Shown here: in pieces, positions 1-28,184 of the stretch | Layout of the letters: the number at the start of each line of letters is the position of its first letter | Numbering within the stretch: position 1 is the stretch's first letter | IMG/VR virus record: IMGVR_UViG_2563366957_000012 | Direction: 5' to 3' (one strand) | DNA: 28,184 nt | Source: a virus | Lineage: Duplodnaviria; Heunggongvirae; Uroviricota; Caudoviricetes | Notes under the pieces: generated by a model | Databases searched by the model: none | What the model saw: only the letters and a program-made list of their open reading frames with translations | Told to the model about the DNA's origin: nothing | Program-made: the position numbers and the translations under genes

Positions 1-288
1 TTAACGGATCAACATCCAGATCAGCAGACACGCCACCACCGGCACAGCAAAATCCATCAGGCTTGCCACATCCCACGCGCGCGGATCAAAACCGCCCCAC
101 CACGGCATATTCATTCGCTTGCCATGCCCGAACATTTCAATCCAGCGATATTCTGCCTGGGTATGTTCACGCGCAATGAAGAACGTACAACCGGCTATCG
201 CTCCGTAAGCCCAGTTTCCGGTAAAAAGACCAACCAGTACCTGCGCAGCCACAGCACAAAGTGCATGAAGGAAAGGTGTTATATCCAT
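1..288 (-). CDS. Small integral membrane protein (95 aa, two to three predicted TM segments), last gene of the tail-fibre operon; function unknown
   Basis: Complete ORF (ATG at 286-288, TAA at 1-3). Strong RBS AAGGAGG 5 nt upstream of the ATG, lying in the 3' end of the upstream gene. Hydrophobic stretches LHALCAVAAQVLVGLFT and VASLMDFAVPVVACLLIWMLI. No family recognised by eye. Confidence 0.5.
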   Translation of the reverse strand: MDITPFLHALCAVAAQVLVGLFTGNWAYGAIAGCTFFIAREHTQAEYRWIEMFGHGKRMNMPWWGGFDPRAWDVASLMDFAVPVVACLLIWMLIR

Positions 289-298
289 TACGCCTCCT

Positions 299-1003
299 TT
301 ATCCGATATCGCTTCGGGAAACGGATAACAACTTTAATTCTGACTCAAGTTCATCAACTCTTTCAGTCAGCTTCTGGATATGGTGAATCAGTGGAACAAC
401 CAGACGTTCGTACATTACACCTTCGGCAACAAGGCCATTGCTGGAAATGGTTTCCGGTGCATCATCTTCGTTGGCTGGTCGCCAGTGAACAAACTGAGGG
501 GCAATTTCTCCTACTTCCTCGGCAATCAATCCATAGAATCCCCAGTCACGCCTGTCATTTTCGCATTGCGACCTGTACCACACAGGGCGCATCCTGAAAA
601 TGAGATCGGCGTGCTCTGAATCTATCGTCTCTACTGAATGTTTATAGCGGATAGACGATGTTGACCGCAGCACAGACGAAATTGCAGGGTCAGGATTAAG
701 ATAAAGATTTGCCGCCGCTGTAGTTGTGCCCAATCCCCATAAATAAAACGCTTCACGGCCAGTCAGCGGGTAAAAATCTCCGCCATAACGACCACTTTCC
801 AGATCGTTCACTTCCACTTTGTTTTTCAGCTTATTATCCACTTCTGTTTTTGTGTATCTGGTACTGATATCCTGCTTTGCACTGTCCATATCAGTCTGAA
901 GCGTTGATACTTTTACGTTAATTGAGGAAATATCTTCCTTTGCCTTACTGACATCTCCCTTTAGCGTTTTGATGTCATCAGGAATTACTGTCGATGTAGC
1001 CAT
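299..1003 (-). CDS. Tail-fibre-like protein: N-terminal coiled-coil region plus C-terminal intramolecular-chaperone (peptidase S74-like) domain, 234 aa
   Basis: The C-terminal half (SIRYKHSVETI...DLIFRMRPVWYR...GLIAEEVGEIAPQFVH...GVMYERLVVPLIHHIQKLTERVDELESEL) matches the conserved pattern of the autoproteolytic chaperone domain found at the C-termini of endosialidases and some tail fibres. The N-terminal ~70 aa are charged and heptad-like. RBS GAGGAAG upstream of the ATG at 1003. Confidence 0.55.
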   Translation of the reverse strand: MATSTVIPDDIKTLKGDVSKAKEDISSINVKVSTLQTDMDSAKQDISTRYTKTEVDNKLKNKVEVNDLESGRYGGDFYPLTGREAFYLWGLGTTTAAANLYLNPDPAISSVLRSTSSIRYKHSVETIDSEHADLIFRMRPVWYRSQCENDRRDWGFYGLIAEEVGEIAPQFVHWRPANEDDAPETISSNGLVAEGVMYERLVVPLIHHIQKLTERVDELESELKLLSVSRSDIG

Positions 1004-1012
1004 TTTTCTTCC

Positions 1013-1294
1013 TCACATCCAGCTACGGAGTTGATGCTCAACAGCAACCGCGTGTTCATCGAATAATGACGATATTTGCGAATCATTAATGATGCGCACA
1101 TTTACAAAATATCCGTCCTCCTTAACACATACCGGCTCGCCATCTTCAGTCAGTTCTCCGGTTTCTTTGTACACATTACCTATCACGTCAATAAGAATAT
1201 CATCCTGCATCGACTCGTCATCATAATAGCCAATGCTCTCCATAAAGGCCGAAAAGTCGGCCCTGTCGACAAATTTGAGTGTTAAATCTTTCAT
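1013..1294 (-). CDS. Hypothetical acidic protein (93 aa), translationally coupled to the side tail fibre gene
   Basis: Its ATG overlaps the stf stop codon (TAATG at 1292-1296). Very acidic composition (many D/E). It sits where a tail-fibre assembly chaperone normally lies but has no recognisable Tfa motif. Confidence 0.45.
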   Translation of the reverse strand: MKDLTLKFVDRADFSAFMESIGYYDDESMQDDILIDVIGNVYKETGELTEDGEPVCVKEDGYFVNVRIINDSQISSLFDEHAVAVEHQLRSWM

Positions 1295-3672
1295 TAGATT
1301 AACTCCCCCACCTGAGCATCAGTCAATGCCTTGTGCCATATTCTGAAATTCCTGACATGACCAAATAAATGGCGTAAACCGGCTGTAGTCTGGCCTCCAA
1401 TACGGATAATTGCGGAGTTCTGAATACAGGACCATGTGGTTTTTGTTTCGCTGGATATACGCCCGTTACTTACTGCGCATGTAGACTGATCTGACTTTAC
1501 ACGCATCCCCATAACCATTTTTTCAAGCGATGCATTTTCGTTTATCCGCCTGTTAGCCCCACCAATATCGCAATAAGGAAATCCGTCGTAATCTGCTGAA
1601 GAACCGAAGCCAAGAATAATAGCCGCTCCGGTTTGATGACCGCCGGTATCAAAAACACGCGGTGCTGCATTTGGCGTTTTATACCAGTTCTTATGTACCT
1701 CACAAAGAACCGTAAAAGGTAGATTATAAAGATTATTCTTAATTGGGACTGTAACTATATCGCTTGCCCGCGTTACCGGTGCAGCCCCCGTAACAATAAA
1801 AGATGATGCGCCTGTACCAGCCTCAATCTGGGGAGTGGTTACATCGAGACAATCCCCTGATGCCACCATCTGACCTGTATCCGGAGAATACTGGACGAAA
1901 CCACCAACCGTATTTTCTGTTGTATCTGCTTTTAATGTAGCCTCAAAAAATATCCAGCCAGTTGCATCATCCTTAACAGACCTTGCTGTAACACGGCTTG
2001 TCTGACCTGTCTTGCTAATTATGCGGGTGGTAAGGTTCAGGCTTGCTGTTCCTATTGATGTCCTTACCTCCCCATCATAATGTTCAAATAAAATACGAAC
2101 GTCGATATTATCAACTTCACTTTTTACCCGACAGGATATAGTTACATACTTTTCGTCCCCTGAAGTATCAACCCCTCCGGTACTCGAATACAGTCCGATA
2201 ATGGTATGCGCTTTACTTGTACCAACAATCGAATCCTGTACGACAAACCGGCCATAATTAAAACCGAAACTATCTGTGCCTGTTTCTGTAACGTCCAGTG
2301 AAGTTGACTTATTCCACTTCGAAGGGTCTGTACTGTTCGGGAAGAAGTTCGTTCTTTGCCCCTCAATAAGCAGGCCATCACGTTCAAATCGTGGCTCGTC
2401 AATGGTAGCCTCTGTCAGCACACCAGATTTATTAATGTAAGTTGCTTTTGATGCGCGTTTAAACTTAACCACCTTGTCACCAGGCATCGTTATTTCGTCG
2501 TCACCAATAACAATCTTTTTATAAGATGGCGAAAAGCCCGTAATCATATCCAGTGAATCGTTAAATGGTATCCACACATCAGGCAGCGGCTGTAAGACAT
2601 ATTTATACGGCTCCGCAGCCTGGCTTGCGTACTCTCTGGCTGCATCTTCGCTTGCTTTAGCTGCCGTCTGGCTTGCTGCCGATGCTTTCGCTGAGTTCGC
2701 AGCCGCTGTTTCGCTCACCTTTGCGTTGGTTTCACTGGTTTTTGCTGCTTTTTGACTGTTGGCTGATGCAGTGGCAGAAGCAGCCGCCGCGCTTGCAGAA
2801 CTGGCTGCGGCACTCTCGCTTTGGGCTGCTGCATCCTGACTGTTTTTCGCCGCAGTTTCGCTGGCTTTGGCATTCGTTTCGCTGGTCTTCGCTGCCGTCT
2901 GGCTGGACTTTGCGTTAGTTTCACTCGTCTTCGCAGCTTTCTGGCTGTTAGCCGCAGCAGTTGCTGATCCAGCTGCTAAAGTCACAGAACCGGCTGCCGC
3001 GCTCTCGCTTTGGGCTGCTGCAACCTGGCTGTTTTTTGCCGCAGTTTCACTGGCTTTGGCATTCGTTTCGCTGGTTTTCGCTGCCGTCTGGCTGGACTTT
3101 GCGTTGGTTTCGCTCGTCTTTGCGGCTGTCTCGCTATTTTTCGCGTTGGTTTCTGATTTTTTGGCTGCTGTCGCGGAGTTTGCCGATGCAGTCTTTGAGG
3201 TCGCTGCCGCCTGTGCACTATTAGCTGCATTCGTTTCTGAGGTTTTCGCCGCGTTCTTTGATGATGCCGCTGCAGTTTCGGATTTCTTTGCCGCCGCTGC
3301 GCTCTGAGAGGCGGCTTCGGCGTTGCGTGCCACTTCTTCCACCATTGCCTCAAAACGACGCAATGCCTCCGGCATGACATCATCTTCCGTCATGGCACCG
3401 AGAAAATCATTCAGCGTACCTGGTCTGGAACCTTCATAGACGGTAATGGTTCCGGCATGTGAAGGCGGAAAACCTTCAACCAGCAGGGTGACGCTGTACT
3501 GGCCATACTCAACATCCATGCTGTAACGCCCGGCTTCATCCGGATTTTCAGAGGCCACCGTGTTCACCAGTACCGTGGTGCTGTTACGCTTTGCCTTCAG
3601 TTGAATAGTGCAGTTCTGTATTGGTTTTCCCGCACCATCTTTCAGCACACCTGAGATTTTTACTGCTGCCAT
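1294..3672 (-). CDS. stf: Side tail fibre protein (Stf-like): lambda-Stf-type N-terminus, Ala/Ser/Thr-rich repeat region, C-terminal LamG/concanavalin-A-like lectin-type domain
   Basis: N-terminus MAAVKISGVLKDGAGKPIQNCTIQLKAKRNSTTVLVNTV...GRYSMDVEYGQYSV closely matches lambda Stf. The C-terminus ends ...RNFRIWHKALTDAQVGELI, typical of LamG-like jelly-roll domains. The ORF track extends to 3678 through a GTG; the ATG at 3672 has a GGAG RBS at 5-nt spacing and matches the lambda start. Confidence 0.85.
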   Translation of the reverse strand: MAAVKISGVLKDGAGKPIQNCTIQLKAKRNSTTVLVNTVASENPDEAGRYSMDVEYGQYSVTLLVEGFPPSHAGTITVYEGSRPGTLNDFLGAMTEDDVMPEALRRFEAMVEEVARNAEAASQSAAAAKKSETAAASSKNAAKTSETNAANSAQAAATSKTASANSATAAKKSETNAKNSETAAKTSETNAKSSQTAAKTSETNAKASETAAKNSQVAAAQSESAAAGSVTLAAGSATAAANSQKAAKTSETNAKSSQTAAKTSETNAKASETAAKNSQDAAAQSESAAASSASAAAASATASANSQKAAKTSETNAKVSETAAANSAKASAASQTAAKASEDAAREYASQAAEPYKYVLQPLPDVWIPFNDSLDMITGFSPSYKKIVIGDDEITMPGDKVVKFKRASKATYINKSGVLTEATIDEPRFERDGLLIEGQRTNFFPNSTDPSKWNKSTSLDVTETGTDSFGFNYGRFVVQDSIVGTSKAHTIIGLYSSTGGVDTSGDEKYVTISCRVKSEVDNIDVRILFEHYDGEVRTSIGTASLNLTTRIISKTGQTSRVTARSVKDDATGWIFFEATLKADTTENTVGGFVQYSPDTGQMVASGDCLDVTTPQIEAGTGASSFIVTGAAPVTRASDIVTVPIKNNLYNLPFTVLCEVHKNWYKTPNAAPRVFDTGGHQTGAAIILGFGSSADYDGFPYCDIGGANRRINENASLEKMVMGMRVKSDQSTCAVSNGRISSETKTTWSCIQNSAIIRIGGQTTAGLRHLFGHVRNFRIWHKALTDAQVGELI
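2690..3320. repeat. In-frame tandem repeats inside stf (about 192-bp period; two near-identical ~125-bp copies at roughly 2811..2937 and 3003..3127)
   Basis: Direct DNA repeats visible by eye (ctctcgctttgggctgctgca...ggctttggcattcgtttcgctggt...gctgccgtctggctggactttgcgtt). They encode the repeated peptide KTSETNAKSSQTAAKTSETNAKASETAAKNSQ.AAAQSESAAA. Confidence 0.8.
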
Positions 3673-3679
3673 ATCCACT

Positions 3680-3710
3680 CCACAAAAAAGCCCGCCTGAA
3701 CCGGCGGGCT
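3680..3710 (-). terminator. Rho-independent terminator between lom and stf
   Basis: 8-bp GC-rich stem (agcccgcc / ggcgggct, 3689-3696 and 3703-3710), 6-nt loop, followed on the minus-strand transcript by a U-run (plus-strand A-run 3684-3689). Confidence 0.6.
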
Positions 3711-3736
3711 GTCATAACACTGTGTTACCTGGCTAA

Positions 3737-4336
3737 TCAGAATTTATAACCGACACCCACGATGAAACCGTCAGTGCGCCAGTCGCCACTGCCGGAGCCT
3801 TCATAAGCAATATCAATGGCCACGGATTCGGTCGGGTTAAACTGCACGCCAGCTCCCCACGCCAGAGACGTGTTGCTGTGGCGATCGTCATCACTTCCGG
3901 TCAGCACATCGTGCGTTTTCCCCTTGTTGTCAGTTACGCGGAGATAATCCCCGGAGAACGTCGAAACACGGCTGTAAGCCACACCTGCCATCGCATAAGC
4001 ACTGAACCATTCATTCACGCGTACAGATGGCCCCGCCATCATGCTGAACCAGCGGTTACGCACTGAATCTTCATGCCAGCGGGTATCGCTGTAATGCGTT
4101 TTTTGCTCATCTTTGGCATTGGCATAACTGAATGACGTCACCAGCCCCAGCGTGTCCGTAAATTCATAACGGTATTTCACGTTAATGCCCTTCAGGTCAT
4201 CACTGCCTGGCATATCAGTATGGGTCTGAAGATACCCGGCGCTTAGTGTGGACTGATGCTCTGCTGCGCTCGCTGGCGTACCAGCGGCAACCAGCCAGAC
4301 TACTGCGGACAGAATAACAGCACATAATTTACGCAT
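3737..4336 (-). CDS. lom: Lom outer-membrane protein (Ail/Lom family beta-barrel), signal-peptide-bearing
   Basis: 199 aa, N-terminal signal peptide MRKLCAVILSAVVWLVAAGTPASA, C-terminal aromatic residue (ends GYKF), and the lambda position between J and stf. Confidence 0.85.
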   Translation of the reverse strand: MRKLCAVILSAVVWLVAAGTPASAAEHQSTLSAGYLQTHTDMPGSDDLKGINVKYRYEFTDTLGLVTSFSYANAKDEQKTHYSDTRWHEDSVRNRWFSMMAGPSVRVNEWFSAYAMAGVAYSRVSTFSGDYLRVTDNKGKTHDVLTGSDDDRHSNTSLAWGAGVQFNPTESVAIDIAYEGSGSGDWRTDGFIVGVGYKF

Positions 4337-4403
4337 AATTACCTCTCGCTTTTCTGCAATAAAAAAGGCACCATTTCTGGTGCCCGTATCTGGGTTATAA
4401 AAT

Positions 4404-7400
4404 TCAGCTAATCGTGATGCCTGCAGTGGCTTTCTTCATCACAACAACCAGCAAATCGCTGATACTTGCTGTGGGATACCAGCCATTTACCAGCCATGCT
4501 GACACCGAAAACTCCAGTGTCATGTGACCGTGACCGGCAGGCATATCAATAACGCCACTGTAAATCAGCGTATTATCCAGCGCGGTACGGTTATAAATTT
4601 CAGCACCGTTTTTCCGCACTATCAGACGGCATGAGGAGTAAATATCAGTATGCTCTCTCTCATGCTTAGCGCCACTGAATGCCACAGCCGGAATAACAAT
4701 TTGCCGGTCAAACGGCTGATCGTCATAAACCCTGACGGTAATGGTCCCTGATGGCCACCGCTCCGGTGCCCGGGAGTCACGGGGGAAAGCTTTGCCCACT
4801 GTTTTAACGAGATCGCCTTCAATCTGGTTCGCGGACAGTTTTCCCAGAACCCGGCAGTTCTCGTTAATCGTGACGTTGTTGAGCGTCCCGGAGTTCGCAT
4901 TCACGTTACCGCTGATATCGGCATTTTTCGCCGTCAGCCGCCCGTCCGGTGTCAGGGAAAATGCCGGAGGATTACCGCCGCTGGTAATGGTGGGGGCCGT
5001 CAGGCGCTTCAGGAACACGTCGTTCATGAATATCTGGTTGCCCTGCGCCACAAACATCGGCGTTTCATTCCCGTTTGCCGGGTCAATAAACGCGATACGG
5101 TTAGCGGCAACCAGGAACTGGCTCAGTTTGCCTTCCTCCGTATCCTCCATGCTGAGGCCAAGCCCCGCGACATAATGTTTGCCGTCTTTGGTCTGCTCAA
5201 TTTTGACGCCCCACATGGCATTCCATTTATCGTTGGCGTCCTTCCACTCTTTCGAAAACTCCTCCAGTTTGCTGGCGTTATCTTCCGTCAGCTCAAAGTT
5301 TTCCAGCAGTTCCTTGCCGAGATGCGTTTTATTGATCAACCCTTTATAAAAATTCAGATAACCTTCCGCATCATCGCTCGCCCGACCAACGGCCTCCACA
5401 AATGCCGATTTACCAACGGTGTTCACGCTGCGGATATAAAAGTAATAATCATAACCCGGCTTAATATTGCTACTGGCGGCTATCCAGTACAGCGCCGTAC
5501 CAAGATAACGCGCGCTGGTTTCAACCTGCCTGATATCGATAATCCGCTTTTCCGAGAACCAGAACTCAAACTGCACCGTCGGGTCATATACAGCCAGTTT
5601 CGGGACCGCTGTTATCTGAAAATACCCTGGTATCAGTTCAATAGTGACAGGCGCTGCCGGTGCCGCAATCCGGAACGATACCGATGCCGGATCGCCCTGC
5701 TGCCCCCACGCATTTACCGCCCGGACCGTCAGCGTGTAACGCCCCAGCGCCAGTTGCCTGAAGCGGTATGTGGTTTCCGTCGTCCGGGCCATGCTGACCA
5801 GCCGCTCACTGCCGTCGTCCGCTGCCACGGTAAGGCGAAGCAGGAAGCTCACGCCCTTCACCACCTTCGGCGTGTCCCATCGCGCCAGCACCTGATATTC
5901 CCCGCTGTCTGCGGTGACTTCGGCGGTCAGGTGCTGCACCGCTGGCGGCGTGACACCATTCACCGTGCCGCTCTGGTCGCCGTCAAAGTGCGCCCCGTTA
6001 TCCACGATGGCTTCTTTTTCCGGTACATGCTGCACGGCGGTGATGGCATACGTACCGTCATCGTTCTCCCGGATACTCACACAGCGGAACAGGCGCTGGC
6101 GCAGCGTCGGCAGCTTCAGCCCCCATACGCTGTATTCAGCAACACCGTCAGGAACACGGCTCACTTTTACCTTCACGCCGTCGGTGACGGACTGAACCTC
6201 CACGCTGACCGGATTGCCACTTCCGTCAACCAGGCTTATCAGCGTGGTACCGGAGGATGGCAGCGTGATTTCACGGTCGAGCGTCAGCGTCCGGGTCTGG
6301 CTGTTCACCGCCAGCACACGACCACCGGTGCTGATACCGGCATAGTCATCATCACAGATTTCAATGACATCGCCCGGTACATGGCGAAGCCCTTCTGCGC
6401 CCACGCTGAAGTCCACGGTCTGCGTTTCCAGCAGTTCCGTTTTAATCAGCCACAGCCCGGCGCGGTGTGCCTGCCCCCGGCTGGTACAGCCAAAGGCATC
6501 CATCTTCGTGACGTTACGACCGTAACGGGCAATGGCCTGCGTATCTTCAACAAGCTCTGTCGCCGTCTCCCAGCCGTTGTTCGGGTCAATCCAGTTCACC
6601 TCAACGGCATTATGGCGGTCCTTCAGGGCGCTGAAGCTGTAGCGGAACGGCGCGCCATCATCCGGCATCACCACATTACTGCGGTTATAGGTCCACACCT
6701 TATCTGATGGTCGGTCCTGCACGAACGTCAGCGTCTGCCCGTTCCATACCGGCATACAGCGCATCGCCGAGCAGAAATCACTGAGAACATCCCACGCCTT
6801 ACGCTGTGTGGTCAGCCAGGCATTACAGGTGATGCGCGGCTCCGTGCCACCAAAGCCATCCGGCACCGACTGGTCGCAATTCTGGCCGATGACATACAGC
6901 GCCCATTTGTCCACATCCGCCGCACCGAGACGCTTCCCCATGCCGTAGCGCGGATGGGTCAGCATATCCCACAGACACCAGGCCATGTTGTTGCTGTATG
7001 CCGGTTTTAACGTTCCGTCCCAGATACCGCTGTATTGCCGCGTCTGCGGGTTATAGTTCGACGGCACCTGCAGAATGCGCCCGCGAAGATGATAATTACG
7101 GCTCACCTGCTGACTGCCGAACTGTTCCGAGTCCACCTGCACGCCGACCAGTGCCGTGTTCGGGTAGCACTGTTTCACATCGATGATTTCGGTGTATGAC
7201 GACCAGAGCGTTTTGTTCTGCAGCTGGTCTGTGGTGCTGTCCGGCGTCATCCTGCGCATCCGGATATTAAACGGGCGCGGCGGCAGGTTACCCACCACCA
7301 CCGAGGCCAGATACTGCGAGGTGGTTTTGCCCTTAATGGTGATGTCTTTTTCCGTCACCCAGCCACCGTTACGCTGTATCTGAACCAGCAGGCGGACTTC

Positions 7401-7799
7401 CGACGGATTCCTGTCCCCCTTTGAGGTGGTTTCCACCAGTGCCTGCACGCCGAAAGTAAAACGCAGACGGTCGATGTTTGCCGACGTGATGGTCCGGGTG
7501 ATCGGCGTGTCATATTTCACTTCTGTACCGAGCACCGTCTCGGAGCCGGAGGATTCAAATCCCTCCGGCGGTGTCTGCTCCTGCTCACCGGCCAGGAACA
7601 CCACCGTGACGCCGGATATATTGGTATTCCCCTCACTGTCCAGCACCGGCGTACTGTTCAGCAGCACGCTTTTTAATCCATCCACCGGACCTTCAACCGG
7701 CCCTTCGCTGATGGCATCGATCACACTCAGCAGCTGCGTGGACTTCAGGTTGTCCTTCGCTTCGCGCGGGGTATGCCCCTTACTGCTGCCTTTACCCAT
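4404..7799 (-). CDS. J: Tail tip / host specificity protein J (central tail fibre), 1131 aa
   Basis: N-terminus [54 protein letters not shown] and most of the length match lambda J as I recall it. The C-terminal ~150 aa (receptor-binding region) diverge. GGAG RBS upstream. Confidence 0.95.
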
Positions 7800-7811
7800 T
7801 CTTCACGCTCC

Positions 7812-7842
7812 ATAAACGACAAAACCGCCCGCAGGCGGTTTC
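7812..7842 (-). terminator. Terminator-like hairpin in the I-J intergenic region (possible attenuator or RNA-stabilising element)
   Basis: 7-bp stem aaccgcc / ggcggtt (7823-7829, 7834-7840) followed on the minus transcript by UUUUGUCGUUUAU. Confidence 0.35.
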
Positions 7843-7859
7843 ACATAAAACATTTTGCA

Positions 7860-8507
7860 TCAGCGACCAATCACCACAACCTGACCACCATCACCTTCAT
7901 CTGCCGTGCTGATCTCCTGAGATACCACTCGCGACCCCACACGCATTTCACCGTACAGAACGGGCAGAACATTGCCCTGGGCAACCATGTTATCCAGTGA
8001 CGAGAAATACGTGTTCTGTTTGCCGTTATCTGTACTGGCTGCCGTGGGCGTCCGGGCTTTCGGTGCCAGCATCTGCGCCACACCACCCAGGATCATACTG
8101 GCCCCTGCTGCATACATACCCGATACAGCCGCGGCCCCCAGCCAGCCCACAGGGTTCCACCATGCCACCGCAATCAGCGCCGCACCCAGCACCGCCTGAA
8201 ACACACCGCCACTTTTGGCCCCCTCCAGACGCGGAACGATGTGGATCACGGCACCATTTGCCAGCGGCTCATTAAGACGGGCAGATAATTCGGTTTCACC
8301 TGCATCACGCCCGGCAATCCGTACCTGATACCAGCCGTCACTCAGTTTCTGACGAAACGCCGGGATCTGCATGGCCAGCGCCCGGATGGCTTCGGCCCCC
8401 GTTTTCACACGAAGGTCGATGCGGCGGCCAAATCGTTGTAAATCCCCGTAAAGGCAGATGCGTACCATGCCCGGTGACGCCAGAGGGAGTGTGTGCGTCG
8501 CTGCCAT
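7860..8507 (-). CDS. I: Tail assembly protein I, 215 aa
   Basis: N-terminus MAATHTLPLASPGMVRICLYGDLQRFGRRIDLRVKTGAEAIRALA and C-terminus ...NVLPVLYGEMRVGSRVVSQEISTADEGDGGQVVVIGR match lambda I. Its start overlaps the 3' end of K by 103 nt in another frame, as in lambda. Confidence 0.9.
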   Translation of the reverse strand: MAATHTLPLASPGMVRICLYGDLQRFGRRIDLRVKTGAEAIRALAMQIPAFRQKLSDGWYQVRIAGRDAGETELSARLNEPLANGAVIHIVPRLEGAKSGGVFQAVLGAALIAVAWWNPVGWLGAAAVSGMYAAGASMILGGVAQMLAPKARTPTAASTDNGKQNTYFSSLDNMVAQGNVLPVLYGEMRVGSRVVSQEISTADEGDGGQVVVIGR

Positions 8508-9148
8508 TTGTCGGTATACCTCTCTCGTTTGCTCAGTTGTTCAGGAATATGGTGCAGCAGCTCGCCGTCGCCGCAGTAAATGGCGGCATGATTCGGCACC
8601 GATGAACCAAAACAGCACAGCAGCACATCGCCCGGCTGCGCCGCTGACAACGGCACCTGATATAGCCCCGTTGCCTCCAGATTATCCAGATAGAGATTCT
8701 GACCGTGACGCCACCAGTCATCCTCACGATGAAAATCCGGCATCTCAATCCCCGCCAGATGGTAAGCATCCCGGAACAGCGTGTAACAGTCCGTCACCCC
8801 GTGCTCAAAGCGCCGCCCGGTGAGATGCGGCACACAGCGGAATTTATGAATCTCACCCCGGCAGACCAGCCACCACGGCAAATCACTATGCACCTGCAGC
8901 CGCCGGTCGGCCTCACTCAGCCAGGGCAGACCACCGGGGTGGCTGTGGACCAGCGCCACAATCTCACCCTGCATCTCTGCCCGCAGCCAGTCCTCCGGCG
9001 ACATCCGGAAATACTCCTCCGGCTCACCGGAGATATTCACGCAGGGAAAATATCTTTCCCCTTCCGGCGTTCTCACCACGAAGCCGCACGACTCCGCTGG
9101 CGCACATCGCCGGGCGTGCGCCAGAATCGCTGATTCTGTCTGTGTCAT
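8405..9148 (-). CDS. K: Tail assembly protein K (MPN/JAMM plus NlpC/P60 domains); long form 247 aa, the classical lambda annotation would start at the internal Met near 9004 (199 aa)
   Basis: JAMM motif HSHPGGLPWLSEAD (HxH-x7-S-x2-D) and NlpC/P60 Cys/His (DCYTLF, NHAAIY). The upstream ESCG glutamate lies only in the long form. Follows L with 3-nt spacing. Confidence 0.85.
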   Translation of the reverse strand: MTQTESAILAHARRCAPAESCGFVVRTPEGERYFPCVNISGEPEEYFRMSPEDWLRAEMQGEIVALVHSHPGGLPWLSEADRRLQVHSDLPWWLVCRGEIHKFRCVPHLTGRRFEHGVTDCYTLFRDAYHLAGIEMPDFHREDDWWRHGQNLYLDNLEATGLYQVPLSAAQPGDVLLCCFGSSVPNHAAIYCGDGELLHHIPEQLSKRERYTDKWQRRTHSLWRHRAWYASAFTGIYNDLAAASTFV

Positions 9149-9153
9149 GGGAT

Positions 9154-9852
9154 TTACTGCGAAAGTTTGTTAATGGAAAGGAAGCCGCCAAAGTTGCCGA
9201 CGTTATTGCGAAACTTACAGCCACTCAGGCATTTGCTGCATTTATCCTTCGTGATATCGGACGTTGGCTGGTCATATTCATCCGCGACAGCCGGGCCATC
9301 ATAACCGCACTCATCGCCGCGGTAGATCCAGGTGCAGGTGTTGGCCAGCATGATGCGCCCCGGAAAAACGGCACCGTCCGTTTCCGTCGGTGTGGACAAC
9401 ACAAAGGAGGCACTGACCGCGCTCAGTTCGCTGCACTGCTCGATGCGCCAGCGGCTGATCACCTCCTGCTCCGGATCGGCGTCACTGTTTCCGTTGACGA
9501 AGTTCACCGCATCCAGAAAACGGGCGTAAACCTTACGCCTGACCACCGTTCCGCCGACCAGACTCTGCAGGTCTTCCGCCATCCCGGTGACCATGCCGTG
9601 CAGGTTAGAGACTTTCAGCGTTGGTCTTGCACTGGCTCCTTTGCCGTTCATCTCAAAGCCGCTTCCCTGAATAGGGTACGCCTGATACTGTCGCCCCTGC
9701 CAGGTGACCGACTCACCTTTTTCGTTCTGCTCATTACAGAAAAAATAACGTTCTCCGCCGACCTCTGTCAGATCGACTTCCCAGAGCACGATCAGCGCGG
9801 ATTGCTCCGTTTTAGTGCACTCATTGAGTGTTTCCTGCTGTATATCCTGCAT
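9154..9852 (-). CDS. L: Minor tail protein L, 232 aa
   Basis: Same length as lambda L, with Cys-rich C-terminus (CSKCLSGC) and lambda gene order M-L-K-I. Confidence 0.9.
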   Translation of the reverse strand: MQDIQQETLNECTKTEQSALIVLWEVDLTEVGGERYFFCNEQNEKGESVTWQGRQYQAYPIQGSGFEMNGKGASARPTLKVSNLHGMVTGMAEDLQSLVGGTVVRRKVYARFLDAVNFVNGNSDADPEQEVISRWRIEQCSELSAVSASFVLSTPTETDGAVFPGRIMLANTCTWIYRGDECGYDGPAVADEYDQPTSDITKDKCSKCLSGCKFRNNVGNFGGFLSINKLSQ

Positions 9853-10208
9853 CAGTGAGTGACCTCTTCAAAGGTACAGTTAAAATCGGTATACATGGCA
9901 TTATCCGAAATGCTCCACTCCCTGCAGACAACCCGGACAGTCCTGTTGTGTTTTGGCGGACGCCACAAAAAAGCACGAATCCCGGCATGACGGGATAAAA
10001 AACTGTCCAGCGCGGCACGGGAATATTCATCTGTGACACGAAATACCGGTTTAAACGTTTTCAGATCCGCATTCAGACCACCAGCCCGTCGCTGTTCATA
10101 TCCGTCACCAAACTTTACCGTAATAACTGATGGCTTTCGTGTCGTCTCCATCCCCTCACGGGGGATCCAGTTAAAAACTTCAGGCTCAGGCACTGTACAA
10201 TCCTCCAT
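9852..10208 (-). CDS. M: Minor tail protein M (about 118 aa; start uncertain)
   Basis: Motif VKFGDGYEQRRAGGLNADLKT corresponds to lambda M VRFGDGYSQRAPAGLNANLKT. The ORF-track start at 10238 is a TTG; the ATG at 10208 (MEDCTV...) or a GTG at 10193 overlapping the H stop are more plausible. Confidence 0.8.
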   Translation of the reverse strand: MEDCTVPEPEVFNWIPREGMETTRKPSVITVKFGDGYEQRRAGGLNADLKTFKPVFRVTDEYSRAALDSFLSRHAGIRAFLWRPPKHNRTVRVVCREWSISDNAMYTDFNCTFEEVTH

Positions 10209-13200
10209 CCCGACGCGATGACTGCATAATTGACACAACCCTGCTGTCGATCAGATCCACCAGTCCCCTGGCTGAGCGCGCATCTATCTCGCCATTGCTC
10301 CCTTGATTCTGAATGCTGATGTGATACACGGGAGAATAAACAACCCCCCCGCCACTATTCACATTGCCAATGGCTCTGACCCCAAGAGAGCCGTCCGCTG
10401 CCCGTGTCAGTGGCATGATAGCTTCAGGCCCGGCCTCGCCCATCAGCCCGGCACCTTTCGCAAAAGCAAAATACGTCGGTGTATCCACAATAGTGTTACT
10501 GTAAGCACTCAGATTTGCCGATGTGTAAACACCACCTTTTGCGTTTGCCACCGCCCCCGAAATCCATCCGCCGACCGTACCAAGCCACCCTCCGGCACCG
10601 GAGAGTGACTTCAGTCCGTTAACAATGGCCGCATTCATCAGAATTTTTGAAACTTCCCGGAGAACTGAACTCCCCCAGTTTCTCCAGTCCACAACATTTC
10701 CGGCCAGTGCATCGGAAATATTTGATACCAGTCCGTCCATAGTGGAAACGACAGCATCTGCCGCCTGCGAAGCATAATCGGTGGCACTGTCTGCCCAGTT
10801 GGTCAGCCCCTCCTGGAGTCCTGCATTCCAGTTATTACGTAAAGCATCGGCCTTTGCATAATAATCCTGCTGATCGCTGAGACGCTCTTCCAGATATTTT
10901 TTATTCAGTTCTTTCTCCTGTTTCCACAGGGCTTCTTCAATTTCTCCGGCCTGATACTGTCTCAGCAGCTCGTTATTTTTCTGCTCAAACTCATGCCGGA
11001 TACTCCACATTTCCTGGAGTCGTTCACGCATCCGTGAGCCTTCACCATATCCCAGTAACTGCGCGTCGTCAGATGCCCGGGCACTGGCATTACTGTCCGC
11101 CAGGCTGCTTTCATACGCAGCAAGCTGCTCACGAATCTTTTTCTGGTCGATGAGTGCTGCATTCTGCAAAAGCGTTTTTTTCTGCGCTTCTGACAGGGTT
11201 GATAATTCGCCCTGACTGACCTGATATTTCATCTTAGCCAGTTCAGTATTCTGCCCTGCCAGTGCTATTTGTTCTTTTTGCTGTTTAATCAGCCGTTTAT
11301 AAATATCTTCTGTTTTTTCCGCTTCGGTCTTTTTATGCGCTTTGGGTTTATTTGCCTGGTTATTTCGCCAGGCATCCAGTGAGTTATTGATATAATTCTG
11401 TCTGGCTGTCTGATACGCCTCTCCCACAAAGCCGAGATCATCCGCAGCATAACCCAGGCGGGCACGCTCACGGGCTTCCCCCTTCAGGCGGGACAGAGCC
11501 AGTTCGCGCTCGCTGTTATTCAGTGCAGTCTGCTGTTTATCATCCAGGGTTGCCTGTGGTAGCCGTAACGGTACATTCACCAGCCCCTGTCGCTGCTGAA
11601 GTAATTCATTACCGAGCCCGAGAAGGCGATTAAACTCGGTATGCTGCCCATTCATGATCAACAGGGACTGATACGCTTTGTTTTGTTCCGCGGCCTGTTG
11701 ACGGATCAACGCCACCCGTCGCTCCTCCAGCCCGGCAAGCACATCCTGAATGGATTGCGCTTTGCCCTGCATTTGTGTGAGACGGGACTGTTCAACTGCC
11801 AGTTGATTTGTTGCTTCTGCAAGCCCTTCTGTGACAGTTTTTACCGACGTCATGTGGTTAATCATAAAACCGTTATCGGTTGTCCAGCCCGGGTTTGCCA
11901 GCACATACTGATAGCCAGCAATTTTTTCCTGTAAGGATTTAATCTTACTTTTCTGCTCGTCAATTAACCTGTTTTGCTCATCAAGTGCCTGCCGCGTCTT
12001 TTCCTCATTATCTGACGCTTCAGGAAGCGACATTGCCGACGTTTTCTGGCGAATTTCGTCGATTGTTGCGGCATACTGGCGTGCAGATTCTCTGGCCTGC
12101 TCCTGATTCTGATACATCGTGTACCAGGCCGTCGCCCCCAGCATGACGAGTCCCGGCACACCACCAACCAACCCCAGCGCACCACTTAACAGACGACTCC
12201 CCACTGACGTGACAGTATTCAGCGTTGTCTGTGCCGCTGTTCTGGCCGCAATATTACGGGTAAGTGACGCCTGGGCAGCTGTCAGCTTCGCTTCTGCTGC
12301 GGCCTGCCTTTCGGTACCGCGAGCAGCAACAACCGCCTGTTGCGCACGATAAACCGCCGCACGCGCCCTGGCGGTTGCTATCTGTGTCCCCCGAAGTTGC
12401 GCTTCAGCAAGAGCCACTTCGTTTCTGGCTGCAGTAATTAATCCGGCAGTTGCAGATCCAGCAGACGACGCCATATTGCCAAAATATCGGGCTACCCCGA
12501 CGGCAACCAGAGCACCGGCAGCGGTTGCCACGGTGTCAATATTGCCTGCAAGACCATTCAGCACACCGGAGAGCGTCTTCGTCACTCCGCTTGCCTCGTT
12601 CGCACCACCAACCCAGGCCATAAAGGCGTTTTCAACTTTGGTTGCAGAGGATGAAACCGTATCAGGCATTGCCGCATATTCATCACGTAATGCCCCAAGC
12701 TGACTAATCAGTGCAGGAACAACCTTATCGGCGGTCAACTTTCCGTTATCCGCCATGGCCTTCAGATCCTTACGGGCAACTCCCATTCCCGCAGCCAGAG
12801 CACGAATAACACGATCGCCGTTCTCATTCACCGAGTTAAACTCTTCACCGCGCAGCACTCCCTGCGCCAGAGCCTGACTGAACTGCGTGATCACCGAACT
12901 GGCTTCTGCTGTACTGGCACCGGATAATTTCAGGCCCGTGGAGATCGCCTCGGTGACTTTCAGTACCTCCTCAGAACTGTAACCATACTCCCGCATGGAA
13001 GCTGCAGAGCGGGCAAAAAGGCTGGCGTTATCAGAAAAAGCCGTCCCCGTTCTCTGGCTGATCGCCATTAATTCACGCTGTGATGACTGAAAATCATCAC
13101 TGGACTGTGAGGCCTGCTTCAGACGGGCATTTACTGAATTCCACTCATCGGCGAGAGAAATAAGATGACCGGTAGCAAAAGCCCCGGCAAATGCCCCCGC

Positions 13201-13419
13201 CATGTTTAGTGCCGAAGATTTAGCTGTATTTATCTGATCCGTCACTTCTGCCAGTGCACGCCGCATTTCACGGGATGCAGCAGCGGACTGCCGGCCTCCG
13301 TTCTGCATGGTACGGTAGTAATCCTGCCCCATACGCGAAGCCCGGGAGATCTCTGACTGGAATGACCGGGAATTTGCCGAGATTTTAATAATCAGTTCAC
13401 GTAATGTCGCCACACTCAT
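10186..13419 (-). CDS. Tail tape measure protein, 1077 aa (not the lambda H sequence family)
   Basis: Long alpha-helical, Ala/Gln-rich protein immediately downstream of G/G-T and upstream of M; position and composition diagnostic of a tape measure. N-terminus differs from lambda H. Confidence 0.9.
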   Translation of the reverse strand: MSVATLRELIIKISANSRSFQSEISRASRMGQDYYRTMQNGGRQSAAASREMRRALAEVTDQINTAKSSALNMAGAFAGAFATGHLISLADEWNSVNARLKQASQSSDDFQSSQRELMAISQRTGTAFSDNASLFARSAASMREYGYSSEEVLKVTEAISTGLKLSGASTAEASSVITQFSQALAQGVLRGEEFNSVNENGDRVIRALAAGMGVARKDLKAMADNGKLTADKVVPALISQLGALRDEYAAMPDTVSSSATKVENAFMAWVGGANEASGVTKTLSGVLNGLAGNIDTVATAAGALVAVGVARYFGNMASSAGSATAGLITAARNEVALAEAQLRGTQIATARARAAVYRAQQAVVAARGTERQAAAEAKLTAAQASLTRNIAARTAAQTTLNTVTSVGSRLLSGALGLVGGVPGLVMLGATAWYTMYQNQEQARESARQYAATIDEIRQKTSAMSLPEASDNEEKTRQALDEQNRLIDEQKSKIKSLQEKIAGYQYVLANPGWTTDNGFMINHMTSVKTVTEGLAEATNQLAVEQSRLTQMQGKAQSIQDVLAGLEERRVALIRQQAAEQNKAYQSLLIMNGQHTEFNRLLGLGNELLQQRQGLVNVPLRLPQATLDDKQQTALNNSERELALSRLKGEARERARLGYAADDLGFVGEAYQTARQNYINNSLDAWRNNQANKPKAHKKTEAEKTEDIYKRLIKQQKEQIALAGQNTELAKMKYQVSQGELSTLSEAQKKTLLQNAALIDQKKIREQLAAYESSLADSNASARASDDAQLLGYGEGSRMRERLQEMWSIRHEFEQKNNELLRQYQAGEIEEALWKQEKELNKKYLEERLSDQQDYYAKADALRNNWNAGLQEGLTNWADSATDYASQAADAVVSTMDGLVSNISDALAGNVVDWRNWGSSVLREVSKILMNAAIVNGLKSLSGAGGWLGTVGGWISGAVANAKGGVYTSANLSAYSNTIVDTPTYFAFAKGAGLMGEAGPEAIMPLTRAADGSLGVRAIGNVNSGGGVVYSPVYHISIQNQGSNGEIDARSARGLVDLIDSRVVSIMQSSRRDGGLYSA

Positions 13420-13428
13420 TCTCCGGAC

Positions 13429-13451
13429 GAAAAAAAACCGCCGAAGCGGTT
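13429..13451 (-). terminator. Terminator-like hairpin between the G-T stop and the tape measure start
   Basis: Stem aaccgc / gcggtt (13436-13441, 13446-13451), loop cgaa, followed on the minus transcript by a U-run (plus-strand A-run 13429-13437). Confidence 0.4.
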
Positions 13452-13459
13452 ATGTTGAC

Positions 13460-14148
13460 TCACTGAGACACTATTAAAAGCGCGTTTTCCAGTCCAGCAA
13501 ATGGATCTGATACGCCTTCTGTCTGCTCCTTCTCCCACTGAAGAAGCGCATCATTCAGTGGCACTTTGACCCCCTGCGCACCGTAAACAGCTGAAACAAT
13601 CTGGGCAGCCCGGATATCAGCCCGTTCGTCCCCCAGCGGGCTGAACCTGTCAAACTCTGCCCACATCATGATTTCTGATGCGGACATTTCCCGGCGTAAC
13701 TCTGACAATGTGCGCCCCATCCTGAGCGCCAGCATCATCAGAAAACGCATCCCCGGAAGCGCTACTTTTTTTTAACCTCGCCGGCATCACTGATCAGTTC
13801 CAGAGACTGCCGAAGAAGCCGCGCATGCACCGGGCCATACACGGCAATCACCTGTTCACGATCATCCACTGAAAATACAGGTTGCAGTCCGGTATCACAC
13901 AGAACATCGATGAACAGTTCAACATCCGCTTCCAGATTTCGGCGGGCGAGCTCCGCAACGGATAACGGTGTCTCATCATCTTTTGCTTTAACGATCTCCT
14001 GCCAGCGCAACCAGGCTTCTGCAGAAGGTTCCCGTAATACAACCGTTGCCCCTTCCCATTCAGGCACATCAACAGTTTTATGGCGAAACCCCGACATCGC
14101 TGCCAGTGCCAGATTACGGATATTTTTAGTCATCACATCTATCCTCAT
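13460..14148 (-). CDS. Tail assembly chaperone G-T fusion, made by -1 programmed ribosomal frameshift from G into the 13460..13750 frame
   Basis: The downstream ORF (13460..13750) is in the -1 frame relative to G and stays open back through the slippery site (codons V-A-L-P-G precede its first Met). Position between major tail protein and tape measure equals lambda G/G-T. Confidence 0.8.
13762..14148 (-). CDS. Tail assembly chaperone G, 128 aa
   Basis: Acidic small protein whose ATG overlaps the V stop (TAATG). Ends ...GEVKKK-stop, directly over the slippery site. Confidence 0.8.
   Translation of the reverse strand: MRIDVMTKNIRNLALAAMSGFRHKTVDVPEWEGATVVLREPSAEAWLRWQEIVKAKDDETPLSVAELARRNLEADVELFIDVLCDTGLQPVFSVDDREQVIAVYGPVHARLLRQSLELISDAGEVKKK
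13765..13771 (-). promoter_or_regulatory. Slippery heptamer A AAA AAG for the -1 programmed frameshift producing G-T
   Basis: Minus-strand sequence gtt aaa aaa aag tag. The heptamer A AAA AAG is the same as the classical dnaX frameshift site, within an 8-A run just before the G stop codon. Confidence 0.75.
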
Positions 14149-14852
14149 TAACTGACGGTAACAGTGCAGGAAGTAGAGGTCACCTTGTTAACAGGGCTTG
14201 CTGAATCAGAAATCTCGCAGGTATACGCACCGGCATCACCGGATGCTGCTGATGCCTTACTGAACGTTGCCGCCGTCTGTCCGGAAACAGGAGAACCACC
14301 TTTTTTCCAGGCATAAGAATAAGGCGGCACACCACCCGCAGCCTCAACCGCCATTTCAAGTTTCGCTCCGGAAGAAACCCGCAGCGTGCTTTTTAAATCG
14401 ACCTTCACTTTCAGCGGCTCTGTCGTCAGCACAGGTTTACCTTTCAGGCGCAGAGAAAACGTTGCAGCCACAACACCATTGGTTCCTGCAGACCAGGTAT
14501 GCTGACGCACCTCTGCCATAAAGGTAAATCCGTTGCCTGACGGAAAAATAACTTTAAAGCCATACGTGGTGTCATTGTCATAGGCACTGCGCAACGCGTT
14601 CTGGGCAGCATTCAGATAAAAGTTGCCTGACATGGAAATCTCTGAAGCAGCCCCAAGGCCGTTAATATTTTCCTGCTCAACAGAACACAGCGTGGTGACA
14701 TCAATATCCTGCTTTTGTCCTGCGGTAAACTGCACCTCTTTGATTGTACAGCTCAGGCCAAGATAGCTGGCAGAATCCAGGGTTTCTGCTGTTACCGGTG
14801 CAGACGAAATCATAATTTTCGTCAGTTGCGAACGCTCAAAATTAGAGGACAT
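14148..14852 (-). CDS. Major tail protein V with C-terminal Ig-like (Big_2-type) domain, 234 aa
   Basis: Position upstream of G, size near lambda V (246 aa), C-terminal Ig-like signature (...GGVPPYSYAWKKGG...AGAYTCEISDSA...). Confidence 0.85.
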   Translation of the reverse strand: MSSNFERSQLTKIMISSAPVTAETLDSASYLGLSCTIKEVQFTAGQKQDIDVTTLCSVEQENINGLGAASEISMSGNFYLNAAQNALRSAYDNDTTYGFKVIFPSGNGFTFMAEVRQHTWSAGTNGVVAATFSLRLKGKPVLTTEPLKVKVDLKSTLRVSSGAKLEMAVEAAGGVPPYSYAWKKGGSPVSGQTAATFSKASAASGDAGAYTCEISDSASPVNKVTSTSCTVTVS

Positions 14853-14865
14853 ACTCGTCTCCTGA

Positions 14866-14892
14866 AAATAAAAAAACCCGCCAGCGGCGGGT
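14866..14892 (-). terminator. Terminator-like hairpin between the 114-aa tail gene and V
   Basis: 7-bp stem acccgcc / ggcgggt (14876-14882, 14886-14892), 3-nt loop, U7 run on the minus transcript (plus A-run 14868-14876). Confidence 0.4.
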
Positions 14893-14912
14893 GGGTAAAA
14901 TCATTAATGACC

Positions 14913-15257
14913 TCAGGCTATTACCTGGAATTCAAGCGTGGCTCTGCTCAGACGGGAGTCAGGATCATAACCCTGCGCTTTAGAAATAACGGAGGGTGCC
15001 AGTTTTCTTACCGCATCAAGCGCCTGCTCACGAATATTATCTGCGTCATCAGGTACTGTCGCCCAGACATCGATCTGCACGGTAATTCTGGATTCAGCCT
15101 GCCCATCAAGCACATCAGATGCCGTGTCAGACACCACAGAAAACACCAGCCACGGCGGAGATACCGCAGGCTTTCCCTCCGTCAGCGGGACCACATAAGG
15201 ATAAACCTGTCCTCCGGCCAGCTGAGACAACAGGGAATACAGTGTGCCCTCCCTCAT
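14913..15257 (-). CDS. Tail completion / tail-terminator-like protein (DUF3168-like), 114 aa
   Basis: N-terminal pattern ...LAGGQVYPYVVP typical of DUF3168-type tail proteins encoded just upstream of the major tail gene in HK97-like phages. Confidence 0.6.
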   Translation of the reverse strand: MREGTLYSLLSQLAGGQVYPYVVPLTEGKPAVSPPWLVFSVVSDTASDVLDGQAESRITVQIDVWATVPDDADNIREQALDAVRKLAPSVISKAQGYDPDSRLSRATLEFQVIA

Positions 15258-15703
15258 TTACTTAAGACCTCATCAATAGCCTGATTCATTCGCTGTATGG
15301 CAACCTGCGCCGCCAGCTCCTCTGTCGTATCGAAAGCCGGGCGAATGAATGGATGCGCGGGCATGTTTATCGTTCCCAGCTCCACAAAGCGCCAGTAAAA
15401 TGCATTTCGGGGATCGCTGGCTTTCATGCTGTTATCACTGTTTCCGGTTCGCAGGTTCCGTCCGCGAATGTGGACACCCGAGATAATTTCCCCCCGACGC
15501 TTTGAACGCTGAGTGAGAACAACCACATTTTTCTTCAGTTTCCCGGTTCGCTCCGGCGCACGTTCAACAACTGCATCCCGCATAACTTCAGCACCGGCAC
15601 GGGTGGCATCGCGCAGAACCTTATTGTTTTCTGCCCTGCTGAGCGTCTCCAAATCCCGTGCAATATCCGCCAGGCCGGAAAAATCAAGACTGAAATCCAT
15701 CAC
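15254..15703 (-). CDS. HK97 gp10-like head-tail joining protein, 149 aa
   Basis: Position and size within the HK97-type connector gene set; overlapping start/stop with neighbours. Confidence 0.6.
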   Translation of the reverse strand: MMDFSLDFSGLADIARDLETLSRAENNKVLRDATRAGAEVMRDAVVERAPERTGKLKKNVVVLTQRSKRRGEIISGVHIRGRNLRTGNSDNSMKASDPRNAFYWRFVELGTINMPAHPFIRPAFDTTEELAAQVAIQRMNQAIDEVLSK

Positions 15704-16038
15704 ACATTCCCCTTCAGGCTGCAGAGTATTTCAAGCCGGGTAGCGCGTGCATCCGGTATTGGTGGACCTTCTATACCCAGAATGGCCCCTTTAAATGCAC
15801 CGGTCAGCACTTTCAGACGTGAAGTCGCTGTCACATCGCGCCGGAATCTCATCCAGACTCTGACCGTAGCCTGAGCGGTTTCTGCTCCGCCTGAGATTAT
15901 CTCCCTCCCGCTGATACCCTTAACTTCTGCCCATACGGTAGCTCCCTCCGTCACCGTCTCCACCGGATGCCCTGACGGAGAGCGGGCGGTGGTGACATTC
16001 AGAATAATTACGCGATCACGTAATCTGCCCGCCTGCAT
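15700..16038 (-). CDS. Head closure / head-tail adaptor protein, 112 aa
   Basis: Position after the gp6-like connector gene; size and composition typical of phage head-tail joining proteins. Confidence 0.6.
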   Translation of the reverse strand: MQAGRLRDRVIILNVTTARSPSGHPVETVTEGATVWAEVKGISGREIISGGAETAQATVRVWMRFRRDVTATSRLKVLTGAFKGAILGIEGPPIPDARATRLEILCSLKGNV

Positions 16039-16046
16039 GTCTCCTC

Positions 16047-16364
16047 CTACAAAGGAATAAAACGATAAGGCTCCAGCAGAGAAGAAAAACCAAACGGGAC
16101 TGGTGCCTTGCTGACATCTGAGGAATTTTCCCGGTTTTCGTGCCAGTGCCCGACCAGCAACATGAGCGCCAGCAAAACATCATCAGCTATAAGCACCCCT
16201 TCAGGATCACCTTCCGGCACCGTCTCCTCATAAAGCTTACGGTTGATAAAATTTTCTGCCTTGCGGCAGGCAGCCCGGAAATACAGCATCAGTAACTCAT
16301 CATCAGTTGCATCATCTGTATCAATACGGCACTGCGCCCTGAGTTTTTCCACTATTGCTGCCAT
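16047..16364 (-). CDS. gp6-like head-tail connector protein, about 105 aa
   Basis: ATG at 16364 (MAAIVEKLRAQ...) preceded by a GGAG RBS and lying downstream of the capsid terminator hairpin. The longer track ORF (to 16544) overlaps the capsid gene and the hairpin, so is rejected. Confidence 0.65.
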   Translation of the reverse strand: MAAIVEKLRAQCRIDTDDATDDELLMLYFRAACRKAENFINRKLYEETVPEGDPEGVLIADDVLLALMLLVGHWHENRENSSDVSKAPVPFGFSSLLEPYRFIPL

Positions 16365-16394
16365 CAGAAACTCCTGCCCGCAACACTGTGCGGG

Positions 16395-16420
16395 CATAAA
16401 AAAACCGCGTCGGCGCGGTC
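16395..16420 (-). terminator. Intrinsic terminator-like hairpin immediately after the major capsid gene
   Basis: 6-bp GC stem accgcg / cgcggt (16404-16409, 16414-16419), loop tcgg, followed on the minus transcript by UUUUUUU (plus A-run 16397-16404). Confidence 0.55.
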
Positions 16421-16440
16421 TGTAACTGAACAACGAGTGG

Positions 16441-17658
16441 TTATTTGCCAGTGAGCGCCTTGATGGCTGCCACATCTTCCAGCACACAGTCAAAACGATG
16501 GAAAGCCAGAAATGCCACCTGATCAAACTCAGCATAACGCTCAACCAGACGTTTCAGTTCCATATAAGTAACGCGGCGAATGATAAAGCGGTTGAAATCC
16601 CCCAGGAAAATGAATTTTTTTCCGGTACCAATCCCGTCAATAGCCTGATCAATAACATAAGGGATCCCCAGCACAGTAGCCGGCGTACCGCCTGCAATAT
16701 CCGGCAGCCATAACGGGCGTTTCTGTCCATCCTCCATCTCTTCAATAGTCTGCAATGTGGCATCATTGAATGCCCAGCGGTATTTCGGCCCACCACGATA
16801 TGCCGGATCAATGGCATGTTTCAGGGCATTCATTTCTTTCCAGGTGAAAGCGGCAGAGGCTGCAGTCTGGATGGTTCCCGTCACCGACGCTGCCAGCCCT
16901 TTTGGCTGTAACGGTGATCCCGTTCCGGTCCCCTGAACCAGATATTTTGCCTCTCCACGACCAATACGCTGGGCAATACGGTTTGCCAGATAAGATTCAA
17001 TATCCACCCCACTGTCCTGGAGCAGCTCATTGGACACACGAATTATTTTTGATGACAGCTTTTTAGCCCCCAGAATAGCGGTCCCGAACGTCACATCCTG
17101 TTCCGTTGCGGCTGTATTCTCCGCCAGCAGTTCGCCCTCTTCAGTCGTGCCATCAGACGTTGACCAGGTGATATCCTGCCCGGTTGATGTGGTCAGAAGT
17201 TGCGCCACACTGGCAATCCCGCCATAAGCCTTCATGGTGTCAATGATTTTGTTACGCATCTGCGTGGGCACCGTATATCCGCCCTGAGAATCCGTTGTTA
17301 CACTCTGAGCCCGCAGTTCACGCATCAGATTACGCTCTTCAGCATTCAGTTCTGCAAATCCGGCACGCAGAAAACGGTTAAATGCCGCAGCGCGCTTCTC
17401 TTCCACCGCCTTTTTCCCGTTCTCCGCCTCATTATTCTGGCGCTCTTCCGGCCCGGACTCATCCACATATGCCTGATCCTGACGGCGCAACTCTTCTTCA
17501 CGGGCGATTTGCTCATCCAGCGCATCCAGCTCAGCTTTCGCCCTGTTCCACTCTGCCCGTTGCTCATCAGTCCATGCGTTATCACCAATTTTTTCATGCA
17601 GTGCACGCATATCCTTTGCAATGGTGTTTCGTTTTTGCTTCATCTCATGAAGTTTCAT
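16441..17658 (-). CDS. Major capsid protein, HK97 family, with N-terminal delta (scaffold) domain, 405 aa
   Basis: N-terminal ~110 aa is a charged coiled-coil delta domain, followed by HK97-fold-sized body. Located directly after the prohead protease, as in HK97. Confidence 0.9.
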   Translation of the reverse strand: MKLHEMKQKRNTIAKDMRALHEKIGDNAWTDEQRAEWNRAKAELDALDEQIAREEELRRQDQAYVDESGPEERQNNEAENGKKAVEEKRAAAFNRFLRAGFAELNAEERNLMRELRAQSVTTDSQGGYTVPTQMRNKIIDTMKAYGGIASVAQLLTTSTGQDITWSTSDGTTEEGELLAENTAATEQDVTFGTAILGAKKLSSKIIRVSNELLQDSGVDIESYLANRIAQRIGRGEAKYLVQGTGTGSPLQPKGLAASVTGTIQTAASAAFTWKEMNALKHAIDPAYRGGPKYRWAFNDATLQTIEEMEDGQKRPLWLPDIAGGTPATVLGIPYVIDQAIDGIGTGKKFIFLGDFNRFIIRRVTYMELKRLVERYAEFDQVAFLAFHRFDCVLEDVAAIKALTGK

Positions 17659-17672
17659 CGTCAGTAGTATCC

Positions 17673-18272
17673 TTATGCATTAAGAAGGGTCAAAAGACGC
17701 TCACGCGCCATTCGTTCGTTAACAGCTTTCTTCAGCGCACCACTCGCCCGCGCTTCCTGCCAGGCTTTCATTGAGCGGACACCAGAGTCTGCGTCCTGAT
17801 AGGCCGGATATGTCACCGGGCTGACGTCATACAGACGAGAAATGCGCGTGATTTCCCGGATAACAATCCCCTCGTCGTCTTCATACCAGCTCTCTCCGTC
17901 ACGGGCGACACGAAACGCGAACGAGGACTGATTAATGTCACCACGCAACATTGGAGACAGCACCAGGTCACAAATAGTCGGAGTATCCGGTGCAACAATG
18001 TCATAACGTAAACCGCGTTCATCCACCGACAATGACAACGTGCCGGCAGAACTTCGTCCGAGAATGAAATTAGGATCATGATTAAACAAGCCACGTACAT
18101 CATCATTCAGTACATCATCAAAAGCCCCCGGCTTGATGATTTCACGAAATCCCCACAGAGGTTCTGAACGACTGTTAAATACCGAGCCATACCCCAGAAT
18201 GTGGGTCGGGGCATTATCATATTGTTCCGCCCGCACCTCCCCGCTGTAACAGCGCGTTTCACGGTCATTCAT
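17673..18272 (-). CDS. Prohead maturation protease, HK97 family, 199 aa
   Basis: Size, position between portal and capsid, 8-nt overlap with the portal stop, conserved N-terminal region (...GYGSVFNSRSE...IKPGAFDDVL...GLFNHD...). Confidence 0.85.
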   Translation of the reverse strand: MNDRETRCYSGEVRAEQYDNAPTHILGYGSVFNSRSEPLWGFREIIKPGAFDDVLNDDVRGLFNHDPNFILGRSSAGTLSLSVDERGLRYDIVAPDTPTICDLVLSPMLRGDINQSSFAFRVARDGESWYEDDEGIVIREITRISRLYDVSPVTYPAYQDADSGVRSMKAWQEARASGALKKAVNERMARERLLTLLNA

Positions 18273-19491
18273 CGTTCTTTTCCTCTTTGCCTTTCGTATC
18301 TTTAAAGTTATTCAACGGATTTGCTGCATTTACGCTGACCAGCATTTCATCCAGACCGTCAACCGGGTTCATATCCTCAAATGCCCTGGCTTCATTCCGA
18401 CTCATCCAGCCATCTGTAATGGCAAAGTGATAGAACTGCGCACGCTCCTGTGGGGTCCCACGGAGCAACCCCGTGAGGTTGAAACGAACGTAATACCCGG
18501 CAGCCCGTTCTGTACGGGTAAACAGGCGACGGTTAAGCTCCTGCTCCCAGTTCGCAACCCAGGGCATCATCGTGTAGCGAACAAACTGAATCGCCTGCTG
18601 CGTAATATTCGAAAATGTGGCTTTTTCCAGGTCATTAATCATGTGCGCCGGGACATTAAAAATCCCGGCAATCATCGACCGGTTCAGCTTGGTCATATCA
18701 ATGATCTGAGCATCCACCGGAGAAACTGTCAGAGCGCGGTAATCCAGTTGCGCAGGCAGCAACATGGTTTTATTTTCCTGGCTGCGAAGCGCTGTCACCG
18801 CCCGCTGCCACATATTTTTAAGCCTGCCCCAGCTTTGTTCGTTCAGTTCATTTTTCACAGAAATAATACCGGCAGGACGGGCATTACCGTTAAAAAAGGC
18901 GCTGGTATACTGCTGGCCACTCATTCCCATACCAATGGTTTCAGCATGCTGCATGATCGGGCTCAGTCCCATTTTCTGATTGTTTCCCAGCGCCCTGATA
19001 TGGATCATGTCGTCCGGACTTACCGCAAATGCACCCTCTTCGTTATACACCCCGTAAGTATGACGCCCACCGGTGTTAAGTAACGTGGTTTCCCATGGCA
19101 TACAGCATTCAAGGCTGGTAACCTCTCCACGACGATTACGTTTTACCCACGTATAACCATTGCCCCACCCCAGCACATGACGCTGCTTCAGTTCCCGCCA
19201 CTTATAGCTGGTCTGCCAGGCATTCGGTTCATCATGAACGAGCCAGAACAACGGATGATCGCGTGCAGGCTGAACATGCTCATTCGTTTTTCGCATCACA
19301 TGCAGGGGCATCTGAGCCACACTGGATGAAATAACATAAATACAGGCATAGACAGCAGCCAGCTTCATGGATGTTTCCGGACTGACATACACATCCCGGG
19401 CAAAAATATTATCCGTCTCAGCGGCCTCTCCGGTTACCGGAACCGAGGGATTTTCCAGAGGCTCACTGCGAAACAGAGCATCAAGAAGCAT
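18265..19491 (-). CDS. Portal protein, HK97 family, 408 aa
   Basis: Size and position after the large terminase; strong RBS GAGGAGAAAAC before the ATG. Confidence 0.9.
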   Translation of the reverse strand: MLLDALFRSEPLENPSVPVTGEAAETDNIFARDVYVSPETSMKLAAVYACIYVISSSVAQMPLHVMRKTNEHVQPARDHPLFWLVHDEPNAWQTSYKWRELKQRHVLGWGNGYTWVKRNRRGEVTSLECCMPWETTLLNTGGRHTYGVYNEEGAFAVSPDDMIHIRALGNNQKMGLSPIMQHAETIGMGMSGQQYTSAFFNGNARPAGIISVKNELNEQSWGRLKNMWQRAVTALRSQENKTMLLPAQLDYRALTVSPVDAQIIDMTKLNRSMIAGIFNVPAHMINDLEKATFSNITQQAIQFVRYTMMPWVANWEQELNRRLFTRTERAAGYYVRFNLTGLLRGTPQERAQFYHFAITDGWMSRNEARAFEDMNPVDGLDEMLVSVNAANPLNNFKDTKGKEEKNDE

Positions 19492-19621
19492 GTTTTCTCC
19501 TCATGGACACCACCAGTGCATAAAGCAGCAACAAACAGCCCGACAGCATCAGAGACGCTGGCAGACCTGCATACAGATAAACGCCAGCAGTGAGCAAACC
19601 GAAACCGATCAGCCCGGTCAT
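19481..19621 (-). CDS. Possible small hydrophobic peptide (46 aa, MTGLIGFGLLTAGVYLYAGLPASLMLSGCLLLLYALVVSMRRKHAS) between large terminase and portal
   Basis: ATG-initiated ORF not in the supplied track (under 60 aa). Starts 17 nt after the TerL stop, overlaps the portal start by 11 nt, encodes a single predicted TM helix with a basic tail. No clear RBS. Confidence 0.25.
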   Translation of the reverse strand: MTGLIGFGLLTAGVYLYAGLPASLMLSGCLLLLYALVVSMRRKHAS

Positions 19622-19638
19622 ATCAGTAATAAGCTGTT

Positions 19639-21396
19639 TCACAGAATTAACAGGTCCTCATCAGGATCAAGCGTGGACAGAAAGTCATTCACGCCCCCGC
19701 CATTTACCAGAAAGCGGCTCATGGCCGTAAAAAGCGCAACAGGGCCGTCGATTTTGGCTTCAGGCGTGGATTTATTCGGGAAGATGTTGTCGTTTTTGTC
19801 CGGTTTTACCGTAACGTTAGACATCATCCAGTTCATGACCGGATGATTGCTGTGATGGAAACGCCCGGCATAAACCAGTGATTCCGTTTCCTTCATGGCC
19901 TCTGACAGATTGCGGACCGTCTGCGGAACCTCCACCAGCGGTATCCCTTCTTCAGCCAGTGCCAGGCTGAACTGCATTGCGCTCCACGGGTCAAATCCCA
20001 GTTCCCTGAGGTTTTCACCGCCAATCCATTCCAGTAAGTCACTTTTTATCTGAGCATGATCGATAACATCACCATCCGTCAGGATGAGCTTATCCATCTC
20101 CGCCCACTTCCGGTAAAGTTCTGCCTGCTGCCGCGAGCATCGCTCCAGCCGTCCTTCCGGAAGCCAGAATTTAAAATCAGCATGAACATGTCCGTTATCG
20201 GTTCGCCAGAGTTTTGCCGCCGCACAGATATCAATCTTATGAGCAAGGTCTACGCCGACCCACATGGGATATGTTTTCAGCTCATGTTGTGGAGCAATGT
20301 ATTCGCACTTCTCCCACTTAATCATATCCATCCAGGCAGATTCGGCAGTGACCCACACATTCATGTGTTTGGTAAAAAAATTCACCCGCGCAGAGACCTG
20401 CTCCTTCGCTTTTTTCGCCAGACGACGCAGATCATCCCAGCGTTTACAGATGCCCAGGCCAGGATTCGCTTTCTGCCAGACCGTTTCATCAAACGGATCA
20501 TCTCCCTCATCGAGCGTGTAAATGATCGCAAAGTAGGAGTCGTCTTTTACCGCGCCCTCCACGTCGCTGTTATAGCCTCGCAATACCTTAATGGCGTAAT
20601 CGCGCTGCTCGTAGCAAATCCCTTCCTTGTTAAAGCCAGCCGTGGTGATGCCAAATAACAGAGACTGCAGACGGGCACCGGTTGCCGTTTCCAGAACGTC
20701 CCACACGTCACGGGTTTTATGAGCATGCAGCTCATCAATAATGGCGCAGTGGATGTTCAGACCGTCCAGGTTGTTTGCATCCGAGGAAAGCGGTTCAAAT
20801 TTTGATGCGCTCTGCTCCTGGTAAATCGCCAGCTTGTTGAAATCAAACAACCGCCCGAGTGTCGACCGGGCTTTTCTGACCATATTTTTGGCGTCTTCAA
20901 ACACAATTCTGGCCTGGTCACGCGTGGTTGCGGCTGAATACACCTCAGCCCCGCCTTCACCATCTGCCCCCGTCATATACAGACCGATACCCGATGACAG
21001 GGTTGATTTTGCGTTTTTACGGGCAACTTCGTTGTATGCTGTCCGGAACCGGCGCACCATCACCGGGCGTCCACTGCCATCGCTGCGCATGACAACTTCC
21101 CCGGTTTCTTCATTCACCAGCGGAATGACAAAACCAAAAATATTAATGAGGATAAACACATGCCAGTCCATCAACTCAATGGGCTGACCTGCCAGCGCCC
21201 CTTTCACATGGGGTACAAATTTGTAGAAATTAAGGATGTGCTGTGCACGAGGTTCACTGAAATAAATCCCCCGCTCTTCGCCGTACTTCAGATCATCAAG
21301 AAAACGCTGGCAGGCCAGACGGACAAATTCGCCAGCAACAATTTCTCCTGCAACAACACGTTCGGCGTAGCGGATCCCGTCAGCCACTTTTGCCAT
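19639..21396 (-). CDS. Terminase large subunit, 585 aa
   Basis: Conserved ATPase/nuclease core (...FRTAYNEVARKNAKSTL...DGEGGAEVYSAATTRDQARIVF...). Start overlaps the TerS stop. Confidence 0.95.
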   Translation of the reverse strand: MAKVADGIRYAERVVAGEIVAGEFVRLACQRFLDDLKYGEERGIYFSEPRAQHILNFYKFVPHVKGALAGQPIELMDWHVFILINIFGFVIPLVNEETGEVVMRSDGSGRPVMVRRFRTAYNEVARKNAKSTLSSGIGLYMTGADGEGGAEVYSAATTRDQARIVFEDAKNMVRKARSTLGRLFDFNKLAIYQEQSASKFEPLSSDANNLDGLNIHCAIIDELHAHKTRDVWDVLETATGARLQSLLFGITTAGFNKEGICYEQRDYAIKVLRGYNSDVEGAVKDDSYFAIIYTLDEGDDPFDETVWQKANPGLGICKRWDDLRRLAKKAKEQVSARVNFFTKHMNVWVTAESAWMDMIKWEKCEYIAPQHELKTYPMWVGVDLAHKIDICAAAKLWRTDNGHVHADFKFWLPEGRLERCSRQQAELYRKWAEMDKLILTDGDVIDHAQIKSDLLEWIGGENLRELGFDPWSAMQFSLALAEEGIPLVEVPQTVRNLSEAMKETESLVYAGRFHHSNHPVMNWMMSNVTVKPDKNDNIFPNKSTPEAKIDGPVALFTAMSRFLVNGGGVNDFLSTLDPDEDLLIL

Positions 21397-21878
21397 CAGT
21401 CTCTCGCTTTTAAAAGCTCTGCCAGCGGATCAACATCATCCGGTCCGGCGGTATTTACTTTCGCCCGGCTTGCCGGTGACATACCAAACTCTGCAAGCAT
21501 CGCCCGAATCCGCTTCCAGGCATCCGCTTTCATCGCAGCAGCCGGGTGTGCCTTGATCAGCACATCGCCATTCTGCGTTTCCGTGCGGTAGGTATAACCC
21601 TCAACATCGAGTATTTCGCAGTGATGCCGGTATTCGGTGTAGGCTTCCACCAGTAACTCGAGCGCACGTGCATCGAGCTGAGAAATGATCCCTTCCGCAT
21701 TCAGCTCTTCCGCCATTCGCCTGAACCAGTACTTCCCCTGCGCCCCTAAATGTTGCGGAATTTTAGGGAGACCTTTTTCATCCTTTTTAGCGGTTTTTTT
21801 GGAGTCTTTAACTGGCCGCTTTGAGGGGTTACCTCGTATCAAATGCAGGCGTGGCGGGGTTTTCGGGGGTCCAGACAT
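21396..21878 (-). CDS. Terminase small subunit (P27 family), 160 aa
   Basis: Basic N-terminus (MSGPPKTPPRLHLIRGNPSKRPVKDSKKTAKKDEKGLP), size and position adjacent to the HNH gene and cos region, as in HK97-like phages. Confidence 0.85.
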   Translation of the reverse strand: MSGPPKTPPRLHLIRGNPSKRPVKDSKKTAKKDEKGLPKIPQHLGAQGKYWFRRMAEELNAEGIISQLDARALELLVEAYTEYRHHCEILDVEGYTYRTETQNGDVLIKAHPAAAMKADAWKRIRAMLAEFGMSPASRAKVNTAGPDDVDPLAELLKARD

Positions 21879-22025
21879 AATCGGTTTTACCTATCAATCA
21901 TTTAATCACATTCCAAAAAAAAGTTTTCGAACCTGCGGCGATGCGAGGAAAGGTCAGGCGGCGGTACTGAACAGCCAGGGTTGCAGAGATTTGACCCGCC
22001 CCTCCCCTGCAGATGGGAGCTGTTA
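21879..22025. other. Probable cos / packaging-initiation region
   Basis: 147-bp non-coding gap between the HNH endonuclease and TerS, the canonical cos location in HK97-type phages. Contains a GC-rich core (aggtcaggcggcggtactg) and a perfect 10-bp palindrome atcaattgat. Ends not determinable from sequence alone. Confidence 0.45.
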
Positions 22026-22376
22026 TCAATTGATGCGTTCGCGCGCTGTTTTTGCTTTATGACAGGGCCAGCACAGACTCTGCAGGTTACTGTCTGCATC
22101 CGTGCCACCATGAGCTTTCGGAATGATGTGGTCCACAGTTCTGGCTTCAACGGCTCTCCCATTGCGCAGGCAGTTCTGACACAGATGATTATCACGCTTC
22201 AGTATGTGCGCACGTATGGCATCCCATTTCGAGCCATAGCCACGCTGGTGGCGGCTCAGTCCGCGTTGATGCTGTACCCATCCTTCGCCACGATGTTTAT
22301 CGCAGTAACCAGAACTGTCTGTGGTTGTACCTGCACATCCACGCTTACGGCAGGCGCGTGGGATTAGTGCTGGCAT
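22026..22376 (-). CDS. HNH endonuclease (terminase-associated, HK97 gp74-like), 116 aa
   Basis: Cys4 zinc motif (CRKRGC...CDKH; CQNC...CWPCH) and HNH catalytic His-Asn-His pattern (DHIIPKAHGGTDADSNLQSLC). Directly upstream of cos and TerS. Confidence 0.9.
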   Translation of the reverse strand: MPALIPRACRKRGCAGTTTDSSGYCDKHRGEGWVQHQRGLSRHQRGYGSKWDAIRAHILKRDNHLCQNCLRNGRAVEARTVDHIIPKAHGGTDADSNLQSLCWPCHKAKTARERIN

Positions 22377-22514
22377 GTTTCGCCCTTATATAAATCAAAG
22401 GTGACCTGCATTGAGTATCTCCATGGAATAGATTTGCTGCTGATATGAGACAGATCAATAGACTTCATGAGCCAACGGGTGTAGATATTACTTTTTACTT
22501 CAGAGGGTTAACTC
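22377..22514 (+). promoter_or_regulatory. Probable own-promoter region for the plus-strand moron gene (divergent from the HNH gene)
   Basis: AT-rich 138-bp gap with several -10-like hexamers (tagatatta, tatgag) upstream of the 22515 ATG. Exact -35/-10 not assignable by eye. Confidence 0.3.
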
Positions 22515-23054
22515 ATGGATATTAAAGATAAAATCAATACCATTTTGTTATGTGACATTGCCATCCACCTAGGTATCGAAACTGATATTGATCCACAGCT
22601 TGTTAAATATGCTGTGTCATCTGGTAATGATTGGGTTATCAAGGCCGAATATTCACATTTGGATGTTGACGAACCAAGTAAAGAAGATCGTGATTTTGTT
22701 ACTGCTGTCTTGAATATGTATCGCGGACTTTCCAATGCTTTCAGGAAACTTAGTGATGACGAGCAAAAAGAATTAGTCCGTGACCATCATCTAAAAATAC
22801 ATGATGGGGCAATTCAGCTCCCAGGTTTCGACGGTAATAATGAATGCGATTACTTCAGTATCATTGAGGCATATCAGAAAATTGATCGCTTCCCCGAACA
22901 GAAACAGCCCATTGCCAATACTCATTCACGTACAGAACATCTCTATAACGCAATGCTTGATGAGTTTAAGAAAATTGACGCTGTAAATCGAAGCTGGGAT
23001 TTATCGAAGGAAGAACTGGCATCCATTCTTTCCACAGCTCCACGCAGTTTCTAA
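22515..23054 (+). CDS. Moron: YfbU (UPF0304)-like cytoplasmic protein, 179 aa, opposite orientation to all neighbouring phage genes
   Basis: Only convincing plus-strand gene. Visibly more AT-rich than flanks, with its own terminator. Motifs (AVLNMYRGLSNAFRKL, LPGFDGNNE, THSRTEHLYNAML, LSKEELASIL) resemble E. coli YfbU as I recall it; needs confirmation. Confidence 0.6.
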   Translation: MDIKDKINTILLCDIAIHLGIETDIDPQLVKYAVSSGNDWVIKAEYSHLDVDEPSKEDRDFVTAVLNMYRGLSNAFRKLSDDEQKELVRDHHLKIHDGAIQLPGFDGNNECDYFSIIEAYQKIDRFPEQKQPIANTHSRTEHLYNAMLDEFKKIDAVNRSWDLSKEELASILSTAPRSF

Positions 23055-23059
23055 GTGCT

Positions 23060-23326
23060 TTAGGCGGGTTTCCAACCCGCCTTATTATGCTCGTATATAG
23101 AGAAGGAAGCACCCAAATTAACCAGCGCGGATTTCTTTTCCTCAATACGGCTGTTAAGTTCAGCAACTGCATGCGGGCGTATGGCCTCAAGAAAAGCACT
23201 ATATTGATAGGCAGACTGGATTGTCACACCAAGCCCTGCACCACTTTCCAGTATACCTTTCTGTCGCTGTAGCTCTTTCATCTCGTTATAGATGTAATGT
23301 GCGTTACTTAGGTTTTCTACGTTCAC
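23060..23326 (-). CDS. Hypothetical protein, 88 aa (GTG start; uncertain gene)
   Basis: ORF between Rz and the moron with an AGGAAG RBS-like sequence 10 nt upstream of the GTG. Its last six codons are encoded by the moron terminator hairpin. No recognisable family. Confidence 0.3.
   Translation of the reverse strand: MNVENLSNAHYIYNEMKELQRQKGILESGAGLGVTIQSAYQYSAFLEAIRPHAVAELNSRIEEKKSALVNLGASFSIYEHNKAGWKPA
23063..23090 (+). terminator. Rho-independent terminator of the moron gene
   Basis: 8-bp stem ggcgggtt / aacccgcc with 3-nt loop, 9 nt after the stop codon, followed by ttattat. Confidence 0.6.
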
Positions 23327-23481
23327 GCCCTAAGTTCTTCCTGCAGTTAGCCTGCACTGATTTGTTATGCGCCAATATGTCCCGCTTCGTCTGTTGCATT
23401 ATCATAAGTAATAGCGTAGGTTGACACCTTGGCTCTCTTTCGCCACCGGCGAATCTTTAGCGGATTATCCTTGGCCGGTTT

Positions 23482-23964
23482 TTATCTGAGACATTGCTCA
23501 CGAATGTATAGCTGTGCCCCTTCCAGTTGCTTCTGCATCGTCATCAACCGTTCTCTGAGGGTGAAATAATCCCGTTCAGCGGTGTCTGCCAGTCTGGGGC
23601 TGGTTGCATTATCCACGCTGGTGGGTCCGGTGGCTTCACGCACGGCTGCGGAGCAACTGGCATTGACCCGCAGGCGCTTACGACCAGCGGCAACATCAGC
23701 GCGCAGAGTTTCATTTTCAGCTTTCGCATTGGCTAATTCTCTCGAGTACTTTGCATCGAGCGCAGCAACATCACGCTGACGCTGCTGCATGTCAGCGATG
23801 GTGGCGGTCAGCTGCTTCAGCTCACTGACTTTTTTATCACGCTGTTCTTTGTAGGTGATGGCGTTATCACGGTAATGATTGACCGCCCACGACAGGCAGA
23901 CGATGATGCAGATAACCAGAGCATAAATAATCGCGGCGACTCTGCTCACTGATCTATTCCCCAA
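23482..23964 (-). CDS. Rz: Rz inner-membrane spanin (i-spanin), 160 aa
   Basis: N-terminal TM segment and periplasmic coiled coil; sequence ([34 protein letters not shown]...[27 protein letters not shown]) closely matches lambda Rz. Confidence 0.9.
23544..23729 (-). CDS. Rz1: Rz1 outer-membrane lipoprotein spanin (o-spanin), 61 aa, embedded in Rz in another frame
   Basis: Lipobox LVVSAC and proline-rich mature region ([32 protein letters not shown]), near-identical in pattern to lambda Rz1. Wholly inside Rz. Confidence 0.85.
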
Positions 23965-24479
23965 CAGGCTAATGCGCTTTCCTGGTCACGACGAATAACC
24001 TGTCCATAGCAGTTATTTGAACGTATGCGGCAATCGCGCCCACCATCTTTTATCCACCAGCGAATCGCCTCGCATGCGCCCTTACGATCACCAGCATTCA
24101 GCCGCTTATAAAACGTCGATGGAAAACACTTACCGGGGCCAATGTTATAGGGACAAAATGACGCGATACCCGCTTTTTGTGGTTCGGTCAGTGGTACTTT
24201 AATATTGCGCTCCACCCATGCCAGCGCCTTATCACGCTCAATGGCGTTGACCTGGTCGCATTTTTCCTTCGACAGTTTCATACCGGGAAAAACGGGTTTT
24301 CCATCCACCATCGTGGCACCCCGACAGATGGTCCAGATGCCGGAACCATCGCGGTATGCCGTTGTGTGGTTACCTTCTTTTTCATCCAGAAACTGGTCGA
24401 GAATATCAGGCGCGGGCGCACCGACGGCAATCAGTGCCAGAACGGCAGCCGACAGGCCGTATCTGATTTTTGCGTTCAT
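23946..24479 (-). CDS. SAR (signal-anchor-release) endolysin, lysozyme-like, 177 aa
   Basis: N-terminal weakly hydrophobic Gly/Ala-rich segment ([18 protein letters not shown]) followed by a lysozyme-type catalytic domain. Paired with a pinholin-type holin as in phage 21. Confidence 0.8.
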
Positions 24480-24542
24480 GGATATTTATCAGGATTTATC
24501 GGTTTCTGCCCACGGACAGGTTTATCTGTTCCGGTCAGTGAC

Positions 24543-24893
24543 TTAAGGTTGTGATTCCGGAGGAGTCTTCAGAGAACCAGTAATTCTTCCTGGTAGCTTT
24601 CCTTTGTAGGTTATCCACACATTCTGCGCCTCTAAAATTACGGGGCGCTTTTCCGGCGACTGCTCATCCCCTTCACATAACCCGGCAGCAACATCCAGGA
24701 AGACCTGTCTGATGCTCCTTCTGGCTGCTGCCTCATAAAACTCCAGCGCGGCACCTTCAACACGGTCCAGCGAGATGTCCAGGTCAAAAATTTCGCCGTC
24801 AAAGCGTTTTTTGTCCCGTAACGCTAAAGTTACCGTAACTTTATTCTCAAAATTGCGGATCCCTTTCACAATCAGTTCATAGTTTTGAGTCAT
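24543..24893 (-). CDS. Hypothetical protein inserted between holin and endolysin (YdfR/DUF1327-like by position), 116 aa
   Basis: ATG 5 nt after the holin stop; soluble, no TM segment. Qin-type prophages carry ydfR at the same position. Family assignment is by synteny only. Confidence 0.45.
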   Translation of the reverse strand: MTQNYELIVKGIRNFENKVTVTLALRDKKRFDGEIFDLDISLDRVEGAALEFYEAAARRSIRQVFLDVAAGLCEGDEQSPEKRPVILEAQNVWITYKGKLPGRITGSLKTPPESQP

Positions 24894-24897
24894 TGAA

Positions 24898-25113
24898 TTA
24901 CTCTCCCCGTGCAGCCTTACGCTTGTCTTCTCTGATTTTGAAGTACAGATTTGTCAGATAAGTCAGGAAGCCCAGAACCAGACTCCCCAGTACACCAATC
25001 GCAGCCCACTGTGACGGACTGACCTGATCAAGCCACTGTAAAAACCAGTAGCCAGCACTGCCTGCGGAGGTGCCGTAGGCAATGCCCGTTGAAATTTTGT
25101 CCATGGATTTCAT
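24898..25113 (-). CDS. Class II holin / pinholin of phage 21 S type with dual-start motif (MKSM), 71 aa
   Basis: Sequence [70 protein letters not shown] matches S21 as I recall it. Met1 and Met4 give antiholin and holin forms. Strong RBS GGAGGTGAGG. Confidence 0.9.
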
Positions 25114-25177
25114 AGCCTCACCTCCGCAAATAACGGATGGCGTAGTTTTACACTGAGAAATGAAAGGGATTTGAAAA

Positions 25178-25200
25178 GAAAAACCCGCAAAAGCGGGCGA
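25178..25200 (-). terminator. Terminator-like hairpin upstream of the holin
   Basis: 5-bp GC stem cccgc / gcggg (25185-25189, 25194-25198), loop aaaa, followed on the minus transcript by UUUUUCUUUU. Confidence 0.4.
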
Positions 25201-25404
25201 AACGATATATACAGTAAGGGAAGCACTCTATCCAACAAACCACCCACAGTTAATCGGAATAAAAGCAGAGTGCTTATGAATGATCGCCTGCCCGAAGGTT
25301 AGTATTTCTGCACAGCAATTTTGCAAAAAAAGCGATCATTCATAACTTAAACGTCTTTCAGTCACTCCGGGATTTCCCATCATCGCAGACTGAAAGACTC
25401 TAAC

Positions 25405-25479
<75 letters not shown>

Positions 25480-25482
25480 ATA

Positions 25483-25558
<76 letters not shown>

Positions 25559-25560
25559 AC

Positions 25561-25637
25561 TGGACCGCCACCGGGGACTCGAACCTCGCACACTCAACTT
25601 AAAGGGTTGACGCTCTTTCCTGATGAGCTAGTGGCGG
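25561..25637 (-). tRNA. tRNA-like gene with atypical features (nominal anticodon UUU, Lys?; C at position 33; C1-G72), 77 nt
   Basis: Manual fold gives a full cloverleaf (D-stem GCUC/GAGC, anticodon stem UCAAC/GUUGA, T-loop UUCGAGU, encoded CCA), but the anticodon loop is CCUUUAA and the T-stem has one A-C mismatch. Identity uncertain; could be a specialised or degenerate tRNA. Confidence 0.5.
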
Positions 25638-25638
25638 C

Positions 25639-25714
25639 TGGTGGCCCTTGCTGGATTTGAACCAGCGACCTGGCGATTATGAGTCGCTCGCTCTCACCAC
25701 TGAGCTAAAGGGCC
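25639..25714 (-). tRNA. tRNA with anticodon CAU, tRNA-Ile2 (ileX/ileZ-like) or tRNA-Met, 76 nt
   Basis: Manual fold: acceptor GGCCCUU/AAGGGCC, anticodon loop CUCAUAA, T-arm GCUGG-UUCAAAU-CCAGC, encoded CCA. Overall close to E. coli ileX as I recall it. Its CCA directly abuts the next tRNA. Confidence 0.7.
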
Positions 25715-25740
25715 GGGAGCAGAATGATAACGGTCCGTAA

Positions 25741-25767
25741 TTAATTCCGCAATAAAAAACCCGCTCG
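25741..25767 (-). terminator. Intrinsic terminator about 60 nt downstream of the PR'-like promoter (tR'-like)
   Basis: 7-bp stem aacccgc / gcgggtt (25748-25754, 25761-25767), loop tcggcg, followed on the minus transcript by UUUUUUAUU. Confidence 0.55.
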
Positions 25768-25817
25768 GCGGCGGGTTGTAGAAACTCTTCTAACGTCAGG
25801 CATAAAAAGCCCATTGT

Positions 25818-25852
25818 TATGACGAATTTACCACAGATTCCGGAAAAATCAA
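25818..25852 (-). promoter_or_regulatory. PR'-like late promoter immediately downstream of Q (-35 TTGATT, 16-nt spacer, -10 TAAATT)
   Basis: Minus-strand TTGATT at 25852..25847 and TAAATT at 25830..25825. Location right after the Q stop and before a short terminated leader matches lambdoid PR'/qut architecture. Confidence 0.4.
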
Positions 25853-25857
25853 CCTTG

Positions 25858-26679
25858 TTACCTAGTTACCTTTTTTAACTGCCGCTCAGCCCATGCTTCT
25901 TCAATATCAAACCGGGTCACCAGCGCATCATAGAATTTCTTAACTGTTTTTTCCCATGACGCGCGTGTTATCTGGTTTGTCACCTCGCATATAGCATTAA
26001 ATGCCTCCGTTGATGGTAGTCTTTCATAGCCACGACCACCACAACGCTGGCAGTCTCTGATAACAGGCATACCACGTTTTACCGACTCTTCACGATGAAT
26101 GGCGACACCACGCCCACGGCAATCCTTACAGGCGGTGGAAACCTCACCCTTTCCGCCACACTCCGGACAGGCAACTTTTACCACCTCCCTGACTTTTTCC
26201 CATTCTTCCCAGTAAGACGAATACACACCTTTCGTGCACTTTGCCCATACCGGCGGCTTACCATCCGGATACTGGACCTTGTTTGTAAAAACTACGCTTT
26301 CAATAAATTTTTCCCCATAGCAACAAGGGCACTGCTTTTTACTCGCTGCGCTGCGGGCATAATCCTCAAAAGCGTACGAAGCCATAATGCGCATCACTAC
26401 CGGTTTTATTTCTGCCGGAAGTTTTCTCAACGCCGCCACACGATCGCACCGACTGAGTGCATAATCTGCCAGTAATTCTGTTGCCCGCACCCTGTCATTC
26501 ATACTGATGCCCATTTTCCCCAGGAACGCAGAAAACCCCATCTCAGCCCGATTCTGTGTCATGCCCTGCGCGGCCATCACATCAGTGATACTCAGCGCAT
26601 CTTTTGACGTTGAGGCCGATGCATCGGTCAGGCAAGGGGATTTTGGGGAGTAGTATTTCGGCAAATCTTCCAGTTTCAT
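25858..26679 (-). CDS. Putative late-gene antiterminator Q (QuuQ/Q82-like) with Cys-rich zinc-finger motifs, 273 aa
   Basis: Position between RusA and the PR'-like promoter. CxxC repeats (CPCC, CPECGGKG, CKDCRGRG, CQRCGGRG). Start overlaps the rusA stop (ATGA). Family assignment rests mainly on synteny. Confidence 0.55.
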   Translation of the reverse strand: MKLEDLPKYYSPKSPCLTDASASTSKDALSITDVMAAQGMTQNRAEMGFSAFLGKMGISMNDRVRATELLADYALSRCDRVAALRKLPAEIKPVVMRIMASYAFEDYARSAASKKQCPCCYGEKFIESVVFTNKVQYPDGKPPVWAKCTKGVYSSYWEEWEKVREVVKVACPECGGKGEVSTACKDCRGRGVAIHREESVKRGMPVIRDCQRCGGRGYERLPSTEAFNAICEVTNQITRASWEKTVKKFYDALVTRFDIEEAWAERQLKKVTR

Positions 26680-27056
26680 TTTTTGACCTGCTCTTCATGC
26701 ATTATGGGGTAAATCTTCACCCCCATACGTCCACCAGATACTGGCTGACCACGAACGATATTGATTTCATCAAACTGCTCATCGTCCATTAACACTCCCG
26801 CATGCGTCAGCGCATCCAGCGGTGCTTTCAGGATATTGTCCAGGTCGCGACGACGCTTATCCGGTGGCTCTGCAATCACCTTTATCGCCAGCCTTCCGGA
26901 CAGGCTTAATTTCAGCCGCTGCTGGCGAACAATTAGCGCCACATCACGGCGATAACGCTTTCCGGCTTCCGAGATGAAATACGTATTGCCATGACGTCGC
27001 CAGTAGGTATTCACCGTCGGCGGGTAAGGCAAAACAAATTCTATGCGTTCAGTCAT
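26676..27056 (-). CDS. rusA: RusA-family Holliday junction resolvase, 126 aa
   Basis: Motifs VLPYPPTVNTYWR and DKRRRDLDNILKAPLDALTHAGVLMDDEQ match the RusA catalytic core (DxxRRDLDN). nin-region position. Confidence 0.85.
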   Translation of the reverse strand: MTERIEFVLPYPPTVNTYWRRHGNTYFISEAGKRYRRDVALIVRQQRLKLSLSGRLAIKVIAEPPDKRRRDLDNILKAPLDALTHAGVLMDDEQFDEINIVRGQPVSGGRMGVKIYPIMHEEQVKK

Positions 27057-28184
27057 TCATGCTTTCCACTTCAGGACACCCGAATTTCTCGCGTGCATTA
27101 AAAAACGAATCAGCAACAACAGCTGGCTGCCGTGTTTTTCTTCAAAATCTTTTACCCCGGCGTGCAGTTCGTTATGACATTTACGGCACAGCGGAATAAC
27201 AAACAAATCATCAGCCTTTGTTCCCATCCCTCCCAGTCCATGACCAATGATGTGATGCGGATCATCTGCCTGATTACCGCACGTCATGCATTTCTGCGTT
27301 TTTACCCAACGCGTGTATACAGGCATCTCTTCCCGTTGTGGTTTCTGGCGCTGGAGATACTGAGCCGGTGACTCCGGATCAACGGCAATGCTGACCACCG
27401 TCTCTTCCTGTGGCGGGTTTTGCTGGTGGGCATGAGGCAACGGCGCAAGATTTTTTGTGCGCTGCTTCAGTATGCTGGTGGCGGTCTGCTCTCCCGGTAC
27501 GATGTCGCTTTCGCGGTACAAGGAGCGGATTTTTTCCGCACGTAACCCCAGAGAACGACGTAATACTGCCTCCGGAAGCGCGTCCGCCACCTGATTGCAG
27601 ACCGCCCACCAGGATAATTCAGCCAGCGACAATTCCCGCTCCTGCGTGCCATTCATTGCATGGCGTATGACGTCAATCATCCATGCTGACAGGTTTTGAT
27701 GAGCAAGTTGCTCGAGTGATTCGGATGTCTGGTCACGCAACTGGTTGTCGCAGTGCCAGCACAACACCATCGCGCCGGTACCGTAACGATGTATGACGAT
27801 TTCACTGTGATGATAGTCACCATGAGGCCACTGGCAGGATTTGACATGACGCAACAGCCAGTCAGACAGTGCCCCAGCGCCGCCAGCAGCACGAATCACC
27901 CGCTCATCGCTGAAAAATGGCAGTAATGATTTATCCTCCGCCAGCGGCTGGCGAACGGCAGGGACGACTCCGGACGGCAGACCGCGCATGCTTTTCGGTT
28001 CAGGCTCCACCAGCACTCGAGGGTTATGAAATACTTGCATGGATTCACGGCCCGGCCTAAGGACCACCAGCCCGAGTTCCGGTACCAGAACAGGTCGAAG
28101 TAATATCCGCACGTTACCTCCAGATCCGTTGCTGGTATGTGCGGGATGGGCGCGGTGGGCGTTCGGAATAAGGGAGCCTGACAT
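27057..28184 (-). CDS. DUF968 (YdfU-like) nin-region protein with C-terminal HNH-like zinc-finger nuclease motif, 375 aa
   Basis: C-terminus CMTCGNQADDPHHIIGHGLGG...CRKCHNELH is an HNH-type motif. Located upstream of rusA and Q as ydfU is in Qin-type prophages. The ATG lies exactly at the window end, so the true start is not verifiable. Confidence 0.6.
   Translation of the reverse strand: MSGSLIPNAHRAHPAHTSNGSGGNVRILLRPVLVPELGLVVLRPGRESMQVFHNPRVLVEPEPKSMRGLPSGVVPAVRQPLAEDKSLLPFFSDERVIRAAGGAGALSDWLLRHVKSCQWPHGDYHHSEIVIHRYGTGAMVLCWHCDNQLRDQTSESLEQLAHQNLSAWMIDVIRHAMNGTQERELSLAELSWWAVCNQVADALPEAVLRRSLGLRAEKIRSLYRESDIVPGEQTATSILKQRTKNLAPLPHAHQQNPPQEETVVSIAVDPESPAQYLQRQKPQREEMPVYTRWVKTQKCMTCGNQADDPHHIIGHGLGGMGTKADDLFVIPLCRKCHNELHAGVKDFEEKHGSQLLLLIRFLMHARNSGVLKWKA

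Follow-up and report, generated by a model that had tools for sequence, protein, structure and literature searches.

The 95-amino-acid protein encoded at one end of the analysed window, a stretch of 28,184 nucleotides from a virus of the Caudoviricetes (IMG/VR record IMGVR_UViG_2563366957_000012) taken to be an E. coli prophage, belongs to PHROG 1443, a family of stand-alone membrane proteins with three predicted helices in the cytoplasmic membrane. In phages the family gene is a promoter-distal passenger of receptor-binding-protein genes, and it is also found in bacterial chromosomes away from any phage. This description (family, three helices, linkage and chromosomal copies) we hold with high confidence. 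As for function, our best guess, a tentative one made from sequence, is an envelope-level protection or exclusion factor. The gene is best classed as an accessory gene adjacent to a receptor-binding gene, whose product represents a protein family without a characterised relative. The initial annotation had seen a small membrane protein at the distal end of the tail-fibre operon, and this observation is confirmed; its interpretation as a candidate cargo or exclusion gene is partly supported. What the present analysis adds is the linkage and the domesticated chromosomal copies.

The gene, its protein and the PHROG 1443 family

The gene is a complete ORF on the minus strand (288..1), with its ATG at 288-286 and its TAA at 3-1, so that the end of the window coincides exactly with the stop codon. 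Direct reading of the sequence places a strong Shine-Dalgarno, AAAGGAGG, at 300..293, followed by CGTA and the ATG; the strength of this site had been noted initially together with a 5-nt spacer, which has to be corrected to 4 nt. The stop TAA (301..299) of the upstream gene, encoding a 234-aa protein, shares bases with the Shine-Dalgarno, and the intergenic gap between both genes is 10 nt. The base composition differs from that of the neighbouring distal fibre genes (53% GC vs 40-46%), a feature typical of moron-type genes; a promoter of its own combined with a downstream terminator, which is also moron-like, was not found in a crude consensus scan. In L157 the stop codon of the 95-aa gene is followed by a stable hairpin that lacks a clear U-tract. 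An antisense ORF of 157 aa (124..597, plus strand) crosses a mosaic breakpoint at ~300, where the similarity of many related phages ends, and is very unlikely to be a gene.

The whole protein aligns with the PHROG 1443 profile (E 2.5e-58; residues 1-95, profile positions 1-95 of 97), and the only other PHROG matched is 34165; both are unannotated, in line with the initial remark that the family was not a recognised one. A word-indexed search gave 574 homologues at E <= 1e-3 and an exhaustive profile search of 1.84 billion representatives gave 446 clusters, the best 150 of which are all 63-146 aa long and free of domain fusions. Taken with the 23 invariant columns described below, the full-length match and these homologue counts show that the 95-aa gene is real. 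Phage PhiR55_1 encodes a protein 100% identical to it. Neither Pfam nor NCBIfam has a model for the family, no function is assigned to it, and its members go in the databases by 'hypothetical protein', once by 'Ybl63' and once by 'prolipoprotein diacylglyceryl transferase'. The last label, carried in UniRef by one Aeromonas member, is spurious, since hhalign against an E. coli Lgt sequence gave a probability of 0.2%.

The profile and structure-based searches proposed in the initial annotation returned, besides PHROG 1443, no informative relative. Neither Pfam nor NCBIfam was matched, even at E <= 10 for nine diverse members; no PADLOC defence-protein model reached E <= 1; the PDB sequence search gave one chance match only (E 0.8), and BFVD gave no match to the 95-aa protein. 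No transporter-like fold, and no fold or homology match suggestive of an activity, emerged from them. Homology to a structural or assembly protein, which the initial annotation had singled out as evidence against its proposal, was not found either, and membrane insertion, whose absence would have spoken equally against it, is predicted. Searches of the literature by family identifier, phage name or concept found no work on the PHROG 1443 or 'Ybl63' protein. The product hyp24 of phage Kapi1 was assayed for seroconversion (PMC8787464); it was considered as a homologue and rejected, being a 34-aa reverse-strand ORF.

Kyte-Doolittle hydropathy is high at residues ~4-38 and 77-94, and AlphaFold2, run on an alignment of 52 sequences, yields helices at 4-23, 26-52 and 74-94 with a mean pLDDT of 94.3 and a pTM of 0.78. 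The gene accordingly encodes a stand-alone protein of the cytoplasmic membrane with three predicted helices, and the two to three hydrophobic segments noted at the outset are borne out. Across the 52 sequences, whose identity to the 95-aa query is 55-95%, there are 23 invariant columns, which include H8, R40, E41, Q44, E46, R48, W64, G65, G66, W72, D79 and P83. The conserved core comprises H8 and the stretch [AG]-R-E-x-[TA]-Q-[AN]-E-[YQ]-R, carried by the last part of helix 2; next come a loop rich in Trp, which reads NMPWWGGFD in the majority of members, R-x-W, and D79-x-x-x-P83 at the start of helix 3. The invariant residues are found where helix 1 begins, where helix 2 ends, where helix 3 begins and in the nearly invariant loop of 39 residues between helices 2 and 3, and the order of the helices puts them all on the same side of the membrane. 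As to which side, two charge signals disagree: the count of Lys and Arg favours a cytoplasmic loop (5.2 vs 2.2), but many homologues have basic C-terminal tails (net +1.5 on average), which favour a periplasmic one; the tail of the 95-aa protein itself is a single Arg.

A tetrapeptide, I31-A32-G33-C34, fits the lipobox pattern on paper. It sits within predicted helix 2, the N-terminus (MDITPFL) contains no Lys or Arg, and homologues from Alphaproteobacteria and distant phages lack the Cys; for these reasons the protein is not considered a lipoprotein, and the initial statement that it carries no functional lipobox holds.

Operon position and linkage to receptor-binding genes

Within the window the minus strand carries, in this order, J (4404-7799), lom (3737-4336), the side tail fibre gene stf (1294..3678), a gene for a 93-aa protein (1013..1294; PHROG 1361, which has no function label), the 234-aa gene (299..1003) and the 95-aa gene. 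Stf (794 aa) combines an N-terminal domain of the prophage tail-fibre type and Ala-rich repeats with a C-terminal domain resembling the head-spike fibre of GTAs. The 234-aa product is a tail-fibre-domain protein made of a coiled coil and a C-terminal Peptidase_S74 intramolecular-chaperone domain (Pfam PF13884, E 4.6e-6), and matches PHROG 3299 (no function label) as well as PHROGs annotated as tail fibre, e.g. 454, 1699 and 1980. Consensus scanning places terminator-like hairpins on the minus strand in the gap between lom and stf (3689..3710, with a T-run) and in that between J and lom (4385..4366), and a crude scan for sigma-70-like sites on the coding strand found none in positions 1-4400 of the window or 6900-9400 of L157. 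Since no promoter is predicted and terminator-like hairpins lie upstream, transcription of the 95-aa gene probably needs the Q-antiterminated late polymerase, and, as far as such simple consensus scans can tell, the protein is probably made late, together with the fibres, rather than in the lysogen. The lysis cassette is found ~23 kb away at 23482-25113, preceded by Q, and consists of a 71-aa holin-like ORF, which we take to be an S21-like holin, an endolysin and an Rz spanin.

The initial annotation had proposed looking beyond the window for further cargo. In genomes where the identical protein is encoded, its gene is the last before the prophage end. It is followed in some of these genomes by ~1 kb of non-coding DNA, which by eye presumably holds the 3' fragment of a serU-type tRNA, and in others by dinI and an integrase gene on the opposite strand.

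To look at the linkage more broadly, 156 further diverse loci were collected in two IMG/VR scans with distant family members as queries. A co-directional ORF ends no more than 400 nt upstream of the family gene in 152 of the 156, and clustering at 60% identity sorts these upstream ORFs, of which many measure 400-800 aa, into 83 clusters. The gap to the family gene has a median of 9 nt, and in 51 of the 83 it is 30 nt or less or the genes overlap; where it reaches ~300 nt, a small ORF, unrelated to the 93-aa neighbour of our window, is at times found in between. Taking one representative per cluster, those of the 25 commonest PHROGs that have a function annotation are tail spike, tail fibre, tail protein or pre-neck appendage. 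At least 25 of the 83 representatives match phrog_1171 ('tail spike') and at least 13 a colanic-acid-degrading spike, and the Pfam families found are, likewise as lower bounds and as family totals only, pectate-lyase-like beta-helix (16), Peptidase_S74 (14), endosialidase N-terminal extension (5) and Beta_helix (4).

Downstream neighbours show no such pattern, with UmuD-like proteins, endolysins, Avd, scaffold, sheath and portal proteins all seen; an endolysin gene follows directly in a minority of viral contigs. Given the consistent upstream linkage and the varying downstream genes, the conserved unit is a receptor-binding gene followed by the family gene, and the linkage spans sipho-, myo- and podoviruses whatever the type of spike or fibre. 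The family protein itself stays nearly constant while the upstream receptor-binding gene varies freely. No conserved partner protein of the family was found; the 93-aa neighbour is specific to Escherichia and is not a conserved partner outside this genus. The gene does not look like free-standing cargo in a generic slot, as first proposed, but like the immediate, often overlapping downstream partner of 83 different receptor-binding genes.

Individual phages illustrate the range of this arrangement. In many lambda-like phages the family gene comes after the side tail fibre gene, and some E. coli phages present the order stf, a gene for a 92-93-aa protein and the family gene, without the S74 fibre. 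Among P22-like phages, JEP4 has it after the tailspike gene, its start overlapping the spike stop, and vB_EcoP-611R6 has it after the tailspike gene, beside an OafA-type O-acetylase gene and just before the integrase. It follows a tail-fibre assembly gene in the myovirus phiHAP-1, an S74-type fibre gene midway through the baseplate operon of a P2/HP1-like Leclercia prophage, and J in Comamonas prophages; in Aeromonas jumbo phages of ~235 kb it precedes a putative tail fibre gene. The virulent E. coli siphophages 6947, ZCEC08 and HC8A, as well as phage anhysbys, retain decayed fragments only, located after an S74-type fibre gene, which indicates that the gene is dispensable in some virulent E. 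coli phages.

Chromosomal copies and E. coli carriage

The family is spread over alpha-, beta-, gamma- and deltaproteobacteria, with 45-60% identity and invariant loop motifs, and it is not confined to phages, as a view of the gene as phage cargo would have it: single chromosomal copies occur in Aeromonas and in Alphaproteobacteria. According to one-genome-per-species data, in Aeromonas the gene occupies a fixed chromosomal locus with no phage genes near, with pirin upstream and, on the opposite strand, a RIO1/Kdo-kinase-like gene and two lipid A acyltransferase (lpxL-like) genes. The alphaproteobacterial single copies, read from the same kind of data, are at variable loci: beside ligA, between ftsA and ftsZ, overlapping a DsbA-like gene, or next to PAS kinases or hydantoinase. 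Contexts thus differ between the Aeromonas and alphaproteobacterial lineages, there is no conserved chromosomal operon, none of these contexts hints at a function, and the chromosomal single copies examined have no adjacent endolysin.

Decayed prophages also keep the gene. In E. coli B/C41 (the BL21/C41 lineage) an intact copy lies in the decayed Rac prophage between pseudogenised stf and tfa fragments. A copy in Silvania adjoins ompN- and ydbK-like genes, the same genes that flank the Rac remnant of E. coli C41, and is likely another Rac-like remnant. The existence of chromosomal and remnant copies shows that the protein works without a phage partner and is kept by its hosts.

The family gene is carried by 1906 of 5426 complete E. 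coli genomes (35%), with a median of 2 copies per carrier and a maximum of seven. It should be noted that this is a very common, often multi-copy gene for which no literature was found, and that its conservation reaches across E. coli prophages, Aeromonas, Comamonas, sphingomonads and jumbo phages. Divergence of the 95-aa gene within E. coli is too low for an informative dN/dS.

Candidate functions

The tentatively preferred explanation, protection or exclusion at the envelope, may be pictured as follows. The side tail fibre genes and the 95-aa gene would be transcribed together by the Q-antiterminated polymerase, and the 95-aa protein, translated from its strong Shine-Dalgarno, would insert into the inner membrane and act alone through its conserved interfacial site. 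Its target would be a component of the host envelope conserved across Proteobacteria; the protein might block a membrane step of the attack by an incoming phage or tailocin or, alternatively, interfere with the assembly of the surface glycans that receptor-binding proteins recognise. This explanation is favoured because cor, llp, gtr and oac occupy this very position, after receptor-binding genes or between tailspike and att, because hosts domesticate the family gene, and because the partner genes are mostly glycan-degrading spikes. The Rac copy, the Aeromonas locus, the alphaproteobacterial copies and the frequency in E. coli may be counted for a host benefit apart from virion production. Against it, the expression signals suggest that the gene is expressed late only, as prophage exclusion genes seldom are; the protein does not change with the receptor; some virulent E. 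coli phages carry the gene in decayed form; and neither homology nor fold points to an activity.

On this explanation the protein would function in the way of Cor, Llp, Imm or SieA, or of the seroconversion genes found in the same slot, though it is unrelated to any of them; of the hallmarks compared, namely lipobox, homology and a promoter of its own, it shows none. Cor (phi80, N15, HK022, T1), the example given in the initial annotation, and Llp (T5) are likewise small envelope proteins, dispensable for virion structure and encoded beside receptor-binding or tail-fibre genes. They are, however, outer-membrane lipoproteins with a signal peptidase II lipobox, each specific for one receptor (FhuA), whereas the 95-aa protein is a predicted three-helix integral membrane protein with no usable lipobox, shows no similarity to the Cor or Llp family in PHROG, Pfam or NCBIfam, and is constant beside a varying receptor-binding protein. 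Since it hardly changes with the receptor-binding protein or the host, the protein cannot be a receptor-specific mask of the Cor/Llp kind. The closest functional analogy to the favoured mechanism is provided by T4 Imm, P22 SieA and HK97 gp15, small solo inner-membrane proteins that block incoming DNA. There is no detectable homology to them, and they are lineage-restricted and made early or in the lysogen, whereas the PHROG 1443 family is found in several proteobacterial classes, in phages of three tail types and in chromosomes, and its expression here looks late. A bolder version, which we regard as doubtful, is that the family is a hitherto unrecognised, universal companion of receptor-binding cassettes, a single conserved inner-membrane protein accompanying hundreds of different tail spikes and fibres. 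By itself it would disable a conserved envelope step needed by glycan-targeting phages or tailocins (DNA passage across the inner membrane or lipid-linked glycan assembly), and bacteria such as Aeromonas, the sphingomonads and E. coli B would have repeatedly domesticated it for broad-spectrum immunity.

The same chromosomal copies can be read in another way, namely that this is a gene of host physiology, encoding an inner-membrane homeostasis or small-transporter-like factor (for ion, metal or lipid) or a regulator of a conserved membrane machine, which phages carry as a passenger for a benefit unrelated to exclusion. The non-phage single copies, with the fixed Aeromonas locus and the alphaproteobacterial loci beside ftsZ, ligA and the DsbA-like gene, would fit such a role, as would retention in decayed prophages and the grouping of invariant His, Glu, Asp and Arg at one membrane interface; but the immediate, often overlapping linkage to receptor-binding genes in phages would be left unexplained, and with no conserved operon partner and no transporter-like fold found we consider this rather unlikely. 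A part in lysis, as an accessory holin, antiholin or lysis-timing modulator made with the last virion parts, has the probable late expression on its side, and holins often follow tail-fibre genes in other phages (T7 gp17.5, T4 t and many Gram-positive phages); an endolysin gene directly follows the family gene in a small share of viral contigs. The size of ~100 aa, the three predicted helices and, for many homologues of the 95-aa protein, the basic C-terminal tail resemble those of class I holins (lambda S, P22 gp13). Yet here the tail is one residue, and the 39-residue loop is nearly invariant. As a separate lysis cassette is present, the 95-aa protein is not taken to be this phage's holin; hhalign against the 71-aa holin gave a probability of 0.9%, conservation at 45-60% identity with invariant loop motifs across four proteobacterial classes is unlike that of holins, and chromosomal single copies lack an adjacent endolysin. 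A lysis-related role is accordingly judged quite unlikely.

Two further readings start from the neighbouring receptor-binding gene. Lysogenic conversion, with the O-antigen or capsule of the lysogen modified as by gtrABC or oac, is suggested by the P22-like phages, which place the family gene in the slot between tailspike and att/int that also hosts known seroconversion cassettes (P22 gtrABC, Sf6/Sf101 oac, CUS-3 neuO, epsilon15 genes 21/22), by the OafA-type O-acetylase neighbour in 611R6, and by the prevalence of glycan-degrading spikes among the upstream partners, those cassettes being tied to glycan-specific spikes. The 95-aa protein has, however, no homology to Gtr, Oac/OafA, Wzy or Iap in Pfam, NCBIfam or PHROG, and its size is far below that of known glycan-modifying enzymes. 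Its gene lacks a predicted promoter and has terminator-like hairpins upstream, and, instead of being transcribed separately, the family gene is usually coupled in translation to the spike gene. The protein is also constant across glycan types, and the family is present in Aeromonas phages of ~235 kb and in sphingomonads, which to our knowledge have no classical LPS; all this makes conversion very unlikely. The tight, often overlapping coupling to the receptor-binding gene, the usual position of tail-fibre assembly chaperones and the frequent association with Peptidase_S74-type fibres could instead indicate a factor for assembly or quality control of the fibre or spike, which the upstream receptor-binding protein would need in order to fold, mature or be attached. 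Folding of fibres takes place in the cytoplasm, whereas this is predicted to be an integral membrane protein; essentially the same protein stands behind 83 unrelated receptor-binding proteins, chromosomal copies lie without any fibre gene, and neither Caudo_TAP nor the other tail-fibre chaperone families (Tfa, DUF4376, gp38-like) are matched in Pfam or PHROG, which renders an assembly role highly improbable. There is, finally, a small but real chance that the explanation is something outside those listed.

The position of the gene points to a role connected with host recognition, release or exclusion that is missing from current phage-host models; if the protein only tunes membrane physiology, its interest would be modest. 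Being small and partner-free, with about a dozen invariant residues, it makes the protection or exclusion hypothesis directly testable by simple genetics. For annotation, the linkage provides a simple rule, since the family gene marks the 3' boundary of tail spike and tail fibre cassettes.

Downstream DNA and the end of the window

Position 1 of the window coincides with the stop codon of the family gene (PHROG 1443), and many IMG/VR prophage contigs (for example L008, L010 and L012) likewise stop exactly at, or a few bases past, this codon; the boundary is therefore the result of prophage-calling at a gene end, and not a true att site. The DNA lying beyond can be followed in locus L157, where a stable hairpin (8289-8345, outside the window; -23 kcal/mol, z-score -3.7) has its first base 9 nt past the family-gene stop codon and shows no clear U-tract. 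About 370 nt further along, at about 8640-8700 and again outside the window, L157 carries a tRNA 3' fragment, which we take to be serU-like and which is probably the att site. No complete tRNA was found there by ARAGORN.

Intact and decayed copies of the family gene

In the Rac remnant that E. coli B carries, as present in C41(DE3) (L330; NZ_CP010585.1, 1403109-1413400), a 92-aa and a 97-aa gene both remain intact, the latter being a family member with the UniRef name Ybl63. The pair is located between pseudogenised stf and tfa fragments, with pinR adjoining. In virulent E. coli siphophages the family gene is present only as truncated remnants of 51 aa and 42 aa, found in Escherichia phage 6947 (L006, 3965-4120) and in phage anhysbys (BFVD entry A0A6B9XIW9), and appears to be in decay; in phage 6947 the remnant directly follows an S74-type tail fibre gene. 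In alphaproteobacterial metagenome contigs (L171-L173, L333) the cell-division cluster carries an insertion between ftsA and ftsZ that holds a family member, an MFS transporter gene and a PhyH-like gene.

Fibre genes and lom

The product of the 234-aa "fibre" gene (299-1003, minus strand) consists solely of a short N-terminal stretch, a coiled coil and a self-cleaving Peptidase_S74 chaperone domain, and cleavage would leave a mature protein of only some 115 aa. Related phages have at the same position a 227-aa or 346-aa version, or none. Within stf, also on the minus strand, the region at about 2520-3400 encodes Ala/Ser/Thr-rich repeats, SETNAK and AAKTSETNA among them; here GC is locally raised to 55-56% and the AT skew is strong. 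On both sides lom is flanked by a strong terminator-like hairpin with a T-run, one at the J/lom boundary (4385..4366, minus strand) and one at the lom/stf boundary (3710..3689, minus strand); this pair would set lom apart as a unit of its own and leave the fibre genes reliant on antiterminated transcription.

Lysis cassette, Q and an antisense ORF

The Q antiterminator is encoded at 25858-26679. In the lysis cassette (23482-25113, minus strand) a 71-aa holin-like ORF (24898..25113), presumably an S21/EssD-type holin, is separated from the endolysin gene (phrog_7) by an inserted gene for a 116-aa YdfR-like protein; the cassette also encodes an Rz spanin (phrog_13). A 179-aa ORF (22515-23054, plus strand; PHROG 6084) runs antisense to the late operon, with the Rz spanin gene on one side and the genes for the HNH endonuclease and terminase on the other; it is possibly a cargo gene with independent transcription.

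Follow-up and report, generated by a model that had tools for sequence, protein, structure and literature searches.

A 234-residue protein with a predicted self-cleaving chaperone domain as the probable distal segment of a two-part side tail fibre in a lambdoid prophage

What completes the side tail fibre of a lambdoid prophage in which the fibre gene stf is followed, in place of tfa, by genes for a small acidic protein and for a short protein with a chaperone domain? The stretch analysed here (the window, 28,184 nucleotides of viral DNA) carries these genes on its minus strand. The stf gene, encoding the proximal side tail fibre Stf, occupies 1294..3678 (794 aa from a GTG; the PGAP start lies 2 codons after it) and is coupled to the gene of the acidic 93-aa protein, p93 (1013..1294), by a TAATG at 1292-1296 in which the stf stop and the p93 start overlap (...ATC TAA TGA AAG). 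Nine nucleotides, GGAAGAAAA, separate p93 from the 234-aa ORF (299..1003, stop codon included), whose GAGGA Shine-Dalgarno spans the TGA stop of p93, just before the gap. The 95-aa small membrane protein gene that comes next (1..288; phrog_1443, E=2.5e-58) is coupled through an AGGAGG and a 10-nt spacer and closes the module in lambdoid prophages. The coupling and spacing of the first three genes had been read from the DNA sequence before, and all of it is confirmed.

Both p93 and the 234-aa ORF are real genes, matching phrog_1361 (E=9e-45) and phrog_3299 (E=5e-139), respectively, with the same or near-same copies present in hundreds of genomes. The two share a frame in the window, with the TGA and 9 nt between them; a readthrough fusing them was rejected, since in KarlJaspers and VogelGryff the orthologous genes overlap and their frames differ. 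An antisense ORF of 157 aa at 124-597 is without a family match and was discarded as spurious. The sequence-only reading had also claimed that a canonical tfa is missing, and this holds: the profile search gave no match to the Tfa family (Caudo_TAP) for p93 or the 234-aa protein, and in a genome copy identical to it only one further gene follows the 234-aa ORF before the prophage stops at the chromosomal yodB, so that there is no tfa downstream.

The C-terminal half of the 234-aa protein (residues 116-234; 302..658, minus strand) is an intramolecular chaperone domain of the Peptidase_S74 type, as indicated by the profile, the fold and an invariant Ser/Lys pair. PF13884 matches residues 116-172 (model positions 1-57/58), scoring 27.3 bits where the gathering threshold is 22. 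The AF2 model shows pLDDT values of about 85-94 over residues 130-230, with a C-terminal helix at 198-233, and in Foldseek it matches the MyRF ICA domain (7dc3, E=1.5e-5), the GA-1 chaperone (3gud, E=0.04) and the endosialidase chaperone (3gw6, E=0.1). The single-sequence phmmer search found the chaperone domain of DT57C LtfA (8hqz_d, E=5e-7); the PDB search with the profile of the full alignment A1 gave no match at E<=0.01, probably due to insert columns of the long homologues diluting the profile. Residues S116 (codon 656-658) and K121 (codon 641-643), within SSIRYK, are invariant in the 31 aligned homologues (alignment A1) and coincide with the equivalent residues of the MyRF ICA domain (in 7dc3, the Lys and the residue at -5) and of DT57C LtfA. 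From this alignment S116 is the predicted nucleophile, K121 the predicted general base and T115|S116 the predicted scissile bond. The chaperone domain suspected earlier thus has profile support above threshold, and its autocleavage Ser is intact in the alignment.

The domain family, the fold and the Ser-x4-Lys pair are common to endosialidase K1F, GA-1 gp12, T5 pb1 and DT57C LtfA/LtfB, in which the S74 domain folds the trimeric C-terminal end of a fibre or spike and then cleaves itself off (PMC4728585; also Schulz et al. 2010, by way of PMC12090712). In those proteins it caps chains of ~650-1400 aa, whereas the passenger here has 115 aa and its cleavage is predicted. The match to the DT57C pair was to the S74 domain of LtfA; as Stf in the window is without S74, the architecture differs.

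The part preceding the chaperone has three elements. The conserved N-terminal peptide, MATSTVIPDDIKTLK (codons 1-15; 959..1003, minus strand), is a putative docking element and marks the upstream limit of allele exchange. A trimer-type coiled-coil stalk (residues 9-62; 818..979, minus strand) is indicated by AF2 helices at 9-47 and, shorter, at 52-62, and by a clean pattern of five heptads from I11 to I46 (a/d positions I11, L14, V18, A21, I25, I28, V32, L35, M39, A42 and I46). Several alleles of the short protein vary by whole heptads, with 7 residues fewer in the 227-aa form, 7 more in the 241-aa form and about 35 more in forms of 268-269 aa. The third element is a small fibre tip (residues 66-115; 659..808, minus strand), predicted to stay on the mature protein, in which N99 never varies and T94 and R113 hardly do (31 proteins, 220-409 aa). 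The stretch before the cleavage site, TTTAAANLYLNPDPAISSVLRST, is conserved in long fibres too, and the tip-plus-chaperone cassette (56-65% identity) also ends a longer fibre with Gp34_trimer repeats and a 362-aa Phage_tail_fib fibre. The AF2 monomer model is poor at residues 62-98 (pLDDT below 50), as expected of an intertwined trimer. The dN/dS of the gene is 0.1-0.3 across all four segments (purifying selection), and the tip is the most strongly constrained, at 0.06-0.18.

A stand-alone domain of this kind could be the debris of module exchange, i.e. a piece of a longer fibre gene that has lost its function, and the phrog_3299 match, which covers only positions 1147-1384 of a 1385-position profile, might be taken in this sense, as might the likeness of the C-terminal 170 aa to the ends of longer fibres. 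The ORF, however, starts from an ATG and a Shine-Dalgarno site of its own and opens with the conserved N-terminal peptide; purifying selection acts on every part of the protein, and the genes before it are intact. Out of 5426 complete E. coli genomes, 740 (about one in seven) carry the short allele in intact form, as do about 40 T1-like phages, in which the protein falls in the same length class at 55-60% identity; isolated, plaque-forming phages are among the carriers. The full-length matches in phages all have about 200-270 aa, and the fibre gene and the 92-aa gene that precede them are unbroken. The refuting case named by the sequence-only reading, in which the ORF would be the severed C-terminal end of a longer gene, was not found. 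On the dN/dS, the intact copies and the short full-length phage matches, the pseudogene explanation was rejected, and we regard it as very improbable. The same counts show that a free-standing short form is not the unusual thing it had been taken for.

The gene trio itself, composed of a fibre with a galectin/LamG-like end, a protein of ~92 aa and a third protein headed by M-x-T-x-T-x-IP-x-DI-x-x-LK, was found in five groups: lambdoid, T1-like, Dhillonvirus, Queuovirinae and T5-like phages. The third proteins measure 225-586 aa, and all have the common N-terminal peptide and, with few exceptions, an S74 domain at the end; in the form M[AV]TxTxIPxDI[TK]xLK the peptide heads proteins of 225, 234, 346, 351, 388, 574 and 576 aa, as well as the non-S74 fibre of KarlBarth. 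The 234-aa protein represents the shortest allele of this family of distal-fibre proteins.

Among the closest known systems is the lateral tail fibre of IrisVonRoten (Bas32, a Tequintavirus), in which gene order and spacing are as in the window, Stf is homologous to Gp22 and p93 to Gp23 (92 aa), and Gp24 begins with MVTKTVIPTDITKLK where the window has the peptide given above, both proteins ending in S74. Gp24 was modelled with AlphaFold-Multimer as a T-shaped distal fibre with an IMC, attached to the proximal Gp22, which bears a protruding galectin-like domain (PMC11990801). The distal protein has 574 aa in Gp24 and 234 aa here; the latter is without the Gp12-like and T5-like receptor-binding domains, which leaves the coiled coil and the tip of roughly 50 aa. 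The setting differs too, the window being a temperate lambdoid prophage with the small membrane protein gene next. Stf is composed of an N-terminal prophage tail-fibre domain (PF08400, E=5e-67), a repeat shaft rich in Ala, Ser and Thr, and a C-terminal galectin/LamG-like domain; NF048003 (GTA_spike_fiber) matches residues 437-638. Stf and Gp22 are 52% identical over 761 columns, the identity being near-continuous at residues 357-794 and, as read by eye from the alignment, clearly above the overall value over the C-terminal 440. The Stf C-terminus, RIGGQTxxGxRHLFGHVRNFRIWHKALTD, is kept in all eight phage fibres compared.

Taken together, we favour the reading, with a probability of roughly 0.6, that p93 and the 234-aa protein end a three-gene, two-segment side tail fibre in which the 234-aa protein is a mini distal fibre with a chaperone acting in cis. 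Stf would form the proximal part, with the galectin/LamG-like domain at the end of its shaft; onto this end, together with p93, residues 1-15 of the 234-aa protein would dock. Residues 11-62 would form a short trimeric coiled coil and residues 66-115 a small tip, which the chaperone (residues 116-234) would trimerise and fold; Ser116 and Lys121 would then cut the T115|S116 bond, so that the chaperone removes itself and the virion retains a mature product of about 12.5 kDa. Attachment and cleavage are proposed here from homology and from the published AlphaFold-Multimer model of the homologue. Among the three options that had been offered (a second short fibre, a trans-acting chaperone for Stf, a remnant of module exchange), the second short fibre fits best. 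The arrangement is an ordinary one, the common and conserved end of a two-part side tail fibre, and it does not overturn current understanding, as two-segment fibres with self-cleaving chaperone domains have already been described. In the literature we found nothing specific on virion proteomics or genetics of p93 and the 234-aa protein, and chaperones are unmentioned in the Eligo lambda-Stf preprint.

The position of p93 is that of the small coupled gene directly downstream of the fibre in the lambda Stf/Tfa and the Mu and P2 Tfa systems, whereas the fibre end is galectin/LamG-like here and lambda/T4 gp37-like there, and p93 is without a Tfa-family match. The protein is strongly acidic (21 D+E against 7 K+R, pI 4.11). 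In a first search all homologues had above 80% identity, and the diversity was supplied by a second search with a mixed alignment; the resulting alignment, with lambdoid, T1-like, T5-like and Seuratvirus members, has 21 invariant positions. The p93 of the window is 39% identical to that of EC122, to which IrisVonRoten Gp23 is 76% identical. The structure search gave no informative relative and no match to any solved chaperone. In phage 21, Lambda_2E9, 45 IMG/VR loci and the rV5-like phage nimi, p93 is kept with the fibre end while the third gene is missing; in the 45 phage-21-type loci the 95-aa gene, whose counterpart is named a putative membrane protein with 2 TMDs in the phage 21 record, directly follows p93. 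The presence of p93 thus follows the Stf-type fibre end and not the S74 gene, and the protein is probably a fibre-end accessory in place of Tfa. It most likely aids the assembly of the fibre end and may remain at the junction; it may act as a chaperone, as a structural adaptor or in both ways. An adaptor role would be compatible with the p93 subtypes, whose clades are about 50% identical to one another and which correlate with the presence or absence of the third gene.

The same loci bear on the second option, in which the 234-aa protein would stay outside the virion and assist the assembly of the LamG-tipped Stf in trans, as a substitute for Tfa. Such a role would suit a protein that has a chaperone domain and little else, in a locus without tfa, and the T1-like and Seuratvirus orthologues are labelled 'putative lateral tail fiber chaperone' in BASEL. 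Yet the phages and prophages named above, the rV5-like myovirus included, manage with the same class of Stf, and with p93, without any S74 gene, which argues against a role in trans. Moreover, the N-terminal peptide is common to 574-586-aa proteins that are clear fibres with receptor-binding domains (PMC11990801), the invariant Ser/Lys pair for self-release is a hallmark of the cis-acting form, and the tip and the coiled coil are under purifying selection. The earlier suggestion is therefore left unsupported, and we consider it distinctly unlikely.

The orthologues with the chaperone label are the closest counterparts of the short allele. In T1-like (Drexlerviridae) phages and Queuovirinae (KarlJaspers bas06_0035, SECphi27, Jahat_MG145), they are direct orthologues of 221-231 aa and 55-60% identity, with the same peptide, coiled coil, tip, S74 domain and gene position. 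These phages are virulent, the window being a prophage, and the next gene encodes a ~235-aa Gly/Cys-rich protein, as against the 95-aa membrane protein of lambdoid prophages. The chaperone function in their database names is not supported by the present analysis. The RefSeq label of the 234-aa protein is 'tail fiber domain-containing protein'; names such as 'lateral tail fiber chaperone' or 'chaperone of endosialidase' are misleading for a gene whose product is most likely a segment of the virion fibre, and which is carried by roughly every seventh complete E. coli genome and by many coliphages.

With the mini distal fibre as the preferred reading, the function of so short a segment has to be considered. 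At 115 aa the mature part is very small, no receptor-binding domain can be recognised in it, and it may have no ligand at all. The short allele might then dock on Stf as a minimal cap, placeholder or spacer at a junction that needs an occupant, alternating with a 346-aa allele that has a middle domain of roughly 200 aa. The orthologous gene is split in two in several T1-like phages isolated on K-12, which suggests that it is dispensable on rough hosts; fibres are, however, generally dispensable on K-12, and the split genes say little. The constraint on the tip, the strongest in the protein, and the use of the tip-plus-chaperone cassette to terminate longer fibres elsewhere also speak against a mere cap, which we hold to be unlikely, if less so than the role in trans.

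[quoted passage not shown] The likeness is one of analogy only, with no sequence kinship to be expected; these are podovirus tailspikes without a p93-like protein. More tentatively, and with rather more doubt than belief, we suggest that the ~92-aa acidic proteins are an uncharacterised class of fibre-end factors replacing Tfa for galectin/LamG-like ends, and that they combine with the 15 N-terminal residues encoded by the next gene into a universal plug-and-play junction for distal-tip swaps among lambdoid, T1-like, T5-like and Queuovirinae phages. If true, the 234-aa allele is the smallest passenger fitting the junction. The ~92-aa protein is in any case a conserved, unstudied partner of galectin/LamG-tipped fibres without Tfa.

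Exchange at this point is directly visible in the sequences. In 80 closely related IMG/VR prophage loci the gene 9 nt past p93 is always headed by the peptide where sequence is present, and is of either the 234-aa type or the 346-aa allele; the 95-aa gene comes next in most of the loci with enough flank. Compared with Tritos/ESCO3, the window is about 100% identical at the nucleotide level through p93 and as far as nt 42-44 within the gene, but unrelated beyond that point, so the exchange of the short allele with the 346-aa allele falls exactly after codon 14-15. Of the module exchange proposed earlier, the exchange is thus real, as a clean allele swap, but the remnant is not, no debris being left. 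A boundary after a docking peptide of 14-15 codons could guide distal-tip swaps to engineer the host range of lambdoid and T1-like phages. Roughly 240 more E. coli genomes are without a long match to the gene, and most of these, as judged from sampled rows, appear to be matched at nt 1-44 only.

Over its first 4.3 kb the window carries genes on the minus strand only, in turn lom (3737-4336), stf for the proximal side tail fibre (1294-3678), a 93-aa ORF (1013-1294), a 234-aa ORF (299-1003) and a 95-aa ORF for a predicted small membrane protein (1-288, phrog_1443). The stop codon of stf overlaps the start of the 93-aa gene (TAATG), the 93-aa stop is spanned by a GAGGA ribosome-binding site and separated by 9 nt from the ATG of the 234-aa gene, and between the stop of the latter and the ATG of the 95-aa gene lie AGGAGG and 10 nt; from stf onwards the four genes are thus tightly coupled as a single unit. 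The prophage in the window is lambdoid and comes from E. coli; an identical 4-kb copy occurs in eight complete genomes. In one of these the next annotated gene past the 95-aa ORF is chromosomal yodB, so the prophage ends there and no tfa lies downstream.

The 93-aa and 234-aa ORFs share a reading frame, with only TGA and 9 nt between them (1004-1015). A readthrough fusion is unlikely, because the orthologous pairs of the phages KarlJaspers and VogelGryff overlap in different frames. The Stf shaft (2650-3400) is built of near-perfect AAKTSETNAKxS repeats, which also read as long, spurious ORFs when other frames or the plus strand are translated (for example 2982-3383 minus, 133 aa; 2867-3307 plus, 146 aa). 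The near-invariant 95-aa protein (MD I[TS]P[FL]LHALCAVAAQ...AREHTQAEYRW...) closes the fibre module in lambdoid prophages and is here the last one encoded before chromosomal yodB; its gene follows the 234-aa gene in the window and comes directly after the 92-aa gene in phage 21-type loci.

The sequence-only reading (an acidic 93-aa ORF, a stand-alone chaperone-domain protein with a coiled-coil N-terminus, no tfa) describes the locus correctly throughout. Residues 116-172 of the 234-aa protein match Peptidase_S74 (PF13884) with 27.3 bits, above the gathering score of 22, and the profile search found no Tfa-family match in either small protein. Across 31 aligned homologues (220-409 aa), the predicted catalytic residues S116 and K121 and 17 other positions are invariant, almost all of them in the C-terminal half. 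Searched against PDB sequences with phmmer, the protein matches the LtfA chaperone domain of DT57C (8hqz_d, E=5e-7), and the MyRF ICA domain with weaker support; S116 and K121 stand at the expected positions against both. The AlphaFold2 monomer is confident for residues 130-230 (pLDDT 85-94), moderate for the N-terminal helix (9-62) and poor for 62-98, and Foldseek matches it to the MyRF ICA domain (E=1.5e-5), the GA-1 chaperone and the endosialidase chaperone. The helix shows a clean a/d heptad pattern from I11 to I46.

The gene after the 92-93-aa gene was compared in seven phages of five groups. Its product has 225 aa in KarlJaspers (T1-like), 234 aa in this lambdoid prophage, 346 aa in Tritos (lambdoid), 351 aa in ESCO3 (Nonagvirus), 388 aa in VogelGryff (Seuratvirus), and 574 and 576 aa in IrisVonRoten and EC122 (both T5-like). 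All seven proteins share the N-terminus M-[AV]-T-x-T-x-I-P-x-D-I-[TK]-x-L-K and a C-terminal S74 domain (22-55 bits). The fibre of the Dhillonvirus KarlBarth has the same peptide with a Phage_tail_C_2 end and no S74 domain; the shared feature of the family is therefore the N-terminal peptide, and the middle and end of these proteins are cassettes. The annotation of the KarlBarth distal fibre (L094:4270-5149) gives two overlapping ORFs (98 and 196 aa), so the gene may be frameshifted or split. In EC122 (L005:5289-7019) and its relatives a Cys occupies the position of the S74 nucleophile (SPICDERLK), and could represent a putative Cys-nucleophile variant of the self-cleaving domain; IrisVonRoten keeps the Ser (AVSDSRLK). 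In T1-like and Queuovirinae phages the S74 gene is followed by one for a conserved protein of ~235 aa (L004:5617-6318, L002:1295-2005, L007:6029-6694), Gly-rich at its N-terminus and Cys-rich at its end (...CCCETNLNIERQ...PTGCCG), labelled 'putative sugar-binding protein' in the BASEL collection.

The short free-standing version, at first taken to be unusual, turns out to be common. Of 5426 complete E. coli genomes, 740 carry the 234-aa gene intact (coverage of at least 80%), annotated as "tail fiber domain-containing protein", and the isolated phages IdasGreatGrand, PhiR49_1 and PhiR55_1 have the same four-gene arrangement. About 40 T1-like phages encode orthologues of 221-231 aa (55-60% identity), labelled "chaperone of endosialidase" or, in BASEL, "putative lateral tail fiber chaperone". 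A 268-aa version, on a 60-kb contig with the Gly-rich downstream gene also seen in T1-like and Queuovirinae loci, and one other metagenomic case again follow a fibre gene and a 92-aa gene. In the T1-like phages orkinos, JLBYU19, JLBYU10, AV105 and ityhuna, all isolated on K-12, matches to the short S74 gene fall into two parts, annotated as two ORFs, and the gene is apparently frameshifted; this split suggests that the gene is dispensable on rough laboratory hosts.

The proposal that the 234-aa protein acts in trans as a chaperone for the LamG-tipped Stf does not fit its distribution. Phage 21 and Lambda_2E9 have the same Stf class (C-terminal motif RIGGQT..G.RHLFGH.RNFR.W) and the 92-aa protein, followed directly by the small membrane protein, with no third gene; 45 of the 51 IMG/VR loci that the phage 21 protein retrieved have this arrangement as well. 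An rV5-like myovirus also lacks the third gene; its fibre, of 1479 aa, has the same end, and it encodes a 110-aa protein related to the small one. The galectin/LamG-tipped fibre thus needs no S74 protein in general.

Nor is the gene a remnant of module exchange, as had also been considered. Pairwise dN/dS of the window allele against 15 other short alleles is 0.06-0.3 overall, below 0.2 in the tip (residues 66-115) and below 0.3 in the chaperone domain (116-234), and in several alleles the length differences are whole heptads (227, 241, 268-269 aa), which together indicate a functional gene. In 80 IMG/VR prophage loci selected by a 93-aa protein 90-100% identical to that of the window, the next gene always begins 9 nt downstream and always with the conserved peptide; ~30 carry the 234-aa type (227-241 aa) and ~45 the 346-aa type, and two loci are disrupted. 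Compared as nucleotides, the window allele and those of Tritos and ESCO3 are essentially identical across the 93-aa gene and on to nt 42-44 of the third gene, and unrelated beyond. In about 240 more E. coli genomes no long match to the 234-aa gene is present; those sampled match nt 1-44 only. The conserved peptide is therefore also the recombination boundary, as expected if it is a docking element whose partner is conserved. In the 346-aa allele of Tritos (L003:3280-3322) a GC-rich hairpin and then a T-run (GGGGCCGAGCGCCCCGTTTTATT) separate the third gene from the membrane-protein gene, in contrast to the direct coupling of these genes in the window.

The locus belongs to an already known type of fibre module. 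Among described systems the IrisVonRoten trio comes closest, and the closest orthologues are the T1-like "chaperone" genes. IrisVonRoten Gp22, Gp23 and Gp24 correspond by homology to Stf, the 93-aa protein and the third protein, respectively; over its whole length Stf shares 52% identity with Gp22, and identity is almost continuous across the C-terminal 440 residues. In the second BASEL paper Gp24 has been modelled as a T-shaped distal fibre "attached to" the proximal fibre Gp22, whose galectin-like domain protrudes at the shaft end (PMC11990801), and genetics in DT57C showed two-protein lateral fibres with S74 domains (PMC4728585). Most likely, the Stf trimer would form first and its end be assisted or decorated by the 93-aa protein. 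Trimerisation of the 234-aa protein would start at its C-terminus, governed by its own chaperone domain; this domain would fold the small tip, zip up the coiled coil, cut at T115|S116 and depart. The N-terminal peptides would then attach the mature mini-fibre, with chains of ~12.5 kDa, to the end of Stf, placing it in the virion, where it may bind a receptor. This docking logic would parallel, by analogy only, the experimentally validated pair of branching domain and conserved peptide in Klebsiella podophages (PMC13352976). Of modest interest are the extremely reduced distal segment, the database mislabelling and the uncharacterised 93-aa partner.

The 93-aa protein (21 acidic and 7 basic residues, pI 4.11) is modelled as a small alpha/beta fold (pLDDT 85.9). 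Its family is small: a set of 1.8 billion proteins contains 87 representatives of it at 50% identity, and almost all members are stand-alone proteins of about 90-110 aa. Unlike the S74 protein, the small acidic protein is always present with the galectin/LamG-like fibre end; this strict co-occurrence, together with its location and translational coupling next to the fibre gene, points to a role in place of Tfa, as an accessory or assembly factor that may stay in the virion at the junction. The family profile also matches 4-7 repeated stretches in three database proteins of 1300-1700 aa (P0252, P0256, P0287), at profile positions of about 35-70, the beta-hairpin core, which may reflect chance or a shared repeat unit.

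Follow-up and report, generated by a model that had tools for sequence, protein, structure and literature searches.

Predicted mosaic side tail fibre of a lambda-like Escherichia coli prophage, with a non-lambda two-domain head and a co-inherited 93-residue partner

Side tail fibres set the adsorption speed and the target strains of lambda-like particles, and it is these fibres that are exchanged in lambda-derived particles designed to deliver DNA to gut E. coli (PMC11338833). The Ur-lambda side tail fibre, Stf, has been modelled as a collar, a linker and a coiled coil, with residues 1-91 forming a collar around the gpV/gpM junction and residues 102-393 forming the proximal coiled-coil domain (PMC12617516). 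Rcc01080 is the head spike fibre of the Rhodobacter capsulatus gene transfer agent (RcGTA) and has been described as a binder (PMC7296036, PMC10218006); it binds encapsulated cells and has been called lectin-like (PMC10218006). In the T5-like phage IrisVonRoten, the BASEL-2 preprint describes the C-terminal domain of Gp22 as 'galectin-like' and as a possible extra receptor-binding domain, and predicts that the T-shaped Gp24 docks on the homologous proximal fibre. On E. coli tail fibres with Laminin_G_3 or head-spike-fibre domains, a literature search returned nothing specific, and it yielded no reports on binding, adsorption or virions of the protein described here or its E. coli homologues.

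We analyzed a window of 28,184 nt (the whole stretch of DNA under study), which belongs to a lambda-like (lambdoid) prophage of E. coli. The gene of interest is the side tail fibre gene of this prophage, stf, which lies downstream of J (4404..7799) and lom (3737..4336). The stf ORF is intact and encodes 792 aa when counted from its ATG, although the ORF listing reaches further, to a GTG at 3678. PGAP annotated the same CDS in an identical locus, and 8 complete E. coli genomes carry the locus at 100% identity. The product was aligned end to end with phrog_1419, a 'tail protein'. This type of gene is common and has been annotated before; it does not constitute a new system, and the non-lambda two-domain head is widespread among coliphages. 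When 5426 complete E. coli genomes were searched, the parts of the locus differed in frequency, with the two-copy shaft occurring in 969, the segment comprising head domain B and the downstream ORF93 in 576, and the present domain A allele in 296. The features discussed below are collected in Table 1.

Table 1. Features of the side tail fibre locus, given as positions in the 28,184-nt window
Feature	Position	Strand	Basis and remarks
stf-type side tail fibre gene	1294..3672	minus	792 aa, identical to WP_016230681.1; stop TAA at 1294..1296
StfN collar / tail-attachment domain, residues ~3-132, PF08400 phage_tail_N	3277..3666	minus	Profile match and identity to lambda
Shaft, 32 heptads without interruption, residues 125-348, consensus E-T-A-A-K-x-S	2629..3300	minus	Heptad register and lambda alignment
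Repeat unit 1, residues 185-247, 63 aa / 189 nt / 9 heptads	2932..3120	minus	Repeat search and offset scan
Repeat unit 2, residues 248-310, 63 aa / 189 nt	2743..2931	minus	Repeat search; 159/189 nt and 56/63 aa identical to unit 1
Head domain A, residues ~404-651, beta-sandwich, Rcc01080 homologue	1720..2463	minus	NF048003, PDB 6tb9, AF2 model
Domain A core, residues ~433-648, allele-variable segment	1729..2376	minus	Allele comparison
Head domain B, residues ~646-792, divergent Laminin_G_3 / ConA-like beta-sandwich, terminus ...RNFRIWHKALTDAQVGELI	1297..1737	minus	
ORF93, conserved partner gene of the head module	1013..1294	minus	phrog_1361; ATG overlaps the stf stop (TAATG)
ORF234, short fibre: N-terminal peptide (MATSTVIPDDIKTLK), coiled coil, Peptidase_S74 intramolecular chaperone	299..1003	minus	PF13884, phrog_3299

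Judged from profile matches and alignments, stf is a mosaic in which a lambda StfN collar and a lambda-like shaft are joined to a non-lambda head. A first-pass annotation of this DNA had proposed such a mosaic fibre, and the PF08400 collar, the alignment of the shaft to that of lambda Stf and the dissimilarity of the head to lambda orf-314 agree with it. Its reading of the N-terminus as lambda-Stf-like was likewise borne out: PF08400 matched with 224.3 bits against a cut-off of 26.6 (E 5.4e-67), and 100 of the 118 residues from 3 to 120 (85%) are identical to lambda orf-401. By homology to lambda, this collar domain anchors the fibre at the tail tip.

The heptad register of the shaft runs without any stutter, with Ala at position 4 in 30/33 heptads and Ser at position 7 in 31/32, and the shaft is probably a trimeric coiled coil with an Ala/Ser core. 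Near-perfect 192-bp tandem repeats had been reported here; the repeat is indeed tandem and in frame, but its period is 189 nt, and its two copies are 84% identical in nucleotide sequence, with a longest exact in-register run of 29 nt. The repeat was detected by a repeat search and an offset scan, and it stands above chance, given that other offsets in multiples of 21 score just 91-115/189. It is absent from the output of Tandem Repeats Finder, which contains solely 42-nt and 21-nt sub-repeats. The pair sits inside the continuous heptad array; a 9-heptad block (63 aa, roughly 9 nm if alpha-helical) has been duplicated in tandem, which would make the fibre longer. The further suggestion that the region is prone to copy-number change draws slight encouragement from one-copy alleles of 729-730 aa (P0012, P0053), which are short by exactly one 63-aa unit, but the length of the two-copy segment does not differ at all among 975 records at 91.7-100% identity. 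The idea of a hypervariable, contingency-type repeat was rejected on this ground. Because the exact length is kept in all 969 of the complete genomes that carry it, we regard the two-copy form as stable.

The C-terminal head comprises about 424 aa, modelled with high confidence as two beta-sandwich domains (AF2: pLDDT 91.5, pTM 0.89), and it is thus larger than the tip of ~250 aa that had been delimited earlier. No alignment was obtained between the present C-terminus and orf-314, the lambda Stf tip, as the earlier description of a tip unlike that of lambda had implied. Elsewhere this head is joined to N-termini of the P2-gpH type, the TSP1 type and others, and both siphoviruses and myoviruses carry it, T5-like and rV5-like phages among them.

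Domain A, the larger first domain of the head and a homologue of the RcGTA head spike fibre, had gone unnoticed in the first-pass annotation. NF048003 matches residues 437-638 with 69.2 bits against a curated cut-off of 36 (E 6.3e-19), and PDB 6tb9_F3 matches the domain at E 9e-6 from the single sequence and at 1.4e-40 from the family profile. That family profile also matches E217 gp45, Pa193 gp46 and 9occ gp17 at about 1e-15. For variation within the head, per-column conservation over the 120 best database matches is biased, since these were selected on likeness to the head, and alleles were compared directly instead. The domain A core is 56% identical to that of the L002 allele, versus 95-98% for the rest of the protein. 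On this comparison, domain A rather than domain B is the segment exchanged between otherwise near-identical alleles. Since it is swapped between alleles and is homologous to the capsule-binding Rcc01080, domain A most likely decides what glycan on the cell surface (O-antigen or capsule) is recognized in the first, reversible step of adsorption.

Domain B was the basis for the earlier description of a LamG-like C-terminus, which stands. In the head fragment, residues 368-420 match positions 98-150 of the 151 in PF13385, a Laminin_G_3-type signature, and 36 of 56 diverse family members match this profile at E <= 0.01 (best 4.5e-12); the fragment's own score, however, is 18.9 bits (E 0.0017), below the Pfam cut-off of 27.6. 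To reveal the match, the scan had to be confined to the 424-aa head or run on relatives; a Pfam scan of the whole 794-aa protein gave no LamG-type match even at E <= 1. The predicted fold is a beta-sandwich jelly roll that is superimposable on LamG, pentraxin or carbohydrate-binding module (CBM) structures, and domain B is the conserved terminal Laminin_G_3/ConA-like domain of the fibre. By homology, the head appears to be of a sugar-binding type. The claim of a swapped receptor-binding module holds insofar as the head is not that of lambda, but the segment swapped between alleles is domain A and not the LamG-like domain. Because the alleles exchange domain A, domain B is probably not the main specificity determinant.

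Two genes downstream of stf, the co-inherited ORF93 and the S74 fibre gene ORF234, had also been overlooked. A second siphovirus prophage, a P2-like myovirus (at the position of gpG), PhiR49_2, IrisVonRoten and CFT073 each have an ORF93 homologue behind the head, and the two co-occur in at least five unrelated phage backgrounds. ORF93 is 39% identical to IrisVonRoten Gp23 (E 2e-25), its family has 14 invariant residues, and its dN/dS was about 0.37 in one pairwise comparison. No similarity to Tfa was detected (hhalign probability 0.07%), and the profile scan found no match to Caudo_TAP downstream of stf. ORF93 is most likely an assembly or structural partner of the head. The head would do without the Tfa chaperone of lambda, and it is always accompanied by a translationally coupled protein of ~93 aa.

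ORF234 is an intact CDS of 705 nt that was found at 93-100% identity in 740 of the 5426 genomes, with a dN/dS of about 0.20 in one pairwise comparison and a GAGGAAG Shine-Dalgarno sequence upstream of its ATG. PF13884 matched it with 27.3 bits against a cut-off of 22, and its S74 chaperone domain is expected to be self-cleaving. The N-terminus and the S74 domain are common to ORF234, IrisVonRoten Gp24 and a 346-aa gene of CFT073. Against Gp24, 11/28 residues are identical at the N-terminus and the C-terminal alignment has an E-value of 1e-7, while Gp24 residues ~30-440 have no counterpart in the alignment to the 234-aa ORF234; the first 44 nt of ORF234 are 100% identical to the CFT073 gene. 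The preceding head is 62.8% identical over 424 aa to the Gp22 C-terminus. By analogy with IrisVonRoten, ORF234 is a candidate distal branch of the side fibre, and the side fibre of the particle is probably branched, with an S74 short fibre attached through an N-terminal docking peptide.

Taken together, we consider it probable that this is an Stf of four exchangeable parts with a glycan-recognizing domain A, a 93-aa partner and a probable branched fibre. Weighing against this explanation, the RcGTA counterpart is monomeric and rests on a pentameric base, whereas three heads would sit on a trimeric shaft here. The sub-threshold Laminin_G_3 score of the protein and the lack in ORF234 of the receptor-binding domains of Gp24 also count against it. 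A more far-reaching version is possible, and we put it forward tentatively: the head, ORF93 and an optional S74 fibre may form a portable branched-fibre cassette for lambda-like, T5-like, rV5-like and P2-like tails, in which ORF93 would be a new class of partner (chaperone or connector) replacing Tfa/gpG, three lectin-like heads would be carried on one trimeric coiled coil in the manner of a collectin, domain A would set glycan specificity, and domain B with ORF93 would provide the socket for the docking peptide MATSTVIPDDIKTLK. The head could instead serve above all as the platform or branch point on which the second fibre docks (ORF234 in this prophage, Gp24 in IrisVonRoten), and ORF93 might or might not be the connector; specificity would then reside chiefly in the distal fibre, and the head would not work mainly as a lectin. 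The order of head fibre, ~93-aa ORF and S74 fibre does recur, with a conserved N-terminal peptide on the S74 fibre and a constant spacing of 10 nt. The length of the S74 fibre differs between loci (234, 346 or 574 aa) but its first 15 codons stay the same, and the attachment predicted for Gp24 in the BASEL-2 preprint is of this kind. We nevertheless judge this reading unlikely. Many loci (PhiR49_2, the 598-aa type, the P2-like locus) carry the head and ORF93 without a third fibre gene, and there the head must therefore work alone; domain A is hypervariable in the way of a receptor-binding surface rather than a conserved docking site, and mature ORF234 would have only about 115 aa with no recognizable binding domain.

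The alignment of ORF234 end to end with the C-terminus of a long S74-type Stf (phrog_3299, E 5e-139) means that it could be a 3' remnant instead of a branch: from its first residue on, it is aligned with the ~240 final positions of a fibre family 1385 aa long. In a wider form of this reading, the whole locus would be a decaying cryptic-prophage remnant in which stf, ORF93 and ORF234 are no longer built into particles and the 3' end of an older S74-type stf was stranded when recombination introduced the head. Among related loci, those in CFT073 and SCU-301 do have IS200, a frameshifted J or tail-fibre-assembly fragments, and in many genomes the PGAP annotation of the fibre is split or pseudo. 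Decay is nonetheless highly improbable in our estimation, as every tail gene from the tape measure through stf is an intact ORF in the window, the 'split' allele of L002 is in fact a single open frame of 792-793 codons, the same cassette occurs in inducible or lytic phages, and ORF234 combines an exact length in hundreds of genomes with a low dN/dS and its own translation start. We give hardly any credence to the idea that domain A is an enzyme rather than a passive lectin: a depolymerase, lyase or esterase that acts on glycans, is built on a ConA-like jelly roll and, in the manner of a tailspike, would cut O-antigen or capsule. In its favour, a set of mostly charged residues (R60, E69, N74, Q247, E249 and R267 in fragment numbering) is invariant across relatives at 25-76% identity, but these residues lie in strands that flank the variable core, not within it, and better fit a structural or hinge role. 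The top matches are to non-catalytic modules (AbnA domain 4, BoNT Hcn, pentraxins, CBM40, CBM4/22), profile scans matched no catalytic family, and the characterized homologue, Rcc01080, has been described as a binder.

The preferred reading, a four-part Stf with a glycan-recognizing domain A, offers leads for host-range prediction and for the design of chimeric fibres. The piece that carries specificity is probably a cassette of ~215 residues (domain A) between conserved flanks, the head would require its own 93-aa partner instead of Tfa, and a second small fibre may dock on the head. The current understanding of phage tail fibres is not overturned by these results.

Among known systems, the Laminin_G_3, pentraxin, CBM40 and botulinum-toxin Hcn jelly rolls (Pfam ConA-like clan) resemble domain B in profile and fold, including the terminal strand motif noted in the first-pass annotation, although domain B scores under the gathering threshold of PF13385. 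Unlike the present protein, the Pbunavirus proteins E217 gp45 and Pa193 gp46 (PDB 8env, 9b45) are not fibres; they are 'triplex' subunits of the baseplate wedge, to which the tail fibre is anchored (PMC10329688). Rcc01080 (GhsB; PDB 6tb9; NF048003) is homologous to domain A, but it is a 325-aa monomer that is held on the capsid pentamer by an N-terminal (I/L)-G repeat, whereas domain A is carried on a tail fibre behind a shaft. The (I/L)-G anchor is absent here, as the alignment begins at Rcc01080 residue 43-45 and the N-terminus is StfN; Rcc01080 in turn lacks the extra Laminin_G_3-like domain that follows domain A. Ur-lambda Stf (lambda PaPa orf-401/orf-314) shares the position after J and lom, the PF08400 collar and the Ala/Ser-rich heptad shaft. 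Its distal part, however, is a fibrous, gp37-like tip that binds OmpC, in contrast to the globular, lectin-like head found here, which has no similarity to it, and the place of its Tfa chaperone gene is taken here by the unrelated 93-aa gene. DT57C LtfA/LtfB was rejected as a close parallel because LtfA ends in an S74 domain without the present head. In the lateral fibre locus of IrisVonRoten (Bas32), Gp22 has a T5-type, LtfC-dependent N-terminus instead of the lambda StfN, and Gp24 has two receptor-binding domains (Gp12-like and T5-like, giving the T-shape) that ORF234 lacks; the three-gene order and spacing are the same, with the Gp22 C-terminus corresponding to the head, Gp23 to ORF93, and the peptide and S74 domain of Gp24 to ORF234.

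The side tail fibre gene of this prophage, stf, is an ordinary and very common one, and its modular make-up is resolved here beyond the existing annotation. No similarity to the tip of lambda Stf was found in the last 424 residues of the protein, which form a two-domain head carried on a lambda-type collar and shaft (Table). The gene had been described in the first-pass annotation as a mosaic with a LamG-like tip as its swapped receptor-binding module. A non-lambda head on a lambda collar and shaft agrees with that description, but the unit that is exchanged proved to be finer than the whole tip, namely the core of domain A.

Table. Features of the side tail fibre region; nucleotide positions are those of the window and residues those of Stf
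Feature	Position	Strand	Description
stf, side tail fibre gene	1294..3672	-	ORF call; ATG at 3672, stop codon 1294..1296, 792 aa
Repeat copy 1	2932..3120	-	full 189-nt unit
Repeat copy 2	2743..2931	-	full 189-nt unit
Head domain A	residues ~404-651		NF048003 and Rcc01080 matches
Head domain B	residues ~646-792		4qvs/CBM40/pentraxin/BoNT profile matches, weak Laminin_G_3
ORF93	1013..1294	-	93 aa, phrog_1361; ATG overlaps the stf stop codon (TAATG)
ORF234	299..1003	-	234 aa; ten nt past ORF93; GAGGAAG Shine-Dalgarno before the start
Hydrophobic 95-aa protein gene	1..288	-	MDITPFLHALCAVAAQVL...

The 4.4-kb stretch around stf, for which the ORF listing offers an alternative upstream start (GTG at 3678), occurs at 100% identity in eight complete E. 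coli chromosomes, where PGAP names the product 'prophage tail fiber N-terminal domain-containing protein' (WP_016230681.1). In these loci stf follows gpJ and the Ail/Lom gene and lies at the prophage end, adjoining yodB/zinT. The tail and head ORFs in the remainder of the window are intact. PHROG 1419 ('tail protein', 793 positions) matches Stf end to end. PGAP splits the related fibre of strain CNR65D6 (L002; 4294..6672, NZ_OU701452.1) into a 416-aa CDS named 'phage head spike fiber domain' and an N-terminal piece marked pseudo, and many genomes that match the two-copy shaft segment are annotated likewise. The reading frame of the L002 fibre is open across all 792-793 codons, and the split looks like an annotation artefact: the mosaic make-up of the gene seems to have misled the annotation of a frame that is not truly disrupted.

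The N-terminus is lambda-Stf-like, as had been claimed: PF08400 (phage_tail_N) matches residues 5-134 (E 5.4e-67), and 100 of 118 residues are identical to lambda orf-401, the N-terminal half of lambda Stf, over positions 3-120, with ~50% in the alignment of the Ala/Ser/Thr-rich region. Residues 1-91 of the Ur-lambda Stf encircle the tail tip as a collar, and a trimeric coiled-coil model has been put forward for residues 102-393 (PMC12617516). Residues 125-348 of the present Stf comprise 32 consecutive heptads with zero insertions or deletions and the consensus E-T-A-A-K-x-S, Ala occupying position 4 in 30 of 33 and Ser position 7 in 31 of 32. Judging by these heptads, the shaft is probably a trimeric coiled coil with an Ala/Ser core. 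Antisense ORFs of up to 146 aa overlie it (2867..3307 on the plus strand and others within 2670..3390), and an annotated antisense 'orf206b' is known in the same region of lambda stf; most likely they are not genes but a side effect of the heptad array, whose repetitive, GC-rich codon pattern is poor in stops.

The shaft had been said to contain near-perfect 192-bp repeats. The period is instead 189 nt (63 aa, nine heptads), and the two copies are identical at 159 of 189 nt and 56 of 63 aa, with a longest exact in-register run of 29 nt; 17 of the 24 codon differences are synonymous. This repeat is a real signal, since control offsets at other multiples of 21 reach at most 115 matches in 189, but it is neither near-perfect nor recent. 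Two alleles of 729-730 aa (P0012 and P0053) lack exactly one 63-aa unit, and shorter shafts were also found (64, 152, 157, 199 and 262 aa from anchor to anchor). The 841-nt segment with both copies nevertheless has identical length in 975 records, found in 969 of 5426 genomes at 91.7-100% identity. The predicted proneness to copy-number change therefore holds insofar as polymorphism exists, yet the two-copy form is long-established and stable.

The head belongs to a family of 2123 representative clusters, the majority of which span the full 424 aa. A confident AlphaFold2 model built from 56 diverse members (pLDDT 91.5, pTM 0.89) comprises two all-beta domains. Domain A scores 69.2 bits against the NCBIfam 'phage head spike fiber domain' NF048003 (cut-off 36) and matches the RcGTA head spike fibre Rcc01080 (PDB 6tb9, chain F3) with an E value of 9e-6 as a single sequence and 1.4e-40 as a family profile. 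Rcc01080 mediates attachment to the R. capsulatus capsule, and its AlphaFold model has been called lectin-like (PMC7296036, PMC10218006). For domain A, the family profile also matches a gp17 tail fibre (9occ), E217 gp45 and Pa193 gp46 at ~1e-15, the latter two being Pbunavirus baseplate proteins. Matches of the family profile to 4qvs (1e-8), NanA CBM40 (7e-5), pentraxin (4e-4) and BoNT/D Hcn (5e-3) all fall on the last ~150 profile positions, within domain B. The LamG-like C-terminus fared better in the family than in Stf itself: Laminin_G_3 matches 36 of 56 head relatives (best 4.5e-12), whereas the Stf match, located exactly on the terminal motif noticed earlier, is weak and under the cut-off (E 0.0017, 18.9 bits).

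Mosaicism extends beyond the lambdoid context. The head is also joined to P2-gpH-type (PF12571), TSP1-type (PF18668) and other N-termini, and is present in 223 phage records, including T5-like, rV5-like and Dhillonvirus phages; that of the lambdoid PhiR49_2 is 86% identical. Among E. coli genomes, the shaft was counted in 969, the domain A allele in 296, domain B with ORF93 in 576 and the complete 4.4-kb stretch in 69. Identity between Stf and the L002 allele is 95-98% for the collar, shaft, connector and domain B, against just 56% at residues ~433-648. Family-invariant residues (R60, G65, E69, N74; Q247, E249, S256, R267, counted within the head) sit in the strands flanking this variable core. 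A variable core between conserved flanks is the pattern that would be expected of a recombination-exchanged specificity cassette, and we therefore infer that receptor specificity probably resides in domain A rather than in the LamG-like domain. The first-pass observation is partly confirmed and its interpretation partly supported. Two records named 'Campylobacter phage' carry heads 70% (C13, MG065692.1, 99.9 kb) and 43% (C12, MG065635.1, 137.6 kb) identical to this E. coli fibre, at genome sizes near those of T5-like and rV5-like coliphage records with the same head; their host labels or purity may be doubtful.

Each context examined has an ORF93 homologue after the head, both in siphoviruses and in myoviruses, T5-like and rV5-like phages among them: 88 aa in a second siphovirus prophage, 92 aa in a metagenomic lambdoid contig, 97 aa in another contig, and 100 aa at the gpG position of a P2-like myovirus. 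Others occur in PhiR49_2, CarlMeissner, CFT073 and the T5-like phage IrisVonRoten (39% identity, E 2e-25). Across five distant members 14 residues do not vary, and dN/dS is ~0.37 in one comparison. All 345 database clusters are labelled 'hypothetical' and none has a Pfam family; a comparison with Tfa found the two unrelated. The model is a small alpha/beta fold for which a fold search gave no informative match. ORF93 is translationally coupled to stf through the TAATG, and is taken to be the head's putative cognate partner, in assembly or in structure.

At the prophage end, the hydrophobic 95-aa protein, for which no Pfam family was found, may be a membrane 'moron' or exclusion gene product; 97-aa homologues end the same cassette in PhiR49_2, a metagenomic lambdoid contig and CFT073. 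Downstream of the cassette in CFT073 (L015) and SCU-301 (L016), a pin-type recombinase lies beside a truncated tail-fibre-assembly gene, perhaps what is left of an invertible tail-fibre segment. An IS200 sits between lom and stf in CFT073.

ORF234 combines a conserved N-terminal peptide and a coiled coil with a Peptidase_S74 self-cleaving intramolecular chaperone domain (27.3 bits, cut-off 22), and its 705-nt CDS is intact in 740 of 5426 E. coli genomes (93-100% identity, dN/dS ~0.20); over the first 15 codons it has 100% nucleotide identity to the 346-aa S74 gene that CFT073 carries in this place. The three genes recur in IrisVonRoten with unchanged order and spacing, and the N-terminal peptide of ORF234 resembles that of Gp24 (MVTKTVIPTDITKLK vs MATSTVIPDDIKTLK). 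In that phage, the T-shaped fibre Gp24 is predicted by the BASEL-2 preprint to dock on the proximal fibre Gp22, whose 'galectin-like' C-terminal domain is a possible extra receptor-binding domain (10.1101/2024.09.12.612763). By analogy, the prophage may carry a branched side fibre with ORF234 as the short docked branch. The binding domains of Gp24 are, however, absent from ORF234, and some other loci have the head and ORF93 with no third fibre gene, which counts against the analogy. Alternatively, since its whole length aligns with the C-terminus of long S74-type Stf proteins (phrog_3299), ORF234 might be the stranded 3' end of an older S74-type stf gene, kept as a remnant. The domain-level cassette structure, the obligatory 93-aa partner and an IrisVonRoten-type three-gene arrangement in lambdoid prophages were not found in the searchable literature. 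The kind of fibre is itself already known: PGAP annotates it, a PHROG family includes it, and cultured phages carry homologues, one of them already discussed in a publication.

Follow-up and report, generated by a model that had tools for sequence, protein, structure and literature searches.

The second gene of a four-tRNA cluster in a temperate lambdoid prophage of E. coli carries a lysine anticodon in a loop that lacks U33, on a body that descends from a phage tRNA-Arg. Our preferred reading of this atypical gene, to which we give a probability of roughly 0.4 on the strength of the sequence comparisons below, is that it specifies a late-expressed, suboptimal tRNA-Lys(UUU) on a foreign body, possibly a nuclease-insensitive stand-in. 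Phage tRNAs are now recognised as a counter to tRNA-cleaving immunity (PARIS, PrrC, retron Eco7 and P2-OLD), and the counter-defence tRNAs characterised so far come mainly from virulent phages and have canonical loops. The gene described here would be a natural bacterial-virus tRNA without U33, reached by an Arg to Lys anticodon switch. If it decodes, it offers a natural test of the dispensability of U33 and of identity switching through the anticodon; should it not decode, a new class of tRNA-like RNA in phages is indicated.

The features that place the gene are listed in Table 1, with positions given in the window, that is, the whole stretch of 28,184 nucleotides that was analysed.

Table 1. 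Genes and hairpins of the window at and around the tRNA cluster.
Feature	Position	Strand	Support
Antiterminator Q gene, 273 aa	25858-26679	minus	Pfam PF03589, E=2e-54
Terminator-like hairpin with U-run, tR'-like, between Q and the tRNAs	25758-25777	minus	
tRNA CAU, ileX/ileZ-like tRNA-Ile2	25639-25714	minus	ARAGORN; Rfam 72.5 bits; PGAP tRNA-Ile
Atypical 77-nt tRNA gene (UUU)	25561-25637	minus	ARAGORN tRNA-Lys(ttt); Rfam RF00005 44.4 bits
tRNA-Thr(UGU)	25483-25558	minus	ARAGORN; Rfam 73.8 bits; 100% identical to E. coli K-12 thrU
tRNA-Gly(UCC)	25405-25479	minus	ARAGORN; Rfam 64.9 bits; 100% identical to E. coli K-12 glyT
Further terminator-like hairpin, separating the tRNAs from the holin gene	25183-25198	minus	
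Class II (P21-type) holin gene	24898-25113	minus	Pfam PF04971, E=1e-35

A preliminary description of this DNA had placed the cluster between Q and the holin gene and had called its three other tRNAs canonical; the Pfam matches of the flanking genes and the Rfam scores bear out both points. Its reading of the anatomy of the gene set also stands, but the strand had to be corrected, since ARAGORN finds all four genes on the minus strand. The CAU gene, which is homologous to ileZ of Stx phages and corresponds to a tRNA-Ile2 that decodes AUA after lysidine modification, was said to abut the atypical gene; it lies 1 nt upstream of it, while the other two spacers are 2 and 3 nt long, as described. 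The first lysis gene downstream of the cluster is the P21-type holin. The tR'-like hairpin between Q and the cluster would place the tRNAs in the Q-antiterminated late transcript, and the same layout (pR', terminator, tRNAs, holin) is annotated in phage 21. Processing from a single transcript, proposed earlier, agrees with the short spacers and with the terminator-like hairpins on both sides.

The atypical gene is a full-length match to the Rfam RF00005 model (gathering threshold, 29 bits). In the Rfam alignment its acceptor stem is CCGCCAC/GUGGCGG, with the pair C1-G72, followed by the discriminator U73 (25564) and a gene-encoded CCA end (25563-25561). The anticodon stem UCAAC/GUUGA closes a loop of 7 nt, C32-C33-U34-U35-U36-A37-A38 (CCUUUAA), in which C33 is at 25604 and the UUU anticodon at 25603-25601, so that purine 37 is kept and U33 is missing. 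The T stem, CGAGG/CCCCG, contains the mismatch A51·C63 (25586/25574); U8, A14, G18-G19 and UUC are kept, and positions 15/48 are U/G. These are the complete cloverleaf, C1-G72, C33 loop and T-stem mismatch that had been drawn by hand. We looked by inspection for another fold that would restore U33 and found no such pairing, and the loop is as given above in the Rfam alignment; ARAGORN, Rfam and PGAP all return tRNA-Lys(UUU) here. Single-sequence minimum free energy folding was set aside as evidence because the genuine thrU, without its modifications, also fails to give a cloverleaf. PGAP annotation in RefSeq, which we took as a proxy for tRNAscan-SE, labels copies identical to the atypical gene as tRNA-Lys. 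The copy in the window keeps its four arms and the CCA end whole, with neither the broken arms nor the truncation of a pseudogene. Across 29 haplotypes of the family 95.4% of cells are paired, against 28-52% in slid controls, and four stem pairs have changed on both sides. By these criteria we take the gene to encode an RNA that is truly tRNA-shaped.

The place of the gene in the phage argN lineage was recognised by alignment. Its identity to argN, which encodes tRNA-Arg(UCG) in Stx-converting phages, is about 82%, and the two have in common C1-G72, U73, A20, U15/G48, the purine at position -1 and the T loop. In lambdoid and Stx phages the argN-type backbone follows Q, and argN occupies the same slot as the atypical gene, second after Q beside an ileZ-like CAU tRNA. 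The two differ in the loop, which in argN is the canonical CUUCGAA (U33, C35; 53.6 bits), in pairs 7-66 and 30-40, both changed on both sides in the atypical tRNA, and at 51-63, where A·C replaces G·U or G-C. The surroundings differ as well: the ileZ-argN-argO cluster, between Q and stx, has argO downstream, where the window has copies of thrU and glyT. The Ile/Arg/Arg trio that the preliminary description gave for Stx phages is accordingly right, whereas its suggested comparison with tRNA-Lys genes was a wrong lead. A captured or duplicated host tRNA-Lys was rejected since an alignment to K-12 lysT matches only at universal tRNA positions. Rare Arg sister copies occur at the same position of the cluster, with U33 kept, the anticodon UCU and 53-56 bits in Rfam, some 10 bits above the atypical tRNA. 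A scan of genome contigs was swamped by chromosomal tRNA-Arg(CCG) genes of spirochaetes, which have the D arm and anticodon stem in common with the atypical gene (at least three of the matches listed are enterobacterial), and this likeness supports an Arg-type nature of the backbone. Arginine identity depends on A20 plus C35 and G/U36, of which the atypical tRNA keeps A20 and has U at position 35. The anticodon U34-U35-U36, the main identity set of LysRS, is present; A73 and descent from lysT are absent. Judged from these positions, the gene is best described as a descendant of the argN family that is not a functional tRNA-Arg.

We propose that the loop of an argN-lineage tRNA-Arg, CUUCUAA or CUUCGAA, was rewritten to CCUUUAA. 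The RNA would form part of the late transcript that depends on Q, together with three ordinary tRNAs for rare codons, and would be released by RNase P and then trimmed at its 3' end. Because LysRS reads mainly the UUU anticodon, charging would most likely be with lysine, though inefficient, and in the lytic cycle the product would then work as a tRNA-Lys(UUU) of poor quality. C33, A51·C63, U73 in place of A73, and U15/G48 should each lower translational fitness. The 36-UAA-38 motif required for t6A37 is unbroken, and U33 is not contacted in a base-specific way by the bacterial enzyme for t6A (PMC13276492). A shifted register of CCUUUAA that would yield a UUA ochre suppressor was given no weight, as the loop has 7 nt; the sole stop codon examined, at the end of gpG, lies in an ordinary frameshift context. 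The benefit of such a tRNA would lie not in codon supply but in presenting a Lys anticodon on a foreign body without the positions at which the known Toprim tRNases cut or grip host tRNA-Lys, and it might also act as a competitor for such nucleases. In its favour we counted the tRNA fold, the Arg ancestry, the recurrence of UUU, the changed nuclease determinants and the precedent of phage 21; against it, weak constraint in E. coli, a stem older than the Lys switch and the fact that C33 is not automatically protective.

By its UUU anticodon the atypical tRNA matches a host tRNA under nuclease attack, which AriB and PrrC target first and foremost and P2-OLD secondarily. AriB cleaves at U36-A-A-U39-C40|A41 and contacts U16; cleavage is abolished by U39A and impaired by A41C and U16C (PMC12409363). 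The atypical tRNA has G39, U40, U41 and C16 where host tRNA-Lys has U39, C40, A41 and U16. P2-OLD cuts following C28 and C40, within paired CNG motifs (PMC12445682). Such a motif is absent at 28-30 and 40-42 of the atypical tRNA (stem C-A-A / U-U-G), where argN has a perfect CAG/CUG; the A30-U40 stem is, however, also that of the Arg(UCU) sisters and hence older than the Lys switch. Phage tRNA-Lys rescues infection from PARIS and PrrC170 (PMC12409363, PMC11464382, PMC11555353). C33 itself finds no support as a general shield against anticodon nucleases, since cleavage by the K. lactis gamma-toxin is unaffected by U33C (PMC2275089); for PrrC, we found no literature data on position 33. We also discarded an anti-OLD or anti-PARIS role of the Thr and Gly neighbours as resistant variants. 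Both are identical to host genes and the host Thr(UGU) tRNA gives no rescue from OLD; supply of rare codons fits them better.

The atypical gene has many relatives in other enterobacterial phages. The same backbone bears over 25 different loops, 5-8 nt in length; U33 is absent from most of the non-Arg 7-nt loops, and ARAGORN labels the variants Phe, Leu, Ser, Lys, Ile, Gln, Cys, 'Stop' or undetermined. In a 73-nt subfamily (21 loci) the 43 backbone positions that the search pattern left free are unchanged, while three loop positions show seven alleles (P ~8e-8 under uniform rates), and a metagenome scan added three further loop alleles in 14 loci. The non-Arg relatives scored in Rfam have intact arms, yet only one, L360 (35 bits), reaches 29 bits. 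Members stand first or last in tRNA clusters, or alone with no neighbouring tRNA. In the searchable literature we found no description of variable-loop tRNA-like genes, of C33 phage tRNAs or of the atypical gene. As for a DNA-level role of the stem as an inverted repeat around a variable spacer, as a recombination site or the target of a diversity-generating retroelement, a spacer that ranges from 5 to 8 nt speaks against one single recombinase.

This pattern is the main ground for the first alternative, which we regard as possible if on balance unlikely: a non-decoding tRNA-like RNA acting by its shape, in which selection holds the body (acceptor, D stem with A20, anticodon stem, T arm and CCA) and the loop is free or a specificity element. 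Outside translation, such an RNA could, for instance, be a decoy that resists cleavage, or could compete for proteins reading anticodon loops, such as anticodon nucleases, modification enzymes or synthetases. Loops of 5, 6 and 8 nt cannot decode normally and yet the body is kept; a decoding-independent role should therefore exist somewhere in the family, a point we counted against the Lys stand-in. Competition by viral tRNAs was also raised as a possibility by the authors of PMC12409363. On the other side, P2-OLD is countered by a resistant viral tRNA that substitutes for the host tRNA and leaves the nuclease uninhibited (preprint 10.64898/2026.07.10.737580), and the window loop has 7 nt and is canonical save for C33, so decoding is possible. 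Further, the CAU tRNA that reads AUA is kept in 1 of 9 loci in which the family member has a UAU anticodon, against 18 of 23 with other loops (Fisher p=0.0009, kinship among loci ignored), a complementarity which hints that 7-nt-loop members without U33 can decode. The constancy of the backbone is in part an ascertainment effect of exact-match search patterns, and since the flanks of the 73/74-nt subfamily are mosaic and saturated, they give no contrast of the loop with neutral sites from which faster-than-neutral evolution could be claimed.

The UUU anticodon recurs on three backbones in these clusters: besides the atypical gene, it is found as A33-UUU-AA on a sister backbone (7 loci) and in a thrU-backbone gene turned UUU in 7 of 120 loci. 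The last retains the AriB and OLD sites, and nuclease evasion therefore fails to explain that copy. Lys-like and Ile-like derivatives have changes at loop positions 33 and 35 but none at 34 and 36-38. Taken more widely, enterobacterial temperate phages might maintain RNAs derived from tRNA-Arg, with a constant body and a loop that is diversified in length as well as sequence and mostly lacks U33, that present anticodon loops, C33-UUU-AA being a mimic of tRNA-Lys; instead of decoding in the ordinary way they would act as uncleavable mimics of, or stand-ins for, whichever host tRNA the local defence nuclease attacks. We hold this broader interpretation to be doubtful.

Within E. coli the gene looks less constrained. 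It is carried by 798 of 5,426 complete genomes (~15%), with the exact sequence of the window in 279 of the 798, a figure we counted against the Lys stand-in. C33 is present in every Lys-class copy surveyed, including the sole variant at position 32. Where flanks could be aligned (72 loci), pi amounts to 0.028 in the atypical gene, 0.020 in non-coding spacer and 0.0025-0.008 in the three neighbours; a single linked allele supplies the bulk of the gene's diversity, and changes that disrupt a stem are each seen once. Tolerated changes fall on U8 (one common allele has C8) and the D arm, and pi within the gene is lowest, at 0.005-0.006, in the T arm and the 3' acceptor strand. In an evenly spaced sample of carriers, a U8C/C4U/C11U allele and an allele with a 1-nt deletion in the D stem, from EHEC lineages, have no PGAP annotation, and representatives of both fall below 29 bits in Rfam. 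Under the Lys stand-in reading, selection on the gene in E. coli is weak or conditional. Annotation pipelines treat the locus inconsistently, as tRNA-Lys, tRNA-OTHER, Pseudo or nothing.

These data suit a decaying relic: an argN-type tRNA-Arg that lost its function by loop mutations and persists through linkage to three useful tRNAs, its shape still required so that RNase P can part tightly packed neighbours. Diversity equal to that of the non-coding flanks, the fall in score from the Arg sisters (53-56 bits) through the window allele (44) to common E. coli alleles (<29), the missing PGAP annotations and the 'tRNA-Pseudo' flag that other annotators give to relatives would all follow. So would the distribution of changes within the gene, and with spacers of 1-3 nt RNase P is the obvious separator, judging from known processing of E. 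coli tRNA operons. We nevertheless consider a relic improbable. Identical copies of the major allele occur in 279 genomes and across mosaic phages, disruptive stem changes do not spread beyond singletons, loop positions 34 and 36-38 are fixed and UUU has appeared on three backbones. Moreover, in other subfamilies the D stem, A20 and the anticodon stem are kept at sequence level, more than RNase P needs, in members that stand first, last or alone. A simple degenerate copy thus fits the E. coli population data and neither the family-wide constant body with variable loop nor the recurrence of UUU. The preliminary description had left a choice between a degenerate copy, a specialised decoder and a non-translational RNA; the present evidence narrows these options and settles none.

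Ordinary codon supplementation, with the gene as an extra tRNA-Lys for AAA and AAG in the late genes, is very unlikely. ATA, ACA and GGA are used in late genes at ~1.7-1.9 times typical E. coli levels, which the three neighbours fit, and AAG (17.9 per 1000) is at ~1.7 times the typical level. AAA, however, is not raised (31.9 per 1000), so that codon supply does not explain the atypical tRNA; E. coli already has six tRNA-Lys(UUU) genes (five seen in our analysis), a suboptimal tRNA with C33 and U73 gives little capacity, and a host lysT copy would serve better, as the captured thrU and glyT illustrate. Least probable of all is that a Lys tRNA with an altered loop, with C33 and perhaps a different modification, tunes the G:GT ratio late in infection: E. 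coli tRNA-Lys is slippery at A-AAA-AAG (dnaX), the -1 site of the tail-chaperone genes G/GT is A-AAA-AAG, read wholly by tRNA-Lys(UUU), and a gpG-like ORF of the window ends in GUU-AAA-AAA-AAG-UAG (13779-13762, minus strand) with the -1 frame running on into a T-like ORF upstream of the tape-measure gene, but the tRNA module is mosaic and moves among phages with different tail genes, abundant host tRNA-Lys would outcompete it, and the other loops of its relatives have no such rationale.

Returning to the Lys stand-in, several known systems resemble it in part. Cytoplasmic initiator tRNAs of plants and fungi have C33 in an otherwise normal 7-nt loop, so that C33 is compatible with the ribosome; they are, however, eukaryotic and act in the P site, whereas the atypical tRNA is of the elongator type, from a bacterial virus, and would need to enter the A site. 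For the change of identity, Saks, Sampson and Abelson (1998) reportedly obtained Thr(UGU) function from a tRNA-Arg(UCU) gene by an anticodon mutation. There too the identity of a tRNA-Arg body was changed through its anticodon, which is mainly what the synthetase concerned reads; the loop was canonical and the selection was made in the laboratory, and here the change is natural and recurrent and U33 is lost. The closest functional parallels are phage tRNA-Lys(UUU) genes. That of T5, which neutralises PARIS (PMC11464382, PMC12409363), likewise has a body unlike the host tRNA at the AriB determinants, with C16 in common with the atypical tRNA, A against G at position 39 and C against U at position 41; that of SP15 rescues from PrrC170 (PMC11555353). 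Both belong to virulent phages with large tRNA arrays, and their function and resistance were shown by experiment, in contrast to the atypical gene, of tRNA-Arg descent and in a temperate lambdoid prophage, for which they are predicted; we saw no non-U33 loop reported for the T5 or SP15 tRNA-Lys. Finally, phage 21 is itself lambdoid, with an S21-type holin in its matching layout, and its tRNAs Asn(GUU) and Thr(UGU) have a changed position 39 (C39 and G39) and anticodons that are targets of Toprim tRNases. Its tRNA-Thr21 and the Thr(UGU) of HK446, another lambdoid phage, protect against P2-OLD. These tRNAs are other isoacceptors with canonical, U33-containing loops, and the Thr gene of the window is identical to the host gene.

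The atypical tRNA gene of the window, second in a cluster between Q and the holin (hereafter gene 2), is confirmed. ARAGORN and the Rfam tRNA model (threshold 29 bits) find all four genes of the cluster. The Rfam alignment of gene 2 (CCGCCAC-UA-GCUC-AUCAGGAAA-GAGC-G-UCAAC-CCUUUAA-GUUGA-GUGUG-CGAGG-UUCGAGU-CCCCG-GUGGCGG-U-CCA) reproduces the cloverleaf drawn by hand in the preliminary description, with C1-G72, U73, an encoded CCA, C33 at 25604 and the A51·C63 mismatch in the T stem (25586/25574), and no alternative pairing places a U at position 33. The spacers are 1, 2 and 3 nt; the 2-3 nt gaps reported earlier hold, but Ile2 and gene 2, said to abut, are 1 nt apart.

The tRNA cluster and its flanking features in the window
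Feature	Position	Strand	Evidence or location
Q	upstream of tRNA cluster		PF03589
Terminator-like hairpin	25777-25758	-	between Q and tRNA cluster
tRNA, anticodon CAU (Ile2)	25639-25714	-	ARAGORN; Rfam 72.5 bits
tRNA, anticodon UUU (gene 2)	25561-25637	-	ARAGORN; Rfam 44.4 bits
tRNA, anticodon UGU (Thr)	25483-25558	-	ARAGORN; Rfam 73.8 bits
tRNA, anticodon UCC (Gly)	25405-25479	-	ARAGORN; Rfam 64.9 bits
Terminator-like hairpin	25198-25183	-	3' of tRNA cluster
P21-type holin	downstream of tRNA cluster		PF04971

The window otherwise consists of a lambda-like late region. Since hairpins surround the cluster and the layout matches the annotated pR'-terminator-tRNA-holin order of phage 21, it is reasonable to infer that the tRNAs are co-transcribed late, under Q dependence. 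The sole sigma-70-like match in the region (TCGGCA-16-TATAAT, 25464-25491, minus strand) lies within the Thr and Gly genes, and such matches are at chance level (1 found, 1.2 expected).

Kinship with E. coli tRNA-Lys, a comparison suggested earlier, was not found: in the alignment to K-12 lysT only universal tRNA positions match, and a host tRNA-Lys was rejected as the source. Gene 2 aligns over its full length with argN, the tRNA-Arg(UCG) of Stx phages, with 63 of 77 positions identical. Three pairs have changed on both sides, namely 7-66 (C-G in gene 2, U-A in argN), 30-40 (A-U, G-C) and 51-63 (A·C, G·U), and one, 27-43, on a single side (U-A, U·G); the anticodon loop differs at 3 of 7 positions. 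Gene 2 is thus a descendant of a phage tRNA-Arg with a rewritten anticodon. The genes for Thr and Gly show 100% identity to K-12 thrU and glyT, and the CAU gene is ileZ-like (tRNA-Ile according to PGAP), so that, gene by gene, the cluster is a mosaic of a phage Ile2, a rewritten phage Arg and two captured host genes. In the phage the Thr(UGU) and Gly(UCC) genes (25405-25558, minus strand) are separated by only 3 nt, while tyrU plus a spacer intervene in the host, an arrangement that points to either a putative host capture followed by tyrU loss or two separate captures. The 24 specified D-arm and anticodon-stem bases recur exactly in chromosomal tRNA-Arg(CCG) genes from Treponema and further Spirochaetaceae (genome contig matches L182-L301), which fits a backbone of typical bacterial tRNA-Arg design.

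Relatives sharing this backbone extend beyond E. coli. After Q, Yersinia phage YeP1 carries a gene with the acceptor stem and T arm of gene 2, a rewritten anticodon arm and the loop CAUUGCC, flagged 'tRNA-Pseudo-TTG' by its authors. Wider scans, in which the fixed part was either the 5' acceptor with the D stem or the T arm with the 3' acceptor, gave about 70 further loci among the matches listed, all with the family backbone adjoining CAU, UGU, UCC or Arg tRNAs. Among these matches the loops have 7 nt (CAUAUAA, CAUUUAA, CAUUGAU/CC/CU, CAUUAUU, CCACAAG, and CCUGAGG on a 4-bp stem), 8 nt (CAUAUUAA, AAUUGUUG), 6 nt (CACGGU, CACAGU, CAUAGU, CACGAU, CAUGGU, CCAGGU) or 5 nt (UAAAU, UUAAU, UGAAU, UUUAU, AUAAU, AUGAU, GUGAU, GUAAU, CAGGU), and position 33 of the non-Arg 7-nt loops is mostly A or C. 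In a 73-nt subfamily (25 nt fixed in the search; 21 loci listed) the other 43 backbone positions are unchanged, and seven alleles occur over three positions of the loop (P about 8e-8, assuming uniform rates). Metagenomes contributed 14 more loci among the matches listed, with three further loop alleles. A copy in an E. coli genome, placed between Q, Ile2 and Thr, Gly, holin and unannotated, carries a further loop allele, and its T stem, changed at three positions, is still fully paired. Only one of the non-Arg relatives scored reached the Rfam threshold. Across family loci a purine, A or G, invariably stands at -1 (window 25638), and the discriminator (window 25564) is usually U. The acceptor helix could thus lengthen to 8 bp with an A-U or G·U pair, like that of tRNA-His precursors, and this might move the RNase P cleavage site; argN has these features too.

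Because backbone conservation is partly enforced by exact-match patterns, the samples are biased toward the matches listed and the flanks are too mosaic for a neutral baseline, what can be said from these comparisons is that the family body is constrained and the anticodon loop is not; they do not go as far as diversifying selection on the loop. Gene 2 is the most tRNA-like non-Arg member of this family. It is possible, though unlikely, that it is a non-decoding tRNA-like RNA, a decoy or another product acting through its shape. Decoding by non-U33 members is suggested by the UAU family genes, whose anticodon reads AUA: the CAU tRNA is kept in 1 of 9 loci with such a gene and in 18 of 23 with other family loops (fetched DNA; Fisher p=0.0009; the nine may be one lineage, and two are fragments of 1.5-2.2 kb), as would be expected if the UAU gene took over AUA decoding.

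In IMG/VR, a scan with D arm and anticodon stem fixed and the loop free gave three loops only, CCUUUAA (75), UCUUUAA (2) and CUUCGAA (45), in clusters of the type Ile2-Lys-Thr-Gly or Ile2-Arg-Arg. In a second scan, which used the Ile2 and Thr genes on either side as anchors and left gene 2 unconstrained, the window's sequence makes up ~53% of copies and a linked C4U/U8C/C11U allele ~20%; less common alleles have a deletion, either in the D stem or of 7 nt, and three loci combine this backbone with anticodon UCU in a canonical loop that keeps U33 (53-56 bits). Locus L154, the closest Arg relative, has 7 differences, 3 of which fall in the loop. The cloverleaf is kept over 29 haplotypes, in which 95.4% of cells are paired (slid controls, 28-52%) and four stem pairs are changed on both sides. 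Gene 2 is far more polymorphic than the neighbouring tRNA genes: over the 72 loci whose flanks can be aligned, its pi is 0.028, against 0.0025 for Ile2 and 0.0032 for Thr (the anchor pattern fixed part of each), 0.008 in Gly and 0.020 in the non-coding spacer. The linked allele accounts for most of this diversity, and each disruptive stem change occurs once. That gene 2 is a decaying relic, held by linkage and by what the processing of its neighbours requires, seems doubtful.

Gene 2 is carried by 798 of 5,426 complete E. coli genomes (279 as in the window, 474 at 95-99% and 45 at 90-95% identity). In an evenly spaced sample of carriers, PGAP labels exact and near-exact forms tRNA-Lys and leaves the U8C allele and a 76-nt deletion allele of EHEC lineages unannotated; representatives of both fall under the Rfam threshold. 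PPompW-type prophages (locus L004, Stx2/PPompW phages of O157; also EHEC genomes of this sample) have Ile2, a 76-nt Lys-like gene with a 1-nt D-stem deletion and Arg(UCU), then ISEc20; the 76-nt gene is tRNA-Lys to its depositors and unannotated by PGAP in RefSeq genomes.

The Lys anticodon also arose on a second, independent backbone of the same cluster. In 7 of 120 loci (IMG/VR loci L134, L138, L141, L142, L146 and L171 included) the thrU-backbone gene has turned UUU through G35U plus A26G, with a canonical CUUUUAA loop (74.2 bits), and gene 2 is there either Arg(UCU) in its canonical form or a Lys allele that has degraded. Anticodon changes in this survey of E. coli and phage clusters go only toward UUU or within Arg. 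At IMG/VR locus L338 ARAGORN calls the first gene, usually CAU, Ile(UAU), a further change.

Late-gene codons per 1000 are ATA 7.2, ACA 13.3, GGA 14.0 and AAA 31.9, the first three roughly 1.7-1.9x typical E. coli values. Codon supply accounts for three of the four tRNAs and leaves the Lys-like gene unexplained, since AAA is not raised. The gpG-like tail-chaperone ORF ends GAG-GUU-AAA-AAA-AAG-UAG (13762-13779, minus strand), with the heptamer A-AAA-AAG at 13771-13765 directly before the stop; past it the -1 frame enters a T-like ORF upstream of the tape-measure gene (ORFs 13762-14148 and 13460-13750). With this heptamer the window's G/GT frameshift site is Lys-Lys, where that of lambda is G-GGA-AAG. 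Frameshift tuning or plain codon supply by gene 2 is very improbable, even both taken together.

Recent literature on counter-defence against tRNA nucleases offers a better rationale. AriB, the nuclease of PARIS, cleaves U36AAUC/A41 (slash, cut), and cleavage is abolished by U39A and impaired by A41C and U16C; T5 tRNA variants rescue infection (PMC12409363). A phage tRNA-Lys overcomes PrrC170 (PMC11555353). At these determinants gene 2 has G39, U40, U41 and C16, and it lacks a CNG motif, which is the P2-OLD site described below. LysRS recognizes its tRNA chiefly by the anticodon. The 36-UAA-38 needed for t6A is kept in gene 2, and U33 is not read by the bacterial enzyme that makes t6A (PMC13276492). 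Gene 2 may be a late-expressed, suboptimal yet usable Lys(UUU) tRNA, a nuclease-insensitive stand-in, a reading to which we give a probability of about 40%. Against it, the A30-U40 stem is also found in the Arg(UCU) sisters, the nuclease sites are intact in the thrU-backbone UUU variant, at least one anticodon nuclease is unaffected by U33C (gamma-toxin, PMC2275089), and constraint on gene 2 in E. coli is weak.

P2-OLD, the classic lambda excluder, makes its cuts after C28 and C40, within paired CNG motifs, and is countered by lambdoid tRNA-Thr variants, that of phage 21 at the same locus included (PMC12445682; preprint 10.64898/2026.07.10.737580). The phage 21 tRNAs Asn(GUU) and Thr(UGU) (locus L303 1292-1447; OL657228.1 39591-39746) carry C39 and G39 where the host has U39, and their anticodons, together with Lys(UUU), make up the published AriB target set.
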